A stretch of 42,534 nucleotides of DNA, from IMG/VR virus record IMGVR_UViG_3300045988_044701. One strand, given 5' to 3'. The notes below the pieces were generated by a model that saw nothing but the letters and a program-made list of their open reading frames with translations, made no database searches and was not told the origin of the DNA. This DNA comes from a virus. A program made the translations under genes and the position numbers. Shown here piece after piece: positions 1 to 42,534 of this stretch (positions are counted from its first letter, which is position 1; each line of letters opens with the position of its first letter).

Positions 1-99
1 AGGGCGCTGTACCTCATGCAATGCGCCGTTCGGCAGCTACACGGCTTGTAGAGGGAAAAGCAGAGCCGACAGCTGTACAGGCCATTCTTGGCCATGCCG
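1..99. repeat. 99-bp terminal direct repeat identical to 42436-42534 (circular-assembly overlap / permutation point)
   Basis: Read directly: the same 99 nt (agggcgctgtacctcatgcaatgcgcc...cattcttggccatgccg) occurs at both window ends. Both copies lie in the same frame of one integrase ORF. Confidence 0.93.
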
Positions 100-179
100 A
101 TTTCTCCACAACTGCCGATTATTACACTGGTCATGATACGGATTATCTCAAATCCGAGATGGAGAAATTCAAGAAATAG
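1..179 (+). CDS. int: Tyrosine integrase, C-terminal part (wrap-around continuation of the CDS starting at 41478)
   Basis: The frame from nt 3 reads GAVPHAMRRSAATRLVEGKAEPTAVQAILGHADFSTTADYYTGHDTDYLKSEMEKFKK, stop TAG at 177-179. H-x-x-R, LGH and the Y box are typical of tyrosine recombinases. Confidence 0.9.
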   Translation, partial: GAVPHAMRRSAATRLVEGKAEPTAVQAILGHADFSTTADYYTGHDTDYLKSEMEKFKK

Positions 180-234
180 TCTAACGAAAGTTTAACAATC
201 CGGAAATTTTCAACGTTTTATCGTATTGCGCGTA

Positions 235-282
235 TGCTTCCCAAGCAGTAGGCGGCGGGTTCGAGTCCCGTATCCTGCTCCA
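235..282 (+). other. Partial tRNA (3-prime half only), Gly(CCC)-like; probable attP core
   Basis: Anticodon-loop-like TTCCCAA at 238-244, T arm GCGGG/TTCGAGT/CCCGT, acceptor 3-prime strand ATCCTGC plus T-CCA ending at 282. No D arm or pairing 5-prime acceptor strand lies upstream. Confidence 0.7.
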
Positions 283-292
283 TATTTTAAAG

Positions 293-345
293 AAAATCCC
301 ACGAAACAGCGTTTATTGCTTGTTTGTTTCGTGGGATTTTTGCTT
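293..345 (+). terminator. Rho-independent terminator
   Basis: A 16-bp perfect stem, aaaatcccacgaaaca (293-308) pairing with tgtttcgtgggatttt (325-340), followed by T-rich sequence. Confidence 0.8.
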
Positions 346-402
346 TATTTGCTTTTGAAAAAATGACGATAAAAACTCTAAAAGAATCTAACAATCTAAC
401 GG

Positions 403-741
403 TTAGTCTAACAGATTTTTGATTTTTTTGATAACAAGCTCATACTCTTTCGGATACACCAGCTTTATCGCGTTCATGTGTCTGTCCAGTACCTCCATCA
501 ACCCGCTGAACGGCACAGCGCTTGCAGCCTCTACGAATTCGCTCTGCTGTTCTCGCGGTCTTGTGGAATACTCCATCTGCATGACTGGTTCAGGCTGCGG
601 AGCGGGGCTGTTTTCCCGGCTTTCCGCTTCGCTCAACTCATTTCGCACAGTGCAGAGGGCGGCAAGCTTCTCCACGCTCTGCCAGTCCGTCGAACCGCAT
701 TTCAGCTTGTGAATGTGGGTGTTGATCTCGTCAATGTCCAT
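403..741 (-). CDS. Hypothetical protein (cargo operon, last gene)
   Basis: 112-aa ORF, co-directional and tightly spaced with upstream genes. No motif recognised. Confidence 0.6.
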   Translation of the reverse strand: MDIDEINTHIHKLKCGSTDWQSVEKLAALCTVRNELSEAESRENSPAPQPEPVMQMEYSTRPREQQSEFVEAASAVPFSGLMEVLDRHMNAIKLVYPKEYELVIKKIKNLLD

Positions 742-758
742 GCCTGCCGCCCCCTTTC

Positions 759-1157
759 TTATGCGTTGCGCAAGATGTCAGCGGCCCGCTTGTAGGCGTC
801 ACGCTCTGCACCGGTTGCTTCCTGCATCATGTCCTCAATGTCAGAGATCATACGCTCACGGCCATCCGTGCGGGAGTAATGCCCACGAACATAATGACGG
901 CCTCGGTTTGCGTAGCTATTGCCCCGGTTATAGTTTTCGGTACGTCCGTAGTTGCCGCGCATATCAGCTTCCCACTCACCAGCACGGCTATAATCGCCGT
1001 CCTCCAGCATCATGATCTTGTCGATATTTTTGATGGTGTCGGTCAGCTTATGTACGGTATCCAGCACGCGCTCGTTCAGGCCGTTCTTGGCATCGCGGTT
1101 GTACTCGTCCAGCTCCTCGCAGAGCATTTCACGCAGATCATAGAGATTCTTACTCAT
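759..1157 (-). CDS. Hypothetical protein with a helical N-terminus and an R/Y/G/N-rich low-complexity centre
   Basis: 132-aa ORF. The segment GNYGRTENYNRGNSYANRGRHYVRGHYSR is low complexity. An RBS-like aaggag lies upstream. Confidence 0.6.
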   Translation of the reverse strand: MSKNLYDLREMLCEELDEYNRDAKNGLNERVLDTVHKLTDTIKNIDKIMMLEDGDYSRAGEWEADMRGNYGRTENYNRGNSYANRGRHYVRGHYSRTDGRERMISDIEDMMQEATGAERDAYKRAADILRNA

Positions 1158-1171
1158 GCTGTACTCCTTTC

Positions 1172-1594
1172 TTATGCAACGCGCTCAACGATCAGACTGC
1201 TATTTGCGATGCTGATTGCCTGAGCGCTGGTGTTTTTGAGAGCAACGGTTACGCAGCAGCCACGGGGGACTTCCACGAACACCGCCGTAAAGACGTTGCT
1301 GTACTGATCCACTGCAGCCGGGGTGACGATAGCGGTTGCGCTGTTGAGCGCTTCGCCGCCGACAGCCAGCGCCACAGAGATAGCGCCCACAGTGCCACCG
1401 TTAGGGATGGCGATGTTGCCGCCAAAACTCACTTTGAACAGTGCCTTGCACTGGTTCGTAATCCCACGCAGCGTCACATTGCCAGCACCTGCTCGGTGGT
1501 TGATGCAGTTTGACCCCTTGATAGCTGTTTCGGTCAAGGGAAGATTCTGACCGGCTGCCACGGTCTGGATTGTGGTAGAGGTAAATTCAGCCAT
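1172..1594 (-). CDS. Hypothetical protein, tentatively BclA C-terminal / C1q-TNF-like jelly-roll domain
   Basis: 140-aa ORF. The beta-rich pattern FKVSFGGNI...GAISVALAVGGEAL...VALKNTSAQAISIANSSLIVERVA resembles, from memory, the BclA C-terminal domain, which ends ...SASIIIEKVA. There are no collagen repeats. Confidence 0.45.
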   Translation of the reverse strand: MAEFTSTTIQTVAAGQNLPLTETAIKGSNCINHRAGAGNVTLRGITNQCKALFKVSFGGNIAIPNGGTVGAISVALAVGGEALNSATAIVTPAAVDQYSNVFTAVFVEVPRGCCVTVALKNTSAQAISIANSSLIVERVA

Positions 1595-1808
1595 TATTCG
1601 CGTCCTCCTTTTCTGCGCAGACCCCCGCTTTACTTGCGTAGATGTTTTTCAGCACTTCCATGCAGGAAGCTGAAAAGTCCGGTCGTTCTGTGTCTATCAA
1701 AGTATGCAAAATAGAACTGTATAAACTCAGATCCGTCATGCTCATTTTGTTTTTGTCCATGTTGGCCAGATGGTCAACAAACTGCTGCTTCAAGTCTGTT
1801 ACGGTCAT
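1587..1808 (-). CDS. Hypothetical small protein (73 aa)
   Basis: ATG at 1808 preceded by gaaaggag. The longer track ORF (to 1868) would run through a terminator hairpin. Confidence 0.55.
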   Translation of the reverse strand: MTVTDLKQQFVDHLANMDKNKMSMTDLSLYSSILHTLIDTERPDFSASCMEVLKNIYASKAGVCAEKEDANNG

Positions 1809-1825
1809 TTGAATGCTCCTTTCAT

Positions 1826-1855
1826 AATAAAAACGCCGGGACTGCTGCCCCGGCG
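1826..1855 (-). terminator. Intrinsic terminator splitting the cargo operon
   Basis: On the minus strand, stem cgccggg/cccggcg (1834-1840 with 1849-1855) is followed by a T-run, the complement of the A-run at 1826-1833. Confidence 0.6.
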
Positions 1856-1922
1856 CTCTGGTTTGCAAAATCAGCTCTGGGGCTGAACAGGCTACAAATT
1901 GTAGTCAGTTGCCGTTATTCGG

Positions 1923-2699
1923 TTAGGCGCAACCGTTGCAGCCGCAACCGGTGCCGCAGTTACCGTACTGGTAAGGTGCAGGAACCGGGAAAGCGGGCAC
2001 AGGGCGGGGGTTGTAGTAGGCCAGCTGACCGCTCATGTAGGCCTTGAGCGTTTCGTTCTGGGCTGCCTGAGATGTCGCAAGATGTGCTAAGAACAGCTGC
2101 TGACCCTGCTCAGCAATCTTTGCGTCCTTTGCCTCGATGCGCTGTGCGGTCAGTGCGTCAAGGATGGCGCGGGCGTTCTGGTTCTGGTTGTCGATGATGT
2201 CCCGGGTGGTGTTCTGCACCGTGTTCCGGGTCTCGCAGGACTGGGTGGCCAAATTGTAGTTGACGCCCTGAATGGCAGAGCGGTTCTCGCAGCAGCACTC
2301 CTGCTGCTGCATCTGCATGGCAAACAGCTGCTGCATGAACGCCGCCTGCTGGTTTGCACGGCTGATCTCTGCGGACATAAAGCCGTTATTCACGGTCTGC
2401 TGCACGCCGTTGACAAGCTGCGCCTGCTGGTAGAAGCCATCACACATGCCGTTGTTGATACCATCCATCTTGCGCTCGATGTTGGCAAAATCGGAGGTCA
2501 GGACGTAGCCGTCAACGACACCGGCGCCGGTGTTGCCATTGCCGCCCCAGTTGCCGCCCCAGCCGCCGCAGAAGGCGAACAGGAACAAGATGATGATCCA
2601 CCATGCGCCATCATTGCCAAAGCCAAAGCCGTTGCCGCCGTTAGTGTTTGCGGGTTGAACAGGCATGGTCAGAACCGCAGAATCGGAAGAAAGAGACAT
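1923..2699 (-). CDS. Membrane protein: Gly-rich / TM / Gly-rich N-terminus, Q/N-rich coiled region, Cys-rich C-terminus
   Basis: 258-aa ORF with GGNGFGFGNDGAWWIIILFLFAFCGGWGGNWGGNGN, an internal ECCCE motif, and the C-terminus GNCGTGCGCNGCA. Confidence 0.65.
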   Translation of the reverse strand: MSLSSDSAVLTMPVQPANTNGGNGFGFGNDGAWWIIILFLFAFCGGWGGNWGGNGNTGAGVVDGYVLTSDFANIERKMDGINNGMCDGFYQQAQLVNGVQQTVNNGFMSAEISRANQQAAFMQQLFAMQMQQQECCCENRSAIQGVNYNLATQSCETRNTVQNTTRDIIDNQNQNARAILDALTAQRIEAKDAKIAEQGQQLFLAHLATSQAAQNETLKAYMSGQLAYYNPRPVPAFPVPAPYQYGNCGTGCGCNGCA

Positions 2700-2741
2700 T
2701 TTTGTACTCCTTTCGTGTGTTTTGAATGATTTTTATGCTTG

Positions 2742-2757
2742 AACCGTGGCCACGGTT
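2742..2757. other. Perfect 16-nt palindrome aaccgtggccacggtt (RNA hairpin or protein site)
   Basis: Read directly, in the gap between the 74-aa and 258-aa genes. There is no T-run, so it is not a clear terminator. Confidence 0.5.
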
Positions 2758-2762
2758 ACGAC

Positions 2763-2987
2763 TTAATGGAGGAACTGCTGAAACTGCTGCGCCATCGCCT
2801 GCAGCTGGTTCAGCTGGTTTTGTGACATTTTGCCGGATTGCAGCAGTTTTTGCACCTCTGCTTTAGGGTCGCCTTGAAAGTTTGCACGGAACTGCTGGAA
2901 CTGCTGCATCATCTGGCCAAACTGACCCATAGGGTTTGGCATGGCGGGCATACCGCCGCCTAGTGCATTAAAAAGAGGATTCGCCAT
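2763..2987 (-). CDS. Small Q-rich protein (74 aa)
   Basis: ORF with a biased composition (FQQFQQF, QLNQLQAMAQQFQQF), 2 nt downstream of the preceding gene. Confidence 0.55.
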   Translation of the reverse strand: MANPLFNALGGGMPAMPNPMGQFGQMMQQFQQFRANFQGDPKAEVQKLLQSGKMSQNQLNQLQAMAQQFQQFLH

Positions 2988-2989
2988 AC

Positions 2990-3430
2990 TTATTTGACCT
3001 CCGTTTCAGGCTTTGCAGGCTCTTGCTTCTCAAGTGCCGCACAGCGGGCTGCCAGCGCGTTAAACTCTGCCCGGGTGACAAACTCCACGCCGGGCTGCTG
3101 CGCCGTTTGTGGCGGCGTTTTTGCGGCTGTGGTGCGCTCCTTGTAGTCAAACACCCGGAGAGGAAGCGGCATCCCGCTTGCATCGGTGCTCTTGATGTAA
3201 AATGCGCTGTTTTCGCTGTCCATCAGGAGCACGCTGTTCCCGGCAGCAACCATGTATGCTTTTGCGCCCTCCTCGCCTTGCACCCAAATGATGGACGGCG
3301 TGCCCTGCGTCTGCTGCGCCGTTTGCCCCATCATGGGCTGCTGGTAGGCGTTCTGCCGCAGCTGTGCAAGCTGATCCGGCATTGCCTGCCCATAATAGCC
3401 GGGCTGGTATCCGTATGGAATGTATGGCAT
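2990..3430 (-). CDS. Hypothetical protein with a Y/Q/P-rich N-terminus and a beta-rich core
   Basis: 146-aa ORF: MPYIPYGYQPGYYGQ..., then IIWVQGEEGAKAYMVAAGNSVLLMDSENSAFYIKSTDASGMPLPLRVF. Confidence 0.6.
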   Translation of the reverse strand: MPYIPYGYQPGYYGQAMPDQLAQLRQNAYQQPMMGQTAQQTQGTPSIIWVQGEEGAKAYMVAAGNSVLLMDSENSAFYIKSTDASGMPLPLRVFDYKERTTAAKTPPQTAQQPGVEFVTRAEFNALAARCAALEKQEPAKPETEVK

Positions 3431-3433
3431 CGC

Positions 3434-3811
3434 TTAGTCCTCCTTGTACCAGTAGTAGATCGGGCATTCCGTGCCACTGTCCCAGCTGTCCCACCACTTG
3501 CCATCGATGACGGCCAGAACGTGGCCGGAGCAGCCCAGTACATACACACCGCGGGGGTACTCCCGGGCAAAATCTGCCACGGTGTAACAGGTGGTGCAGT
3601 CTTCCTCCACCAAACGGCGCTTGAACCCGCGCTTTTGGAGGTATGCACCCCATGTGCGGTTGGCGCTGGGCATATCGCCGAGGGCGTAACCGGTGAGCGC
3701 CAGCGCAATATACGCCTGCTCCCAGCTTTGACCGGTGGCCGCAGCTACCGCCCGCACTACGCAGTCCCCGACGCTGCTCCCGCGCGGGTTCGGGTTAAAC
3801 TTGTGCCACAT
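3434..3811 (-). CDS. Hypothetical protein, possible papain-like Cys/His fold (tentative)
   Basis: 125-aa ORF. N-terminal GDCVVRA and C-terminal GHVLAVIDGKWWDSWD are arranged like a Cys...His dyad. First gene of the cargo operon. Confidence 0.5.
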   Translation of the reverse strand: MWHKFNPNPRGSSVGDCVVRAVAAATGQSWEQAYIALALTGYALGDMPSANRTWGAYLQKRGFKRRLVEEDCTTCYTVADFAREYPRGVYVLGCSGHVLAVIDGKWWDSWDSGTECPIYYWYKED

Positions 3812-3856
3812 GGCACCCCCTCCCTTTGCACCCAGTGTACTTTTTTAAACCGCCGT

Positions 3857-3886
3857 GAGTGCCAACGAACGCCAAACGAGTGCCAA
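3857..3886 (-). promoter_or_regulatory. Direct repeat TTGGCACTC x2 (minus-strand reading) upstream of the cargo operon
   Basis: gagtgccaa occurs at 3857-3865 and 3878-3886, 21 bp apart, between the upstream hairpin and the start at 3811. Confidence 0.4.
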
Positions 3887-3929
3887 AAAAGAAAAAAGCG
3901 CCCGCACGGCAGCGGGGCCGCGCAGGCGC
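3881..3929 (-). terminator. Hairpin terminator (minus-strand T-run) upstream of the cargo operon
   Basis: A GC-rich imperfect hairpin at 3898-3929 is flanked by A-runs on the plus strand. On the minus strand it is followed by ttttttcttttttgg. Confidence 0.55.
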
Positions 3930-3937
3930 AAAAAAGG

Positions 3938-3950
3938 TGCTCAATGAGCA
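3938..3950. promoter_or_regulatory. Palindromic operator O1 (tgctca-a-tgagca)
   Basis: Shares the 11-mer gctcaatgagc with O2. The centres are 42 bp apart. Confidence 0.55.
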
Positions 3951-3969
3951 TAAAATTTTGCAAAAAGCC

Positions 3970-3998
3970 TTGACAAATACGCTCAATGAGCGTATACT
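3970..3998 (+). promoter_or_regulatory. Near-consensus sigma-70-type promoter (TTGACA-17-TATACT)
   Basis: ttgaca at 3970-3975, a 17-nt spacer and tatact at 3993-3998, upstream of the plus-strand genes starting at 4045. Confidence 0.7.
3979..3993. promoter_or_regulatory. Palindromic operator O2 (acgctca-a-tgagcgt) inside the promoter spacer
   Basis: A 7-1-7 palindrome occupying the -35/-10 spacer. Confidence 0.6.
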
Positions 3999-4044
3999 GT
4001 AGACAGTGAAAGACACCACACAAAATCAACTGGAGGCAACTAAA

Positions 4045-4218
4045 ATGAAAGATTATTACAGCAGTGCAGCAGCGATGTTCGATGGCGGTTGGAGAAGCAC
4101 TGACAAGGAAGAGTGGATTGCAGAGTATTGCAGCCAGGCTTGTGATGACCCGGCAGACCCCGAAGAGTGGGAAGAGTACGAGAAATATTTCAAAATGTTT
4201 GAAGAGAACGAGCAGTAA
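4045..4218 (+). CDS. Small acidic protein (57 aa)
   Basis: ATG at 4045 lies 8 nt after ggagg. The C-terminus is EEWEEYEKYFKMFEENEQ. The track start at 4006 is a GTG without an RBS. Confidence 0.55.
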   Translation: MKDYYSSAAAMFDGGWRSTDKEEWIAEYCSQACDDPADPEEWEEYEKYFKMFEENEQ

Positions 4219-4220
4219 AT

Positions 4221-4262
4221 AAAAACTCCCCGAGTGATGCGCGAACACCACCCGGGGAATTT
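4221..4262. terminator. Hairpin terminator, copy 1 of a repeated element
   Basis: The 30-nt core ccccgagtgatgcgcgaacaccacccgggg at 4228-4257 is identical to 6057-6086. An A-run lies upstream. Confidence 0.6.
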
Positions 4263-4286
4263 ATCAATCAAAAAAGGAGAATTGCA

Positions 4287-4610
4287 ATGTATAATGCAGC
4301 TGAACTTTTCGTCATGGCATCTGACCCAAAGGCCGTTAAAGAAGTTTTTTTGAACAACGTCACCCTCAGCGTGGAGGACGATGCCTCTGGGTGCGTTGAT
4401 CTGGACGCCCAAAAGACTAAGCTTGAAAATATTTGGAAAATCGCCCACATGCCTTTTAAAGAGATGGTGGAAGAGACAGGCCTCACGAAGACGGCCTTTG
4501 CCAAGATGGCCGGGGTTCCTTATCGTACACTGCAAGGCTGGTGCGGTGAGACAAGAGAGTGCCCTGTATACGTCCGCTTCTTGCTGGCAGAGCATTACGG
4601 ACTGCTGTAA
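4287..4610 (+). CDS. HTH DNA-binding protein
   Basis: 107-aa ORF. The C-terminal TGLTKTAFAKMAGVPYRTLQGWCGETRECPVYVRFLLAEHY resembles the phage HTH pattern (..RTLQ.WE.G.R.P..). Confidence 0.6.
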   Translation: MYNAAELFVMASDPKAVKEVFLNNVTLSVEDDASGCVDLDAQKTKLENIWKIAHMPFKEMVEETGLTKTAFAKMAGVPYRTLQGWCGETRECPVYVRFLLAEHYGLL

Positions 4611-4623
4611 GGGGGGCGATTTT

Positions 4624-5988
4624 ATGCCGAGGCGAGGGCTTGTACCCATGGTATGGATTTTGATAGACCCAGATGGAGGCCGGCACAAAATTTATGATCT
4701 TTCCGAGTGGGCCCGTCAAAACGTGCAGCTTTTCTTTCCTGAGAATCCGCCAGAAAACGCCGCTCAACGGATCTGTATGGGCTTTCAGCCCATAGCAAGA
4801 GGGATGCGAGAGCCGGAAAGGAAGCACAAGGCCAAAACATACAAAAAATGGACGCTGGAGGAGCCGCCAAGACCGCGCACAGACGAAGATACAGAAGATT
4901 CTTTTGAGTCGGCCCGTCCGTGGGTGTCCATCGGAGACCGATTTGGGGCGTTGACGATCATAGACACAGCCCCGCAAAAAGTATACTCTGATGGTGGCGT
5001 TGCAGCCATGTGGAAAGTATACTGCCGTTTTTGTGGCAAGACAAAAGTGATGTCGTATGCAGCCATAAAAAGAGCGGTTTCTTGTGGATGCGTCGCAAGC
5101 ATCCAGAGAAAAATTTTGTGTCAGATCTGCTGGAAGCAATTTTCCGGCACTGCACGCTCAAGATACTGTCCAGAGTGTAAAAAGAAGTATGGAAAAGGAA
5201 GAGCATCGCTTAAATATTTTGAAACGCCCCGTCCAGACTGGGCCGAAGCCATCAAGCCAGAGCTTCCGCCAGAGCCAAAAGATGACCTTTCCGGAAAGAC
5301 TTTTGGAAGCTGGAAAGTGCTTTGCCCCGCAAAAGAGCCGCTTTACTATATATGCAGGTGCGAAAAATGCGGAAGCATAAAAAGCGTTTATCGAAGCTCT
5401 CTTCTTCAGGGGACAAGCACACAGTGCTTGAGCTGTGCCGGAAAAGGTCCTCAGCCCGGGATTTCAAAATCACACTTTAAAAAGGCGTGTGAAAGGTACG
5501 TCGGAAAAGTGACAAACGGCTGGCTTGTGCTGGAAGTGCTTCCAAATGATAAAAAAGGAAAAAGTTTCCCCTGTCGCGCGATATGCCCAAAATGTGGAAA
5601 AGAGACGGTCACAAGGCTGACAAGATTAAGCAAAATCCAGAGCTGTGCAGAGTGCAGCCAAGACCTTGGGAAAAAGGCGAGCGCAATCGCCCCAATCATC
5701 TGTGCAGATGGCTCAAAAATTACGTCAATTCAGTCCCGCATGGACGGAAAAATCAACAAAAATTCTTCTACTGGAGTCAACGGCGTTACAAAGAGAGAAA
5801 ACGGAAAATATTTTGCGTACATCAATTTTAAGCGGAAGCAAATCGGCCTCGGGATGTATGATAAGCTGGAGGACGCAATAGCCGCCCGAAAAAAGGCAGA
5901 AGAGCTGATCTATGCCCCATACCTTGAAGCGCATGAGGGATGGCAGGATGATCTAAAAAAAGCCCTTGAAGAGCTGAAGAAAAAGTAA
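4624..5988 (+). CDS. Three zinc-ribbon repeats plus a C-terminal AP2-like DNA-binding domain
   Basis: ATG at 4624 follows gggggg. A repeat of the form G.W.V......C.C..CG.......L.....SC..C occurs three times. The C-terminal GVTKRENGKYFAYINFKRKQIGLGMYDKLEDAIAARKKAEE is AP2-like. Confidence 0.65.
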   Translation: MPRRGLVPMVWILIDPDGGRHKIYDLSEWARQNVQLFFPENPPENAAQRICMGFQPIARGMREPERKHKAKTYKKWTLEEPPRPRTDEDTEDSFESARPWVSIGDRFGALTIIDTAPQKVYSDGGVAAMWKVYCRFCGKTKVMSYAAIKRAVSCGCVASIQRKILCQICWKQFSGTARSRYCPECKKKYGKGRASLKYFETPRPDWAEAIKPELPPEPKDDLSGKTFGSWKVLCPAKEPLYYICRCEKCGSIKSVYRSSLLQGTSTQCLSCAGKGPQPGISKSHFKKACERYVGKVTNGWLVLEVLPNDKKGKSFPCRAICPKCGKETVTRLTRLSKIQSCAECSQDLGKKASAIAPIICADGSKITSIQSRMDGKINKNSSTGVNGVTKRENGKYFAYINFKRKQIGLGMYDKLEDAIAARKKAEELIYAPYLEAHEGWQDDLKKALEELKKK

Positions 5989-5997
5989 AAAATCTCT

Positions 5998-6045
5998 GAT
6001 GAGCTCTATCCCAAGTACCTCAAAGTGCTGGAGGACATGGAGTAA
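5998..6045 (+). pseudogene. Relic 3-prime end homologous to the end of the 4045-4218 gene
   Basis: DELYPKYLKVLEDME-stop aligns with EEYEKYFKMFEENEQ-stop and is followed by the same hairpin. No start or upstream ORF is present. Confidence 0.5.
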
Positions 6046-6047
6046 AT

Positions 6048-6094
6048 AAAAAAATCCCCCGAGTGATGCGCGAACACCACCCGGGGGATTTTTT
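6048..6094. terminator. Bidirectional hairpin terminator, copy 2
   Basis: An A7 run, the stem with core 6057-6086 identical to 4228-4257, then a T6 run. It sits between convergent genes. Confidence 0.7.
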
Positions 6095-6132
6095 GTGAAA
6101 GACACCTCACAGGGAGGCGTGCAGATAGTATA

Positions 6133-6520
6133 TCACACGCCCAGCATTTTATCAATGCTTTGCAGGCGATAGCTCACCGCCTGCCGGGAGTAGTGGGTGC
6201 GTGCTGCAATGTCGGCCTGCGGGAGCCGCTCAACGTACCGCAGTAAGGCTATCTTACGGTCTACCCTCCCAAGCGGTGCGCTTTTGATGGCGGCGGTCAT
6301 CTGCTGCCGGTCAAGTCCTTGCAAGCACAGTGGTAGCACTACACGAGCCGCCGCCACAGGCAGCACCGAGCCAGAAAGGCTGCGGCAATTGTCCGGCGTT
6401 GCGCTTAGATACGCATTTTGCCGTATTAAGACCAAAAATTTGCAATTTTCTATCAAAAATGGGCCTTAATGTCCCGATTTTGGTGGCCTTAACAAAATCG
6501 CTCCATGTAGTGCTTGCCAT
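6133..6520 (-). pseudogene. ArpU / sigma-70 region-4-like transcriptional regulator, interrupted by a +1 frameshift
   Basis: ATG at 6520 with an RBS gives MASTTWSDFVKATKIGTLRP. The C-terminal HTH (RKIALLRYVERLPQADIAARTHYSRQAVSYRLQSIDKMLGV) lies in the +1 frame (6133-6456), which otherwise has only a TTG start. The frames could be joined at the A5 run at 6455-6459. Confidence 0.55.
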
Positions 6521-6540
6521 AGTATAATCCTTTCTACGGC

Positions 6541-6771
6541 TCAAATTTCAACCTTGCCGTTTTCATCGTACACGTCAAACCATTCTTCGCAGTATTCGTG
6601 CACACGCTCACGCAAGCTCTTGATGTACCTGAGAGACTTGCAGGTATATACCTTCATGCCCTGATATTTTCCATCAAGCCCGGTAAAAGTACCGCGATAA
6701 AAGCGCCCCATTCCTTTGGCTTTATAAATGGAACGAGGCTCGCCCATTTCTGTATTTTTGAGATAATACAT
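6541..6771 (-). CDS. Hypothetical protein (76 aa)
   Basis: ORF directly downstream of the holin-like genes. Confidence 0.5.
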   Translation of the reverse strand: MYYLKNTEMGEPRSIYKAKGMGRFYRGTFTGLDGKYQGMKVYTCKSLRYIKSLRERVHEYCEEWFDVYDENGKVEI

Positions 6772-6782
6772 TTTGTTCCTCC

Positions 6783-7121
6783 TTACTGCTTTTCCAATGC
6801 CGCTTTCATGCGGTCAAAGAAAAATTGAATCACGATGCCGATGGTCTCATCGGTGATGGCCCACGAGATAAAACGCCCATACTTGCTTGAAGCCAGGGCC
6901 GCGCGGAGCATCTGAGCCACCCAGGCTTTGCGCTCCGCGCCTTTCTTGGTGCCCTGGATATCCTTTTCTGCCTGCTCGATGAGCTGGAGCACGGTGGGCT
7001 TGACCGCCGCACCATAGCCAAGCCGGATGCAACCCAGGGCGTAAAACACAAAGCCGCCCAGCATCAGTGCAAGGGCCACCGGGCCCGGGACGGCGTTCAG
7101 GATTTTTGCTGCTGCGTCCAT
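6783..7121 (-). CDS. Holin-like membrane protein (LL-H-type pattern)
   Basis: 112 aa with an N-terminal TM (VPGPVALALMLGGFVFYALGCI) and a charged C-terminal part. It lies in the lysis cassette. Confidence 0.55.
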   Translation of the reverse strand: MDAAAKILNAVPGPVALALMLGGFVFYALGCIRLGYGAAVKPTVLQLIEQAEKDIQGTKKGAERKAWVAQMLRAALASSKYGRFISWAITDETIGIVIQFFFDRMKAALEKQ

Positions 7122-7495
7122 GCGCTTTCTCTCCTCTCATACAAAAATTTGTCGATTTCCTCCGCGCTCTGCTCCATTGCTTTGATATTATCACCTGACA
7201 GCTGAGCGCCTAAAACGGCGCGGTTGGAACGCAAAAGGATGGTGATGGCGTTTTCCAGCGCCCCAAAATGCTCCAGATCGCGGCCCAGAGCGGCAGAGTG
7301 GTTAGAGTAGCCCGTCTCAAGCACTCCCACGCGCCTGTCCAGCTCATCCAGCCGCTTGTCCTGTGCGTCGTTGGGAGCCTGTGCCTTTTTGATGTACTTG
7401 TGGATGATGTCCAGCACCTTGTCCAGCGTAATCGCTGCCGCGCACGCACTGCCCAAGATGCCCACAATCCAAATCAAAGCCTCTTTTTCAGTCAT
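7097..7495 (-). CDS. Single-TM membrane protein with a coiled-coil tail (holin / BhlA-like candidate)
   Basis: 132 aa with an N-terminal TM (ALIWIVGILGSACAAAITL). Its start overlaps the endolysin stop as ATGA. Confidence 0.5.
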   Translation of the reverse strand: MTEKEALIWIVGILGSACAAAITLDKVLDIIHKYIKKAQAPNDAQDKRLDELDRRVGVLETGYSNHSAALGRDLEHFGALENAITILLRSNRAVLGAQLSGDNIKAMEQSAEEIDKFLYERRESAWTQQQKS

Positions 7496-8292
7496 GTGCC
7501 CTCCCTGAGCCGCGTCAGGCCCTTTGTCTTGATGATCTTTGGGTAGTTGCGGGTGGTGACGTTCAAGTCTACGTTGCCCATGATACCCGGCACAGAGCCC
7601 TTGCTGGTGTGCTGGTGGGCGTGGTAGATGTAATCCACCTTGGGCGTCTCGCCCGTGTAGTCGGCCAGCCAGACGTCCCAGCGGCCTGCCAGGCGCTGCA
7701 TGTCCAACTCATAGCTGTAACCCGTGTAGGTGTACAGCTGGGCATAGAATCCCATGGCTTCCACCTTTTCCAGCGCATACGCCACAACGTTGGTGAGGTC
7801 GAGGGTGCTCATGGGCTTGAGCTTGTTTTCCTCCACGTCCACCGCAAGGGGCATGGTCAGCTCCTTGCCGTAGACCGCCTGCCGCACAAGAGCAAGCTCT
7901 GCATCGGCCATCGCTTCGCTGGTGGCGTAGGTGTAGTAGTAGACGCCCACGTCCAGCCCAGCGGCCCGGGCGCCGCGGTAGTTGCGCTCAAAGGTCGGGT
8001 CGATGTACAGCCCGTTCGACCGCTTGCTCATCTTCGGATTCGTGGAGACCGTCTTGAGCATGACGCCCTTGTAGCCCGCAGCGGCTACCTGTGCCCAGTC
8101 GATCTGGCCCTGATAGCGGCTCACGTCGATGTATCGGTAAGGCAGCGGCCCGCCCCAGCCGGGGGGAGCGGCGCTCTGGGTGTCCACAGTGGACACCGTA
8201 GAGGAAGTAGGCTGTGCGGTGGAGGTGTCTGCCGCTTCCTTTGCGTGGGCAAGGGCGGAAAAGAGGCGGGAGAGGAAGTTTAGGAGGTTCAT
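7492..8292 (-). CDS. Endolysin, GH25 muramidase with a signal-peptide-like N-terminus
   Basis: YIDVSRYQGQIDWAQVAAAGYKGVMLK is the GH25 signature. The N-terminus MNLLNFLSRLFSALAHA-KEA is followed by an S/T-rich linker. Confidence 0.8.
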   Translation of the reverse strand: MNLLNFLSRLFSALAHAKEAADTSTAQPTSSTVSTVDTQSAAPPGWGGPLPYRYIDVSRYQGQIDWAQVAAAGYKGVMLKTVSTNPKMSKRSNGLYIDPTFERNYRGARAAGLDVGVYYYTYATSEAMADAELALVRQAVYGKELTMPLAVDVEENKLKPMSTLDLTNVVAYALEKVEAMGFYAQLYTYTGYSYELDMQRLAGRWDVWLADYTGETPKVDYIYHAHQHTSKGSVPGIMGNVDLNVTTRNYPKIIKTKGLTRLREGT

Positions 8293-8341
8293 GTGGTCAC
8301 GTCCTTTCAGTTTTTGGTAAGATAAAGCTTCCTTTTGTCAC

Positions 8342-9724
8342 TTAAATCATCTTTTCTATAAGGGGAACATAGCATTTTTTATATCCGATGTCGTTTGGAT
8401 GAGCAGTATCTCTGTCAAATGGTTCTCCACTTTTATAGTTGCAATAATACGCGGCCATTTCTTCTATACAAGTGTTCATCGCTCCGGCAGCATATACATC
8501 AGCAATCGGAACTCCCCACTTTGTGCAAATTTCAACGACCTTATCGTGTTGCTCTTTTTGCTTGGTCTGGTCTAATGCCGCCATGTGATGTGGCATAATA
8601 AAAATTAACTTCGATTTTGTCCATGTTTTTGTAATCAAACAAATCGATTTTTCAAGTGCCCCGCAAAATGTAGCGTCATTGAAATCGGACGCATTATAAC
8701 TGATTCCGACTTCTCCAACCGTTATATTTGCAGTAATATCGTTTGTGCCACCCTCTAAAAAAATAAGAGAGAAATCATCATTTTTGTGTTCGTTTACTGC
8801 CGTTTCTACTTGATTTACTACACCATCCCCCCACTTGTTAGACATACATTTTCCGCCAACTGAATAATCGTATAATTTGTTTTCAACATTATATTTTTGA
8901 GCAATTATTCTTGCATAAGATGTAGCAACATCATCAATCCGATTCCCAATTCCTTTTGCGATACTGTCTCCAAAGGAAAGAATATTTGTATTTCTAACCG
9001 TAGTCGTTTTTGTTAATAAGGAATCTTTAAGAGATTGCGACAAATCGGTTTCATTTATTACTTTAAAATTTTTATATGAATACGCTTGAATTACAGAATT
9101 AGACATAGATTTTGGTGTGATATAAGCGTAATCAGAACGTCTTACAGATAATGAGAAATAATCACCATCTATCTTATAAGAAAAACTTTTTGTATTTGAA
9201 ACTAATCCACTACTTTTTACAAATTCCTTGTTATTATCCCAGATATGAATATTATATATATAATTCGTATCGCATATAAATGTAACAGAAATGCCGCTAT
9301 CACATTTAATTAAATCGCTTCTTACACGTTTTAAATAATTGTCGTCAGAAGAATCCGTCTTAATCCCGCTATTCGAAATATACTCTCCTTGTTCCCAGCG
9401 TAAAAAACGATAAAAATACTTTTGATTAAAAATTAGTTCGTCAATGTCATGACTCAGCTCATATATATCTTCCTTTAGCTGCTTCACACTCCCATCAAGC
9501 TCCGTATAGCTCTCCGGGATGGTCTTGAGTGTCTCTGCGGCTTTGGCGTCGATATCTTTAGACAGCTGCTCTTTGGTGGATGCGGCAGTTGCCTCCATAT
9601 CTGCTTTAGCATTCTCAGAAATCTGCCCGCAATACTCCAGCCCGCTTGCAATGCTTTCCGTGATGTCTCTTCCGTGTATAGCAGTTCTGATTTTTTCGCA
9701 AATTTCAGTAAGATTCGTAGCCAT
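8342..9724 (-). CDS. Tail fibre / receptor-binding protein with a C-terminal SGNH (GDSL) hydrolase domain
   Basis: The N-terminal IRTAIHGRDITESIASGLE anchor motif is common in phage fibres. SGNH blocks are present: ILSFGDSIAKG, EGGTND and DTAHPN. It lies downstream of Tal. Confidence 0.75.
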   Translation of the reverse strand: MATNLTEICEKIRTAIHGRDITESIASGLEYCGQISENAKADMEATAASTKEQLSKDIDAKAAETLKTIPESYTELDGSVKQLKEDIYELSHDIDELIFNQKYFYRFLRWEQGEYISNSGIKTDSSDDNYLKRVRSDLIKCDSGISVTFICDTNYIYNIHIWDNNKEFVKSSGLVSNTKSFSYKIDGDYFSLSVRRSDYAYITPKSMSNSVIQAYSYKNFKVINETDLSQSLKDSLLTKTTTVRNTNILSFGDSIAKGIGNRIDDVATSYARIIAQKYNVENKLYDYSVGGKCMSNKWGDGVVNQVETAVNEHKNDDFSLIFLEGGTNDITANITVGEVGISYNASDFNDATFCGALEKSICLITKTWTKSKLIFIMPHHMAALDQTKQKEQHDKVVEICTKWGVPIADVYAAGAMNTCIEEMAAYYCNYKSGEPFDRDTAHPNDIGYKKCYVPLIEKMI

Positions 9725-9735
9725 AATTTTTCTCC

Positions 9736-11490
9736 TTACTTCAAATCTTCCTCTTCGTCCAGGATCAGGCTGGCGGTGGTAGAATCGTTAAAGCTCATGA
9801 CGGCGGAGTGCGCCATATCAAAAGCGTTGGTGGCTTTGCGGGCACTGAGGGCCTGCAGGTCAGAGATGGAAGAGAAGTCAATTCCAAAGGTAAATTTCTT
9901 CTCGTCCGGCTTATCCAGCGGCTCCACAAGCTTGGTGCAGGTCAGAGACGTGTGCACGCCGTGGGGCTCAGAGATGATGTCAGCATTCTTCATAAACTGC
10001 AAGCGCTCGGTATCCACTCCCGCGTCTTTCAGGTCTACGGCAGAGATGGTCATGCCATCCAGATACCGCAGATTTTTGGCAAGCTCTTTCTGAGCCGCTT
10101 TCAAAAGGGTCTCTGTGGTAGAGGATGTGCCCTCGATCACGATGACCCGTGTGATGAGGCCATAGTACTTCTGGGCGTCGTAGTCGTTGGCCGTGGCCGT
10201 GAGAGTCTTGGTTTTCTTCCACACCCAGAAGCCGCTGGTACGGTAGCCCACCGCGATGACGCGGGTGACGACGTTTTCTGCCTTGACATAGCTGTCCAGA
10301 TCCAGAAGATTTTCGCCAAACTCGATTTTTTGCCCGGTTTTTTCGGTGACATTGGACACATAATCCAGATACCGCAGGGTGATGTAATGAGTTTCTTCAT
10401 TTATCCAGTATGGGCGCTTTTCTCTCCGCACGATAAAGTGCCCGCCGTAGGTGTCCGTGAGCTCAGACTGCAGGATATCCCAGGTGACGCCAAAGTTTTT
10501 GCCGTCGCCAAAGGTATACAGGTTGTACTCTTTTTTCAGCACATAGCCCACGCCGGTGGTGGTGGTCGTTGCCCCGGTTACAACGTTTTTGATGGTCACG
10601 GTCACGCTGCCATCATCCGCCACATTTACGGTATAGGTGTCGCTTTCGGTGTCGGTGGGCTCAAACATGGCCCGCTTTGTGCTGCCGGACGTGACCACTT
10701 TGATATTGGCCACATAGGTCTTTTCAGAACCATCACTTTTCACGACGTACACGACGCCCGCGCTGACGGTATACAGAGTGTCGGACGTCTTTGTGATAGC
10801 CGTTGCGGCGTCCTGAGCTTGGCCCCATACATAATCCTTGCCGCCGACGTAGTGGGTGGAGCCCACTTTCCAGCTGGATGGGTTATCATCCAAGAAGCTG
10901 GACGAGTTAGCATCGATCGAAGCCAGTATTCTGCCGCTCTGATCGTGGTAGGTATACCAGCGGTCTACATTTCCGTCATCGTCCTCGTCTTTGTGGCTCT
11001 GGACGGTGCAGCCTGTAGCATAAAGCACCTGCTGATAACCGCCTGCGTCCACGGTGCCGCGGTAAAAGGCCTTGTAGCCCTCTGTCTGGCCGTTGTGGTT
11101 GTCCAGCACCTTACCCAGAAACTCGGAAATAGTGATCCACTCATACTTGTACGGAGCCATGGAGCTGTCATTGAGGTAGGCAAGCTCGCCCTCACAGTAG
11201 ATTTTCTGATTGAGATAAAAGTCCATGTCGTGGCTCATGACGCGCCCCTGCCAGAGCGTTTCGCCGTCCTGCTCCACTTCCACGATGGCTTTCAGCTTCT
11301 GCAAAGCAGAATGAGCGATATTGCCCAGCGGCACGGTGGCCTCAAAGCTGCCCGCTTTGCTGTCTTCCCGCGTGAGCACCGGATCCAGCAGGATTTTGGT
11401 GTCATCCTCGGCACCCGGGTCATAGATACAGACCTTTTCGCTCCATGTATCGATTGCCGTCTGAGTCCCGGCATAGACTTTATAACTCAT
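9736..11490 (-). CDS. Tail-associated protein (Tal-like baseplate hub / tail endopeptidase-type)
   Basis: 584 aa from the ATG at 11490, which overlaps the Dit stop as ATGA. Its position after Dit and the tape measure supports the call. Confidence 0.7.
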   Translation of the reverse strand: MSYKVYAGTQTAIDTWSEKVCIYDPGAEDDTKILLDPVLTREDSKAGSFEATVPLGNIAHSALQKLKAIVEVEQDGETLWQGRVMSHDMDFYLNQKIYCEGELAYLNDSSMAPYKYEWITISEFLGKVLDNHNGQTEGYKAFYRGTVDAGGYQQVLYATGCTVQSHKDEDDDGNVDRWYTYHDQSGRILASIDANSSSFLDDNPSSWKVGSTHYVGGKDYVWGQAQDAATAITKTSDTLYTVSAGVVYVVKSDGSEKTYVANIKVVTSGSTKRAMFEPTDTESDTYTVNVADDGSVTVTIKNVVTGATTTTTGVGYVLKKEYNLYTFGDGKNFGVTWDILQSELTDTYGGHFIVRREKRPYWINEETHYITLRYLDYVSNVTEKTGQKIEFGENLLDLDSYVKAENVVTRVIAVGYRTSGFWVWKKTKTLTATANDYDAQKYYGLITRVIVIEGTSSTTETLLKAAQKELAKNLRYLDGMTISAVDLKDAGVDTERLQFMKNADIISEPHGVHTSLTCTKLVEPLDKPDEKKFTFGIDFSSISDLQALSARKATNAFDMAHSAVMSFNDSTTASLILDEEEDLK

Positions 11491-11990
11491 AAGCTCTTCA
11501 CTTTCGTTGGGGTGGTATAGATAGTATCCGTCTCGAAATTGAACGGATCCCACAGCCAGTCTGCCCCCGCTTCTGCGGTCAGGCTGATCTTGTGCGGGTT
11601 GCAGGTGCCTGTGATAACAAAAACGTTCTCCCATCGGTCATGGTTCTGCGGGGCCACTTTCCAAAGGCCCTCCCAGTACCAAGACGGGTCATCATCAAAG
11701 ATGCACCGCAGCCACTGGCCTTGCAGCGCATTTTCGAGGGTGCGCTGCACATTGGGCCAGTATTTTTTCGGTTTTACGCACTTGAGGGTGATGGTGATTT
11801 TTCGCTGGGTGTAGTGCACTTTGCCATCCAGTGCTTTGGTCAGATTGAGCAGTCTGTCACCGCCCGGGACTTTTACCAGGTGCTCGTCCACCTCGGCTTC
11901 ACCCACGGTGGTTCCGCCCACTACGAGATAAAGCCCCCAGTCTTTGAGGGTGTGGTAGTCACCCAGCTGTACGCCTTGTAGTGCTGCCAT
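11487..11990 (-). CDS. Distal tail protein (Dit)
   Basis: 167-aa ORF directly after the tape measure gene; size and synteny fit. Confidence 0.7.
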   Translation of the reverse strand: MAALQGVQLGDYHTLKDWGLYLVVGGTTVGEAEVDEHLVKVPGGDRLLNLTKALDGKVHYTQRKITITLKCVKPKKYWPNVQRTLENALQGQWLRCIFDDDPSWYWEGLWKVAPQNHDRWENVFVITGTCNPHKISLTAEAGADWLWDPFNFETDTIYTTPTKVKSL

Positions 11991-14600
11991 TTAGCCGCCC
12001 CTCGCTTTCCGTGTGGCACGTGTGCCCAAATCCAGGTCAATGCCGTCTACCAGCGCCGGGCGCAAAGCACCCGCCACGGCCCCGGTATCAAAGACGACTT
12101 GACCGGTGCCGATGGCAGGGAGGTGCTCGTCCAGAGAATTGGAAATGCGCTGAAGCACACTGAGCTGCTGCTTTCCGGTGCTGTCCTGCTGGCCGCTGAA
12201 CGGCGACACGGTAGCAGTGCTGTAGCGGCTCAGAGAGTCCGCACGGGCCGAAAACTCCGCCAGCGAGTCATAGATCGGCGTCTTAGAGAATGGGCTGTCA
12301 GGGTTTCCACCCGTCACGCTGTCGCTGCCCTTGCTCTTTTTGGAGAGCGCTGCCAGCCCGATGCCGCCCGCCAGCACCGTGAGGCCAAGGATAGCCGCCA
12401 CCACTGGGTTGGCCACTAGAAAGGACACGATACTTCCCAGGCTGGAAATAATGCCGCCGGACATGCTGGAAAAGCTCGTGGCGATGCCCGCCAGCTTTGT
12501 ACCCACGCCTCCGGATGCGTTCAGTCCCTCCAGGATCGTGGAGAAGCTCTGCACCGCGGTCCCGGCCTCGGTAGTGCCCTCGGCGATGCCGTTGGTAAAG
12601 AGGGCTTTGATGCTCTCGTACGCCGCCTTGGCCCCGCCGCCGGAGTAGCTGTCGTTGATGGCCGTGAGGGCGTCTAAGGCCCATTTTGAGATGATTTCCC
12701 GTTGTTCTTGCGAGATTTCGCCCCAAATAAGTTTGGCAATGTTCGTAGCCAGTCCAGACCAATTGCCGGTTTTGACATCGGTCAGCATACTTTGCAGACG
12801 GCCAAAGATGCCGCCAGACCACTGCTTCTGCGCATTGCTGAGGTTCTGGTCAATGCGGCTTTGCAGCTCTGTCACGGACAAAACCACATCGTCACAGGTC
12901 TTTTGCGTGGTCGTGGTCACGTTTCCGGCCGCATCGGTTACTTTCTTTGTGACCGATTTGATGGTCTTCTCCGTGCCGTCCACCACTTCTTTCCAAGAGT
13001 CCGTGATGGTCTCCACGGTTTCCTTTGTGGTGCCCTTGAGCTTTTTTGTGGTGCCGTCGTAGACGTTGTAGGTATTGTCGGCAGTCTCTACCACGCGCTG
13101 GATGTTGCCCACCATGTTGCCCGTTCCGGCGAGGATCTGCTTCGACGTTTCGGTGACGGTATCCGCCAGCTTTTTGGTGTCAGCAGCCGCTTTGGCGGTA
13201 GAGCTTTTGCTTGTTCCGCCGCCTGTGCCGCCGCCACCCGAGGTGGTGATACTGCTCACACCGTTCCCGGCGGCAGCGGCTGCTTCTGCTTGCCGTTCAG
13301 ACCAACTCTTGTTACTGATACCTTTTCCGGCAAGAGCTTCCCGCCTGCGACGCTCTTGATTGTTTTGATGATCTCTGTCTGAGCGATAATCTTCGTAGGT
13401 GTCATACCCCGCGTATGCTTCTTTTCCTAAAAATTTGTTGAGCTTGTAGCTCAATTTATCGAGAACGCCGATTCCGGCAGAGCCAAGCTCGCCAAATTTC
13501 TTGATGACGGAGTTGATGGGGTTGTTCAGTTCCAGAATTGCGTTTCCAAGACCTGCCCAACCATCGGTTTTGTATGCATCAATAGCCGCAACGGTCATAT
13601 CGTTGAGGTTGGAGATTACCACACCGATTCCGCTGCTGAGGTCGCCCGTCATGAGCCCGGCCAGCTGACTCACGTTGTCTTTCAGGGTGGAAACGCGGCC
13701 ATTCATGGTCTGGCTCTGGGTGTCCATGGCGTTGTAGTAGCGCCCGCCCTCCTCGCTGGCAGCTATAAGGGCCTCAGACAGCAGATCATAGCTGATGGTC
13801 ATGTTCTGGACTTCCTGCACCGATTTGCCGGTGTAGTCAGCCAGCACCTGATAAACGTTGATGCCAGCATAGGCAAACTGTTTGATGTCGATTGCGGACG
13901 CTTTTCCCACGTTGGCGATCTGCTGCAAGTTTCCGGCCATACGGGAAAGTTCTACATTTCCTCCGCCTGTAGCGGAAACCGCGTCGCCCAATGCATTGAT
14001 GACTTTTCTGGAGTATTCCGCATTTTCGCCCGCGCTGATCAGCAGCTGGTTTGCCTGTGTCAGCGAATCCACGCTGAACGGCGTGCGGGCCGCGTCCTCT
14101 TGAATGGCTTGCATGGCCGCATTGGCCGCTTCTGCATCGCCCAGCATGTTGGTCAGGCCAACGCGGTAGCTCTCGATTTGGGCGTTGTACTCGATGCCCA
14201 TAGACACAAACTGCTTTGCACCACTGAGGGCCGCGGTGGAAAGCGTGGAGATTGCAGAAGCCAGAAGCTGCGATTTTGTCAGCGCCGCCGTCAGCCCGCT
14301 TCCCGTACTGCTGGCCGACTTGCCAAAGGAGTCCATGCCGTTGTTTGCGGATTTCAGGGCGGAGGCAGTCGTTTTGAGTTGCGCCTCGGCTGCTGCAAGC
14401 TGATTTTTCAGCTCTTTAGTCTCAGCCGAGGTCTTGCCCGTCTTGGCGGCAGATTCGTTATACTGCTTTGTCAGTTCCAGAACGCTTTTTGCGGCCTTGC
14501 TGTACTCGCTGGAAAGCGCCGTCACGGTCTTTTTGGTCTCGCTCTGGACATTGTTGATGCCCCGCTCATACGCGGACGTGTCCAACCCAAGAGTGGCCAT
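11991..14600 (-). CDS. Tape measure protein
   Basis: 869 aa from the ATG at 14600, A/G/S/T-rich, immediately downstream of the chaperone pair. Confidence 0.85.
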   Translation of the reverse strand: MATLGLDTSAYERGINNVQSETKKTVTALSSEYSKAAKSVLELTKQYNESAAKTGKTSAETKELKNQLAAAEAQLKTTASALKSANNGMDSFGKSASSTGSGLTAALTKSQLLASAISTLSTAALSGAKQFVSMGIEYNAQIESYRVGLTNMLGDAEAANAAMQAIQEDAARTPFSVDSLTQANQLLISAGENAEYSRKVINALGDAVSATGGGNVELSRMAGNLQQIANVGKASAIDIKQFAYAGINVYQVLADYTGKSVQEVQNMTISYDLLSEALIAASEEGGRYYNAMDTQSQTMNGRVSTLKDNVSQLAGLMTGDLSSGIGVVISNLNDMTVAAIDAYKTDGWAGLGNAILELNNPINSVIKKFGELGSAGIGVLDKLSYKLNKFLGKEAYAGYDTYEDYRSDRDHQNNQERRRREALAGKGISNKSWSERQAEAAAAAGNGVSSITTSGGGGTGGGTSKSSTAKAAADTKKLADTVTETSKQILAGTGNMVGNIQRVVETADNTYNVYDGTTKKLKGTTKETVETITDSWKEVVDGTEKTIKSVTKKVTDAAGNVTTTTQKTCDDVVLSVTELQSRIDQNLSNAQKQWSGGIFGRLQSMLTDVKTGNWSGLATNIAKLIWGEISQEQREIISKWALDALTAINDSYSGGGAKAAYESIKALFTNGIAEGTTEAGTAVQSFSTILEGLNASGGVGTKLAGIATSFSSMSGGIISSLGSIVSFLVANPVVAAILGLTVLAGGIGLAALSKKSKGSDSVTGGNPDSPFSKTPIYDSLAEFSARADSLSRYSTATVSPFSGQQDSTGKQQLSVLQRISNSLDEHLPAIGTGQVVFDTGAVAGALRPALVDGIDLDLGTRATRKARGG

Positions 14601-14614
14601 CAATTCAAAAAGTT

Positions 14615-15279
14615 TCAGGGCGTTTCACCTCCGTTCAGCCCGGCCAGAATGCGGGCCTTAATTTCCTCTGCGCTCTGCTGGGGCCGGGTGAAAGCATTAA
14701 AGTCGGGCAGGGTATCCACCCACCGACACTCCATGCCCACAAGGCCAGCCAGAGCGTCCGTGATGTAGGCACGGTAGCTCTTCTCGTAAGCTTCCTGCTG
14801 CATCGCATTGACGCAATGCTGGGCAATGTAGGGCTTGCCAATGGCTTTCAGCATATCCAGCCGGATGGATGAGATCAGCCGCCGATATCGGTCTGAGCCA
14901 ACCTCACCAACGAGGATAAAAAATCCAGCACATCCCGGTCGTTGATGGTCTCCGTGATAACGCGCAGGGTTTTGAAAGGAGTCATCTTTTCAGGGTTGCC
15001 GTCTTTGTCCGTTTCCAGCTCATACAGCAAAGGCAGCAGCTCCGCTGTGTTTTGAGCGTTGTCGAACAGCAGCTTTTTTGCCATTGCCTTGATGTTCTTG
15101 CGGCCCTGGGCTTCTTTCTTGGCCTTGAGCTCATCGGGGGTTTCATTGCCCGTGAGGATGGGGCCGACTTTGCGCAGCTCCATCACCTGCGTCTCGGTCA
15201 GCAGGGCGGCCACCTTGTCCGCGATCATGTAGCAGTGGCGCAGAAATTCTGTTTCGTCCATCTGGTTGAGAGTTTTCAT
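14615..15279 (-). CDS. Tail assembly chaperone, predicted -1 frameshift fusion product (G-T type)
   Basis: The ORF at 14615-14854 lies in the -1 frame of 14875-15279. That -1 frame is open across the overlap, and a slippery heptamer lies at 14917-14923. Confidence 0.6.
14875..15279 (-). CDS. Tail assembly chaperone (G-like, zero-frame product)
   Basis: 134-aa acidic ORF between the major tail protein and the tape measure. Confidence 0.75.
   Translation of the reverse strand: MKTLNQMDETEFLRHCYMIADKVAALLTETQVMELRKVGPILTGNETPDELKAKKEAQGRKNIKAMAKKLLFDNAQNTAELLPLLYELETDKDGNPEKMTPFKTLRVITETINDRDVLDFLSSLVRLAQTDIGG
14917..14923 (-). promoter_or_regulatory. -1 programmed frameshift slippery heptamer T TTT TTA
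   Basis: The zero-frame codons are gaT TTT TTA (D-F-L), checked by counting back from the stop at 14875-14877. It lies 13 codons before the zero-frame stop. Confidence 0.65.
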
Positions 15280-15290
15280 TGTTCCACTCC

Positions 15291-15866
15291 TTATGCTGCC
15301 GCGTCTTCGCTTACAAAGAACTCCATGGGGACGGTCTCGTCGCCCATGCGGACACAGCCCGTCAGGGTGACGGACACATTGCCCTTGCCCTTGTCCGTTG
15401 TCTTGAGGGACAAGCCGCCCGTGCTGATTGCGTTGTCCAGCCGAACAGCCACATAACCGCCGCCGATGAGGTCGCCCACAAACCAGATGGTTTTGAAGTC
15501 GCCCGTGGTCTTGTCGGTTTTGAACGTCATGCGGGGCGTTACCTTGCCCCCGGCCACGTCCGCTGCGCCCAGCGCCATGCGGATGACCTCGGCGGAGGTA
15601 TTCAGCGCGGTAAAGGCCAGCGTGCAGTCGTAGTCCTCAATTTCCATGAGTTCCACGGTGTTCTTCTGGCAGTTGTCCACATCTTCGCCCAGGTCGGTGA
15701 TGTTGGGGGTGCAGGTTGCGGTGATGCCGCCAGTGGTTGCGCAGATGATGTCTGCATCAGCAACGGCGGTCTGGCCCTCAGTATCGAACTTGTTCAGCAC
15801 AAGGCCCGCGTTGATCTGCATGGACTTGAATGCTTCTGCGGAAATTTTGGTAAATTTTCTTCCCAT
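15291..15866 (-). CDS. Major tail protein
   Basis: 191 aa from the ATG at 15866, preceded by taaggag. Its position upstream of the chaperones supports the call. Confidence 0.7.
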   Translation of the reverse strand: MGRKFTKISAEAFKSMQINAGLVLNKFDTEGQTAVADADIICATTGGITATCTPNITDLGEDVDNCQKNTVELMEIEDYDCTLAFTALNTSAEVIRMALGAADVAGGKVTPRMTFKTDKTTGDFKTIWFVGDLIGGGYVAVRLDNAISTGGLSLKTTDKGKGNVSVTLTGCVRMGDETVPMEFFVSEDAAA

Positions 15867-15874
15867 AATTCTCC

Positions 15875-16252
15875 TTACTCGCATAGCTGCGTGATCTCAA
15901 AATTCAGGTACTCGCACAAATAGCCCTCGGGCGGGTTGTCCATCGGTTGGGCCCACGGGGTGCCTTTGCGCAAAACAATAGCGCCGCCCTCGCACGGCAC
16001 GGTCAAACCGCCTGCAAGGGCTGCGCTGATTTTGTCTTCGGTCTGTAAGATGGGCAAGCGCCCTGCGCTGCTGGGGTACCACAAGCGGCCATGAAACGAC
16101 GCTTCCTCGTTCCAACCGCCGGGGACGGCGGGCTTATAGGTCAGATACGGCAGTTCTGCGCCGGGCGGAATGCTGTCTTCCAAGTAGCCGGGGATGCCAA
16201 AGCCGTTAAAAAAGGCGTTCAGCGCCCGGTTGATGCTCTCGTCGGCCCCCAT
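15875..16252 (-). CDS. Tail completion / tail terminator-like protein
   Basis: 125 aa from the ATG at 16252, which overlaps the upstream stop as TAATG. Called from synteny between head closure and the major tail protein. Confidence 0.5.
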   Translation of the reverse strand: MGADESINRALNAFFNGFGIPGYLEDSIPPGAELPYLTYKPAVPGGWNEEASFHGRLWYPSSAGRLPILQTEDKISAALAGGLTVPCEGGAIVLRKGTPWAQPMDNPPEGYLCEYLNFEITQLCE

Positions 16253-16620
16253 TACGGCAGCACCGCCTTTTTGCACTTGACGGCCCGCAGCCCCATGCCG
16301 GATTCCGGCGGGGCTTTGGCTTCGTCCGCTGTGCTGGTGATCTGGAAAGTCTGCCCGTCGTTCACCCGCTTGATGTAGTCCGGGAAAGCCAGCGGAACGC
16401 CCGTGTTGACCAGCAGGGTATAGGTGGAGGCGGTGTCAGCCTGCTCTGCCACCTGAGCTTCCACGGTGGTGTCGTGTCGCTCCACGGCCTCAAACTCGGG
16501 GCCGTCCTGCCAGCCGGACACAAAGCCACCCACGCCGTCCGGCTCATAGCTGCGGGTCTGAAAACGGTATTTTTGGGTAAAGCTCTGCATCACGGTGGAT
16601 GCAGTGAACGAATTGACCAT
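16252..16620 (-). CDS. Head closure protein (SPP1 gp16-like)
   Basis: 122 aa. The pattern ...PDGVGGFVSGWQDG...QTFQITS fits the head-closure family as I recall it. Confidence 0.55.
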   Translation of the reverse strand: MVNSFTASTVMQSFTQKYRFQTRSYEPDGVGGFVSGWQDGPEFEAVERHDTTVEAQVAEQADTASTYTLLVNTGVPLAFPDYIKRVNDGQTFQITSTADEAKAPPESGMGLRAVKCKKAVLP

Positions 16621-16621
16621 G

Positions 16622-17032
16622 TCACATCTTCCTCCACTGATTGATCTCGGATTTATAGCGGGTTTTGCCGTCGGCAGGCAGGCCGTCCGTGCCTGTAGCC
16701 ATCGTGCCAGACCACCCGGCAAAGGACTGGGACACATACACGCCGCCGGACGGGAGCGCCTTGTCGTATGCGTCGATTTTTTCAGCCAGCGCCACGAAGT
16801 CAGGCGGCACGCGCATGGGCTGCACCGTCCCGGTGAATGTCTCGGCGGTCAAATCGCCGTCCCCGGCCTTGTGCACGCCGTCATTGAAGATGGATCCGCA
16901 CACGAGGAAATACTGCCCCGGCACTACCCCGGCGGGCACGGTATCCGGCTCAAAGGCAAACTCCCCGGCAACGGGGTCATCTGCCCGGTCAAAAAAATTG
17001 TGCGTCAGTGCGCACAGCTCAGGGACGGTCAT
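16622..17032 (-). CDS. Hypothetical virion protein (head-tail connector position)
   Basis: 136-aa ORF between the major capsid and head closure genes. Confidence 0.45.
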   Translation of the reverse strand: MTVPELCALTHNFFDRADDPVAGEFAFEPDTVPAGVVPGQYFLVCGSIFNDGVHKAGDGDLTAETFTGTVQPMRVPPDFVALAEKIDAYDKALPSGGVYVSQSFAGWSGTMATGTDGLPADGKTRYKSEINQWRKM

Positions 17033-17054
17033 GCAAAGTCACCCCCCTTGCAAG

Positions 17055-17954
17055 TTAGACCGATTCACCCGGGGTAATGGTCTGGACAGAGATGCCGTCC
17101 AGGTACTCAGCAAACAGGGTCACGCCGGTAATGGCGAAGCTCTCAGAGACGGCGGTGGTGTAGTTGCCCTGGGTGTGGAAGCCGATCAGGTTGTTGGCCT
17201 CGCCTGCGGTGGTGTACACCAGCCCAGCCTTTGCGTAGTCGCTGTCGGAGGGGTCAACGTAGTACATCACGATGTTGTCCACGGGGGTGGCAATGACCTT
17301 GCCCTTTGCGATCTCGCCGTCAGACAGCAGGAAGATGGTGTTGTAACCCATGAAATCCTTGATGTACTGGAAGCCGTACTGGTTCTGAATGGTGATCGGG
17401 GCGGCGCCCAGGTACTCCGCCACGTCCAGGACGTTGGCAAAGCCCACAACGCCGGTGACGGTGCGGTGCATATTCTTGAACTTGTTCTCCACGCTTCCCT
17501 TTGCCATGGCCAGAGCCATCTGGAAAGTCTTGGGGGTGCCTTTCAGGGTGCCGGTGTTCAGGTACTTGTAGAACTTGTCCGTGACCTTTGCGGTCAGGTC
17601 GTACAGAAACTCATCATCGGTCTTCTGCACGGCAACCTCGTAGCCGTAATTCTGGATGGCCTCGATGGTGACGGCTTTGGCGTACTTCTCGATGGTGATC
17701 TTGCCGTAGTCCTTCTCCTTGACGGTGTACTGGCTGTAGGGGATCTCCTCGCCCTCTGCCACGGTGCCGGGCTGCAGGGTGCCCTGGGCGTACTTGCTCT
17801 TCAGCACGGTGCCGGGCTGCATCCGGATGGGACGCATGATGCCCATGATCTCCCGCAGGTGCTCCCAGTTGCGCTGGAAGCGTGTCACAAAGTCGATTTC
17901 CCGGGGGTTGACGGTGATCTCGGTAGTGGTGATCAGATTGGTCTTTGCTGCCAT
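17055..17954 (-). CDS. Major capsid protein
   Basis: 299-aa ORF immediately after the scaffold gene; size and position fit. Confidence 0.75.
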   Translation of the reverse strand: MAAKTNLITTTEITVNPREIDFVTRFQRNWEHLREIMGIMRPIRMQPGTVLKSKYAQGTLQPGTVAEGEEIPYSQYTVKEKDYGKITIEKYAKAVTIEAIQNYGYEVAVQKTDDEFLYDLTAKVTDKFYKYLNTGTLKGTPKTFQMALAMAKGSVENKFKNMHRTVTGVVGFANVLDVAEYLGAAPITIQNQYGFQYIKDFMGYNTIFLLSDGEIAKGKVIATPVDNIVMYYVDPSDSDYAKAGLVYTTAGEANNLIGFHTQGNYTTAVSESFAITGVTLFAEYLDGISVQTITPGESV

Positions 17955-17957
17955 GTG

Positions 17958-18545
17958 TTAGTCCTTTCCGCCGCCTGTAAACAGGTCGGCATTTGCTGCA
18001 ATGGCCGCCTGGCGCTCGCCTGCGTCCTTGATTGCAAAAATTTGGTCTTTGGTCATTTTGGAGCCGGTGTTGGTGGGCGGGGTGTCCACCTTTGCGCCGG
18101 TGGTGGTCGTAGTGCCTACGAAGTCGCTCCAATCAGCTTTCAGGCTGTCTGCGTGCTTCTTGGCGTCCTTAACCTCTCCCTTATCGTCCAGCTCCAGCTT
18201 GTCGATATCCTCGCCAGACAGCCGCACAACGCGGTCTGCGTACTTATCCAGCACCCCGGCGGACTTCAGCAGCTCCCGGAACTTGGCTTCCTTGGCTGCG
18301 CGGGTATCTTTCTGGGTCTGCTGAGCCTTGTAGTCTGTCAGCGCCTTTTCAGCGGCTTCCTTGCCGCCGTTGGCTGCATCGCGGTCCTTTTCGGCTTTGG
18401 CGAGGGCCGCGTTCTTCTCATCGAGCTGGTTCTGCAAAGTGTCCGTTTCCTCATGCAGCACGTCCAGAATTTTCTTGAGCTTGCCGCTGGTGTCGGTCGT
18501 TTCATCTTCCAGAATCGCCCGGAGAGTCTTGCGTTCGAGTGCCAT
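17958..18545 (-). CDS. Scaffolding protein
   Basis: 195 aa from the ATG at 18545 (RBS aaagga), highly charged and coiled (GP20-like). The longer track ORF would overlap the tRNA. Confidence 0.7.
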   Translation of the reverse strand: MALERKTLRAILEDETTDTSGKLKKILDVLHEETDTLQNQLDEKNAALAKAEKDRDAANGGKEAAEKALTDYKAQQTQKDTRAAKEAKFRELLKSAGVLDKYADRVVRLSGEDIDKLELDDKGEVKDAKKHADSLKADWSDFVGTTTTTGAKVDTPPTNTGSKMTKDQIFAIKDAGERQAAIAANADLFTGGGKD

Positions 18546-18620
18546 GTGATAGTCCTTTCTGCCCTTGCTCGGGCTGCCATGCTTGGCAATAAGGTTTATT
18601 TGCCGGACGTGCTGCCGGTG

Positions 18621-18696
18621 TGGTGCCGCTTGCAGGGGTCGAACCTGCAACTACCCGGTTATGAGCCAGGAGCACTGCCAGTTGTGCGAAAGCGGC
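18621..18696 (-). tRNA. tRNA-Met (anticodon CAT)
   Basis: A 76-nt cloverleaf folded by hand: acceptor GCCGCTT/AAGCGGC, D stem GCAC/GTGC, anticodon arm CCTGG-CTCATAA-CCGGG, T arm GCAGG-TTCGACC-CCTGC, and an encoded CCA. It could alternatively be an Ile2 (lysidine) type. Confidence 0.88.
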
Positions 18697-18697
18697 A

Positions 18698-18731
18698 TAA
18701 AAAAGCGGCTGACGCTGTGCGCCAACCGCTG
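18698..18731 (-). terminator. Hairpin with a T-run just upstream of the tRNA
   Basis: On the minus strand, a stem (RC of 18726-18730 paired with RC of 18704-18708) is followed by tttttt. Confidence 0.4.
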
Positions 18732-18742
18732 AGTATTTAGTT

Positions 18743-18973
18743 TTAGAGCGAAAATTCACAGTCTGTGTCTGTAGGATAGTCCTGCGCTTCGGCCGGGACA
18801 TAGACAAAAACAGAAATTTTGGCTTTGCCCTCGCCGTATGTGTTATCACACATTTCCTGAAGCACTTTGCGTGCCTGAGCGCCAGCTGCAAACAATTCTT
18901 TGACTTTTTCGCCTTTTTCCTGTGCTTTTATAGCAGCTTGAAGCCGTTCGTTCCAAGTTTCGCTTTTGTCCAT
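18743..18973 (-). CDS. Hypothetical protein (76 aa)
   Basis: ORF 2 nt downstream of the gp10-like gene. Confidence 0.5.
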   Translation of the reverse strand: MDKSETWNERLQAAIKAQEKGEKVKELFAAGAQARKVLQEMCDNTYGEGKAKISVFVYVPAEAQDYPTDTDCEFSL

Positions 18974-18975
18974 GC

Positions 18976-19428
18976 TTACACCTCCTTGTTTCCTTCTTTC
19001 ACAGCGATCTCTCGCAGTTCGTCAATGTGATCTTCCACCGCCGGGCGGAGGAACGGACGTGGAGCCATGCCTCTGGTAAAGTGCCACTTGCCGTTGAAGT
19101 CTTTCCAGACCCACGGCGTTTTGCGTCCGTTGCCTTTCTCGGCAAAGATACCCGTTCCAAGCTCAACGTAGACGCTGTAAAAGAGATTTGACCCGATGGT
19201 CACGGCCTTTTTGGCAAGGTCTACGGAGTAGGTCAGGCTCTGCTTAAGTGCGCCGCCCACGTAGCCCTCAATGCCCGTGCTGTCTGCCGTGCCAGTAGGC
19301 ACAAGCAGCTTGGCGTAGTCCTGCACTTTCATGCCCCAGATGGTCAGCACCCGCTCTGCCCATGAGTCCAGAGCTTCATGCAGCTGCGGGGTGTTATCGG
19401 TGAATTTGATGTCGTAGTTAAATTTCAT
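18976..19428 (-). CDS. HK97 gp10-like protein, in an atypical position
   Basis: 150 aa. VTIGSNLFYSVYVELGTG and RPFLRPA match the gp10-family pattern I recall. The gene lies upstream of scaffold and capsid rather than after head closure. Confidence 0.55.
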   Translation of the reverse strand: MKFNYDIKFTDNTPQLHEALDSWAERVLTIWGMKVQDYAKLLVPTGTADSTGIEGYVGGALKQSLTYSVDLAKKAVTIGSNLFYSVYVELGTGIFAEKGNGRKTPWVWKDFNGKWHFTRGMAPRPFLRPAVEDHIDELREIAVKEGNKEV

Positions 19429-19431
19429 GGT

Positions 19432-19824
19432 TTACTTTTTCTTCTTTCGCCTTGTTGTTCCTCCCTCTTTGCGAGTTTTAATCACTCGTTCAGTTGAAAC
19501 ATTTTTGGGATTAAGCGACCCTGTATCAATATGGACAAGCTTTCCTTTTTGAAACCAGAGCACATTTTCTCTGTGCGCAACAGTTTCAATCGTGTCATAA
19601 TAGGCATTCATTCTGCCCATTCTGTAATGCTCTCTGGTCTTTTTTGCATCATAGGAAATATCAATACGGTCTTCATGTGTTTTTGTGATTTTTACGTTGT
19701 CCAAAGAATCCCAGCGCTTTTTTATGACTTGGTCTATATATCCTTGGGTCGTTTCTCTTTCCTTTTTTGTAATTTTGAATCCACCGCCAGCTCTCTCGGA
19801 TCTGCCCGAACCTCTTTTACTCAC
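19432..19824 (-). CDS. Hypothetical Lys-rich protein (130 aa)
   Basis: GTG at 19824 follows gaggagg. The C-terminus is RRKKKK. Confidence 0.5.
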   Translation of the reverse strand: MSKRGSGRSERAGGGFKITKKERETTQGYIDQVIKKRWDSLDNVKITKTHEDRIDISYDAKKTREHYRMGRMNAYYDTIETVAHRENVLWFQKGKLVHIDTGSLNPKNVSTERVIKTRKEGGTTRRKKKK

Positions 19825-20440
19825 GGTAATGCCTCCTCTCGTATTGAAATGGCTTGATTTTGGTAACGTTCCAGTCAAACTCTGCCGGACACTTGCCGTA
19901 CCACAAAATGCTGCTCGGTTGCAGCACTTCCAGCGCCTTGCGGCAGTGTTTGGCAAAGCACTCTGCTTCGTATGGGTCAGATTGTGTGCCGTGGCTCGAA
20001 ATGCTCACGATGGCGTTTCTGGGCTCTCCGTCAAAGCACCAGTCATAACTTTGCTCACCGCACCAGCAGAGCGTTGGAATGACGTGGATTCCGTGAGCTT
20101 GCCAGTATGCAGCCAGCCAGTGCTTTTTGTAGTGCATGAAAAGCTGCACCGCAAGCGGCATATCGCTGTAAAGCGAAAAATCCGGCGAACATACCGCGCC
20201 GAACTGCTGCAAAAGGGAAATGTATTTGTCCGGGTTGTTCCAAAACCGTTCAAACTGGTAATCGTCCTTGTAAAAATGCACGCCTTTTGTGGCCTTGTCT
20301 TTGGCTGTCAGCGCATAATTGACCGGGATCCATTCCAGCTTGTCAATGCGGATGTCCGTTTCCGGCTTGATTTCAGGGATGCCATACTTGCCCACGCCAG
20401 GAAAAATCATCTTTTCGGTGTTTTCCATCGGCAAGATCAC
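19817..20440 (-). CDS. DUF4417-like protein
   Basis: 207 aa. HFYKDDYQFERFWNNPDKY and the overall pattern match my memory of DUF4417. Confidence 0.6.
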   Translation of the reverse strand: MILPMENTEKMIFPGVGKYGIPEIKPETDIRIDKLEWIPVNYALTAKDKATKGVHFYKDDYQFERFWNNPDKYISLLQQFGAVCSPDFSLYSDMPLAVQLFMHYKKHWLAAYWQAHGIHVIPTLCWCGEQSYDWCFDGEPRNAIVSISSHGTQSDPYEAECFAKHCRKALEVLQPSSILWYGKCPAEFDWNVTKIKPFQYERRHYRE

Positions 20441-20443
20441 AGT

Positions 20444-20641
20444 TCATCCCTTCTTTCTTTTTCTGAATCCTTCCATTGTCCTAATAAGGCGTTTGTGTGC
20501 TCCATGCGGCTTTGCGCCATTTCCGTAGGAAGGCCGCGCGTGTTTTGGCTTAATGTAACCACACGGGGGCTTAAAATCACGGCAAAAGTTCAAGAAAAAG
20601 TCATCGTTGATTACGACAATCCCAAACTTCTTATTTTTCAT
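20444..20641 (-). CDS. Hypothetical small basic protein (65 aa)
   Basis: ATG at 20641. Only the last 65 codons of the 167-aa track ORF lie outside the MuF-like gene. Confidence 0.4.
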   Translation of the reverse strand: MKNKKFGIVVINDDFFLNFCRDFKPPCGYIKPKHARPSYGNGAKPHGAHKRLIRTMEGFRKRKKG

Positions 20642-21671
20642 GCTTTTCGCTCTCCTTTCTCCGTTTTCTCTCTTCCGCCCACCACATTTGCTCGGCTTCT
20701 GTGCCGCCCTTGGATTTATACCACTCGGTGTAATCCATGACGGGGGTGACGTCTTTTGCCACATTGTCCCGCTGCATGGCGTTCTGCCGGGGATACTTGC
20801 CCAGCGCAGAGGACAGAACACAACGGCAGTGGTAGACCATCTCCGGCGCTGCGTTGGGGTCTCCGGGGCGCTGAATCTCGTAGCCCATGACCTTGAACGG
20901 CTCGTCGAGCTCTGCCGTCTGCTGGTCAAGCAGGCGGTGCATCTCACGGGTGCGGTAGTCGTGGGTGGAGTTCCACCGCTTTTTGACCTCGATGCCCAAA
21001 GCCTGGGCGTTGCGCATCTGCTGCAAAGCCCCGGCGTTCTGGGCGCTGGTAAGGGCCGTGATGGCGTTGTTCATGGCCCAGTGGATCTCCGTGTCGGCCA
21101 TGCCGTTGACGGCCTGCACGGCGATGTCGTGGACGCTCTTGCCCTGCACGATGCCCTGCATGACGTAGCGATTGAACACCCGGGCATCATAGGTGCGGTT
21201 GCTCTCGCTCTTGATGCGCTTGTTGGGCACCATGCGGGGGTTCTCCTTCAGCAGGAGCTTGACCGCTTCGGTGTTGTACAGGGTCAGCCCGAACGTCACG
21301 CCTGCGGCCTGTTCCAGCTCGTAGAAAGCCCAGTTTGCGCCAAAGGAAAAGATATTGTATTGCTCGTCCCGGGCCAGCTTGTAGGCCGTCTCTTGGGCTG
21401 TGGTGCAGGTCTGTGTGATGCCGTCCAGCTTGGCCCGCATCAAATCGGACTGAAAGACCTGATTTTGCAACCAGATTCGGTAATCGTCCTCGGTGATCTC
21501 GCCTGCATCCAGCTGCACCCGCTTGCGCTCGTCCAGCGCTTTGTACTTGGCCAGAAACTCAGTCAGCTGCTTCTGCATCTCCCGGCGGGCAGTACCGTAC
21601 ACCCGGAGGATACGGCGGCGCAGGCGGTTCAGCTGGCGGGTAGAGATGCGGTCACGGTCGGTCTGTTTCAT
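20631..21671 (-). CDS. Head morphogenesis protein (SPP1 gp7 / Mu F-like)
   Basis: 346 aa from the ATG at 21671, which overlaps the upstream stop as ATGA. It lies directly after the portal and carries a C-terminal YHCRC motif. Confidence 0.75.
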   Translation of the reverse strand: MKQTDRDRISTRQLNRLRRRILRVYGTARREMQKQLTEFLAKYKALDERKRVQLDAGEITEDDYRIWLQNQVFQSDLMRAKLDGITQTCTTAQETAYKLARDEQYNIFSFGANWAFYELEQAAGVTFGLTLYNTEAVKLLLKENPRMVPNKRIKSESNRTYDARVFNRYVMQGIVQGKSVHDIAVQAVNGMADTEIHWAMNNAITALTSAQNAGALQQMRNAQALGIEVKKRWNSTHDYRTREMHRLLDQQTAELDEPFKVMGYEIQRPGDPNAAPEMVYHCRCVLSSALGKYPRQNAMQRDNVAKDVTPVMDYTEWYKSKGGTEAEQMWWAEERKRRKESEKHEK

Positions 21672-21829
21672 GACACTGCAAAAGTCACAAGCGCCCATTT
21701 AGCCCATTCAGGCATATCTGCGCTAAAAACGCCTTTGACGTAGTAAACAGCTAAAACGGCGTTCAAAATTACGATTCCAATGATAAGCGCAACGCACACG
21801 CCAAAGAAAATCCAGAAAAATATTTTCAT
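21668..21829 (-). CDS. Small membrane protein (53 aa)
   Basis: MKIFFWIFFGVCVALIIGIVILNAVLAVYYV... fills the gap between the portal and MuF genes. It is below the ORF-track length cut-off. Confidence 0.45.
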   Translation of the reverse strand: MKIFFWIFFGVCVALIIGIVILNAVLAVYYVKGVFSADMPEWAKWALVTFAVS

Positions 21830-21833
21830 CCTG

Positions 21834-23234
21834 TCATGAGTTTTCATCCTCGTTGTCCTCCTCTTCCTCGTTCTCGCCCGCGGTCTCCCGTGTTGCGCTC
21901 TCAGCCATCAGCACGGCTTTTGCCTGCTCCTTTTGTTCCGGGGTCAGGTTGGGCAGCAGGTCAATGGCCATGTCCTGCCCGATGATGGGTGCCTCGGAAA
22001 TCACCATGCTGACCTGTTCGGCGGTGTTGGTGATCTTGCTGCGATTGAATGTCGGCATAGCGTTGCCAAAGCCAGCCAGTGCGCAAATCTGCCGGATGAA
22101 CGGCTTGACCTGCGCCTCGAAGTCGTCTGCGTTCTGGTTCAGCGGTTCATAGGCTGCATCCAGATGGTCGTTGGTGCTGTCCGCGCTGACGCAATGCACA
22201 TCCAGACCGCCGAAGTCCTCATACACCCTGGTGTGGAGCAGCTCCAACAGAGCCTGCCGGGCTGTCACGGGAATCTCGGTGGTGTAGGGGGTGATCTTGC
22301 CGCCCTCGCTGGTGTCTGCGCCTGCAATGTGGTACAGATTCAGCTTGACGAGAAACTCCTGCAGCTCGTCATCGGTCATGCCGTTGAAGTTCTCGCACAG
22401 CCAGTAGATCTGCGAAAAGTCCTGCAAGTCATTGCAGAAGCCGGACATCACCAGATCGGTGTTGTCAATGTAGGCTTTCAGCCCCACAAGCGTGCTCTGG
22501 TGCAGGTCGGAACACCACAGCGGCACAATGGGCAGGGCGCTGTAGTTTTCGCCCTCCACGCTTTCCAGCCCGCCGCCGGGTGTGGTGACGGTCACGCTCT
22601 TGTATGCCTGCTTCGGCGTTGTCTCCTGCATCACATTGCCGATTTTGCTTTCCGTGTACTCAGTGAAGCCGTCCAGCTCGTACAGGATATAGTGCATATC
22701 CGTGTCAGGATTCAGCCGCCAGAAGCGCACACCCGCCTGCAAAAGGCCTGTCTTTTCATCGTACAGGGGAGCAAACTCGGTCAGCTTGAAAACAACCAGA
22801 TGGTCGTTGTTCCAGAATCCAAAGCTCTCGCCGTGGATCAGGGCGAAATATCCGGCTTTCTGGATCTGCTCATCGAAGCTCTGCCCTAGCCTTTCCTTGT
22901 CCACGCCATCGTCCGCAAAGACCACGCCGTTGCCGAGAGAGTAGGTCGCCCGCTGCTTGTTGAGCCGCCGGAACAGATTGCTCTTGACCATATCGGGGTG
23001 TAGGATGTCTTGCTTGGTGTTTTTGGATAGGCGCTTCAGCATCAAAGCGTAAGCCTGCGCGAAGCGTTCAGCTCCCGGGTTTTTCTGGGCGTCGTACAGG
23101 TCGGCGTCCAGCGCCATCTTGTACGGTCCGGAACTGCAGTGCTGCTTCACGAACCGCCGGATGAAATCAGGCTGTTCCCCGGCGGCTTGCGCCTGCTGAA
23201 AGGTCTGGAATGTGTATACAGTGCTCAAAATCAA
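21834..23234 (-). CDS. Portal protein (SPP1 gp6-like)
   Basis: 466-aa ORF following TerL with a 4-nt overlap and an acidic C-terminus. Confidence 0.85.
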   Translation of the reverse strand: MILSTVYTFQTFQQAQAAGEQPDFIRRFVKQHCSSGPYKMALDADLYDAQKNPGAERFAQAYALMLKRLSKNTKQDILHPDMVKSNLFRRLNKQRATYSLGNGVVFADDGVDKERLGQSFDEQIQKAGYFALIHGESFGFWNNDHLVVFKLTEFAPLYDEKTGLLQAGVRFWRLNPDTDMHYILYELDGFTEYTESKIGNVMQETTPKQAYKSVTVTTPGGGLESVEGENYSALPIVPLWCSDLHQSTLVGLKAYIDNTDLVMSGFCNDLQDFSQIYWLCENFNGMTDDELQEFLVKLNLYHIAGADTSEGGKITPYTTEIPVTARQALLELLHTRVYEDFGGLDVHCVSADSTNDHLDAAYEPLNQNADDFEAQVKPFIRQICALAGFGNAMPTFNRSKITNTAEQVSMVISEAPIIGQDMAIDLLPNLTPEQKEQAKAVLMAESATRETAGENEEEEDNEDENS

Positions 23235-24478
23235 TTCCTCAGTTTCACAAGGCGCTTTGTGCGCACGAAATAGCGGATGGCATCCATGCAGTGGTCGTTG
23301 ACCTTTAGCACGGTGTCGTCTTTATCCGGGTCCCAAGCGTACACGCCGAACTCTTCCAGCGTGTGCTTGCAGTCTTTGTAGATCTTCAACCGCCCGGTCT
23401 GCAGCATGGTCTGCACGTCCAGAATGCCGCTCAGGACGTCGTTGTTTGCGGGGGTCTGAGTAAAGCCGTTCTTGCGCAGCTCTGTAATCAGGGGCAGGGC
23501 AGAGGGGTCAACGATGATCCTCTCCGGCTTGAGACCATTCAGCCACGCCTTGAGGTCTGTGACGTACTCGCCCACGGTTTTTTGCCGCTTCTGTTCCCGG
23601 CCGCTGTAGTAGTACTCCCGGGTGACGATCCAGCAGTCTGCATCTGCCTGCTTCTGGAATAGCAAAAAAACCGTTGCGTTCTGGGTTCCAAAGTCGCACG
23701 CCACATAGGCGCTCTTTGGTGACAGCTCCGGAAGTATATCAACAACGTGTTTCTTGCGGTCGAACATGTCATATACAAGGCCCTCGGCCACCGTCCACAG
23801 GCCCAGAATGTAGCGCTGATAGAAAACGCCGCTGTACTGGCTGCGGTATCTGGCCTTGATGTCCTCGGAAAGTGACAGGTTGTCATCCATCGTGAAATGG
23901 AGGTACATCATCTTGCGGGAACGGCATTTCCGCACCCACTCGAGATAAAACCAGTGCTGCGGGCTGCCAGGGTTGCAGTTGAACCAGAACTTTGACCCGG
24001 TGACAGAGCATCGGGCCGTGGCCTGGTTGACGAAGCTCTGCGGCATCAGGGCCACCTCGTCAAAGAATGCCCCGGCAAGGGTGATGCCCTGGATCAGATC
24101 CTGGCTGCTCTCGTCCTTGCCGCCGAAAAAGTAAAACTCGTTGGTTCTGCCGCCCTTGCTGACGGTCATGCAGTTTTCTGCCCGATGCTCCTTGACGCTG
24201 TAGCCGCGGGCCGCAAGCTGCTGCTTGAGCGTCCCAAGCACGTTGCGCCGAAAGCTGGCAATGGTCTTGCCACACATGGCAAACTGCTGGCCGCTGTAGC
24301 ATGTCATAGCCCAATGGACGAAAGAGAAGCTCATGGAACAGGTCTTTCCCGATCGGATAGAGCCATCGGCAATGATGCCGTTGTAACCGCTGTATGCGCT
24401 CTGCGGCGTCCACCAGCTCAAGACCTGCTTTTGCCGCTGACTGAGGGCTTTCCATCGAAAACCGTTACTTTTCCGCAT
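23231..24478 (-). CDS. terL: Terminase large subunit (PBSX-type)
   Basis: Walker A-like GSIRSGKT. 415 aa from the ATG at 24478. Synteny runs TerS, TerL, portal. Confidence 0.88.
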   Translation of the reverse strand: MRKSNGFRWKALSQRQKQVLSWWTPQSAYSGYNGIIADGSIRSGKTCSMSFSFVHWAMTCYSGQQFAMCGKTIASFRRNVLGTLKQQLAARGYSVKEHRAENCMTVSKGGRTNEFYFFGGKDESSQDLIQGITLAGAFFDEVALMPQSFVNQATARCSVTGSKFWFNCNPGSPQHWFYLEWVRKCRSRKMMYLHFTMDDNLSLSEDIKARYRSQYSGVFYQRYILGLWTVAEGLVYDMFDRKKHVVDILPELSPKSAYVACDFGTQNATVFLLFQKQADADCWIVTREYYYSGREQKRQKTVGEYVTDLKAWLNGLKPERIIVDPSALPLITELRKNGFTQTPANNDVLSGILDVQTMLQTGRLKIYKDCKHTLEEFGVYAWDPDKDDTVLKVNDHCMDAIRYFVRTKRLVKLRN

Positions 24479-24941
24479 GGTCTTCCTCTTCCTCTGGCAG
24501 CATCTCCACGTCATCCGGCGGGCTGATGTCTGCGGCAGCGCTCAGAGCCTCAAGCAGGCCATCATCCGGGGCTTCTATGCCGCTCTGGTCTCCCAGCATA
24601 GCAAACTTGTCCACGATGGTGCCGAACGCCGTGGACAGCTGCGGCAGCGTTGCCTCTGCGATCTTGTCCGGGTCTGCCATCGCTTTTAGGTACAACCCGA
24701 GAAGATCCTGCGCTTCCCCGCGCTTGCTGCCTAAGTAGGAAAGCATGTCCTGAGTGTTCTGCTCTTTTTTTAAGGCGCACAAATCCGCACACTTGGGATT
24801 ATCTTTCACGATTTTCCGCACGGTGCTTTCTGCCACGTCGTTCAGCTTGGCGGCTCTGGCGTAGCTCTGCAGCTGCACATAGTCAGCAACGATCTTCTTT
24901 TTTTGCCTGTCTGTCAGCCGCTTTGCACTCACCGCCACCAC
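24465..24941 (-). CDS. terS: Terminase small subunit (HTH N-terminus)
   Basis: 158-aa ORF with a GTG start, an N-terminal HTH-like LTDRQKKKIVADYVQLQSYARAAKLNDVAESTVRKIV, and an acidic tail. It lies upstream of TerL. Confidence 0.7.
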   Translation of the reverse strand: MVAVSAKRLTDRQKKKIVADYVQLQSYARAAKLNDVAESTVRKIVKDNPKCADLCALKKEQNTQDMLSYLGSKRGEAQDLLGLYLKAMADPDKIAEATLPQLSTAFGTIVDKFAMLGDQSGIEAPDDGLLEALSAAADISPPDDVEMLPEEEEDHAEK

Positions 24942-24944
24942 CTC

Positions 24945-25871
24945 TCATGTAACTGAATTTTTATACCGTTCAGCAAACCGTTCTTGTACAAACATCTTTT
25001 CGATATCAGACCCGCCTTTATTGCCAGTTCCCATAGAGGATTGCTTTTTTATGCTTGCAACCTCTTTGCACCCACTTGGCGCTTCATACTCGCTGATAAC
25101 AACCATGAACGGAACTTCGGCAAGCCACTTTTCAAATGATTCATGGTCAAAATCGCATTTGTATCCCGTACAATTCGTCCGTTTATAGGGGGGGTCTGCG
25201 TACACAACTGCATTTGACGGAATTTGTACGTCCCTGTAATCCCTTTGCAGACACTCAAGATTTTGCAAGCGTTCAAGGTTCTGCAAGCGTTCAAGGTTTT
25301 GCAAGCGTTCAAGGTTCTGCAAGCGTTCAAGGCTTTCTAGCCGCACAAGGCTTTCTAAATCATAAAGCCGTTTTTGCTTCACTTGATGTCCAAGCCACCG
25401 TGAATAAAGCCTTTTATATTCCTCGTTGTTCGGCTTGATGTCTTTTGAGCTACCGTCCGAGTTGATTCCGAACTCACGCAAAAGGGACGTATCGCCAAAC
25501 ACTCTTGCATAATGCAAAGCCTTTTTCCACGGTTCAATCTCTTTTGAATAGAGATAATCCCTTCTGTTGTTGCCGAAGCTCCAACAGAGCGAAACGTAAG
25601 GGTCAGAATCCTTCAGCCTATGAAAATCCTCACGGCTAATCCAACGCTTTTCGTTTGCATACTTGCCGTGAACAGCGTCCATGAACAACTGTGGGCCATC
25701 GCCGATGTCATTCGCAACAATGTGATTCCATTTTCCAGACAGCAATGCGGCGTGTGTGACTGCGCAACCGCCAGCAAACAGATCAATCAGCATGTCGCCA
25801 GCTGGAAGATTAGAGGCAACCCACTGTGCGATTTTGTTCTTACTGCCACGATACGGCACACCATATCTCAC
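24945..25871 (-). CDS. N6-adenine DNA methyltransferase (Dam / D12-class pattern)
   Basis: The N-terminal YRGSKNKIA and DLFAGG (AdoMet motif) and the DPPY catalytic motif (VYADPPYKRT) are present. GTG start after ggaggagg. Confidence 0.85.
   Translation of the reverse strand: MRYGVPYRGSKNKIAQWVASNLPAGDMLIDLFAGGCAVTHAALLSGKWNHIVANDIGDGPQLFMDAVHGKYANEKRWISREDFHRLKDSDPYVSLCWSFGNNRRDYLYSKEIEPWKKALHYARVFGDTSLLREFGINSDGSSKDIKPNNEEYKRLYSRWLGHQVKQKRLYDLESLVRLESLERLQNLERLQNLERLQNLERLQNLECLQRDYRDVQIPSNAVVYADPPYKRTNCTGYKCDFDHESFEKWLAEVPFMVVISEYEAPSGCKEVASIKKQSSMGTGNKGGSDIEKMFVQERFAERYKNSVT
25247..25354. repeat. 18-bp in-frame tandem repeat inside the methyltransferase gene
   Basis: Four near-identical units of gcaagcgttcaaggttct lie at 25265-25336, with degenerate flanking units. 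They encode (LERLQN)n. Confidence 0.85.
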
Positions 25872-25938
25872 GGCGGGCTCCTCCTCCCTCGCAAAAGAAA
25901 AACCGCCCGGAAATCCGAACGGTCAAAATATCGAATAT

Positions 25939-26012
25939 GTCGCTTGCAGGACTCGAACCTGCAACCGGCGGTTTTGGAGACCGCTGCTCTACCACTCTTG
26001 AGCTACGGGAAT
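25939..26012 (-). pseudogene. tRNA-Trp(CCA)-like element with a non-pairing acceptor stem (chimeric tRNA relic)
   Basis: The D arm GCTC/GAGC, anticodon arm GCGGT-CTCCAAA-ACCGC and T arm GCAGG-TTCGAGT-CCTGC are intact. The 5-prime ATTCCCG does not pair with the 3-prime AAGCGAC. The last 28 nt match the tRNA-Met 3-prime end at 25 of 28 positions. Confidence 0.55.
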
Positions 26013-26017
26013 ATAAA

Positions 26018-26093
26018 ACACCGCCCTTGGACTCGAACCAGCCAGCAATATCTCAGCTGACACGCGCTCCAGACTGCGCTCAGGCGGCCACAT
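26018..26093 (-). pseudogene. Degenerate tRNA-like element
   Basis: It has a GGTTCGAGTCC T-loop and a partly pairing acceptor (GGCCGCC / GGCGGTG), but no foldable anticodon arm. Confidence 0.35.
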
Positions 26094-26099
26094 GGCATT

Positions 26100-26131
26100 G
26101 AAAAAGCCCCGGGTTTGCGGTCTCGGGGCTT
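26100..26131 (-). terminator. Hairpin terminator
   Basis: Stem agccccg/cggggct (26105-26111 with 26124-26130), followed on the minus strand by a T5 run. Confidence 0.6.
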
Positions 26132-26574
26132 TGTTGACGCACATCCGGCGCGCAAGGAAAGGCGCGCTTAGGATTCCGGCTCTGCTGTTATGGAAAAATG
26201 CGTGTGACATAGAGAAGAAAAAGCCAGAAAGGAGGTGTTGCCGGTGGGGTGATGGGCCCCATGCGTCAGGCGGTTGCGGGTACAGCTGCCCCGCGTTATG
26301 GAGCGAGATCGCGGAGTCAAACCGCGCGGAGAGGAAGGCCTCGAACCTGCCCACTGCACTCAAAGTTGCGCAGCTCTGAGCGGAGCCGTTTCGGAATCTC
26401 GCATAGAAGCAGCCCACGAAACGGGGAAGGAGCGGGAAAGCATGAAAACCCGCCGGGCGGAACCGTTTCGGAGGCCGCGTGGCAAGCGTCGCGCTCAAAG
26501 CGCTGAATCGCTTGTAATTATTTTAGCCTATCCATGAGGATTTTAACAGGACACCGCGTATATAAAAACGCGCT
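26132..26574 (-). ncRNA. Non-coding, GC-rich structured tract (candidate leader or ncRNA)
   Basis: No plausible ORF. It contains a third tRNA-like T arm (ggaagg-cctcgaa-cctgcc, about 26333-26351). CCGTTTCGG occurs at 26386 and 26463, with the complementary CGAAACGG at 26417, which allows alternative hairpins. Confidence 0.4.
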
Positions 26575-27072
26575 TTATTTTTGTGCGTTTTTATCAAAAC
26601 TGTCCCAGATTTCCGCTAGAGTGATAAGCCCTCGCTTGATCCGGCTCCGAATGACGCGCGGGTCGAGAAAGCCCGATTCCTGCGCAATGACCGTTTGTGT
26701 CTTTCCGTTTACGTAGTATTCGCAGATGGCCTTTGCGCATTCCGGCAGCTCGTACAGGCAGTATGCCCGCCGGGTGGCTTCCATGCGCAGATTGCACAGG
26801 TCGGTTTCCATCCGCTGGAGCCTGCGCCGCTCATCCACGATGTTTGCGGCGCCCTCTCCAACCTTGTCCCCGTTGCCCGGTGCCAGCGGCATGCCCGTCA
26901 TGCTGGGCGTGATATGGCTGGCAAGCAGCCTTATCTGTGCAATTTTTGCACGCTGTGCCTCAACGGCCTTTTGACCGTCCCGGCACTGCTGAAACCATGC
27001 CTTGACGGTGCGGTAGTCCACGCCGCCGTCAGGCTTTGGCGTGTCGGTGTCAGGTGTCCATGTGTTGGTCAT
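26575..27072 (-). CDS. Late transcriptional activator (DUF1492 / RinA / sigma region-4-like)
   Basis: 165 aa from the ATG at 27072 (RBS aaaggag). It has the C-terminal HTH ICEYYVNGKTQTVIAQESGFLDPRVIRSRIKRGLITLAEIW and lies upstream of the packaging genes. Confidence 0.6.
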   Translation of the reverse strand: MTNTWTPDTDTPKPDGGVDYRTVKAWFQQCRDGQKAVEAQRAKIAQIRLLASHITPSMTGMPLAPGNGDKVGEGAANIVDERRRLQRMETDLCNLRMEATRRAYCLYELPECAKAICEYYVNGKTQTVIAQESGFLDPRVIRSRIKRGLITLAEIWDSFDKNAQK

Positions 27073-27328
27073 TGGTGCTCCTTTCCTCAAAATCGCGGCA
27101 ATATTCGGGCGAAATATCATACCCTTTGACTTTTTCTTTGTTTACAGAGCAAATATATCTGTTATACTTTTCGTTTCCATCTGGAAACTTTTTGCCCAAG
27201 TGGATACATCGTTCGCACAACCGAGGGTCTTTTTGTGGCTTGAATGGGTTTTTGAAGTCAAGAAATAGCGCCCATGCGGTTATTGACATCAAAAAGACAA
27301 AAAGCAAAATACCGAATAATTGAGACAC
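27050..27328 (-). CDS. Small membrane-anchored Cys-containing protein
   Basis: 92 aa with an N-terminal TM (LFGILLFVFLMSITAWALFL), then CERC...C...C. Confidence 0.5.
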   Translation of the reverse strand: MSQLFGILLFVFLMSITAWALFLDFKNPFKPQKDPRLCERCIHLGKKFPDGNEKYNRYICSVNKEKVKGYDISPEYCRDFEERSTNDQHMDT

Positions 27329-27331
27329 GTT

Positions 27332-27703
27332 CTACTCCTCCATTTCTTCAATCCAGATCTCCACTCTGGGGTTTTGCTTGTCGTAATCCACCCGGCTGCC
27401 ATCGTGGGCGGCAACGATCTTGCTGTTGTCGTCCTCCAGCACGCGGGCTTTTACCAGAATGTCCGTGGTCGCCTCGATGAGGTTTGCCAGATCGACCCGG
27501 CGGACTGTCTTCATGTAGTAAACGCACTTCACGTTCACGCGGGCAGAAATAGGGCTGCGTGGCCTTTTGATTTGCCGCAGGCAGTCCGTCTCATAATCCA
27601 CATAGGCCTTGCTGGGGGCCACAAAGCGCCCGCCCGAGCGGCTTTTGAGGATGCGGGCAGAGTTTTTCTTGGTGCGGGGGTCACCGTAGAGGGTCAGCTT
27701 CAT
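27332..27703 (-). CDS. rusA: RusA-type Holliday junction resolvase
   Basis: MKLTLYGDPRTKKNS... and the C-terminal DDNSKIV...VEI pattern fit RusA. 123 aa, with the start overlapping the upstream stop as ATGA. Confidence 0.7.
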   Translation of the reverse strand: MKLTLYGDPRTKKNSARILKSRSGGRFVAPSKAYVDYETDCLRQIKRPRSPISARVNVKCVYYMKTVRRVDLANLIEATTDILVKARVLEDDNSKIVAAHDGSRVDYDKQNPRVEIWIEEMEE

Positions 27704-28257
27704 CTGCCGTCCTCCACGTAGTACCAGCTTTGGGGCGGGCGCTCGATTCCGAATGCTTCTCCCCGGCAAATCAGCTTTTCTGCGTCCCATCTGCGGCAGG
27801 TGCAACAGTCTCCGCGATGCGTACAGGGTTGTATCGCCCAGAAATCTTTAAGCCGTACTGGCTCTTCGTAGAGTTTGAAGTTTGAAATATGCCAGAAAAA
27901 CAGGTCGGCGTAGAGTGCATTTTGTGATGCGTAGCGATGCAGCTCATCGTAGGGTACGCACGAATCTTTGGCAAATCGTTCATTAAACTCGTCCCGTTGC
28001 GCTGGATACGGAATCAAAGCTCGTTCGATTTTATCGCATGTAAACTCACCAATGATATTGCCATCCAACCGCTGCCATCCTTTGCCCGGGGCAATTAGGA
28101 GCCAGCCTATTTTGGATTTGCTTTTCGTGCAATAGACATAGCACTTGAATGGAGTCTTTAGATTCCCAGGCTTTGTTCTGCGCACCTCAAGGGTCTTTTT
28201 CCCCCGAATGATGAGGTCGCACCATTCAGGACGGATGCTCAAGAGAACAGCTTTCAT
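27700..28257 (-). CDS. ASCH-domain protein with a Cys-rich C-terminal extension
   Basis: LSIRPEWCDLIIRGKKTLEVRR is ASCH/PUA-like. The C-terminus carries CTHRGDCCTCRRWDAEKLIC. Confidence 0.6.
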   Translation of the reverse strand: MKAVLLSIRPEWCDLIIRGKKTLEVRRTKPGNLKTPFKCYVYCTKSKSKIGWLLIAPGKGWQRLDGNIIGEFTCDKIERALIPYPAQRDEFNERFAKDSCVPYDELHRYASQNALYADLFFWHISNFKLYEEPVRLKDFWAIQPCTHRGDCCTCRRWDAEKLICRGEAFGIERPPQSWYYVEDGR

Positions 28258-29414
28258 AGTTTCCCTCCAATCAGGTCGTCAATGTGCATCTGCACAGCCT
28301 GTTCCGGCACATCTTCCCAGCCGATGCCGATATAGTCCAGCACACGGCCCCAGCCGTACCAGTTTCCGTTTTCGTCCCGGCAGACGTGCTTCATCCAGAA
28401 CTCCCATTCTTTGGGGTTGGTTTCCCGCAAAATGTCAAACCGATGTGGCCTGCCCTCGATGTGGATGCCAAAGCCACACATTGTGCAGCCAGTGCGCTGT
28501 GCCTTTGTGGTGTACAGCTTGCCGTCTCTATCCTTCGCGATCTCGCCATATTCGGCAGGAATGGGCACATCTAGGTCAAGTGCAAGCTGCAAAACGTCTT
28601 GTCGGTCAAAAATGGCAAAAGGTGCGCTTCTGGTGGTCGTCTTGCCGAAGTAGTTGCAGCCGTGCATTTTCAGGCTCTTTTCACGCCGCCCGCCCTCACT
28701 GGCCATAAGGCCCATATAGGGAACGCTGTCGTGTTCACGTGCCCAGTCGTTGCAGGGCTTTTCCTTGAGGTAGTAGCAGCAGCGGTCTGACACTTTGAAT
28801 GGGGCCGCCTGATACCCAAGCGCCGCACCCTCCGCGTCTGCACCGCCAAACAGGTCGAGCCACTTTTGCGGCAGCTTCATCCGGCTGTTTTTTTGCCAGC
28901 CGCCGTATTCGCCGGTTTCCCCGGTGATGATCGCATGCCGCACGGTTGCGTTTTGCTCTGTCGGGTTTTGCAGCAGCATGATCTTGCCAGCCTTTTCCTT
29001 GCTGATGACTGGCCAGCCAAACTCCTGCAAGACCTGAACCTTGCTTTTCAACGGCTTCAGGAACACGAAAGACGGCGCTTCGCCATCGCCCATCCAGTTT
29101 TTGTATTCGGTCTCCATCTCTGCTGCCATCTTCTTGTGCACCTGCTGTACGCCTTTGCCTTCCAGCGAGGAGCAGGACACGCATGTAACGGGCAGCCCGA
29201 TGCTCTCCAAAAAGTAGTGCAGCGTGATGGAATCCAGGCCTCCCACGGACAGGTGCACGCCCTTGTCGTGCTCTTTTGCCCAGTAGTAGAATGCCTCGGC
29301 CATTTTCTGCGCGTGCTCCACCTTGCGCTTGTAATCCCACTTCTGCATCGTCTGAAAACGCTCGATGTTTGCCAAAGAGCCATTTTCAGCCATAATCTCC
29401 TGTACGGTTTTCAT
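28254..29414 (-). CDS. PAPS reductase / PP-loop ATPase family protein (DndC/IbrA-like)
   Basis: The PP-loop-like SVGGLDS is present. 386 aa, with C-terminal Cys motifs (GCTMCGFG). Confidence 0.65.
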   Translation of the reverse strand: MKTVQEIMAENGSLANIERFQTMQKWDYKRKVEHAQKMAEAFYYWAKEHDKGVHLSVGGLDSITLHYFLESIGLPVTCVSCSSLEGKGVQQVHKKMAAEMETEYKNWMGDGEAPSFVFLKPLKSKVQVLQEFGWPVISKEKAGKIMLLQNPTEQNATVRHAIITGETGEYGGWQKNSRMKLPQKWLDLFGGADAEGAALGYQAAPFKVSDRCCYYLKEKPCNDWAREHDSVPYMGLMASEGGRREKSLKMHGCNYFGKTTTRSAPFAIFDRQDVLQLALDLDVPIPAEYGEIAKDRDGKLYTTKAQRTGCTMCGFGIHIEGRPHRFDILRETNPKEWEFWMKHVCRDENGNWYGWGRVLDYIGIGWEDVPEQAVQMHIDDLIGGKL

Positions 29415-29427
29415 GCTTGTTCCTCCT

Positions 29428-29649
29428 TCATCTGTCCGCTCCTCCGTTCGCTCCCATGTACTTCTTGCGTCCCCGCTCCCGGTGGCGGTCCTCGTGGTCG
29501 TAGTGGTAGACCTTGCCTGTATCCAGCATCTCTCGGGTGTAAGCGGCTTCTGTGCCGCGCTGTCGCTTGTACTCGGCGTACTTGGGGCAGCTGTCGTGGC
29601 AGATCGGGTGCCGGTCGGGGCAGTTTTTGCAGGGGTTAAGGATTTTCAT
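29428..29649 (-). CDS. Small Cys-rich (zinc-binding-like) protein
   Basis: 73 aa from the ATG at 29649: NPCKNCPDRHPICHDSCPKY. Confidence 0.5.
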   Translation of the reverse strand: MKILNPCKNCPDRHPICHDSCPKYAEYKRQRGTEAAYTREMLDTGKVYHYDHEDRHRERGRKKYMGANGGADR

Positions 29650-29956
29650 TTTTCTGAACCTCCGGCATCGGCATCCATCTTGGATAAAGCTGCGGGTCAA
29701 CTGCCACAAAATCCCACGGCGCAGCTTGAGCAAATTTAGCATCCATAAAGACAGCAATCACTTTCCCGTATGCGGCATCCTTTTCCGTCGGTGGGTTCTC
29801 TGACGTCTTGCGCCAATGCATCCGGTTTGCAAGGTGGAGCAGCTCCACGGCTTCGTTCATCTGCTGTTCATCTTCACAATGGATGGTCACGTCAAAATCA
29901 CTGTCGTACATGTGTGCCTTTCCATCTTCACCAAAGGTCACAATCAATTCACCCAT
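29636..29956 (-). CDS. Hypothetical protein (106 aa)
   Basis: ATG at 29956 follows aaaggag. Confidence 0.5.
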   Translation of the reverse strand: MGELIVTFGEDGKAHMYDSDFDVTIHCEDEQQMNEAVELLHLANRMHWRKTSENPPTEKDAAYGKVIAVFMDAKFAQAAPWDFVAVDPQLYPRWMPMPEVQKNENP

Positions 29957-30521
29957 TTTGCAGCTCCTTTCTTGTTGGTTCGCTCGCCCGCAGCCTTGCC
30001 GCTTCACGCGGGGCGGTGGTGATATCGGCCTGCGCCTGCTTCAAAAACTCGGCACGGCGGTATGTAAGATCCGGCATTTCAGCCAGCTCTGCAAGCCCCC
30101 CAACGCTCCCGGCATAGGATTTTGCCGCCGGTGGGAGTTGGTCATACAGGGCTTGCAGTTCTTTCTGTCCGTCACTACGCAGCAGCCCGCCCTTTTCGTC
30201 AATGCCGGTCACCATCGGGAACTTGCGCCAGCTCAAAAATGTCTGTGCCTTTCGTGCCGCTACAGCCAGAGCTTCCCATTCAGCGGACGGGTCAAGACAC
30301 TGGGAAAGCTGCTTGAAGATGTCGGCCACCGTGACCGGATAAACGCATACTCGGTTCGCCGCCAGAAAAGCCCGCTTGACAGTATCGCCGTCATAGTCGC
30401 CAAACTGATACGTCCACACATCGATGGTGGTCTGCATCTCCTCATCGGTCAGAGGCTTGGAACCCAGCTTGTACAACACAAAATTCATGCGGATCAGCTT
30501 TGCCACGTCTTCCCGCGTCAT
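29949..30521 (-). CDS. Helicase-loader-like protein (G39P-type N-terminus)
   Basis: The N-terminal pattern LIRMNFVLYK...TIDVWTYQFGDYDGDTVKRAF...PVTVADIF resembles G39P-type loaders. It lies downstream of the DnaD-like gene. Confidence 0.5.
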   Translation of the reverse strand: MTREDVAKLIRMNFVLYKLGSKPLTDEEMQTTIDVWTYQFGDYDGDTVKRAFLAANRVCVYPVTVADIFKQLSQCLDPSAEWEALAVAARKAQTFLSWRKFPMVTGIDEKGGLLRSDGQKELQALYDQLPPAAKSYAGSVGGLAELAEMPDLTYRRAEFLKQAQADITTAPREAARLRASEPTRKELQNG

Positions 30522-31225
30522 GTCTCAAACCCTCTTTCTCTGTCCATCTTCGCCAGCACCCGTGCAAGCTGGTCATCTACGGTCTCGGTTGGCTGCTTGC
30601 CTCGCGGTCTGGCTTGTCGGCTTTGTTCGTTTGCTTCCACATCCCCCGGTGTGCGCAGGCCGTCTCGTTTCCATCCGGACAATATGCCGTTGATGTAGTT
30701 CCACGAGCGCTTTCCGGCTTCTGTGGCCTTGTCAATCGCCAGCAGGATCATCTCTGTGCTGTACTCCTGCCGCCACTTCTGTAGCTTGTCCAGAGCAGAA
30801 CGTGGGAAGTCTCCAACGGCCTGCTGATAATGCTGGACGATTTTAGAAAGTTCTACGTCAACGGCGGCGGCGCTATTATATATATCCCCGTTAGGGGATA
30901 TAACAGTAACAGTATCATTAACAGTATCATTAACAGTATCATTAACAGTAACAGATACAGCCGGATTTGCCGCGTTTTGCTGCTTTTGCTCGGCAAAATC
31001 GGCATTTGCCGGATTTGCCGCGTTTTGCTGACGTTTGCCGTTTGTTGCTTCTGCACCTTTTCGCCCTGCAGCGGAACGCTTTTCTCGCGTTTCATCCCAC
31101 TTTTTATCGTTTTCTTCCAGAGCGTCAGCCATAAAGTCCCATGCCATCACAAGCATTGGGTCTTCAAATTCCGGCTGTTCAGGAAAATCGAGCAGCGCCT
31201 CAAAAATGCGGCCTTTTTGTTCCAA
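30518..31225 (-). CDS. DnaD-domain replisome organiser (start uncertain)
   Basis: The C-terminal SWNYINGILSGWKRDGLRT is DnaD-like. Only a TTG start is available at 31225. The frame stays open upstream to the TGA at 31301-31303. Confidence 0.65.
   Translation of the reverse strand: MEQKGRIFEALLDFPEQPEFEDPMLVMAWDFMADALEENDKKWDETREKRSAAGRKGAEATNGKRQQNAANPANADFAEQKQQNAANPAVSVTVNDTVNDTVNDTVTVISPNGDIYNSAAAVDVELSKIVQHYQQAVGDFPRSALDKLQKWRQEYSTEMILLAIDKATEAGKRSWNYINGILSGWKRDGLRTPGDVEANEQSRQARPRGKQPTETVDDQLARVLAKMDRERGFET
30881..31030. repeat. Origin-like repeat cluster inside the DnaD-like gene
   Basis: A palindrome tatatcccc-gtta-ggggatata lies at 30881-30902. A taacag / taacagtatcat tandem array lies at 30901-30960. 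A 22-nt direct repeat ccggatttgccgcgttttgctg lies at 30961-30982 and 31009-31030. Confidence 0.55.
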
Positions 31226-31350
31226 GGATAGGCGACGCAGCGGTTTTTTCCATGACTTGTAGAGGATTATACTCTTTTTTTCTATCTCTTTCGTTTCAGC
31301 TCACCTCCTTTCCGGTACGCCCGTATAGCCAGATAGCACAGCTGCCAAAA

Positions 31351-31830
31351 TCAGAATGGGAGATCGTCCGCGTCGGAAATCTCGGCGAAGTCGTCCACGC
31401 TGCCCTGTGCGTAGCTCTGAGGCTGCTGCGGGGCACTGTGCGCGGCGTTTGCTTCTCGCACAGATTTTGCCGTCTGCTTCTCGTAGGACGCCGTGGCGGG
31501 CTTGTCTGCCGCCTTGGGGCCGCAAAAGCCGACTTCTGCGGCAAGAACCTCGGTTGCTGTGCGGTTGTTACCGTTCTTGTCCTGATATTGCCGGGTCTCC
31601 AGACGGCCCTGCACGGAGATCATGCTGCCTTTCTGGAAATACTTCGATACGAACTCCGCCGTCTTGCGCCACGCTGTGACCGTGATGAAATCCGCCTGGC
31701 GCTCTTCGCCCTGCGGAACATAACCGCGGTCAACGGCGACGCGGAACGTGCACACACTGTTCCCGCTCTGGGTGGTCTTCAGCTCAGGGTCGGCTACCAA
31801 ACGACCCATCAATGCCACAACGTTAAGCAT
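31351..31830 (-). CDS. ssb: Single-stranded DNA-binding protein
   Basis: An OB-fold N-terminus (MLNVVALMGRLVADPELKTTQSGNSVCTFRVAVDR) and the acidic tail DDLPF. Confidence 0.9.
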   Translation of the reverse strand: MLNVVALMGRLVADPELKTTQSGNSVCTFRVAVDRGYVPQGEERQADFITVTAWRKTAEFVSKYFQKGSMISVQGRLETRQYQDKNGNNRTATEVLAAEVGFCGPKAADKPATASYEKQTAKSVREANAAHSAPQQPQSYAQGSVDDFAEISDADDLPF

Positions 31831-32515
31831 GAGTTAAACCTCCGTCTTCCTCGGCATCGCCGGAACCGACCTCATAGTCGATGTTTGCGCCCATCAAGAC
31901 TTCGGGACACTCAGCGCGTGCAAAATAAGCTGCAGCGCGGTATTTCAGCATCATTTCGGTCATACGGGGCCAGTAACTGCCTTTCTTGTCCCACCAACCA
32001 TTATCTTTGGCCATCTTTACGGTGACCTTTGGGCCTTCGACCTTTTCGCCAGTGAGCTTGTCCACGCCAATCAGCCGGCAGCCCCAAGAGGAAGTGTTTT
32101 CTTCCCCCTCCATGCGGTAGCGAGTGCGGCCTGCGAACTGGCCGCTATTGTCGATCAGAGCTTTGCAGCTTTTTCCGCTCCATGTGGGCTGACCGTAGAC
32201 GATATACAGGTTCTGCATGACAAAGAGCTCTGAAACCCCCATGCGCTGTGCCATGTCGCAGGCGATTGCGCAAGAACCGGGGTTCCCAGCGTAGGTGGCA
32301 GGCAAGAAGCCCTCCGGCAACTGTGCCAATGCGGAAGCTTTCGATTTCGAGAGCATCCACTTTCTCTCCTCCACGGTGAGCCCCTGTACCTTTTCCGCGT
32401 AAGTTTGGTTCTGAGGCTTCTGCGTAAGAACCGGGGCTGCAGGAGCGGGCGCGGTGGTGGAGAGCTGCTTCGCCATCTGAAGTTGCTCAACGGGTGCTTT
32501 GACTGTTTCAGCCAT
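31823..32515 (-). CDS. recT: RecT-family single-strand annealing recombinase
   Basis: 230 aa. The pattern ...QNLYIVYGQPTWSGK...WPRMTEMMLKYRAAAYFAR fits RecT as I recall it. Confidence 0.7.
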   Translation of the reverse strand: MAETVKAPVEQLQMAKQLSTTAPAPAAPVLTQKPQNQTYAEKVQGLTVEERKWMLSKSKASALAQLPEGFLPATYAGNPGSCAIACDMAQRMGVSELFVMQNLYIVYGQPTWSGKSCKALIDNSGQFAGRTRYRMEGEENTSSWGCRLIGVDKLTGEKVEGPKVTVKMAKDNGWWDKKGSYWPRMTEMMLKYRAAAYFARAECPEVLMGANIDYEVGSGDAEEDGGLTHA

Positions 32516-33122
32516 GATGAATTTCCTCCTCTGTAAACTTTACATCGATGATGTTTGCGTATCGCATGATGGATTCCAGCTCGGATTTTGTGCACCGAAA
32601 AACAAGCTTTCGCTCTCTCGGTTCTTCCTTACGAACGAAATTTGTAAAAAAATCATCATCGTACTCATCCGGCTGGTAATCTGCACCATACGCAATGGAA
32701 GGCTTTACAAGCCTTACCTGAAACGGATTTTGCTGAGGTCCTTTGTAGTTGTCCGGCATCCCTTTAATAACCGCTTCCCTGAGCAAGGTGCGATATTCGT
32801 TCATGTAACAAAAATCTATGGACTCGTACGGCTCCGGCATGATTTGCTCGCCTGCCGCCGCGTGGATAATATCAATCAGACACATAAGCTTCCCAACTCG
32901 GCGGTAAATCCCATTGATGACGCTCCGCGTCTCCTGGTCCCCCAATTTTTCATACCGGGCAAAATTGGTGAACAGCGCCACGGCGTGATTGATATCGCTT
33001 GTCAACTCGTTCCCCGTGCTGATAAGTCGGAACAGAACATTATCTTTTCCTACAAAGTGGAAGATTCCCTCCGCCTTGTTGGAAAGGTCCTTGATCTGCG
33101 CTCTTTTTGCCAACTGGTTCAT
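32508..33122 (-). CDS. Hypothetical protein (204 aa), lower GC than its neighbours
   Basis: ORF with an RBS (aaaggagg) and an 8-nt overlap with recT. No motif recognised. Confidence 0.55.
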   Translation of the reverse strand: MNQLAKRAQIKDLSNKAEGIFHFVGKDNVLFRLISTGNELTSDINHAVALFTNFARYEKLGDQETRSVINGIYRRVGKLMCLIDIIHAAAGEQIMPEPYESIDFCYMNEYRTLLREAVIKGMPDNYKGPQQNPFQVRLVKPSIAYGADYQPDEYDDDFFTNFVRKEEPRERKLVFRCTKSELESIMRYANIIDVKFTEEEIHHG

Positions 33123-33566
33123 GTGTTTAACCTCCTTTCGTAAAAAATCACTTTGCTTTGCCGTTGCAGCTCCTGGACTCGCTATTCCTTCGCATTTCTT
33201 CGCTTCGCCATTCCATTGCCAGACTAATCAACGCATCGTCTTTGCTTTTCACTGCAATGCTATGCCGCTGCCAAGCCTCTCCATGCCTTTCCTTTGCCTT
33301 GCCTGTCCGTGCTTCTCAGTGCCGTTGCGTTGCGGTGGGTTGCGACACGCTGCCACTGCACAGCAGTTCACCTCATAGCCACTCCTTTGCCTCTCCTCGC
33401 ATTGCCTCGCATCGCCATGCCTCAGCGTAGCAACGCCTTGCGCTGCCGTAGCACTGGATTTCACTGCCAACCATAGCCTTTGCTGTACACTGCTCCGGCG
33501 GTGCGGTGCCATACGAACCATGCCGTTTCTCCGCGAATCAGGGCCATCAATGCCATGCCGCTGCGG
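33123..33566 (-). other. 444-nt non-coding tract, strand-asymmetric and GGCA-rich on the minus strand
   Basis: I counted 18 TGCC on the plus strand between 33159 and 33559. The plus strand is pyrimidine-rich. Only implausible ORFs are present and there is no 3-nt periodicity. Confidence 0.6.
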
Positions 33567-34190
33567 TCAGCTCAGGATTTGGTAAGTGAAGCGGCCCTTG
33601 CCGCTGTTACGCCACTGGCCGATGCCGCGAAGTTTGCCGTAGTCCAGCCACTCCAGAACGGCTGCCATGTGGTTGTCATCCATGCAGGTCACCTCGATGA
33701 TGCACTCGGAACCTGCGGGGATCTCCTCGGAGTTCACGAGACTCACGCGCTCGCCCTGCGCCGTTTGGGCGCGGAGCGGACGCTGGCAATCGCCGATCTC
33801 GCCGTTCACGTCAATGGGGATCATCCGGGGGGCAACAAAGATCAGGCCGTCGATGACTTTCTTGTAGGCGGTCAGCTTGCCGGATTCGTTCACGGCCCGC
33901 TTCTTTCCCGTCTCGGTCTTGCCGCCGATACGGCCCAGCATCGAGCAGGCGTCCTTAAAGAAGCCTTTGATCTGGTAATCCCAGAAAGCGGGCCGCCCGT
34001 TCTCGTCCCGGGGGAAGACGGTCATGGCCTTATCGGCGGCAGCATCTGCGCCAAGGGCCGCAACTTCGTCCTCAATGGTGGAAGCATCCGGGCTCTTGCT
34101 GGCGATGAACTCCCGGGCCACGTTGGGATTGGCGGGCCAGGTGCCCAGAACGGGCTCAATGAATGTGATTTTGACTTTGATGGTTTTCAT
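33567..34190 (-). CDS. Hypothetical protein with a RAMP / Cas7-like motif pattern (tentative)
   Basis: 207 aa. The motifs KVKITFIEPVLGT, GRPAFWDYQIKGFFKDA, GERVSLVNSEEIPAGSECIIEV and the C-terminal glycine loop GIGQWRNSGKGRF occur in the same order as the Csm3/Cmr4 motifs I recall. Confidence 0.3.
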   Translation of the reverse strand: MKTIKVKITFIEPVLGTWPANPNVAREFIASKSPDASTIEDEVAALGADAAADKAMTVFPRDENGRPAFWDYQIKGFFKDACSMLGRIGGKTETGKKRAVNESGKLTAYKKVIDGLIFVAPRMIPIDVNGEIGDCQRPLRAQTAQGERVSLVNSEEIPAGSECIIEVTCMDDNHMAAVLEWLDYGKLRGIGQWRNSGKGRFTYQILS

Positions 34191-34204
34191 GCTTTTATCT
34201 CCTT

Positions 34205-34426
34205 TTATCGTTGTTGTTTTGCAAGCTTGCCGTGTGGATCGCGGACGGTGTAAGTTAAATTGCCTACAGCGTCCCGAACATCGGCGTAATCGCAGGTGTG
34301 GGCGATCTGGTCCGCGTAGTGGATGGCCTGCGCCGATGCGGTCACGGCGTTGCCCTCGAAGCGCTTGGCCTCGTCCCCGCCGCTTTTGTGGTAGGCGTAA
34401 ACATGGTAGTGGGTCACGCTCTCCAT
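34205..34426 (-). CDS. Hypothetical protein (73 aa)
   Basis: ATG at 34426 follows ggagga. Confidence 0.5.
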   Translation of the reverse strand: MESVTHYHVYAYHKSGGDEAKRFEGNAVTASAQAIHYADQIAHTCDYADVRDAVGNLTYTVRDPHGKLAKQQR

Positions 34427-34674
34427 CGTTCGTCCTCCGTCCTCTGGGGCCGCGCGTGGGGCTTGTGTACTTTCCTGCTGGCGGCTCTGATCTCCCGCTC
34501 TCGCGTCAATCCAAGCGCCCACAGGCAAAGTCCAGCACCAAGCAGAATCACGCTCAATGCAATGTAACCAAGCTGTGAAACCAGCCCTGCAGCGTTCTCA
34601 ATTCCGCCTCCGGCCATAACGGCCAGCACAAACGCTGCGACGCCAGTCGTATAAAATGCATAAACTCGAATCAT
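34414..34674 (-). CDS. Small two-TM membrane protein (86 aa)
   Basis: Its ATGA overlaps the upstream stop. Hydrophobic segments are AFYTTGVAAFVLAVMAGG and LGYIALSVILLGAGLCLWALG. Confidence 0.5.
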   Translation of the reverse strand: MIRVYAFYTTGVAAFVLAVMAGGGIENAAGLVSQLGYIALSVILLGAGLCLWALGLTREREIRAASRKVHKPHARPQRTEDERWRA

Positions 34675-34916
34675 GGGATTATCACCTCTTCCAGCATGTA
34701 AAAATCCTTTATCCACGCAATAAACCGGGCGCGGGAAATGATTGGATTTGCTCTCTTTGTTCCAACGGATGGAATCGCCCACGAATACATTCCCGACTGA
34801 ATTTCTTTCGTGAGTGTGCGCTCAGTCTTTGGAATCTGATTTGCCCTCAGAATCTCGCAGCAGTCGTGGATTCCGATTCCGGGCGTCTGGGGCCTTTGCC
34901 TCTGCATCTGCTCCAT
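34671..34916 (-). CDS. Excisionase-like / HTH DNA-binding protein (tentative)
   Basis: 81 aa with an RBS (aaaggag). IHDCCEILRANQIPKTERTLTKEIQSG...ISRARFIAWIKDF resembles the Xis/AlpA-type pattern. Confidence 0.35.
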   Translation of the reverse strand: MEQMQRQRPQTPGIGIHDCCEILRANQIPKTERTLTKEIQSGMYSWAIPSVGTKRANPIISRARFIAWIKDFYMLEEVIIP

Positions 34917-35008
34917 GCGGATTCTCCTTTCTTTTTTGTTTTGCCTGAATGTGTTTCAGGCGCTCTGGCTGGCGCTTGTCCCATCGCTGCTCAAGCCAGC
35001 GCTTATTT

Positions 35009-35233
35009 TTACCGTTCACGGCTGATATCTCCGCCGCATTCCACTTTAAAAATGCGGATGCCATCAGACAGCGGATAGTAGTGCAGCACATCCAAAGGGT
35101 TCTCGCAGGCGTGCATACCAGCGTGGCAGCAGTCGGCCTTGTCCTCATGGTAGGTCTTGCCCACCTCGTACTGCTTGCCACGGCACTGCATATTTTTGTC
35201 CATGGCCTTGTAGGTGATGATCTTCTCACTCAT
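35009..35233 (-). CDS. DUF7666-like N-terminal domain only (possibly truncated)
   Basis: YKAMDKNMQCRGKQYEVGKTYHEDKADCCHAGMHACENPLDVLHYYP matches the pattern I recall. The ORF stops after 74 aa. Confidence 0.45.
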   Translation of the reverse strand: MSEKIITYKAMDKNMQCRGKQYEVGKTYHEDKADCCHAGMHACENPLDVLHYYPLSDGIRIFKVECGGDISRER

Positions 35234-35235
35234 GC

Positions 35236-35538
35236 TTATATCTCTCCTTGTTGCAACATAAGTACATATTTACCATAGCTGACGCCCAGCTTCTTTGCCT
35301 CGGCGTCTATCTCTGCGACGCTCGGGCCCGTGTACTTCGGGCGGGAGGGTTTAGCTGCCGGAACCATATTGTAGTTTTGGATGTAGGTATGCTTGTACTC
35401 ACGCTTTTCTTCTGGCGACTTATACTTTGATGGGTTCGCCCGCCGGGCGCAGGTGGGGCAATAGGTGCGGTGGCGCGGGTATGCCACCAGCGATACGCCG
35501 CAAAGCACGCAATTGGTGTGTTTCTTCTGTGCAGGCAT
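35236..35538 (-). CDS. Zinc-ribbon protein with a C-terminal HTH-like tail
   Basis: 100 aa from the ATG at 35538: CVLCG...CPTC, then EIDAEAKKLGVSYGKYVLMLQQG. Confidence 0.5.
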   Translation of the reverse strand: MPAQKKHTNCVLCGVSLVAYPRHRTYCPTCARRANPSKYKSPEEKREYKHTYIQNYNMVPAAKPSRPKYTGPSVAEIDAEAKKLGVSYGKYVLMLQQGEI

Positions 35539-35548
35539 GGTCAGCGCC

Positions 35549-35731
35549 TCACTTCTTAGAGCTGCCAAAGCTGCCGATGAGCAAGAGCGCGATCCACGCC
35601 GCCGCTCCGGTAGCCCAGGTGAACGTCCAGTGCATCAATGCGCAGATGGCCCACACGGCGGCGCAGGTAACACCCCACGAGATACCCAGCAGCACAGCAA
35701 GGATTGCAACGATCATCAATGCCTTAGCCAC
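35549..35731 (-). CDS. Small membrane protein (60 aa)
   Basis: GTG at 35731 follows aaggagg. There are two hydrophobic segments. Confidence 0.45.
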   Translation of the reverse strand: MAKALMIVAILAVLLGISWGVTCAAVWAICALMHWTFTWATGAAAWIALLLIGSFGSSKK

Positions 35732-36011
35732 GGTGCGCCACCTCCTTGCCAACAAGTTTTCTGGAGGTGGCGGTGTTCAGCTTGTGCCAGGTTTCCGGAT
35801 TCTTTGGCTCCGGCCGTTCCGGGGGCTTCACATCATCTGCACAATAGAGCGCCTGCTGCAGGTCTTCCACGATGATGCCAAAATCATCGGCCATAGCCTG
35901 CCACATATCGCTCTGGAACTTGTAATAGGCGTTCTGTGCGTGGAACTGATGGCGCTGCTGGAGCTTCTGGTACTGGGTGATCAGCGCCCTGATATGGTCT
36001 TTAAGCGTCAT
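35724..36011 (-). CDS. Hypothetical protein (95 aa)
   Basis: ORF in the early operon. Confidence 0.5.
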   Translation of the reverse strand: MTLKDHIRALITQYQKLQQRHQFHAQNAYYKFQSDMWQAMADDFGIIVEDLQQALYCADDVKPPERPEPKNPETWHKLNTATSRKLVGKEVAHRG

Positions 36012-36216
36012 GGCCGTTCACCTCGTCCTCTTCCAGCAGCTTTTTCAAATCGTCCAAGAACTGGCCGCACATCTTCGCTTTTATAGCTTCCTCCGACTGG
36101 CCATACGGGCCGCAAAACGGCCCGGTCTTGAAAAACGACTTTGAACGGAAGTCCTCTTCCAAGAACTGATACTTGCCAATCAGCTGGCAAACCTTATCGC
36201 GCATCGTGGTTTTCAT
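36001..36216 (-). CDS. Hypothetical protein (71 aa)
   Basis: ATG at 36216 follows aaggagg. Confidence 0.5.
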   Translation of the reverse strand: MKTTMRDKVCQLIGKYQFLEEDFRSKSFFKTGPFCGPYGQSEEAIKAKMCGQFLDDLKKLLEEDEVNGHDA

Positions 36217-36232
36217 AAAGATCCTCCTTGCA

Positions 36233-36475
36233 TCAATGACGCATAACAATGTTGGACGAATGAACCAGATAGGTCACACCGTCAATCACAACCTGAAGCT
36301 GGTCACCTTCATAGTCGGACCAGCTTTCGACATTGCCCTCGACAATCGTTCCGTCGGGCATTTTCAGCTGTGCCCAGTTGTATTCATAAGTCAAATCGAT
36401 GATCTGCTTATTGCATCCGGCCATCAGCAAAGCGCTTGCCAATACGGACGCTACGCAAACAATAGCTTTTTTCAT
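36233..36475 (-). CDS. Small lipoprotein (80 aa)
   Basis: A signal peptide with a lipobox: MKKAIVCVASVLASALLMAG-C. ATG at 36475 follows aaaggag. Confidence 0.65.
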   Translation of the reverse strand: MKKAIVCVASVLASALLMAGCNKQIIDLTYEYNWAQLKMPDGTIVEGNVESWSDYEGDQLQVVIDGVTYLVHSSNIVMRH

Positions 36476-36515
36476 GCTTGCTTCTCCTTTACCGTTCATG
36501 CAGTTCAGCGTCATG

Positions 36516-37304
36516 TTACGCACCCCTTTCAAACGTGGTCTGTTCCATATTCTCTTTGTGGTCGATGCTGGGCGTCAGGCCAATGGCCTTGAGCTGCTCA
36601 TAAATGAACCGCTGGCCCGCTTCCGTCCAAACGGTGGTGTTTGGCGTTGTGATCTTGCCACTGTTGTGCTCAAACGGACGGCCTTTGCGGTTTTTGGTGT
36701 AACCTTTGCTGCTATACTTTGCGTATAACACCCACTGCCCGTCGCTGTTCTTCCACTGGATTTTCAGCCCGTGCAGGATGCTGTTCAGCTTCTCGCCGCT
36801 CATGCCGTAATCCTTTGCAATGCTGGTAGCGGTCCGGCAGTTATCGCCAATGCACACGGCCCTGGCATACTCTGCATCTGGCTTCAGATCGCTGTTCTCT
36901 GCCAAAAGCTGTTTGTTTACGGCCTTGAGCTGGTCGTTCTGCCTCTGGGCGATAAGCACCGCACGGCGCATGACCGCTTCCGGGCTGTTCCACTGCGCCT
37001 CCACGGCCAAGAAATACTGCCGGGCCTGCTTGCCACGCTCGTTGCGCTGGATCATGCACAGCTCTTTGGCCATTGGAATGGTGAGTTGGTGGTCGGTGCG
37101 GGGCTTTCCTGCAAGGCCGTCAGACCTATTTTCCAAAATTGGAACATAGTCCTCGCCCTCGGTGAAGCCATACTCACACATCCGCTTGAACCAAGTGGTA
37201 TAGTTGCTATCAACCTGCAAAAACTCGTGCAGTTCCCGGCCACTCACCGTGGGGCGTTCCGGGTTGTCGTAGCTGACAGGAATCAGCGATTTTAAATCAT
37301 CCAT
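36516..37304 (-). CDS. ant: Antirepressor (AntA/AntB N-terminal domain plus KilAC-like C-terminus)
   Basis: GRELHEFLQVDSNYTTWFKRMCEYGFTEGEDY is AntA-like. TATSIAKDYGMSGEKLNSILHGLKIQ is KilAC-like. Confidence 0.75.
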   Translation of the reverse strand: MDDLKSLIPVSYDNPERPTVSGRELHEFLQVDSNYTTWFKRMCEYGFTEGEDYVPILENRSDGLAGKPRTDHQLTIPMAKELCMIQRNERGKQARQYFLAVEAQWNSPEAVMRRAVLIAQRQNDQLKAVNKQLLAENSDLKPDAEYARAVCIGDNCRTATSIAKDYGMSGEKLNSILHGLKIQWKNSDGQWVLYAKYSSKGYTKNRKGRPFEHNSGKITTPNTTVWTEAGQRFIYEQLKAIGLTPSIDHKENMEQTTFERGA

Positions 37305-37318
37305 GCTTTCACCTCCCA

Positions 37319-37561
37319 TCACGCCACCCCGTCCCGATGGGGCTGGTGGCTGTTCTTTCCGTCTGCCTCATCGTAGACAACAAGCTCGTTCAGTGTGACC
37401 TTGAAATACTTTGCGAGCTTGAGCAGCTGCGAAAGGCTGGGCCCGTAAATCGAGCGCTCCCACTTTCCGATTGCGCCGTTGCTCAGGCCTGCCGCCGCCT
37501 CCAGATCGGTGCGGCTCAGTCCGTGCAACTTGCAAAACTGGTCAATTTTTGATACATTCAC
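37319..37561 (-). CDS. cro: Cro-like XRE-family HTH regulator
   Basis: 80 aa from the GTG at 37561 (RBS aaaggag): LSRTDLEAAAGLSNGAIGKWERS. It is the first gene of the early operon and is divergent from the repressor. Confidence 0.7.
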   Translation of the reverse strand: MNVSKIDQFCKLHGLSRTDLEAAAGLSNGAIGKWERSIYGPSLSQLLKLAKYFKVTLNELVVYDEADGKNSHQPHRDGVA

Positions 37562-37582
37562 TAGCAATTCTCCTTTCCGGGC

Positions 37583-37778
37583 TTGAAAATCACTAGAAAA
37601 TATGCTACTATGTATTTGCAAGGTACAAAGTGAATAAAATCTAGCGTCTGCCCGATATAATATTGTCAGGGGCTTTGGTTTTGTTTGCCCTGTGCTTAGT
37701 ATTATACTAGCCAAGTGGCTATTTTGCAATAGCCAATCTGCAATTTAGTGAACATTTGGCTATTTTCACAGAATAGCG
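37583..37778. promoter_or_regulatory. Lysogeny-switch control region with divergent promoters and TAGCCA/TGGCTA operators
   Basis: Inverted repeats lie at 37708-37721, 37716-37735 and 37757-37777. The minus-strand promoter is TTGCAA (37729-37724), a 17-nt spacer and TATAAT (37706-37701). A plus-strand TTGAAA-17-TACTAT lies at 37583-37611. Confidence 0.6.
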
Positions 37779-37789
37779 AGGTCTTTTCT

Positions 37790-38113
37790 ATGCGAAATGT
37801 GGAGAGAGCTAAAAAAATCGCTACTGAAAAAGGGATCAACGTTTCTTTTGTATGCCGAGAGATTGGAAAGAGCCGCGGCTATATTTCGCAAATGATAGTA
37901 AGCGGACGTGACTTCCCGGATGAAATGCTAGTGCCAGTAGCCAATGCGCTAGGCGTCACGGTTGAGGAGTTGACCGGCGAGGAGCAAAAAGAAAAGCCCA
38001 GCACCCAGGAGACGGTAAGCTTGAGCGGCCTGTCTCCTGAAGATGCTGAGCTTGTACAAAAGATTCTGAACGCTTCGGAAGCGAAAAAGAATGCGATCCG
38101 GGAGCTGCTCTGA
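37790..38113 (+). CDS. CI-like repressor (XRE HTH, no peptidase domain)
   Basis: 107 aa from the ATG at 37790: INVSFVCREIGKSRGYISQMIVSGRD. It is divergent from cro. Confidence 0.65.
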   Translation: MRNVERAKKIATEKGINVSFVCREIGKSRGYISQMIVSGRDFPDEMLVPVANALGVTVEELTGEEQKEKPSTQETVSLSGLSPEDAELVQKILNASEAKKNAIRELL

Positions 38114-38114
38114 A

Positions 38115-38219
38115 TCAGCTGTTTAGAATATCGAGGACTTTCTGACGAAATGCAGGGTCGCTCTTAAGCTTTTCGATGATTTTTCTGATTTCGTCCGGGC
38201 TGAAAGAGTTGTCCTGCAT
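38115..38219 (-). CDS. Micro-ORF (34 aa) with a strong RBS
   Basis: aaggagg, 8 nt, then ATG. It encodes MQDNSFSPDEIRKIIEKLKSDPAFRQKVLDILNS. It is below the ORF-track cut-off. Confidence 0.35.
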   Translation of the reverse strand: MQDNSFSPDEIRKIIEKLKSDPAFRQKVLDILNS

Positions 38220-38269
38220 TTTGTTTTATCCTCCTTATATAATATTATGAATGTGTGAGGTGTTGCGGT

Positions 38270-39523
38270 ATGGGGCTTCTATCTCTTGTCTTTGGGAAAA
38301 AGCCTACATCTGAAACAAAACCAGAAAGCAAACCTGATGCAGTAGCGGATAGTCCCAAAGCGGAAGAGAACGAGTTTTCAAAGCCCTTTGTGGATGAGCC
38401 ACCAATTCCCGATGGAGATAAAAAGTTTTACGAAAAGCCAGAGTATTACACTGACTTTGTTCCGTCTTTTTCGCTCAAAGCCAAAAACGGGATGCTGCGC
38501 GTGCAGTCTTTTGCGGAGCGAAAGAAAACATCTTATCCATCCCCCAGAGGGCTGTATGTGGGTGAAATTGCACTAATACACTATTGCTCCTTTGGCGATT
38601 ATCCAAACCCAAAGCGGGGGTACCCAGGCTTCTGGTGGTTTGAATACGGTATGAAAAACGTCAATTTTTATCTGGAATCCCTTGAAGAAAGAGGGTTTAT
38701 CCAGATGCAGGAAAACGGGAAATACGCGCCAACGGCATTTGGAAAGCAAGAAGTAGCTGACAACTTTTATGTGGTTTATATGATGAACGCTCCTGGGCTG
38801 ACGGTTGATAACCTTGAAGCGTCTGATGATTTTTCAGTTTGGGGCATCAATCGGAGACTTGCAGGTGGCGATCCGCGTAACTGGGAAGATGTTGTTTACC
38901 AGATATGGCGCGAGATTGACGAATACAAGGCTTGCAAAAAAGCCGAGGAAGATGCAAAACTCAAAGCCGCCGGAATTGATGTGGATAAATACAGGAAAAA
39001 GTTTGAATCTTCTTCGCTAAACTGGAATGAGCTTGGTTTTCGTGATAGTTTGGGCCGTACCGCTGCAGCTCTAAGCATAGATACGTCTTATGCAAATAAA
39101 CTTCCTGCCGGATATTTGCAGGCTGTAATGCGGCGCGTTCTGGACAATTTTTTGTCTATTGAGCGATTGAAAGATGTAGCTGGTTTTTTTGATAAAATTG
39201 ATCTTATCAAAAAAGATTTGAAACAGCTGTCTGCCGCAGAGATGCACGGCGCAAAATTCAATTACAGCCCATCATTGCTTTTATGGAGTGTCGAAACGCA
39301 CACCAAAGAACTGTTTTCGGTTGTAATTGAAAATTCTTCCAGCGCTCAAATGGACAAAATCTGCTCCTTAAAAACGGATCGTGGTCGAGTGAACTCTAAC
39401 CAGCGTTGGAAAGATTCTATTGACTTGCTTACACAAAATTATAATGATGATCTAAAATCAATCACTCAAAGCGAGTTTGAAAAACTTGAAAAAGCGAGAG
39501 AAGAAATGAAAAGCGAGGTGTAA
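38270..39523 (+). CDS. Hypothetical protein (417 aa), first gene of the immunity-region cassette
   Basis: ATG at 38270. GC is lower than in the flanks. No catalytic motif recognised. A winged-helix-like segment is present (NFYLESLEERGFIQMQENGKY). Confidence 0.6.
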   Translation: MGLLSLVFGKKPTSETKPESKPDAVADSPKAEENEFSKPFVDEPPIPDGDKKFYEKPEYYTDFVPSFSLKAKNGMLRVQSFAERKKTSYPSPRGLYVGEIALIHYCSFGDYPNPKRGYPGFWWFEYGMKNVNFYLESLEERGFIQMQENGKYAPTAFGKQEVADNFYVVYMMNAPGLTVDNLEASDDFSVWGINRRLAGGDPRNWEDVVYQIWREIDEYKACKKAEEDAKLKAAGIDVDKYRKKFESSSLNWNELGFRDSLGRTAAALSIDTSYANKLPAGYLQAVMRRVLDNFLSIERLKDVAGFFDKIDLIKKDLKQLSAAEMHGAKFNYSPSLLLWSVETHTKELFSVVIENSSSAQMDKICSLKTDRGRVNSNQRWKDSIDLLTQNYNDDLKSITQSEFEKLEKAREEMKSEV

Positions 39524-39525
39524 TC

Positions 39526-40245
39526 ATGGCGAATACCTGCCCCATATGCGGTGGCAAGCTGGGCATGCTGAACCGTGAGAAAAGCGCTGACGGCTCGATT
39601 TGCGCCAGCTGCAGCAACTTTTTCTTTTCAAAATTGGGCATCCGGGCAGCAAAGCAACCGACAGCTGCACTTGCGGGATACTGGGTTACGCTGGAAAGCC
39701 GTCGAAAAACATTCAAAGAAACCGATTCCATCTATGATGGTGACGCGCTCTTTGTGTCCATCGACAAAATCAACCGGCTTTTTTGCTTTGGGCACCGCGG
39801 CGGTGATAAAGGCCCTCGCATGATCTACAGCTTTGATGAAGTCGCTGGGTATGAATCTGACGCTCCAGACGATCTGACAGTGACAGAGACCAAGGGCGGC
39901 ATCGGTCGGGCCATGATCGGTGCAGCTGTTGCCGGTCCTGTGGGTGCGATCGTGGGCGCTACTACCGCCAAAACAGAGACCCGCAAAGGCAGCCGCAGCA
40001 AAGAAAACGTTTCCATCCGTTTTACGCTCCCTCTTGGAGAAACCAGTCTGCCAACAACGGTTTATCCCGGCGGCATGACCGCCTTTCTCAAGAGATGCAA
40101 AGTCGGCCAGGAGAAGCCACAGGCTGCCGCTCCGGCTGCCCCCAGCGCCGCTGATGAGCTTTTGAAGTTTAAGCAGCTACTGGATATGGGGGCCATCACG
40201 GAAGCGGAGTACAACGCAAAGAAAGCTCAGTTGCTTGGCCTGTGA
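39526..40245 (+). CDS. Zinc-ribbon / glycine-zipper / SHOCT-domain protein
   Basis: The N-terminal CPICGGK...CASC is DUF4428-like. GGIGRAMIGAAVAGPVGAIVGATTA is a glycine-zipper hydrophobic segment. The C-terminal ELLKFKQLLDMGAITEAEYNAKKAQLLGL is SHOCT-like. Confidence 0.6.
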   Translation: MANTCPICGGKLGMLNREKSADGSICASCSNFFFSKLGIRAAKQPTAALAGYWVTLESRRKTFKETDSIYDGDALFVSIDKINRLFCFGHRGGDKGPRMIYSFDEVAGYESDAPDDLTVTETKGGIGRAMIGAAVAGPVGAIVGATTAKTETRKGSRSKENVSIRFTLPLGETSLPTTVYPGGMTAFLKRCKVGQEKPQAAAPAAPSAADELLKFKQLLDMGAITEAEYNAKKAQLLGL

Positions 40246-40403
40246 ACTTGTTTACAACCGCATTATACAACCATTGATTGTATATCGTCAAGCGTAAAAA
40301 AATGCGCAAAACAATTAAAAATTTATTCATTTGCGTTGAATCGTTAAAATTTACGCTGACTTTTGCACGTTTTACGCTGAATACGCGCAAAATATGCGCG
40401 TTG

Positions 40404-40613
40404 TTATTCGTGGTTGCAAGGTTGTTGCAATTTTTGCAACAGCTGCCCGGCAAGCTCCCCGCCGGGAGCGGATGCTGCGGCGTAGAGAGCCTGAACAGAC
40501 TTTACCTTGCGGGTTACATAAAGCCGTGCCCTGGCTTGTCCCTCTGGCGGCAGGTCTTCATAGCACGCCAGCGCGGCACGGATGTGGGTACAAAAGCTCT
40601 GCATTTTATCCAT
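40404..40613 (-). CDS. Hypothetical protein (69 aa)
   Basis: ATG at 40613 follows gggagg. It lies downstream of a 36-aa micro-ORF. Confidence 0.45.
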   Translation of the reverse strand: MDKMQSFCTHIRAALACYEDLPPEGQARARLYVTRKVKSVQALYAAASAPGGELAGQLLQKLQQPCNHE

Positions 40614-40615
40614 GT

Positions 40616-40726
40616 TCAATCCTCCCAGGGTTGCGGGGTGCGTGTGGTGCCCGTCAAAACGGTTGCTGGCATCCCGTCAATAATGGTCATTTCGGCATCT
40701 TTGCCGTTTCTTTGCTGGATTTCCAT
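40616..40726 (-). CDS. Micro-ORF (36 aa)
   Basis: caggagg, 7 nt, then ATG at 40726. It encodes MEIQQRNGKDAEMTIIDGMPATVLTGTTRTPQPWED and is divergent from the XRE gene. Confidence 0.35.
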   Translation of the reverse strand: MEIQQRNGKDAEMTIIDGMPATVLTGTTRTPQPWED

Positions 40727-40886
40727 TTCGATTTCCTCCTGTTTTTTGTATATGGTGAACAATTTATAATCCAGATAATACCATGCTCCGCAGGAAAAGG
40801 AAATACAGAAAGATTGTGTCGAATGGCGCGGAGTTTTTCCGCGTCATTTTTGATTAAAAAACGCGTGTTTTTGTGGAGGTGAGTGC

Positions 40887-41474
40887 ATGAGCTACTTTAC
40901 GGCAGCCAAAATTGGGAAAGCGCTGGCGGAGGCCCGCGTTTCTGCAGGGTTGAGCCAGCGGGAAATGGCAATCGCCCTCAACCGTGGCGAGCGGACGGTG
41001 CAAAGCTGGGAAAAAGGGATTTCCAGCCCGGACAGCGACGAGGTTTTTGATTGGTGCAGCGCGTGCGGGGTGTCTCCCATATCCGTGTTTATGGAGATGA
41101 TCCACCCGGAGCTGTACGCGGTGCCCGATGACGGCAAGACCGACGAAGAGCTGGACGCGGAGTTGTGCCGCTTTGTGGTAAACTTGCCGCCGCTGACAAA
41201 ACGGCTGCTTCTCTTTATCCTGAAAGGAAGCCACGGCAGCAGCCCGCCCGCGGTGATCTCCGAGGTTGCGGCAAACCTGCACTGCCCGCTCAATAACCGG
41301 GTGAGCATCTGCGGCGCCGTGATTGACCATTACCGCTTTGCGCAATCTATGGGCCTTGACCCTTGCCCGCGGGAGCCACAGCCGCCCATCGAAGATTTGC
41401 GCATGAATTACAAGGCAGGCCGTGCGGCCTCTGAGAACGGCGCACAGGGCTATACAGGAAGCAGAAAGGAGTAA
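40887..41474 (+). CDS. XRE-family HTH protein with a C-terminal extension
   Basis: LSQREMAIALNRGERTVQSWEKGISSP is an HTH. 195 aa, immediately upstream of int. Confidence 0.65.
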   Translation: MSYFTAAKIGKALAEARVSAGLSQREMAIALNRGERTVQSWEKGISSPDSDEVFDWCSACGVSPISVFMEMIHPELYAVPDDGKTDEELDAELCRFVVNLPPLTKRLLLFILKGSHGSSPPAVISEVAANLHCPLNNRVSICGAVIDHYRFAQSMGLDPCPREPQPPIEDLRMNYKAGRAASENGAQGYTGSRKE

Positions 41475-41477
41475 GCC

Positions 41478-42534
41478 GTGGAATGTATCAGGTGCCACAA
41501 AGAAGTTCCAGACGGAGCCTTATTTTGCCCGTGGTGCGGTAAGCGCCAGCCTGACTATGCCCCGCCCGTGCAGAGAAAAAAACGCCGCCGCCCAAAAGGC
41601 AGCGGCAGCGTGTACAAGCTCAAAGATAACCGGGCAAAGCCCTTTGTAGCCCTTTCCTCCAAGCGGGAAGTCATCGGCACCTATGCCACGTCCGGAGAGG
41701 CCGTGCAGGCGTTGGATGCTTATAATGCGCAAACTATGCCCATTGCCCGGATGAAATACACTTTTGCGGACGTCTACGGCAAGTGGAGTGAGGCCCACTA
41801 TCAAGACGTTGGGCCAAAAGGCAGGCAAAGCTATGAAGCGGCCTATACAAAGGCACGGCGCTTGTGGGATAGGCAGATTCGGGAAATGGTAACGGAAGAC
41901 TATCAAACCGTGATAGATGACCTTGTAGCCGCTGGACTTTCCCGCTCAATGTGCGAGAAGCAACGGCAGCTTTTCAGCCAGCTGTGCAAATGGTCAATGG
42001 CAAACGGAATCATTTCCCACAATTTTGCAGAAGAGATCCGGCTTCCTGCACAACCAAAAAAGAAAAAGCGGGTACTCTCTACAGCGGAAATTGAAAAAAT
42101 TCAAAAAATTGCAGACAACAAAGCCGACAGCATGTATAATATAGCAAGGCTATCTCTTGTGCTCTACTATACTGGTATGCGTATCAATGAGCTGCTGACC
42201 CTCCGCCGACAAGACGTGAATCTGAAAGAGGGGTATATTGTGGGCGGAGAAAAGACCGAGGCGGGCCGTGAGCGCACTATTCCGGTTTTGGAGCCAATCA
42301 AGATGATTCTGGCGGATTGGATGTTGGACAGCGTGGGAAGTGAGCTGCTTCTCCCCCCTGCCCACGGCGGCAAGCAACGCAGCGTGAGCGCCACGGAAAA
42401 GGCATTTAAAAAGCTCATGGAGCGTTGCGGTATTGAGGGCGCTGTACCTCATGCAATGCGCCGTTCGGCAGCTACACGGCTTGTAGAGGGAAAAGCAGAG
42501 CCGACAGCTGTACAGGCCATTCTTGGCCATGCCG
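41478..42534 (+). CDS. int: Tyrosine integrase with an N-terminal zinc ribbon (runs off the window end and continues at nt 100-179)
   Basis: GTG follows aaaggag. The N-terminus is CIRCHKEVPDGALFCPWC. The core contains YYTGMRINELLTLR (catalytic Arg box). The frame is continuous through the 99-bp repeat into HAMRRSAAT...LGH...Y. Confidence 0.9.
   Translation, partial: MECIRCHKEVPDGALFCPWCGKRQPDYAPPVQRKKRRRPKGSGSVYKLKDNRAKPFVALSSKREVIGTYATSGEAVQALDAYNAQTMPIARMKYTFADVYGKWSEAHYQDVGPKGRQSYEAAYTKARRLWDRQIREMVTEDYQTVIDDLVAAGLSRSMCEKQRQLFSQLCKWSMANGIISHNFAEEIRLPAQPKKKKRVLSTAEIEKIQKIADNKADSMYNIARLSLVLYYTGMRINELLTLRRQDVNLKEGYIVGGEKTEAGRERTIPVLEPIKMILADWMLDSVGSELLLPPAHGGKQRSVSATEKAFKKLMERCGIEGAVPHAMRRSAATRLVEGKAEPTAVQAILGHA
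42436..42534. repeat. Second copy of the 99-bp terminal repeat
   Basis: Identical to nt 1-99. Confidence 0.93.

What the first reader, a model, noticed from the sequence alone, without database searches (positions are those of the whole stretch)
403..3929. Insulated eight-gene cargo operon beside attP with low-complexity, membrane, Cys-rich and BclA-C/TNF-like proteins
Eight tightly packed minus-strand genes (3811 down to 403) sit between the lysis/moron region and attP, the classical lysogenic-conversion position.

The operon appears insulated from late read-through by three successive hairpins with minus-strand T-runs (6048-6094, 4221-4262, 3881-3929). An internal terminator at 1826-1855 splits it in two.

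The products are unusual for a phage:
- a Cys...His papain-like candidate
- Y/Q/P-rich and Q-rich proteins
- a 258-aa protein with a Gly-rich/TM/Gly-rich head (reminiscent of tiny YjcZ-type sporulation membrane peptides), an ECCCE motif and a CGTGCGCNGCA tail
- a 140-aa beta protein whose C-terminus (SSLIVERVA) resembles the exosporium BclA C-terminal domain
- an R/Y/G/N-rich protein.

Together these look like parts of an extracellular or cell/spore-surface assembly rather than virion or replication functions. A TTGGCACTC direct repeat (3857-3886) upstream suggests dedicated regulation, possibly by the adjacent ArpU-like gene.
Basis: partly seen in the sequence, partly recalled or inferred. 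Interest (0 to 1): 0.7.

Follow-up and report, generated by a model that had tools for sequence, protein, structure and literature searches.

The report
Conserved eight-gene gut-phage accessory module
Eight real genes at the edge of a Faecalibacterium phage form a self-contained module of unknown function that recurs in many gut and rumen phages and seems to build a membrane-anchored protein structure, one part of which folds like a bacterial spore-surface (exosporium) protein.

Summary
Eight minus-strand genes (403-3811) are real: all have Shine-Dalgarno sites and median dN/dS of 0.07-0.35. They lie between the lysis cassette and an attP in tRNA-Gly(CCC). Stable terminator hairpins bracket and split the cluster, and helically phased TTGGCAC repeats precede it.

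The order g1-g2-g3-g4-(g5)-g6-g7-(g8) is colinear in about 165 loci from gut and rumen Bacillota phages. No gene matches a family of known function.

- **g6:** the AlphaFold2 model (pLDDT 90) is a free-standing TNF/C1q jelly roll. It is closest to the exosporium proteins ExsFA/BxpB and to the BclA C-terminal domain.
- **g4:** a Gly-flanked transmembrane segment, a long helix with an invariant CCC motif, then a Pro-rich and Cys-rich tail.
- **g1:** an invariant Cys-His-Asp set.

The module also sits inside head operons, after tail genes, and in an apparently virulent phage. The hosts do not sporulate, and no product has a signal peptide.

Most likely this is an autonomously regulated accessory cassette. 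It would build a non-enzymatic, membrane-anchored assembly during lytic growth rather than a spore-surface conversion factor. Its function remains unknown.

The parts
235..282 (+). attP core: the 3' 46-48 nt of tRNA-Gly(CCC). It includes the anticodon loop, T arm and acceptor 3' strand.
   Evidence: Integrated copies L169 and L171 carry a full tRNA-Gly(CCC) here. Sequence identity between the phage form and the integrated form ends inside the tRNA. ARAGORN finds no complete tRNA at this place in the window.
288..347 (-). Intrinsic terminator closing the module, downstream of g8.
   Evidence: RNA fold -24.6 kcal/mol, z -7.7, followed by UUUUCUUU.
403..741 (-). g8: 112 aa, helical ends around a P/Q/E/S-rich centre. 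Frequently present but the least conserved member.
   Evidence: Found downstream of g7 in 77 of 86 loci by tblastn and in 109 loci by HMM. dN/dS 0.18. No PHROG, Pfam or NCBIfam hit.
759..1157 (-). g7: 132 aa, N- and C-terminal helices around an R/Y/G/N-rich low-complexity centre that includes the motif ...RGHYSR...
   Evidence: phrog_28802, unknown function. Present in 143 loci. 59% R/Y/G/N in residues 55-100. The family profile finds nothing in Pfam or the PDB.
1172..1594 (-). g6: 140 aa, free-standing TNF/C1q-type jelly roll resembling ExsFA/BxpB and the BclA C-terminal domain. Conserved PRGCC motif. Probable trimer (inferred).
   Evidence: AlphaFold2 pLDDT 90.1, pTM 0.84. Foldseek against the PDB: 9h3d_E, 7r1m, 8d02, 9h38, 1wck, with TM 0.65-0.75 and E 2e-6 to 8e-5. 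BFVD: free-standing 130-145 aa gut-phage proteins with TM up to 0.88. phrog_20016 E 1e-59. No Pfam hit.
1587..1808 (-). g5: 73 aa, acidic and helical. Optional member.
   Evidence: Present in 17 of 86 loci and 21 loci by HMM. dN/dS 0.14. The exact sequence is seen on 244 contigs.
1826..1859 (-). Internal terminator or attenuator hairpin between g4 and g5.
   Evidence: -23.1 kcal/mol, z -5.0, followed by UUUUUAUUAU.
1923..2699 (-). g4: 258 aa. An acidic N-tail is followed by Gly-rich / hydrophobic segment (about 33-48) / Gly-rich. A long alpha-helical region (about 71-229) carries a nearly invariant CCC motif. The C-terminus has a conserved RPxPxPA[YF] motif and a Cys-rich tail.
   Evidence: AlphaFold2 on 83 diverse sequences: helices 34-44 and 71-229, with pLDDT above 90 for residues 150-220. 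CCC is present in 75 of 83 sequences. The N-tail has mean K+R 0.34, against 1.17 in the 30 residues after the hydrophobic segment. The family has 1401 clusters at 50% identity. No Foldseek match.
2763..2987 (-). g3: 74 aa, Q-rich small helical protein.
   Evidence: phrog_22984. 23% Q. The exact sequence is seen on at least 1000 contigs. It co-varies with g2 and g4 as an allelic block.
2990..3430 (-). g2: 146 aa. A Y/Q/P-rich N-terminal low-complexity region, a conserved core of about 55 aa, a Pro-rich linker, then a conserved 'YVT+xEF' stretch.
   Evidence: phrog_21718. Alignment A9. Part of the minimal g2-g4-g6 core. The family profile finds nothing significant in the PDB.
3434..3811 (-). g1: 125 aa candidate Cys-His-Asp enzyme (papain-like peptidase or transglutaminase-like). 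Accessory first gene.
   Evidence: C17, H97 and D108 are invariant in 24 diverse members. phrog_3754. Relatives stand alone in Bacillus Tsamsa-like phages ('putative peptidase'), GBK2 and Lak phages. No Pfam or PDB sequence match. The fold was not modelled.
3834..3886 (-). Module promoter region. Three phased -35-like repeats: TTGGCACTC at 3878-3886, TTGGCG at 3870-3875, TTGGCACTC at 3857-3865. A -10-like TACACT lies at 3834-3839. The Shine-Dalgarno site is at 3816-3824.
   Evidence: Direct reading. The motif is unique in the window. The same architecture occurs in relatives. 19 of 80 non-redundant upstream regions have at least 3 phased copies, against 3.2 expected from shuffles, maximum 9. 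The proximal repeat lies 20 nt from the -10, too far for a standard sigma-70 promoter, so activator or alternative-sigma dependence is inferred.
3883..3929 (-). Upstream insulating terminator: 13-bp GC-rich stem plus U-run.
   Evidence: -29.0 kcal/mol, z -4.5. A hairpin plus T-run in this position recurs in many relatives.
6133..6456 (-). Candidate regulator of the module (inferred): a small sigma-70-region-4-like HTH protein at the end of the lysis operon.
   Evidence: Sigma70_r4_2 E 1e-4, below the Pfam cut-off. PHROG 'sigma factor' E 3e-4. A homologue lies upstream on the same strand in 60 of 143 loci. Other small sigma-r4-like genes occupy the same place in Ceridwen and rumen lineages.

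Best explanation
This is a real, widely conserved and horizontally mobile phage accessory cassette of seven to eight genes. It has its own terminators and its own unusual promoter. It encodes no recognisable enzyme apart from the optional g1.

Proposed mechanism (inferred):
1. g4 inserts in the cytoplasmic membrane through its single hydrophobic segment. Its short acidic N-tail faces out, and its long helical domain and Pro/Cys-rich tip stay in the cytoplasm.
2. g6, a TNF/C1q-fold protein like ExsFA/BxpB, trimerises and acts as a hub. It is expected to bind a proline-rich peptide of a partner, as ExsF binds the exosporium leader peptide. The conserved RPxPxPA[YF] motif of g4 is the best candidate.
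3. The low-complexity proteins g2, g3, g7 and g8 add a self-associating matrix.
4. g1, where present, processes or cross-links them.

The cassette is switched on by a dedicated activator or sigma-like factor that acts on the phased TTGGCAC repeats. This most probably happens during lytic development rather than constitutively in the lysogen.

What the assembly achieves is not known. Candidates are protection or exclusion at the envelope, help with release, or coating of debris or particles.

Status of each step:
- Shown: genes, conservation, synteny, terminators, repeats, attP, the fold of g6, and the helix plus hydrophobic segment of g4.
- Inferred: topology, the g4-g6 contact, trimer formation, timing and function.

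My sub-confidences:
- Real autonomous conserved module: about 0.95.
- Membrane-anchored structural assembly: about 0.45.
- Mainly lytic-phase expression: about 0.55.
For: **Real genes.** Ribosome-binding sites and dN/dS 0.07-0.35.

**Conserved synteny.**
- Colinear in 80 IMG/VR loci and 80 genome loci spanning g6 identities of 34-97%.
- The commonest architecture is g1-g2-g3-g4-g6-g7-g8; the minimal one is g2-g4-g6.
- Always found in a phage context.

**Mobility.** The module lies:
- after the lysis genes and before the integrase in most loci;
- between Phage_min_cap2 and Phage_scaffold in 3-4 lineages;
- after tail genes in a phage that carries NrdD/NrdG;
- after the integrase in Dulem virus 39.

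**No enzymes or known systems.** Pfam, NCBIfam and PADLOC are empty, and the PHROGs hits are all 'unknown function'.

**Structure.**
- g6 fold.
- g4 transmembrane segment and helix.
- The charge distribution of g4 favours N-out/C-in.
- None of the other seven proteins has a signal peptide.
- ExsF binds a Pro-rich leader peptide in the cleft between protomers (PMC12357932).
- The g4 Pro motif is invariant or nearly so (P233, P235, P242) across alleles.

**Own regulation.** Terminators lie on both sides. Phased repeats are enriched. A sigma-r4-like gene lies upstream.

**Lytic-phase use.**
- In L165 g1 starts 3 nt before the end of the minor capsid gene, with no terminator between them.
- The module is present in Ceridwen, whose authors concluded it is virulent (PMC7372960).
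- GC content does not differ from the rest of the phage.
Against: - No experiment or multimer model supports any contact between the proteins.
- The g4 model is only moderately confident overall (pLDDT 71.5, pTM 0.35).
- The hydrophobic periodicity of the g4 helix is 3.6, not the 3.5 of a canonical coiled coil.
- The topology rests on a weak charge bias.
- In this window and most relatives the module is insulated from the late operon by strong terminators and sits beside attP. That is what a lysogeny-expressed moron looks like.
- Co-orientation with late genes is weak evidence, because nearly all genes of such phages share one strand.
- TNF-like domains are also common at phage fibre tips, so a virion role is not excluded.
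- The regulator is not identified. The Pfam matches of the sigma-like gene are below threshold.
Confidence: 0.45

Rival explanations
1. Lysogenic-conversion cargo. The prophage expresses the cassette in the lysogen from its own promoter and so changes the host cell surface or spore surface, in the manner of an exosporium nap.
For: - Position between the lysis genes and attP, at the prophage edge in integrated copies.
- Terminators on both sides and a separate promoter region.
- g6 is closest to the exosporium proteins ExsFA/BxpB and to BclA.
- The Cys-, Gln-, Tyr- and Gly-rich composition recalls coat and exosporium proteins.
- A Cys-His-Asp enzyme could cross-link Gln-rich partners.
Against: - The same module lies inside head operons, after tail genes, and in a phage reported as virulent.
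- Faecalibacterium and Butyrivibrio do not sporulate (own knowledge).
- There are no signal peptides and no collagen-like partner in the module.
- There is no compositional anomaly.
- The promoter lacks a properly spaced -35 element, which suggests it is off without an activator.
Confidence: 0.2
2. Virion-associated accessory structure. g6 trimers, g4 rods and their partners decorate the capsid or form an extra fibre or adhesin on the particle.
For: - TNF/C1q-like knobs end many phage fibres: 8ke9, 9eul, and BFVD tail fibres, fibritin and collagen-like fibres.
- The module lies between the minor capsid and scaffold genes in 3-4 lineages.
- It lies directly after tail genes, including a collagen-repeat protein, in L128.
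- It is always co-oriented with structural genes.
Against: - The position varies, and the module is usually outside the structural operon behind terminators.
- A hydrophobic membrane-type segment and several disordered proteins are unusual for a tailed-phage particle.
- Distribution is patchy: the module is absent from the named Faecalibacterium phages in the phage collection.
- g6 has no N-terminal attachment domain.
Confidence: 0.15
3. Superinfection exclusion, or another conflict system, acting at the membrane. In this view the g2-g3-g4 block determines specificity.
For: - Moron-like position.
- A membrane-anchored component.
- The g2-g3-g4 block exists as deeply diverged alleles (g4 about 40% versus above 85% identity) inside otherwise 85-97% identical modules.
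- Repeated invasion by homing endonucleases shows frequent exchange between co-infecting phages.
Against: - No PADLOC hit.
- Known exclusion systems are one or two proteins. Seven to eight mostly structural-looking proteins without nuclease, NTPase or toxin domains are hard to fit.
- Presence in a virulent phage weakens a role in prophage immunity.
Confidence: 0.12
4. Accessory to lysis or release. A late, membrane-anchored complex would modulate holin timing or disrupt an outer envelope layer, with g4 acting like an i-spanin (N-terminal transmembrane segment, helical domain, essential cysteines).
For: - Most often immediately downstream of holin and endolysin genes.
- g4's architecture of transmembrane segment, long helix and conserved cysteines.
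- The products lack signal peptides, like endolysins that wait for the holin.
- Faecalibacterium and Butyrivibrio are Firmicutes that stain Gram-negative and have thin walls (own knowledge).
Against: - No lipoprotein (o-spanin-like) partner. None of the eight N-termini shows a signal peptide, so none can carry a lipobox.
- Monoderm hosts have no outer membrane to fuse.
- The module is separated from the lysis genes by terminators and, in this window, by a divergent unit.
- In some phages it lies far from the lysis genes.
Confidence: 0.08

Closest known systems
ExsFA/BxpB-BclA nap of the Bacillus cereus-group exosporium, including the ExsF/F-Anchor/F-BclA complex of F-ENA appendages
   Same: g6 has the same TNF/C1q-type jelly roll and nearly the same size as ExsFA/BxpB (TM about 0.75). 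The partner proteins are made without signal peptides and are rich in Cys. ExsF binds a proline-rich leader peptide between protomers (PMC12357932), and g4 carries a conserved proline-rich motif.
   Different: - Sequence identity is only 10-18%, and there is no Pfam match.
- The module has no collagen-like protein, no exosporium leader, and no ExsY/CotY homologue.
- It is encoded by phages of non-sporulating hosts.
- The stalk candidate is alpha-helical and membrane-anchored.
- The g4-g6 contact is untested.
TNF-superfamily ligands and C1q-type proteins (type II membrane anchor or stalk plus a trimeric jelly-roll head)
   Same: Taken together, g4 and g6 reproduce the parts list of N-terminal membrane anchor, extended stalk and TNF-fold head. 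EDA and 4-1BBL are among the Foldseek matches.
   Different: The parts are split over two polypeptides. The charge bias suggests the stalk is cytoplasmic, not extracellular. There is no evidence of common descent or of receptor signalling.
Phage morons or lysogenic-conversion cassettes between the lysis genes and attP (for example the immune-evasion cluster and PVL genes of Staphylococcus aureus prophages)
   Same: Same position in this window and in most relatives. The module has its own terminators and promoter region. It is patchily distributed and moves between phage lineages.
   Different: - Eight syntenic genes are conserved across bacterial families.
- The module is also found inside structural operons and in a virulent phage.
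- There are no secretion signals and no compositional anomaly.
C1q/TNF-like knobs at the tips of phage and giant-virus fibres (cyanophage A-1(L) short tail fibre CBD, phi812 central spike knob, collagen-like fibres)
   Same: Same fold class in a virus-encoded protein.
   Different: g6 is free-standing at 140 aa, without a shaft or an attachment domain. It is encoded outside the tail module in most phages.

Membership tests
BclA-C / ExsFA(BxpB) / C1q-TNF jelly-roll proteins (g6) | Compact TNF-type beta jelly-roll fold of about 130-150 residues | tested here: met
   AlphaFold2 pLDDT 90.1. Foldseek TM 0.65-0.75 and probability 1.00 to 9h3d, 7r1m, 8d02, 9h38, 1wck and 1rj8.
BclA-C / ExsFA(BxpB) / C1q-TNF jelly-roll proteins (g6) | Sequence-level membership (a Pfam or NCBIfam model for BclA_C, C1q or TNF) | tested here: not met
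   No Pfam or NCBIfam hit even at E up to 1. No PDB sequence hit. Structural alignments show 10-18% identity.
BclA-C / ExsFA(BxpB) / C1q-TNF jelly-roll proteins (g6) | Homotrimer | not testable with these tools
   Only monomer prediction was available.
Exosporium nap system (BclA + ExsFA/BxpB + ExsY/CotY) | A collagen-like glycoprotein with an N-terminal exosporium leader, attached to the ExsFA-type protein | tested here: not met
   None of the eight proteins has collagen GXY repeats. A collagen-repeat protein occurs only outside the module, in one distant phage, L128.
Exosporium nap system (BclA + ExsFA/BxpB + ExsY/CotY) | Host that forms spores with an exosporium | not testable with these tools
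   Hosts named by the sources are Faecalibacterium prausnitzii and Butyrivibrio fibrisolvens. Both are non-sporulating by established knowledge, which argues against membership.
Papain-like cysteine peptidase / transglutaminase-like enzymes (g1) | Conserved catalytic Cys, His and Asp/Asn in that order | tested here: met
   C17, H97 and D108 are invariant in 24 members with 34-53% identity to g1.
Papain-like cysteine peptidase / transglutaminase-like enzymes (g1) | Papain-like alpha+beta fold, or an HMM match to a peptidase or transglutaminase family | tested here: inconclusive
   There is no Pfam, NCBIfam or PDB sequence match, alone or as a profile. Some depositors call Bacillus-phage homologues 'putative peptidase'.
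Moron / lysogenic-conversion cassette | Located between the late (lysis) genes and attP, with its own terminator and promoter | tested here: met
   The promoter is inferred from the conserved -10-like element and the repeats.
Moron / lysogenic-conversion cassette | Expressed from the repressed prophage and changes the host phenotype | not testable with these tools
   No expression data. Occurrence in head operons and in a virulent phage argues that this is at least not the only mode.
Moron / lysogenic-conversion cassette | Composition differs from the rest of the phage (recent foreign origin) | tested here: not met
   GC is 0.50-0.59 across 1-4000, against 0.40-0.61 elsewhere in the window.
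YjcZ-type tiny sporulation membrane peptides (head of g4) | Match to the NCBIfam or TIGRFAM YjcZ / tiny-TM models | tested here: not met
   No NCBIfam or Pfam hit for g4 at E up to 1. The likeness is one of composition only.
Known anti-phage defence systems | Match to any PADLOC model | tested here: not met
   Only chance-level hits, E at or above 0.02.
ArpU-type late regulators (gene 6133-6456) | HMM match to ArpU or a sigma-like late activator | tested here: inconclusive
   Only sub-threshold Sigma70_r4_2 (E 1e-4, 22.3 bits against a cut-off of 25.7) and the PHROG 'sigma factor' (E 3e-4). No ArpU model matched.

The most novel reading that the evidence does not exclude
Many gut and rumen Firmicute phages carry a portable kit that builds a previously undescribed structure in infected, non-sporulating cells. 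The structure would resemble an exosporium nap or a TNF ligand. It would consist of a membrane-anchored helical stalk (g4) capped by an ExsFA-like trimer (g6), embedded in a cross-linkable low-complexity matrix (g2, g3, g7, g8, with g1 as processing or cross-linking enzyme), and switched on by its own sigma-like factor. This would be a new class of phage-made envelope or cytoplasmic-face assembly. It would also be evolutionarily linked, by fold, to spore-surface proteins.
Probability: 0.25. Interest if true: 0.85.

Novelty: new variant of a known kind. Interest (0 to 1): 0.6.

Why it matters
The module is one of the commoner blocks of unknown-function genes in human-gut and rumen phages.
- The g6 search saturated at 8000 scored proteins (clusters at 90% identity), about 7900 or more of them significant.
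- The g4 family has 1401 clusters at 50% identity.
- Single exact sequences are seen on 1000 or more contigs.
- It is carried by prophages of Faecalibacterium, a health-associated commensal.

Every component is annotated 'hypothetical'. Three results turn a list of odd ORFs into a testable system: the genes form one conserved, separately regulated unit; one member has the exosporium ExsFA/BclA fold; another is a membrane-anchored helical protein.

If the module builds a structure on or in the infected cell, that would add a new kind of phage-host interface. It would also extend the BclA/ExsFA protein class beyond spores. If instead it proves to be a virion decoration or an exclusion device, it would still assign a function to several large PHROG families.

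Tried and rejected
- **Family searches.** Pfam, NCBIfam, PADLOC and PHROGs on all eight proteins gave no functional family.
- **PDB sequence searches.** Single sequences (g1, g6) and family profiles (g1, g2, g7) gave nothing significant.
- **Pfam scan of diverse members.** Scanning every diverse member of the g1 and g7 families found nothing consistent.
- **Foldseek on the g4 model.** No match, as expected for one long helix.
- **Megablast of the structural region against phage records.** Only fragmentary faecal-virome contigs matched. No named Faecalibacterium phage did.
- **Literature.** Searches on Faecalibacterium prophages, ExsFA/BxpB, F-ENA, and C1q/BclA with prophage found no paper describing this module.
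- **Rfam on the region.** No RNA family matched. The attP tRNA fragment is too short to score.
- **The repeats as a general late promoter.** Rejected, because the motif occurs nowhere else in the window.
- **The divergent 107-aa HTH gene as a universal partner.** Rejected. It is found in only about 26 Faecalibacterium-type loci.
- **A small integrated virus or satellite.** Rejected. The module has no replication, packaging or capsid-size genes and is always inside a tailed-phage genome.
- **Chance ORFs.** Rejected on dN/dS and synteny.
- **Canonical coiled coil for g4.** Not supported. The hydrophobic periodicity is 3.6, not 3.5.

Full report
**1. What the window is**

The window is a circularly permuted genome of a temperate siphovirus-type phage. 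Reading along the minus strand it carries these genes:
- antirepressor
- DNA methyltransferase
- large terminase
- SPP1-type portal
- Mu-F-like head protein
- tape measure and tail proteins
- a GH25 endolysin (7492-8292)
- two holin-like genes

The C-terminus of a tyrosine integrase ends at position 179 on the plus strand. The integrase and a 195-aa HTH_3 repressor continue from the far end of the window.

The host is Faecalibacterium prausnitzii. A 97%-identical g6 protein carries that NCBI name and occurs on contigs up to 1.2 Mb.

Contigs encoding the identical g6 exist in two forms:
- **Phage form:** module, then integrase, then repressor (L170, L172).
- **Integrated form:** module, then a full tRNA-Gly(CCC), then host PHP, TSCPD, ClpB, GroES and GroEL (L169, L171).

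Identity between the two forms stops inside the tRNA. attP is therefore the 3' 46-48 nt of tRNA-Gly(CCC), at window positions of about 235-282. The eight genes lie at the very edge of the prophage.

Yes. The eight minus-strand ORFs are at the stated coordinates. The only correction is that g5 most likely starts at the ATG at 1808, which has a Shine-Dalgarno site, not at the TTG at 1868.

Each gene has a GGAGG-type ribosome-binding site. Each is under purifying selection, with median dN/dS 0.07-0.35.

I found a fifth hairpin that terminates the module downstream of g8.

The two outer hairpins (6049-6094 and 4223-4262) are near-identical structures of A-tract, stem and U-tract. They lie around a plus-strand insertion. 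That insertion carries:
- a strong TTGACA-17-TATACT promoter (3970-3998)
- a 57-aa acidic protein
- a 107-aa weak HTH protein
- an HNH-AP2 homing endonuclease, which is present or absent among otherwise identical relatives

The compositional claims and the ECCCE and CGTGCGCNGCA motifs are correct.

**3. The module outside this genome**

DNA and protein searches of phage records found the same gene order in faecal-virome contigs, in lemur-gut 'Dulem' viruses and in the isolated Butyrivibrio phage Ceridwen. A pattern scan with a g6 alignment returned 80 IMG/VR loci and 80 loci from species-representative genomes.

Iterative HMMs assign g1-g8 in these loci. The order g1-g2-g3-g4-(g5)-g6-g7-(g8) is colinear almost everywhere. 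The commonest architecture is g1-g2-g3-g4-g6-g7-g8 (53 loci). A minimal g2-g4-g6 form, followed by a 201-aa g7-like protein, occurs in phages of uncultured Bacilli.

The named hosts are gut and rumen Bacillota: Oscillospiraceae, Lachnospiraceae, Acutalibacteraceae, uncultured Bacilli and Selenomonadaceae. A few other names sit on phage-sized contigs of about 40 kb and look like binning errors.

The families are large:
- The g6 search saturated at 8000 scored proteins (clusters at 90% identity), at least about 7900 of them significant.
- g4 has 1401 clusters at 50% identity.
- The exact g3 sequence occurs on at least 1000 contigs.

Inside closely related modules the g2-g3-g4 block occurs as two deeply diverged alleles (g4 about 40% versus above 85% identity). 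Meanwhile g1 and g5-g8 stay at 85-97%. HNH/NUMOD4-type endonuclease genes have inserted independently between g3 and g4 and between g6 and g7.

**4. Genomic position**

Among about 80 diverse loci, the nearest upstream genes are mostly lysis proteins:
- PG_binding_1: 9
- Phage_holin_4_1: 5
- GH25: 5
- Amidase_2: 4
- CHAP: 4

The nearest downstream genes are most often integrases: 16 in the diverse set. Among the flanking ORFs of all 165 loci, most of them the 80 IMG/VR loci, there are 50 tyrosine and 12 serine recombinases.

However, the position is not fixed:
- In 3-4 lineages the module lies between Phage_min_cap2 and the scaffold and major capsid genes.
- In one of these (L165), g1 begins 3 nt before the end of the minor capsid gene. 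No terminator lies between them, and a strong one follows g7.
- In Dulem virus 39 the module follows the integrase.
- In an uncultured-Bacilli phage that encodes NrdD/NrdG, the minimal form directly follows tail genes.
- In Ceridwen it lies between the lysin and the early genes. The authors saw only lytic growth, annotated no integrase, and concluded the phage is virulent.

So the module is a mobile cassette. It is not tied to attP and not confined to temperate phages.

**5. The proteins**

No protein matches Pfam, NCBIfam or PADLOC. Six of the eight match PHROGs of unknown function.

*g6.* A 60-sequence alignment gave an AlphaFold2 model with pLDDT 90.1 that is all beta strand. The best PDB matches are ExsF/ExsFA/BxpB (TM 0.75, E about 2e-6). 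F-BclA and BclA C-terminal domains follow, then the TNF-family members EDA and 4-1BBL, and C1q. Phage fibre knobs rank lower. In BFVD the best matches are free-standing 130-145 aa proteins of uncultured gut phages, some auto-named 'BclA protein'. Sequence-level membership is not met.

*g4.* An 83-sequence alignment shows the nearly invariant columns W33, G46, C135-C136-C137, Q214, P233, P235 and C252, and the invariant P242. The model has a short helix at residues 34-44 and one long helix at 71-229, with pLDDT above 90 for 150-220. The ends are disordered.

The N-tail is acidic and almost free of Lys and Arg. There are 0.34 per sequence, against 1.17 in the 30 residues after the hydrophobic segment. 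This weakly favours an N-out/C-in orientation. The other seven proteins have no signal peptides, which agrees with that orientation. Hydrophobic periodicity is 3.6, so a canonical coiled coil is not shown.

*g1.* C17, H97 and D108 are invariant. Homologues also occur alone in Bacillus Tsamsa-like phages, Geobacillus phage GBK2 and Lak megaphages, and g1 is missing from the minimal module. It is therefore an accessory enzyme. Its fold was not modelled.

*g2, g3, g7, g8.* These combine short conserved segments with low-complexity regions rich in Y/Q/P, Q, R/Y/G/N or P/Q/E.

**6. Regulation**

Immediately upstream of g1 the window has, in order:
- a GC-rich terminator
- three -35-like repeats (TTGGCAC, TTGGCG, TTGGCAC) spaced 11 and 10 bp apart
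- a -10-like TACACT, 20 nt from the proximal repeat
- the Shine-Dalgarno site

Relatives keep the same layout with different repeat sequences: TTGTCC/TTGTAC/TTGTCT, TTGGCCC three times, or GGCACA. At least three phased copies occur in 19 of 80 non-redundant upstream regions. Shuffles give 3.2 on average and 9 at most. The motif is unique in the window, so this is not the general late promoter.

A small protein with sub-threshold similarity to sigma-70 region 4 lies upstream on the same strand in 60 of 143 loci. Other small sigma-r4-like genes occupy that place in Ceridwen and in rumen lineages. I infer an activator-dependent or alternative-sigma-dependent promoter. The identity of the factor is not shown, and 'ArpU-like' is not supported by any model.

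**7. Interpretation**

The shown facts describe a conserved, mobile, separately regulated cassette. It has no recognisable enzymes except g1, one membrane-anchored helical protein, one ExsFA-like jelly roll, and several disordered partners.

The most economical mechanism is a self-assembling structure anchored on the cytoplasmic membrane, with g6 as a trimeric hub. ExsF binds the proline-rich exosporium leader of F-Anchor and BclA in the clefts between protomers (PMC12357932). The conserved RPxPxPA[YF] motif of g4 is therefore a natural candidate ligand, but this is untested.

Three observations favour use during lytic growth:
- the head-operon and tail-adjacent locations
- presence in a virulent phage
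- the sigma-like gene at the end of the lysis operon

The terminators and the attP-proximal position in most temperate relatives keep lysogenic expression possible.

The spore-surface idea fits the fold and the composition but not the hosts. A virion role, an exclusion role and a lysis-accessory role remain open. I give them lower weights, for the reasons listed under the rival explanations.

**8. Novelty**

No paper in the searchable library describes this module. As a phage accessory cassette beside attP it belongs to a known kind. Its content, an ExsFA/BclA-fold protein together with a membrane-anchored helical Cys-rich protein and low-complexity partners, conserved across bacterial families, has no described counterpart.

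I file it as a new variant of a known kind. I give a 0.25 chance that it is a new type of phage-built cellular structure.

Noticed in passing
window 25946-26005 (-): Rfam scores a partial tRNA here (41.7 bits, model positions 8-63) that ARAGORN does not call. About 64 nt are 92% identical to tRNA-Trp genes of Mycobacterium and Gordonia phages. This could be a truncated or unusual tRNA near the methyltransferase and terminase region.
   Followed up: no
window 18621-18696 (-): A complete tRNA-Met(CAT) lies inside the structural gene region.
   Followed up: no
window 4621-5988 (+), with hairpins at 4223-4262 and 6049-6094: An HNH-AP2 homing endonuclease is present in some otherwise identical relatives and absent in others (L170 and L171 versus L169 and L172). 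It lies between two near-identical hairpins of A-tract, stem and U-tract that look bidirectional.
   Followed up: partly
L007 8252-8794; L001 9738-10289; L116 6716-7393; L014 10458-11282: Independent HNH/NUMOD4-type endonuclease genes are inserted inside the module in relatives, between g3 and g4 or between g6 and g7. The module is a homing hot-spot, which implies frequent exchange between co-infecting phages.
   Followed up: partly
window 3970-4610 (+): A near-consensus sigma-70 promoter (TTGACA-17-TATACT) drives a unit divergent from the module. It encodes a 57-aa acidic protein and a 107-aa weak HTH_3 protein. The HTH gene accompanies the module, in opposite orientation, in only about 26 Faecalibacterium-type loci.
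   Followed up: partly
L009-L016 versus L017-L033 (IMG/VR relatives), equivalent to window 1923-3430: The g2-g3-g4 block exists as two deeply diverged alleles (g4 about 40% versus above 85% identity). The modules around them have g1 and g5-g8 at 85-97% identity. This looks like a swappable, co-evolving sub-cassette.
   Followed up: partly
L170 1779-2033, equivalent to window 6541-6771: Relatives carry an 84-aa protein with the Pfam 'Sequestin' domain (PF21825) between the holins and the sigma-like gene. The 76-aa protein at that place in the window has no Pfam hit.
   Followed up: no
L128 1350-11340: A phage of an uncultured Bacilli host, which encodes NrdD/NrdG, carries the minimal module (g2, g4, g6, a g7-like protein) directly after tail genes. 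These include a 650-aa collagen-repeat protein. A 107-aa IrrE/M78-like protein follows the module.
   Followed up: partly
L169 3710-3782: ARAGORN reports a tRNA-like gene with an undetermined anticodon in an integrated relative. It lies in the gap where the window has the sigma-like gene region.
   Followed up: no

What the first reader, a model, noticed from the sequence alone, without database searches (positions are those of the whole stretch)
38115..40245. Translationally coupled two-gene cassette in the repressor-integrase interval (candidate prophage defence or exclusion module)
Downstream of the CI-like repressor and on the same strand lie a 417-aa protein with no motif I recognise and a 239-aa protein. 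The two are separated by only 2 nt (stop at 39521-39523, ATG at 39526).

The second protein combines an N-terminal CxxC...CxxC zinc ribbon, a glycine-zipper hydrophobic segment (GGIGRAMIGAAVAGPVGAIVGATTA) and a SHOCT-like C-terminus. This architecture would suit a membrane-perturbing effector.

The cassette looks clearly more AT-rich than its flanks, which suggests horizontal acquisition. It occupies the slot where prophages commonly carry genes expressed during lysogeny, such as superinfection exclusion or abortive infection genes. A 34-aa micro-ORF with a strong RBS (38115-38219) is divergent from it. The cassette matches no named defence system that I know.
Basis: partly seen in the sequence, partly recalled or inferred. 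Interest (0 to 1): 0.65.

Follow-up and report, generated by a model that had tools for sequence, protein, structure and literature searches.

The report
Mosaic gene pair beside prophage repressor
Two real, translationally coupled genes of unknown function sit between the repressor and the integrase of a gut temperate phage. They are separable, shuffled modules rather than a fixed two-gene system, and are most likely a membrane-based device that keeps other phages out; this has not been tested.

Summary
Both ORFs are real: gene 1 at 38270..39523 (417 aa) and gene 2 at 39526..40245 (239 aa). The 2-nt junction, with GAGGTG inside gene 1's last codons, is as described.

Gene 2 has a DUF4428 zinc ribbon, a PH-like fold with a glycine-zipper insertion, and SHOCT (PHROG 888, function unknown).

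Gene 1 matches no curated family. It has two modules:
- a winged-helix-like head, from a family of about 560 clusters that usually carries a SAP insert;
- an orphan helical tail.

The window is a circular phage contig. The layout repressor, micro-ORF, gene 1, gene 2, two small antisense genes, HTH and tyrosine integrase recurs in related gut phages.

The pair is not obligate. In 84 distinct loci with gene 2, gene 2 stands alone in 42, and an identical gene 2 protein occurs with and without a partner. Gene 1 also occurs without gene 2.

In nearly every complete case the tail module has a coupled downstream partner: gene 2 (43 of 69 loci), a secreted protein (8), or the head module as a separate gene when the tail itself carries transmembrane helices (13).

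Only gene 1 is AT-rich (42.8% against 53.3% for the window; gene 2 is 55.1%).

No known defence family matches. A Rex-like or Sie-like exclusion role is plausible but untested.

The parts
37791..38113 (+). CI-like HTH_3 repressor. The ORF list starts it at GTG 37748; ATG 37791 with an SD-like GCGAGG is the likelier start. It lies on the same strand as, and immediately upstream of, the gene pair.
   Evidence: Pfam HTH_3 at 1.9e-5 and PHROG 8/4 transcriptional repressor. It is 53% identical to the 111-aa protein at the same position in L001.
38115..38219 (-). Conserved 34-aa micro-ORF, convergent with the repressor and divergent from gene 1. It travels with the repressor type, not with gene 1.
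   Evidence: SD AAGGAGG read. There are 15 near-identical copies in related loci and a 39-aa homologue at 53% identity in L164. Gene callers call it in L001-L004.
38270..39523 (+). Gene 1, 417 aa. It consists of a conserved N-terminal MGLLSLVFGKK peptide, a disordered linker (aa 1-41), a head module, a disordered linker (aa 243-277) and a tail module.
   Evidence: 38 homologues, alignment A1 and an AF2 model with pLDDT 74.5. There is no Pfam, NCBIfam, PADLOC or PDB sequence hit.
38402..38974 (+). Head (N) module of gene 1, aa 45-235. It is winged-helix-like and is a SAP-less member of a family that usually carries a SAP insert in the wing.
   Evidence: The profile search gives 562 cluster representatives; 82 of 147 have SAP. 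Foldseek's top hits are MntR/DtxR wHTH regulators, but weak (E about 0.5, probability 0.8-0.9). There is a weak Sso10a wHTH hit at aa 129-160. In other loci this module exists as a separate 205-aa gene.
39083..39520 (+). Tail (C) module of gene 1, aa 272-417. It is an orphan all-helical domain with the motif LKT-x-RGR-x-NSNQ-[KR]-W and ends in ...EV.
   Evidence: Alignment A4. No significant Pfam or PDB match. It exists on its own as 203-246-aa proteins and as roughly 300-aa proteins with two transmembrane helices. It is the lowest-GC part of the region (39.6%).
39515..39528 (+). Coupling junction GAGGTG-TAA-TC-ATG. The SD for gene 2 is formed by gene 1's last two codons (E-V).
   Evidence: Read. 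The same ...EV* junction with a 2-3-nt gap, or a 4-nt overlap, is present at nearly all tail-module genes whatever the downstream partner.
39526..40245 (+). Gene 2, 239 aa. Domains: DUF4428 zinc ribbon (aa 4-31, nt 39535-39618); PH-like beta sandwich with a glycine-zipper insertion (aa 124-148, nt 39895-39969); SHOCT (aa 210-237, nt 40153-40236).
   Evidence: Pfam. PHROG 888 at 1.2e-32. PF27000 PH_gly_zipper is precomputed for homologues of 86-94% identity. The AF2 model has pLDDT 60 and its top Foldseek hits are PH domains, though none is significant.
40262..40291 (-). Promoter-like site TTGACG-N18-TATAAT, 16 nt beyond the gene 2 stop, pointing antisense into gene 2.
   Evidence: It matches 11 of 12 consensus positions. 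A promoter-like match (-35 TTGAC[AG]) is present at the same distance in 61 of 88 gene 2 loci, and the spacer varies. Transcription has not been shown.
40404..40762 (-). Two small conserved genes convergent with gene 2 (71 aa and about 36-48 aa). They are part of the constant backbone of the slot.
   Evidence: 75% and 78% amino-acid identity to the 69-aa and 36-aa genes of L001. They are called in L001-L008.
40887..41474 (+). 195-aa HTH_3/HTH_31 protein that precedes the integrase in all relatives.
   Evidence: Pfam. 54% identical to the L001 197-aa protein.
41478..42534 (+). Tyrosine integrase. It runs off the window end and continues at window 3..173 (circular contig).
   Evidence: tblastn with the L001 integrase (Pfam Phage_integrase) gives 55% identity over 356 aa plus 53% over the last 58 aa at the window start. 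The window has a 99-nt terminal repeat.

Best explanation
These are two separable accessory genes of the lysogeny module of a temperate phage of human-gut Firmicutes. They are probably transcribed with the repressor.

Gene 2 is the constant element. It is a cytoplasmic protein that most likely docks on the inner face of the membrane. It has a zinc ribbon, a PH-like fold whose glycine-zipper loop could dip into the bilayer, and a SHOCT tail. It can work alone.

Gene 1 is a later, AT-rich insertion in front of gene 2. It joins a winged-helix head, from a family that usually carries a SAP DNA-binding insert, to an orphan helical 'coupler' tail. In nature that tail nearly always has a translationally coupled partner, and each such gene pair contains one membrane or envelope component.

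The most likely function is superinfection exclusion or abortive defence at the membrane, with the logic of lambda cI-rexA-rexB. A nucleic-acid-recognising cytoplasmic part (gene 1) would be brought to a membrane part (gene 2). The result would be either a block of incoming phage DNA or a collapse of the membrane.

Shown here: the gene anatomy, the domain content, the synteny, the module shuffling, and the fission and permutation of head and tail.
Inferred: membrane association, DNA binding, physical contact between gene 1 and gene 2, expression in lysogens, and any anti-phage effect.
For: Position and synteny:
- The order repressor, micro-ORF, gene 1, gene 2, two antisense small genes, HTH and integrase recurs in L001-L008, L163-L166 and L222.
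- No terminator-like site was found between the repressor and gene 1.

The slot is hypervariable on a constant backbone.

Evidence that gene 2 is membrane-oriented:
- DUF4428 plus PH_gly_zipper plus SHOCT.
- A PH-like model with an inserted glycine-zipper loop.
- A hydropathy maximum of 1.56.
- In SNIPE defence nucleases that lack a transmembrane helix, the N-terminal region, which carries the membrane anchor in other homologues, is a PH or a DUF4428 domain (10.1101/2025.11.03.685801).

Evidence that gene 1's head binds nucleic acid:
- wHTH-like fold.
- 82 of 147 relatives have SAP and 12 have HeH.
- Rare fusions to RNase_T plus BRCT and to a DUF4011 helicase with an MTES_1575 nuclease.

Rosetta-stone link between head and tail:
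- They are fused as head-tail in gene 1.
- In 13 loci they are split and permuted, as a transmembrane-anchored tail gene followed by a head gene.

Membrane rule for the tail module. Of 69 tail-module loci:
- 43 are followed by gene 2;
- 8 by a signal-peptide protein;
- 1 by a zinc-ribbon plus transmembrane protein;
- 13 carry their own two transmembrane helices and are followed by the head module, and gene 2 is absent from those loci.

Relatives in similar places:
- The head-plus-SAP relative P0034 also sits between a small regulator-like gene and an integrase.
- P0031 lies next to serine recombinases, and in one contig next to ABC-3C components.
Against: - There is no experimental or annotated function for any of the families involved. 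PADLOC has no hit for gene 1, gene 2, the split pair, the secreted partner or the SAP relatives.
- Gene 2 is alone in half of the loci, and an identical gene 2 protein occurs with and without the tail gene. An obligatory gene 1-gene 2 complex is therefore excluded, and contact between them is only inferred.
- A 52%-identical gene 1 (P0016) has no membrane partner.
- One partner class is secreted and so cannot touch a cytoplasmic tail module.
- The structural matches are all non-significant (E 0.1-0.5). The gene 2 model is poor (pLDDT 60; zipper region below 30).
- The window's own head module lacks SAP.
- The one published test of SHOCT did not show oligomerisation (PMC3581485).
- The glycine zipper is only borderline hydrophobic.
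- Most loci come from one large gut virome data set, so the counts are not independent.
Confidence: 0.45

Rival explanations
1. Addiction or toxin-antitoxin-like module. Gene 2 is a membrane-damaging toxin. It is held in check either by the upstream protein, acting as a DNA-binding antitoxin or autoregulator, or by an antisense RNA made from the conserved promoter just past its stop codon. The module stabilises the prophage or triggers abortive death.
For: - Tight translational coupling.
- In three loci the upstream partner is a 76-aa ribbon-helix-helix-like protein with the same ...KSEV junction.
- A conserved convergent promoter-like site overlaps the 3' end of gene 2. This is the geometry of Bacillus type I systems (own knowledge).
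- The glycine zipper is a plausible membrane-active element.
Against: - Gene 2 stands without any coupled upstream gene in 42 of 84 loci, with an identical protein sequence.
- Some gene 2 loci (L009, L010, L015) also lack the antisense promoter.
- At 239 aa with three globular domains, gene 2 is unlike type I toxins.
- The upstream partner is usually only the tail module, which has no recognisable DNA-binding fold.
- The tail module is coupled just as tightly to a secreted protein or to the head module.
Confidence: 0.15
2. Lysogenic-conversion or envelope-fitness genes that are not directed against phages. Examples would be immunity to or transport of membrane-active peptides, or envelope stress tolerance. 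PH-domain membrane proteins have such a role in leaderless-bacteriocin systems.
For: - Bacterial PH-domain proteins take part in enterocin DD14 transport (PMC8657885).
- Partners of the tail module include a secreted protein.
- Morons in this slot are not always anti-phage (own knowledge).
Against: - The head module is related to SAP/wHTH proteins and is fused in rare cases to nucleases and helicases. This points to nucleic acid, not to envelope chemistry.
- No bacteriocin or transporter genes are nearby.
- The fast turnover of alternatives in a single slot is more typical of conflict genes.
Confidence: 0.15
3. Regulators of the phage's own lysis-lysogeny decision. Gene 1 is an auxiliary DNA-binding protein that biases the switch, as lambda RexA does independently of RexB. 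Gene 2 is a membrane-state sensor.
For: - The genes lie next to the repressor and cro-like genes and to a second HTH gene.
- The head module has a wHTH-like fold.
Against: - Closely related phages with the same repressor and integrase backbone do without gene 1, without gene 2, or carry quite different genes in the slot.
- A core switch component would not be so dispensable.
Confidence: 0.1
4. There is no functional relation between the two genes. They are two independent morons placed side by side by recombination at a shared junction sequence, and the coupling only ensures translation of the downstream gene.
For: - Each gene occurs without the other.
- Their GC contents differ (42.8% against 55.1%).
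- The GAGGTGTAA junction is shared by all partner types and could be a recombination site.
- In 'alone' loci gene 2 keeps its own GAGGTG SD.
Against: - The tail module almost never lacks a coupled partner, and 65 of 66 complete gene pairs contain exactly one membrane or envelope component. Random juxtaposition would not be this regular.
- 43 of 69 tail-module loci carry gene 2 as the partner, across tail variants only about 40% identical to each other.
Confidence: 0.15

Closest known systems
Lambda RexA/RexB (cI-rexA-rexB operon) and the Rex-like mycobacteriophage Sbash gp30/gp31 system
   Same: The two genes lie directly beside the prophage repressor, in the lysogeny module. One product is cytoplasmic with DNA-binding character and the other is membrane-associated. 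[quoted passage not shown] Sbash gp30/gp31 is described as a prophage-mediated viral defence system (PMC6426596).
   Different: There is no sequence or fold relation. Neither protein gives a Pfam hit to Rex families, and RexA is not among the Foldseek hits. RexB-type partners are polytopic membrane proteins (own knowledge), whereas gene 2 has only one borderline hydrophobic loop inside a PH-like fold. Rex needs both genes for exclusion (own knowledge), whereas here each gene commonly occurs alone.
Pfam DUF4428 / PH_gly_zipper (PF27000) / SHOCT proteins; PHROG 888
   Same: Gene 2 is a member. It matches DUF4428 and SHOCT above the curated cutoffs and PHROG 888 at 1.2e-32. Homologues of 86-94% identity carry PF27000. 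A 37%-identical relative sits directly after a 213-aa repressor-like HTH protein in another gut phage.
   Different: These families have no known function, so membership explains nothing about mechanism. The coupling to a tail-module gene is not described for them.
SNIPE (DUF4041 plus GIY-YIG membrane-bound nuclease that cuts phage DNA during injection)
   Same: In SNIPE homologues without a transmembrane helix, PH or DUF4428 domains sit in the N-terminal region, which carries the membrane anchor in other homologues; the authors propose membrane targeting for the PH domains (10.1101/2025.11.03.685801). The overall logic is the same: a membrane module joined to a DNA-binding module.
   Different: Neither gene has a DUF4041 or GIY-YIG domain, or any other recognisable nuclease. 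Here the parts lie on two proteins. Any relation is by analogy only.
Superinfection-exclusion genes of Gram-positive prophages in the integrase-repressor interval (lactococcal Sie2009, Streptococcus thermophilus TP-J34 Ltp). Recalled from own knowledge, not compared by sequence here.
   Same: The genomic slot is the same and expression in the lysogen is presumed. The action is at the membrane against incoming DNA.
   Different: Those are small transmembrane proteins or lipoproteins. Gene 2 has no signal peptide or lipobox, and its zinc ribbon argues for a cytoplasmic location. No PHROG exclusion family was hit.
SAP-domain 'hypothetical proteins' of Firmicutes and their phages (the head-module family: 562 cluster representatives at 50% identity)
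   Same: Gene 1 aa 45-235 is a clear member, with E-values down to 1e-80. It shares the GYPGFWWFEYG and RGFIQ...KY.LTE.G motifs. Relatives also occupy integrase-adjacent slots.
   Different: The window's clade has lost the SAP insert. It has swapped the usual C-terminal domains for the orphan tail module.

Membership tests
Pfam DUF4428 (PF14471) | N-terminal zinc ribbon with two CxxC pairs, scoring above the gathering threshold | tested here: met
   aa 4-31, 35.8 bits against a cutoff of 27.8, E 7.2e-9. C5, C8, C26 and C29 are conserved in alignment A3.
Pfam SHOCT (PF09851) | Short two-helix C-terminal domain, scoring above the gathering threshold | tested here: met
   aa 210-237, 35.9 bits against a cutoff of 27. 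The two helices are modelled at pLDDT 82-86.
Pfam PH_gly_zipper (PF27000) | PH-like beta sandwich carrying a glycine-zipper insertion | tested here: inconclusive
   PF27000 was not returned by the local Pfam scan. It is precomputed for homologues of 86-94% identity and for L001-L010. The AF2 model shows strands, an inserted zipper loop and a C-terminal helix, and PH domains top the Foldseek list, but E is 0.1 or worse and pLDDT is 60.
PHROG 888 (unknown function) | Significant profile match | tested here: met
   E 1.2e-32, aa 2-155.
Lambda RexA/RexB exclusion system | Sequence or fold homology to RexA and RexB | tested here: not met
   No Pfam hit for gene 1, and only DUF4428 and SHOCT for gene 2. 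RexA is not among the PDB Foldseek hits.
Lambda RexA/RexB exclusion system | Two genes next to the repressor, one cytoplasmic and one membrane protein, both required | tested here: inconclusive
   Position and strand are met. Membrane association is inferred only. The requirement for both genes is contradicted by the frequent solo occurrence of each gene.
Type II toxin-antitoxin pair | Toxin gene always accompanied by its cognate antitoxin gene | tested here: not met
   Gene 2 has no coupled upstream gene in 42 of 84 distinct loci. An identical gene 2 protein occurs with and without a partner.
Type I toxin-antitoxin (antisense RNA) | Small hydrophobic toxin peptide plus an overlapping antisense RNA | tested here: not met
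   A conserved convergent promoter-like site exists. However, gene 2 is a 239-aa multidomain protein, the antisense RNA is not shown, and the promoter is absent in L009, L010 and L015.
Known anti-phage defence systems (PADLOC-DB 2.0) | Profile match to any component | tested here: not met
   No hit for gene 1, gene 2, the split tail and head genes, the secreted partner or the SAP relatives. DefenseFinder and newer models were not available.
SNIPE (DUF4041 plus GIY-YIG) | DUF4041 and a GIY-YIG nuclease domain | tested here: not met
   Neither domain was found by Pfam or NCBIfam. Only the DUF4428/PH type of N-terminal module is shared.
SAP-domain DNA-binding proteins (PF02037) | A SAP helix-extended loop-helix motif | tested here: not met
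   The window protein has a deletion exactly where relatives carry SAP (alignment A1). It gives no SAP hit. SAP is present in 82 of 147 relatives.
Winged-helix DNA-binding fold (head module) | Three-helix bundle plus a beta-hairpin wing, and DNA binding | tested here: inconclusive
   The model shows H120-126, H131-140, E144-146, E152-154 and H156-164. Foldseek hits to MntR/DtxR have E about 0.5. Sso10a hit at E 0.024. HTH_12 is found in one relative. DNA binding cannot be tested here.

The most novel reading that the evidence does not exclude
The tail module of gene 1 defines an undescribed, modular prophage defence family. In it an orphan helical 'coupler' domain joins a wHTH/SAP nucleic-acid-recognition module to interchangeable membrane components. 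These are a PH-glycine-zipper protein, a zinc-ribbon transmembrane protein, its own transmembrane helices, or a secreted protein. The effect would be to place a DNA sensor at the site where phage genomes enter. The repeated fusion, fission and permutation of the three parts in one prophage slot would then record an arms race.
Probability: 0.3. Interest if true: 0.7.

Novelty: new variant of a known kind. Interest (0 to 1): 0.5.

Why it matters
Prophages of gut Firmicutes are a large and hardly explored source of phage-resistance genes. Almost all characterised systems come from Proteobacteria, Bacillus, lactic acid bacteria or mycobacteria.

This locus offers a compact set of natural 'experiments' on one phage backbone:
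- gene 2 alone;
- tail plus gene 2;
- head-tail plus gene 2;
- head-tail alone;
- transmembrane-anchored tail plus head;
- tail plus a secreted protein.

These variants could be cloned side by side. That would show what a PH-glycine-zipper-SHOCT protein does, and whether the two uncharacterised domains of gene 1 form a membrane-tethered DNA sensor. It would also give a first function to DUF4428, PF27000, PHROG 888 and a SAP-linked family of about 560 clusters. If the genes turn out not to affect phages, the locus is an ordinary moron hotspot.

Tried and rejected
- **Curated libraries for gene 1.** Pfam, NCBIfam, PADLOC, PHROGs and PDB sequence searches gave nothing significant.
- **Profile searches for the two modules.** The tail-module profile gave only a ribosomal L23 match against PDB (E 0.016), judged to be chance because the model is all-helical, and scattered single Pfam hits with E above 0.007. 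The head-family profile against PDB hit only the SAP motif, which the window protein lacks.
- **Foldseek of the gene 1 model.** Against PDB no hit had E at or below 0.001. Against BFVD the single good hit (A0A8S5RLQ2, 300 aa, 37% identity) is simply another uncharacterised viral protein that shares the domain.
- **Is the tail module a diverged Phage_Mu_F domain?** I considered this because five members of the 147-protein set scanned carry a Phage_Mu_F match and one BFVD hit is named 'minor capsid protein'. In P0290 the MuF motif is an extra C-terminal piece after a different domain, so I dropped the idea.
- **Cultured phages.** blastn and tblastn against INPHARED found nothing for gene 1 and one unannotated contig for gene 2.
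- **Host identification.** The GTDB genome scan returned only distant gene 2 relatives (24-32% identity), in MAGs of Clostridia, Faecalibacterium, Acutalibacteraceae, Lachnospiraceae and Akkermansia. The rest of the hits were SHOCT-only. Cluster look-ups gave no organism names. The host remains unassigned.
- **Literature.** Searches for DUF4428, SHOCT with glycine zipper and prophage, and SAP domain with anti-phage found no functional study of these proteins.


Full report
**1. What is in the sequence**

- Gene 1 starts at ATG 38270, with SD GAGGTG at 38257-62, and ends with TAA at 39521-23 (417 aa).
- Gene 2 starts at ATG 39526 and ends at 40245 (239 aa).
- The SD of gene 2 (GAGGTG, 39515-20) is made of the last two codons of gene 1, so the two are set up for translational coupling.

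Both are real genes. Gene 1 has 38 homologues in the 5.8-billion-protein collection, and the full-length ones begin with the same MGLLSLVFGKK. Gene 2 has 368, of which more than 120 clusters are at least 86% identical.

**2. Surroundings**

- Upstream on the same strand lies an HTH_3 repressor-like gene (37791..38113).
- Facing the other way are a cro-like HTH gene and an AntA/KilAC anti-repressor.
- Between the repressor and gene 1, on the minus strand, is the 34-aa micro-ORF with a strong SD. It is conserved in related loci and has a 53%-identical 39-aa homologue in a diverged relative, so it is probably a real small gene.
- Downstream of gene 2 come two small convergent genes, a 195-aa HTH protein and a tyrosine integrase.
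- The integrase was missing from the ORF list only because it runs off the window end and continues at the window start. The window carries a 99-nt terminal direct repeat, so it is a circularly assembled phage genome.

The 'repressor-integrase interval' is therefore correct.

The consensus scan found no terminator-like site between the repressor and gene 1, and no clear promoter in the 50 nt before gene 1. Co-transcription with the repressor is likely but not shown.

**3. Composition**

Only gene 1 is AT-rich. It has 42.8% GC, its tail module 39.6%, and it falls in the lowest 2.5% of same-size windows. Gene 2 has 55.1% GC against a window mean of 53.3%. The two genes therefore have different histories.

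**4. Gene 2**

- Pfam finds DUF4428 (a zinc ribbon with four conserved Cys) and SHOCT above their cutoffs. PHROG 888, of unknown function, matches at 1.2e-32.
- Close homologues carry the recent Pfam family PF27000, PH_gly_zipper.
- I built an AF2 model from an alignment of two clades about 37% identical to each other. It is weak (pLDDT 60). It shows a zinc ribbon, a helix, a beta sandwich interrupted by the unmodelled glycine-zipper loop, a closing helix and the two SHOCT helices. The top Foldseek matches are PH domains, but none is significant.
- The zipper is only borderline hydrophobic (1.56). A re-entrant or interfacial loop is therefore more likely than a classical transmembrane helix. 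This is inference.
- There is no signal peptide, and a Cys4 zinc ribbon argues for a cytoplasmic location.
- A 37%-identical relative lies directly after a 213-aa repressor-like HTH protein in an unrelated gut phage contig.
- The only literature context found is a SNIPE preprint. In SNIPE homologues without a transmembrane helix, the N-terminal region, which carries the membrane anchor in other homologues, is a PH or a DUF4428 domain.
- The published test of SHOCT did not support oligomerisation.

**5. Gene 1**

No curated library recognises gene 1. The alignment shows two modules.

*Head module (aa 45-235).*
- It belongs to a family with 562 cluster representatives.
- 82 of 147 members carry a SAP motif and 12 an HeH motif, inserted exactly where the window protein has a deletion.
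- Rare members are fused to RNase_T plus BRCT, to a DUF4011 helicase with an MTES_1575 nuclease, to TPR repeats, or to a MuF piece.
- The AF2 model (pLDDT 74.5) shows a helix-helix-helix-hairpin arrangement. Three weak lines point to a winged helix: Foldseek hits to MntR/DtxR, an Sso10a profile hit, and HTH_12 in a relative.

*Tail module (aa 272-417).*
- It is an all-helical orphan with an invariant LKT..G motif.
- It has no significant Pfam or PDB match.

**6. The pair is not a fixed unit**

I collected two sets of loci: 80 IMG/VR loci with gene 2 and 69 with the tail module. To these I added contigs from the protein look-ups.

*Loci with gene 2.* Among 84 distinct loci:
- gene 2 has no coupled upstream gene in 42;
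- a tail-only gene in 37;
- a full head-tail gene in 3;
- a ribbon-helix-helix-like 76-aa gene in 2.

An identical gene 2 protein occurs alone (L007) and coupled (L008). Conversely, a 52%-identical full gene 1 (P0016) occupies the same slot without gene 2.

*Loci with the tail module.* Among the 69 loci:
- the coupled downstream gene is gene 2 in 43;
- a roughly 245-aa signal-peptide protein in 8;
- a zinc-ribbon plus transmembrane protein in 1;
- in 13 loci the tail protein itself carries two transmembrane helices and is followed, again coupled, by the head module as a separate 205-aa gene. Gene 2 is absent from those loci.

Nearly all tail genes end in ...EV-stop, which supplies GAGGTG to the next gene.

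Two regularities follow:
- Head and tail are linked by fusion, fission and permutation. This is a Rosetta-stone argument that they act together.
- Almost every tail-module gene pair contains one membrane or envelope component.

**7. Interpretation**

The best reading has gene 2 as an autonomous, membrane-associating accessory protein of the lysogeny module. Gene 1 is a later insertion that brings a nucleic-acid-binding head, through a coupler tail, to a membrane component.

The following features fit a superinfection-exclusion or abortive-infection role with the logic of lambda cI-rexA-rexB or Sbash gp30/gp31:
- the slot;
- the rapid turnover of alternatives on a constant backbone;
- the nucleic-acid flavour of the head family;
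- relatives sitting next to integrases, recombinases and an ABC-3C system.

There is no homology to those systems and no hit in PADLOC, so this is 'works like', not 'is a member of'. I put this reading at 0.45.

The rivals are a TA-like addiction module, envelope-fitness conversion genes, switch regulators, and two unrelated morons. Each keeps 0.1-0.15. The solo occurrence of gene 2 argues strongly against a classical TA pair. The membrane rule argues against pure coincidence.

**8. A side finding that bears on gene 2**

Sixteen nucleotides past the stop codon of gene 2, on the opposite strand, lies TTGACG-N18-TATAAT (40291..40262). A promoter-like match (-35 TTGAC[AG]) is present at the same distance in 61 of 88 gene 2 loci, and the spacer varies. 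A transcript from it would run antisense into gene 2. It is absent where gene 2 is followed by a different gene (L009, L010, L015). This could be a regulatory antisense RNA. It has not been tested.

**9. Limits**

- All functional statements are inference.
- Structural matches are non-significant.
- Most loci come from one gut virome data set (IMG/VR 3300045988), so the counts are not independent.
- The host is not identified. Only distant relatives turn up, in Clostridia, Faecalibacterium, Lachnospiraceae and Akkermansia MAGs.

**10. Verdict**

This is a real and well-delimited locus. The 'two-gene defence cassette' reading is right about the place and the likely kind of function, but wrong about the unit.

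Novelty: a new variant of a known kind, namely lysogeny-module exclusion or moron genes, built from uncharacterised domains.

Interest: 0.5.

Noticed in passing
window 40262..40291 (minus strand): Promoter-like site TTGACG-N18-TATAAT, 16 nt beyond the gene 2 stop, pointing antisense into gene 2. A promoter-like match (-35 TTGAC[AG]) is present in 61 of 88 related loci and the spacer varies. This suggests a functional promoter for an antisense RNA.
   Followed up: partly
window 38115..38219 (minus strand): The 34-aa micro-ORF is conserved at protein level (a 53%-identical 39-aa homologue in L164). It has a weak resemblance to Nif11-type leader peptides (Pfam E 0.084). A different, unrelated 37-aa micro-ORF occupies the same position beside the 124-aa CI-type repressor in L005 and L163, so the micro-ORF travels with the repressor type.
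   Followed up: partly
window 1..99 and 42436..42534: 99-nt terminal direct repeat. The window is a circularly assembled phage genome of about 42.4 kb, and the integrase gene is split across the ends.
   Followed up: yes
window 4381..5988 (+): A 535-aa ORF on the opposite strand to the surrounding late genes, just beyond the GH25 lysin. It has no Pfam, NCBIfam or PADLOC hit and could be a second moron.
   Followed up: partly
window 8342..9724 (-): The lowest-GC stretch of the window (about 35%) is a 460-aa protein with a GDSL lipase/acylhydrolase domain, next to a Prophage_tail protein. It is probably a tail-associated enzyme, and its low GC suggests host-range module exchange.
   Followed up: partly
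L007, L011, L013 and similar loci, about 15-45 nt upstream of gene 2: Where gene 2 stands alone, a GC hairpin with a T run (CGGCAGCTGGTTGGCTGCC-TATTTTTG) lies immediately before its SD. This leaves no room for a promoter, so gene 2 would be expressed by terminator read-through or the hairpin is regulatory.
   Followed up: no
L182 3924..4559: A fourth kind of tail-module partner: a 211-aa protein with an N-terminal double zinc ribbon and a transmembrane segment.
   Followed up: no
L009, L010 and L015, upstream of gene 2: A 76-aa ribbon-helix-helix-like protein ending in ...KSEV is coupled to gene 2 through the same junction. In L009 the locus lies outside the repressor-integrase slot, next to Bro-N, a HepT-like/NTase pair and a double-zinc-ribbon gene.
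   Followed up: partly
gene 1 aa 1-12 (window 38270..38305) and all relatives in A1: All proteins of the family start with MG[LF][LFW]x[LIF][FIL]xKK, including tail-only proteins and the distant SAP relatives. This short hydrophobic-then-lysine peptide might be a membrane-targeting amphipathic tag.
   Followed up: no
L157-L159 (relatives of the gene 1 head module): The SAP-bearing relative P0031 always follows a 163-aa protein of Pfam family ArfC (PF27542). It lies beside two serine recombinases, and in one contig beside ABC-3C components (DUF2326, MC7, CTD11).
   Followed up: no
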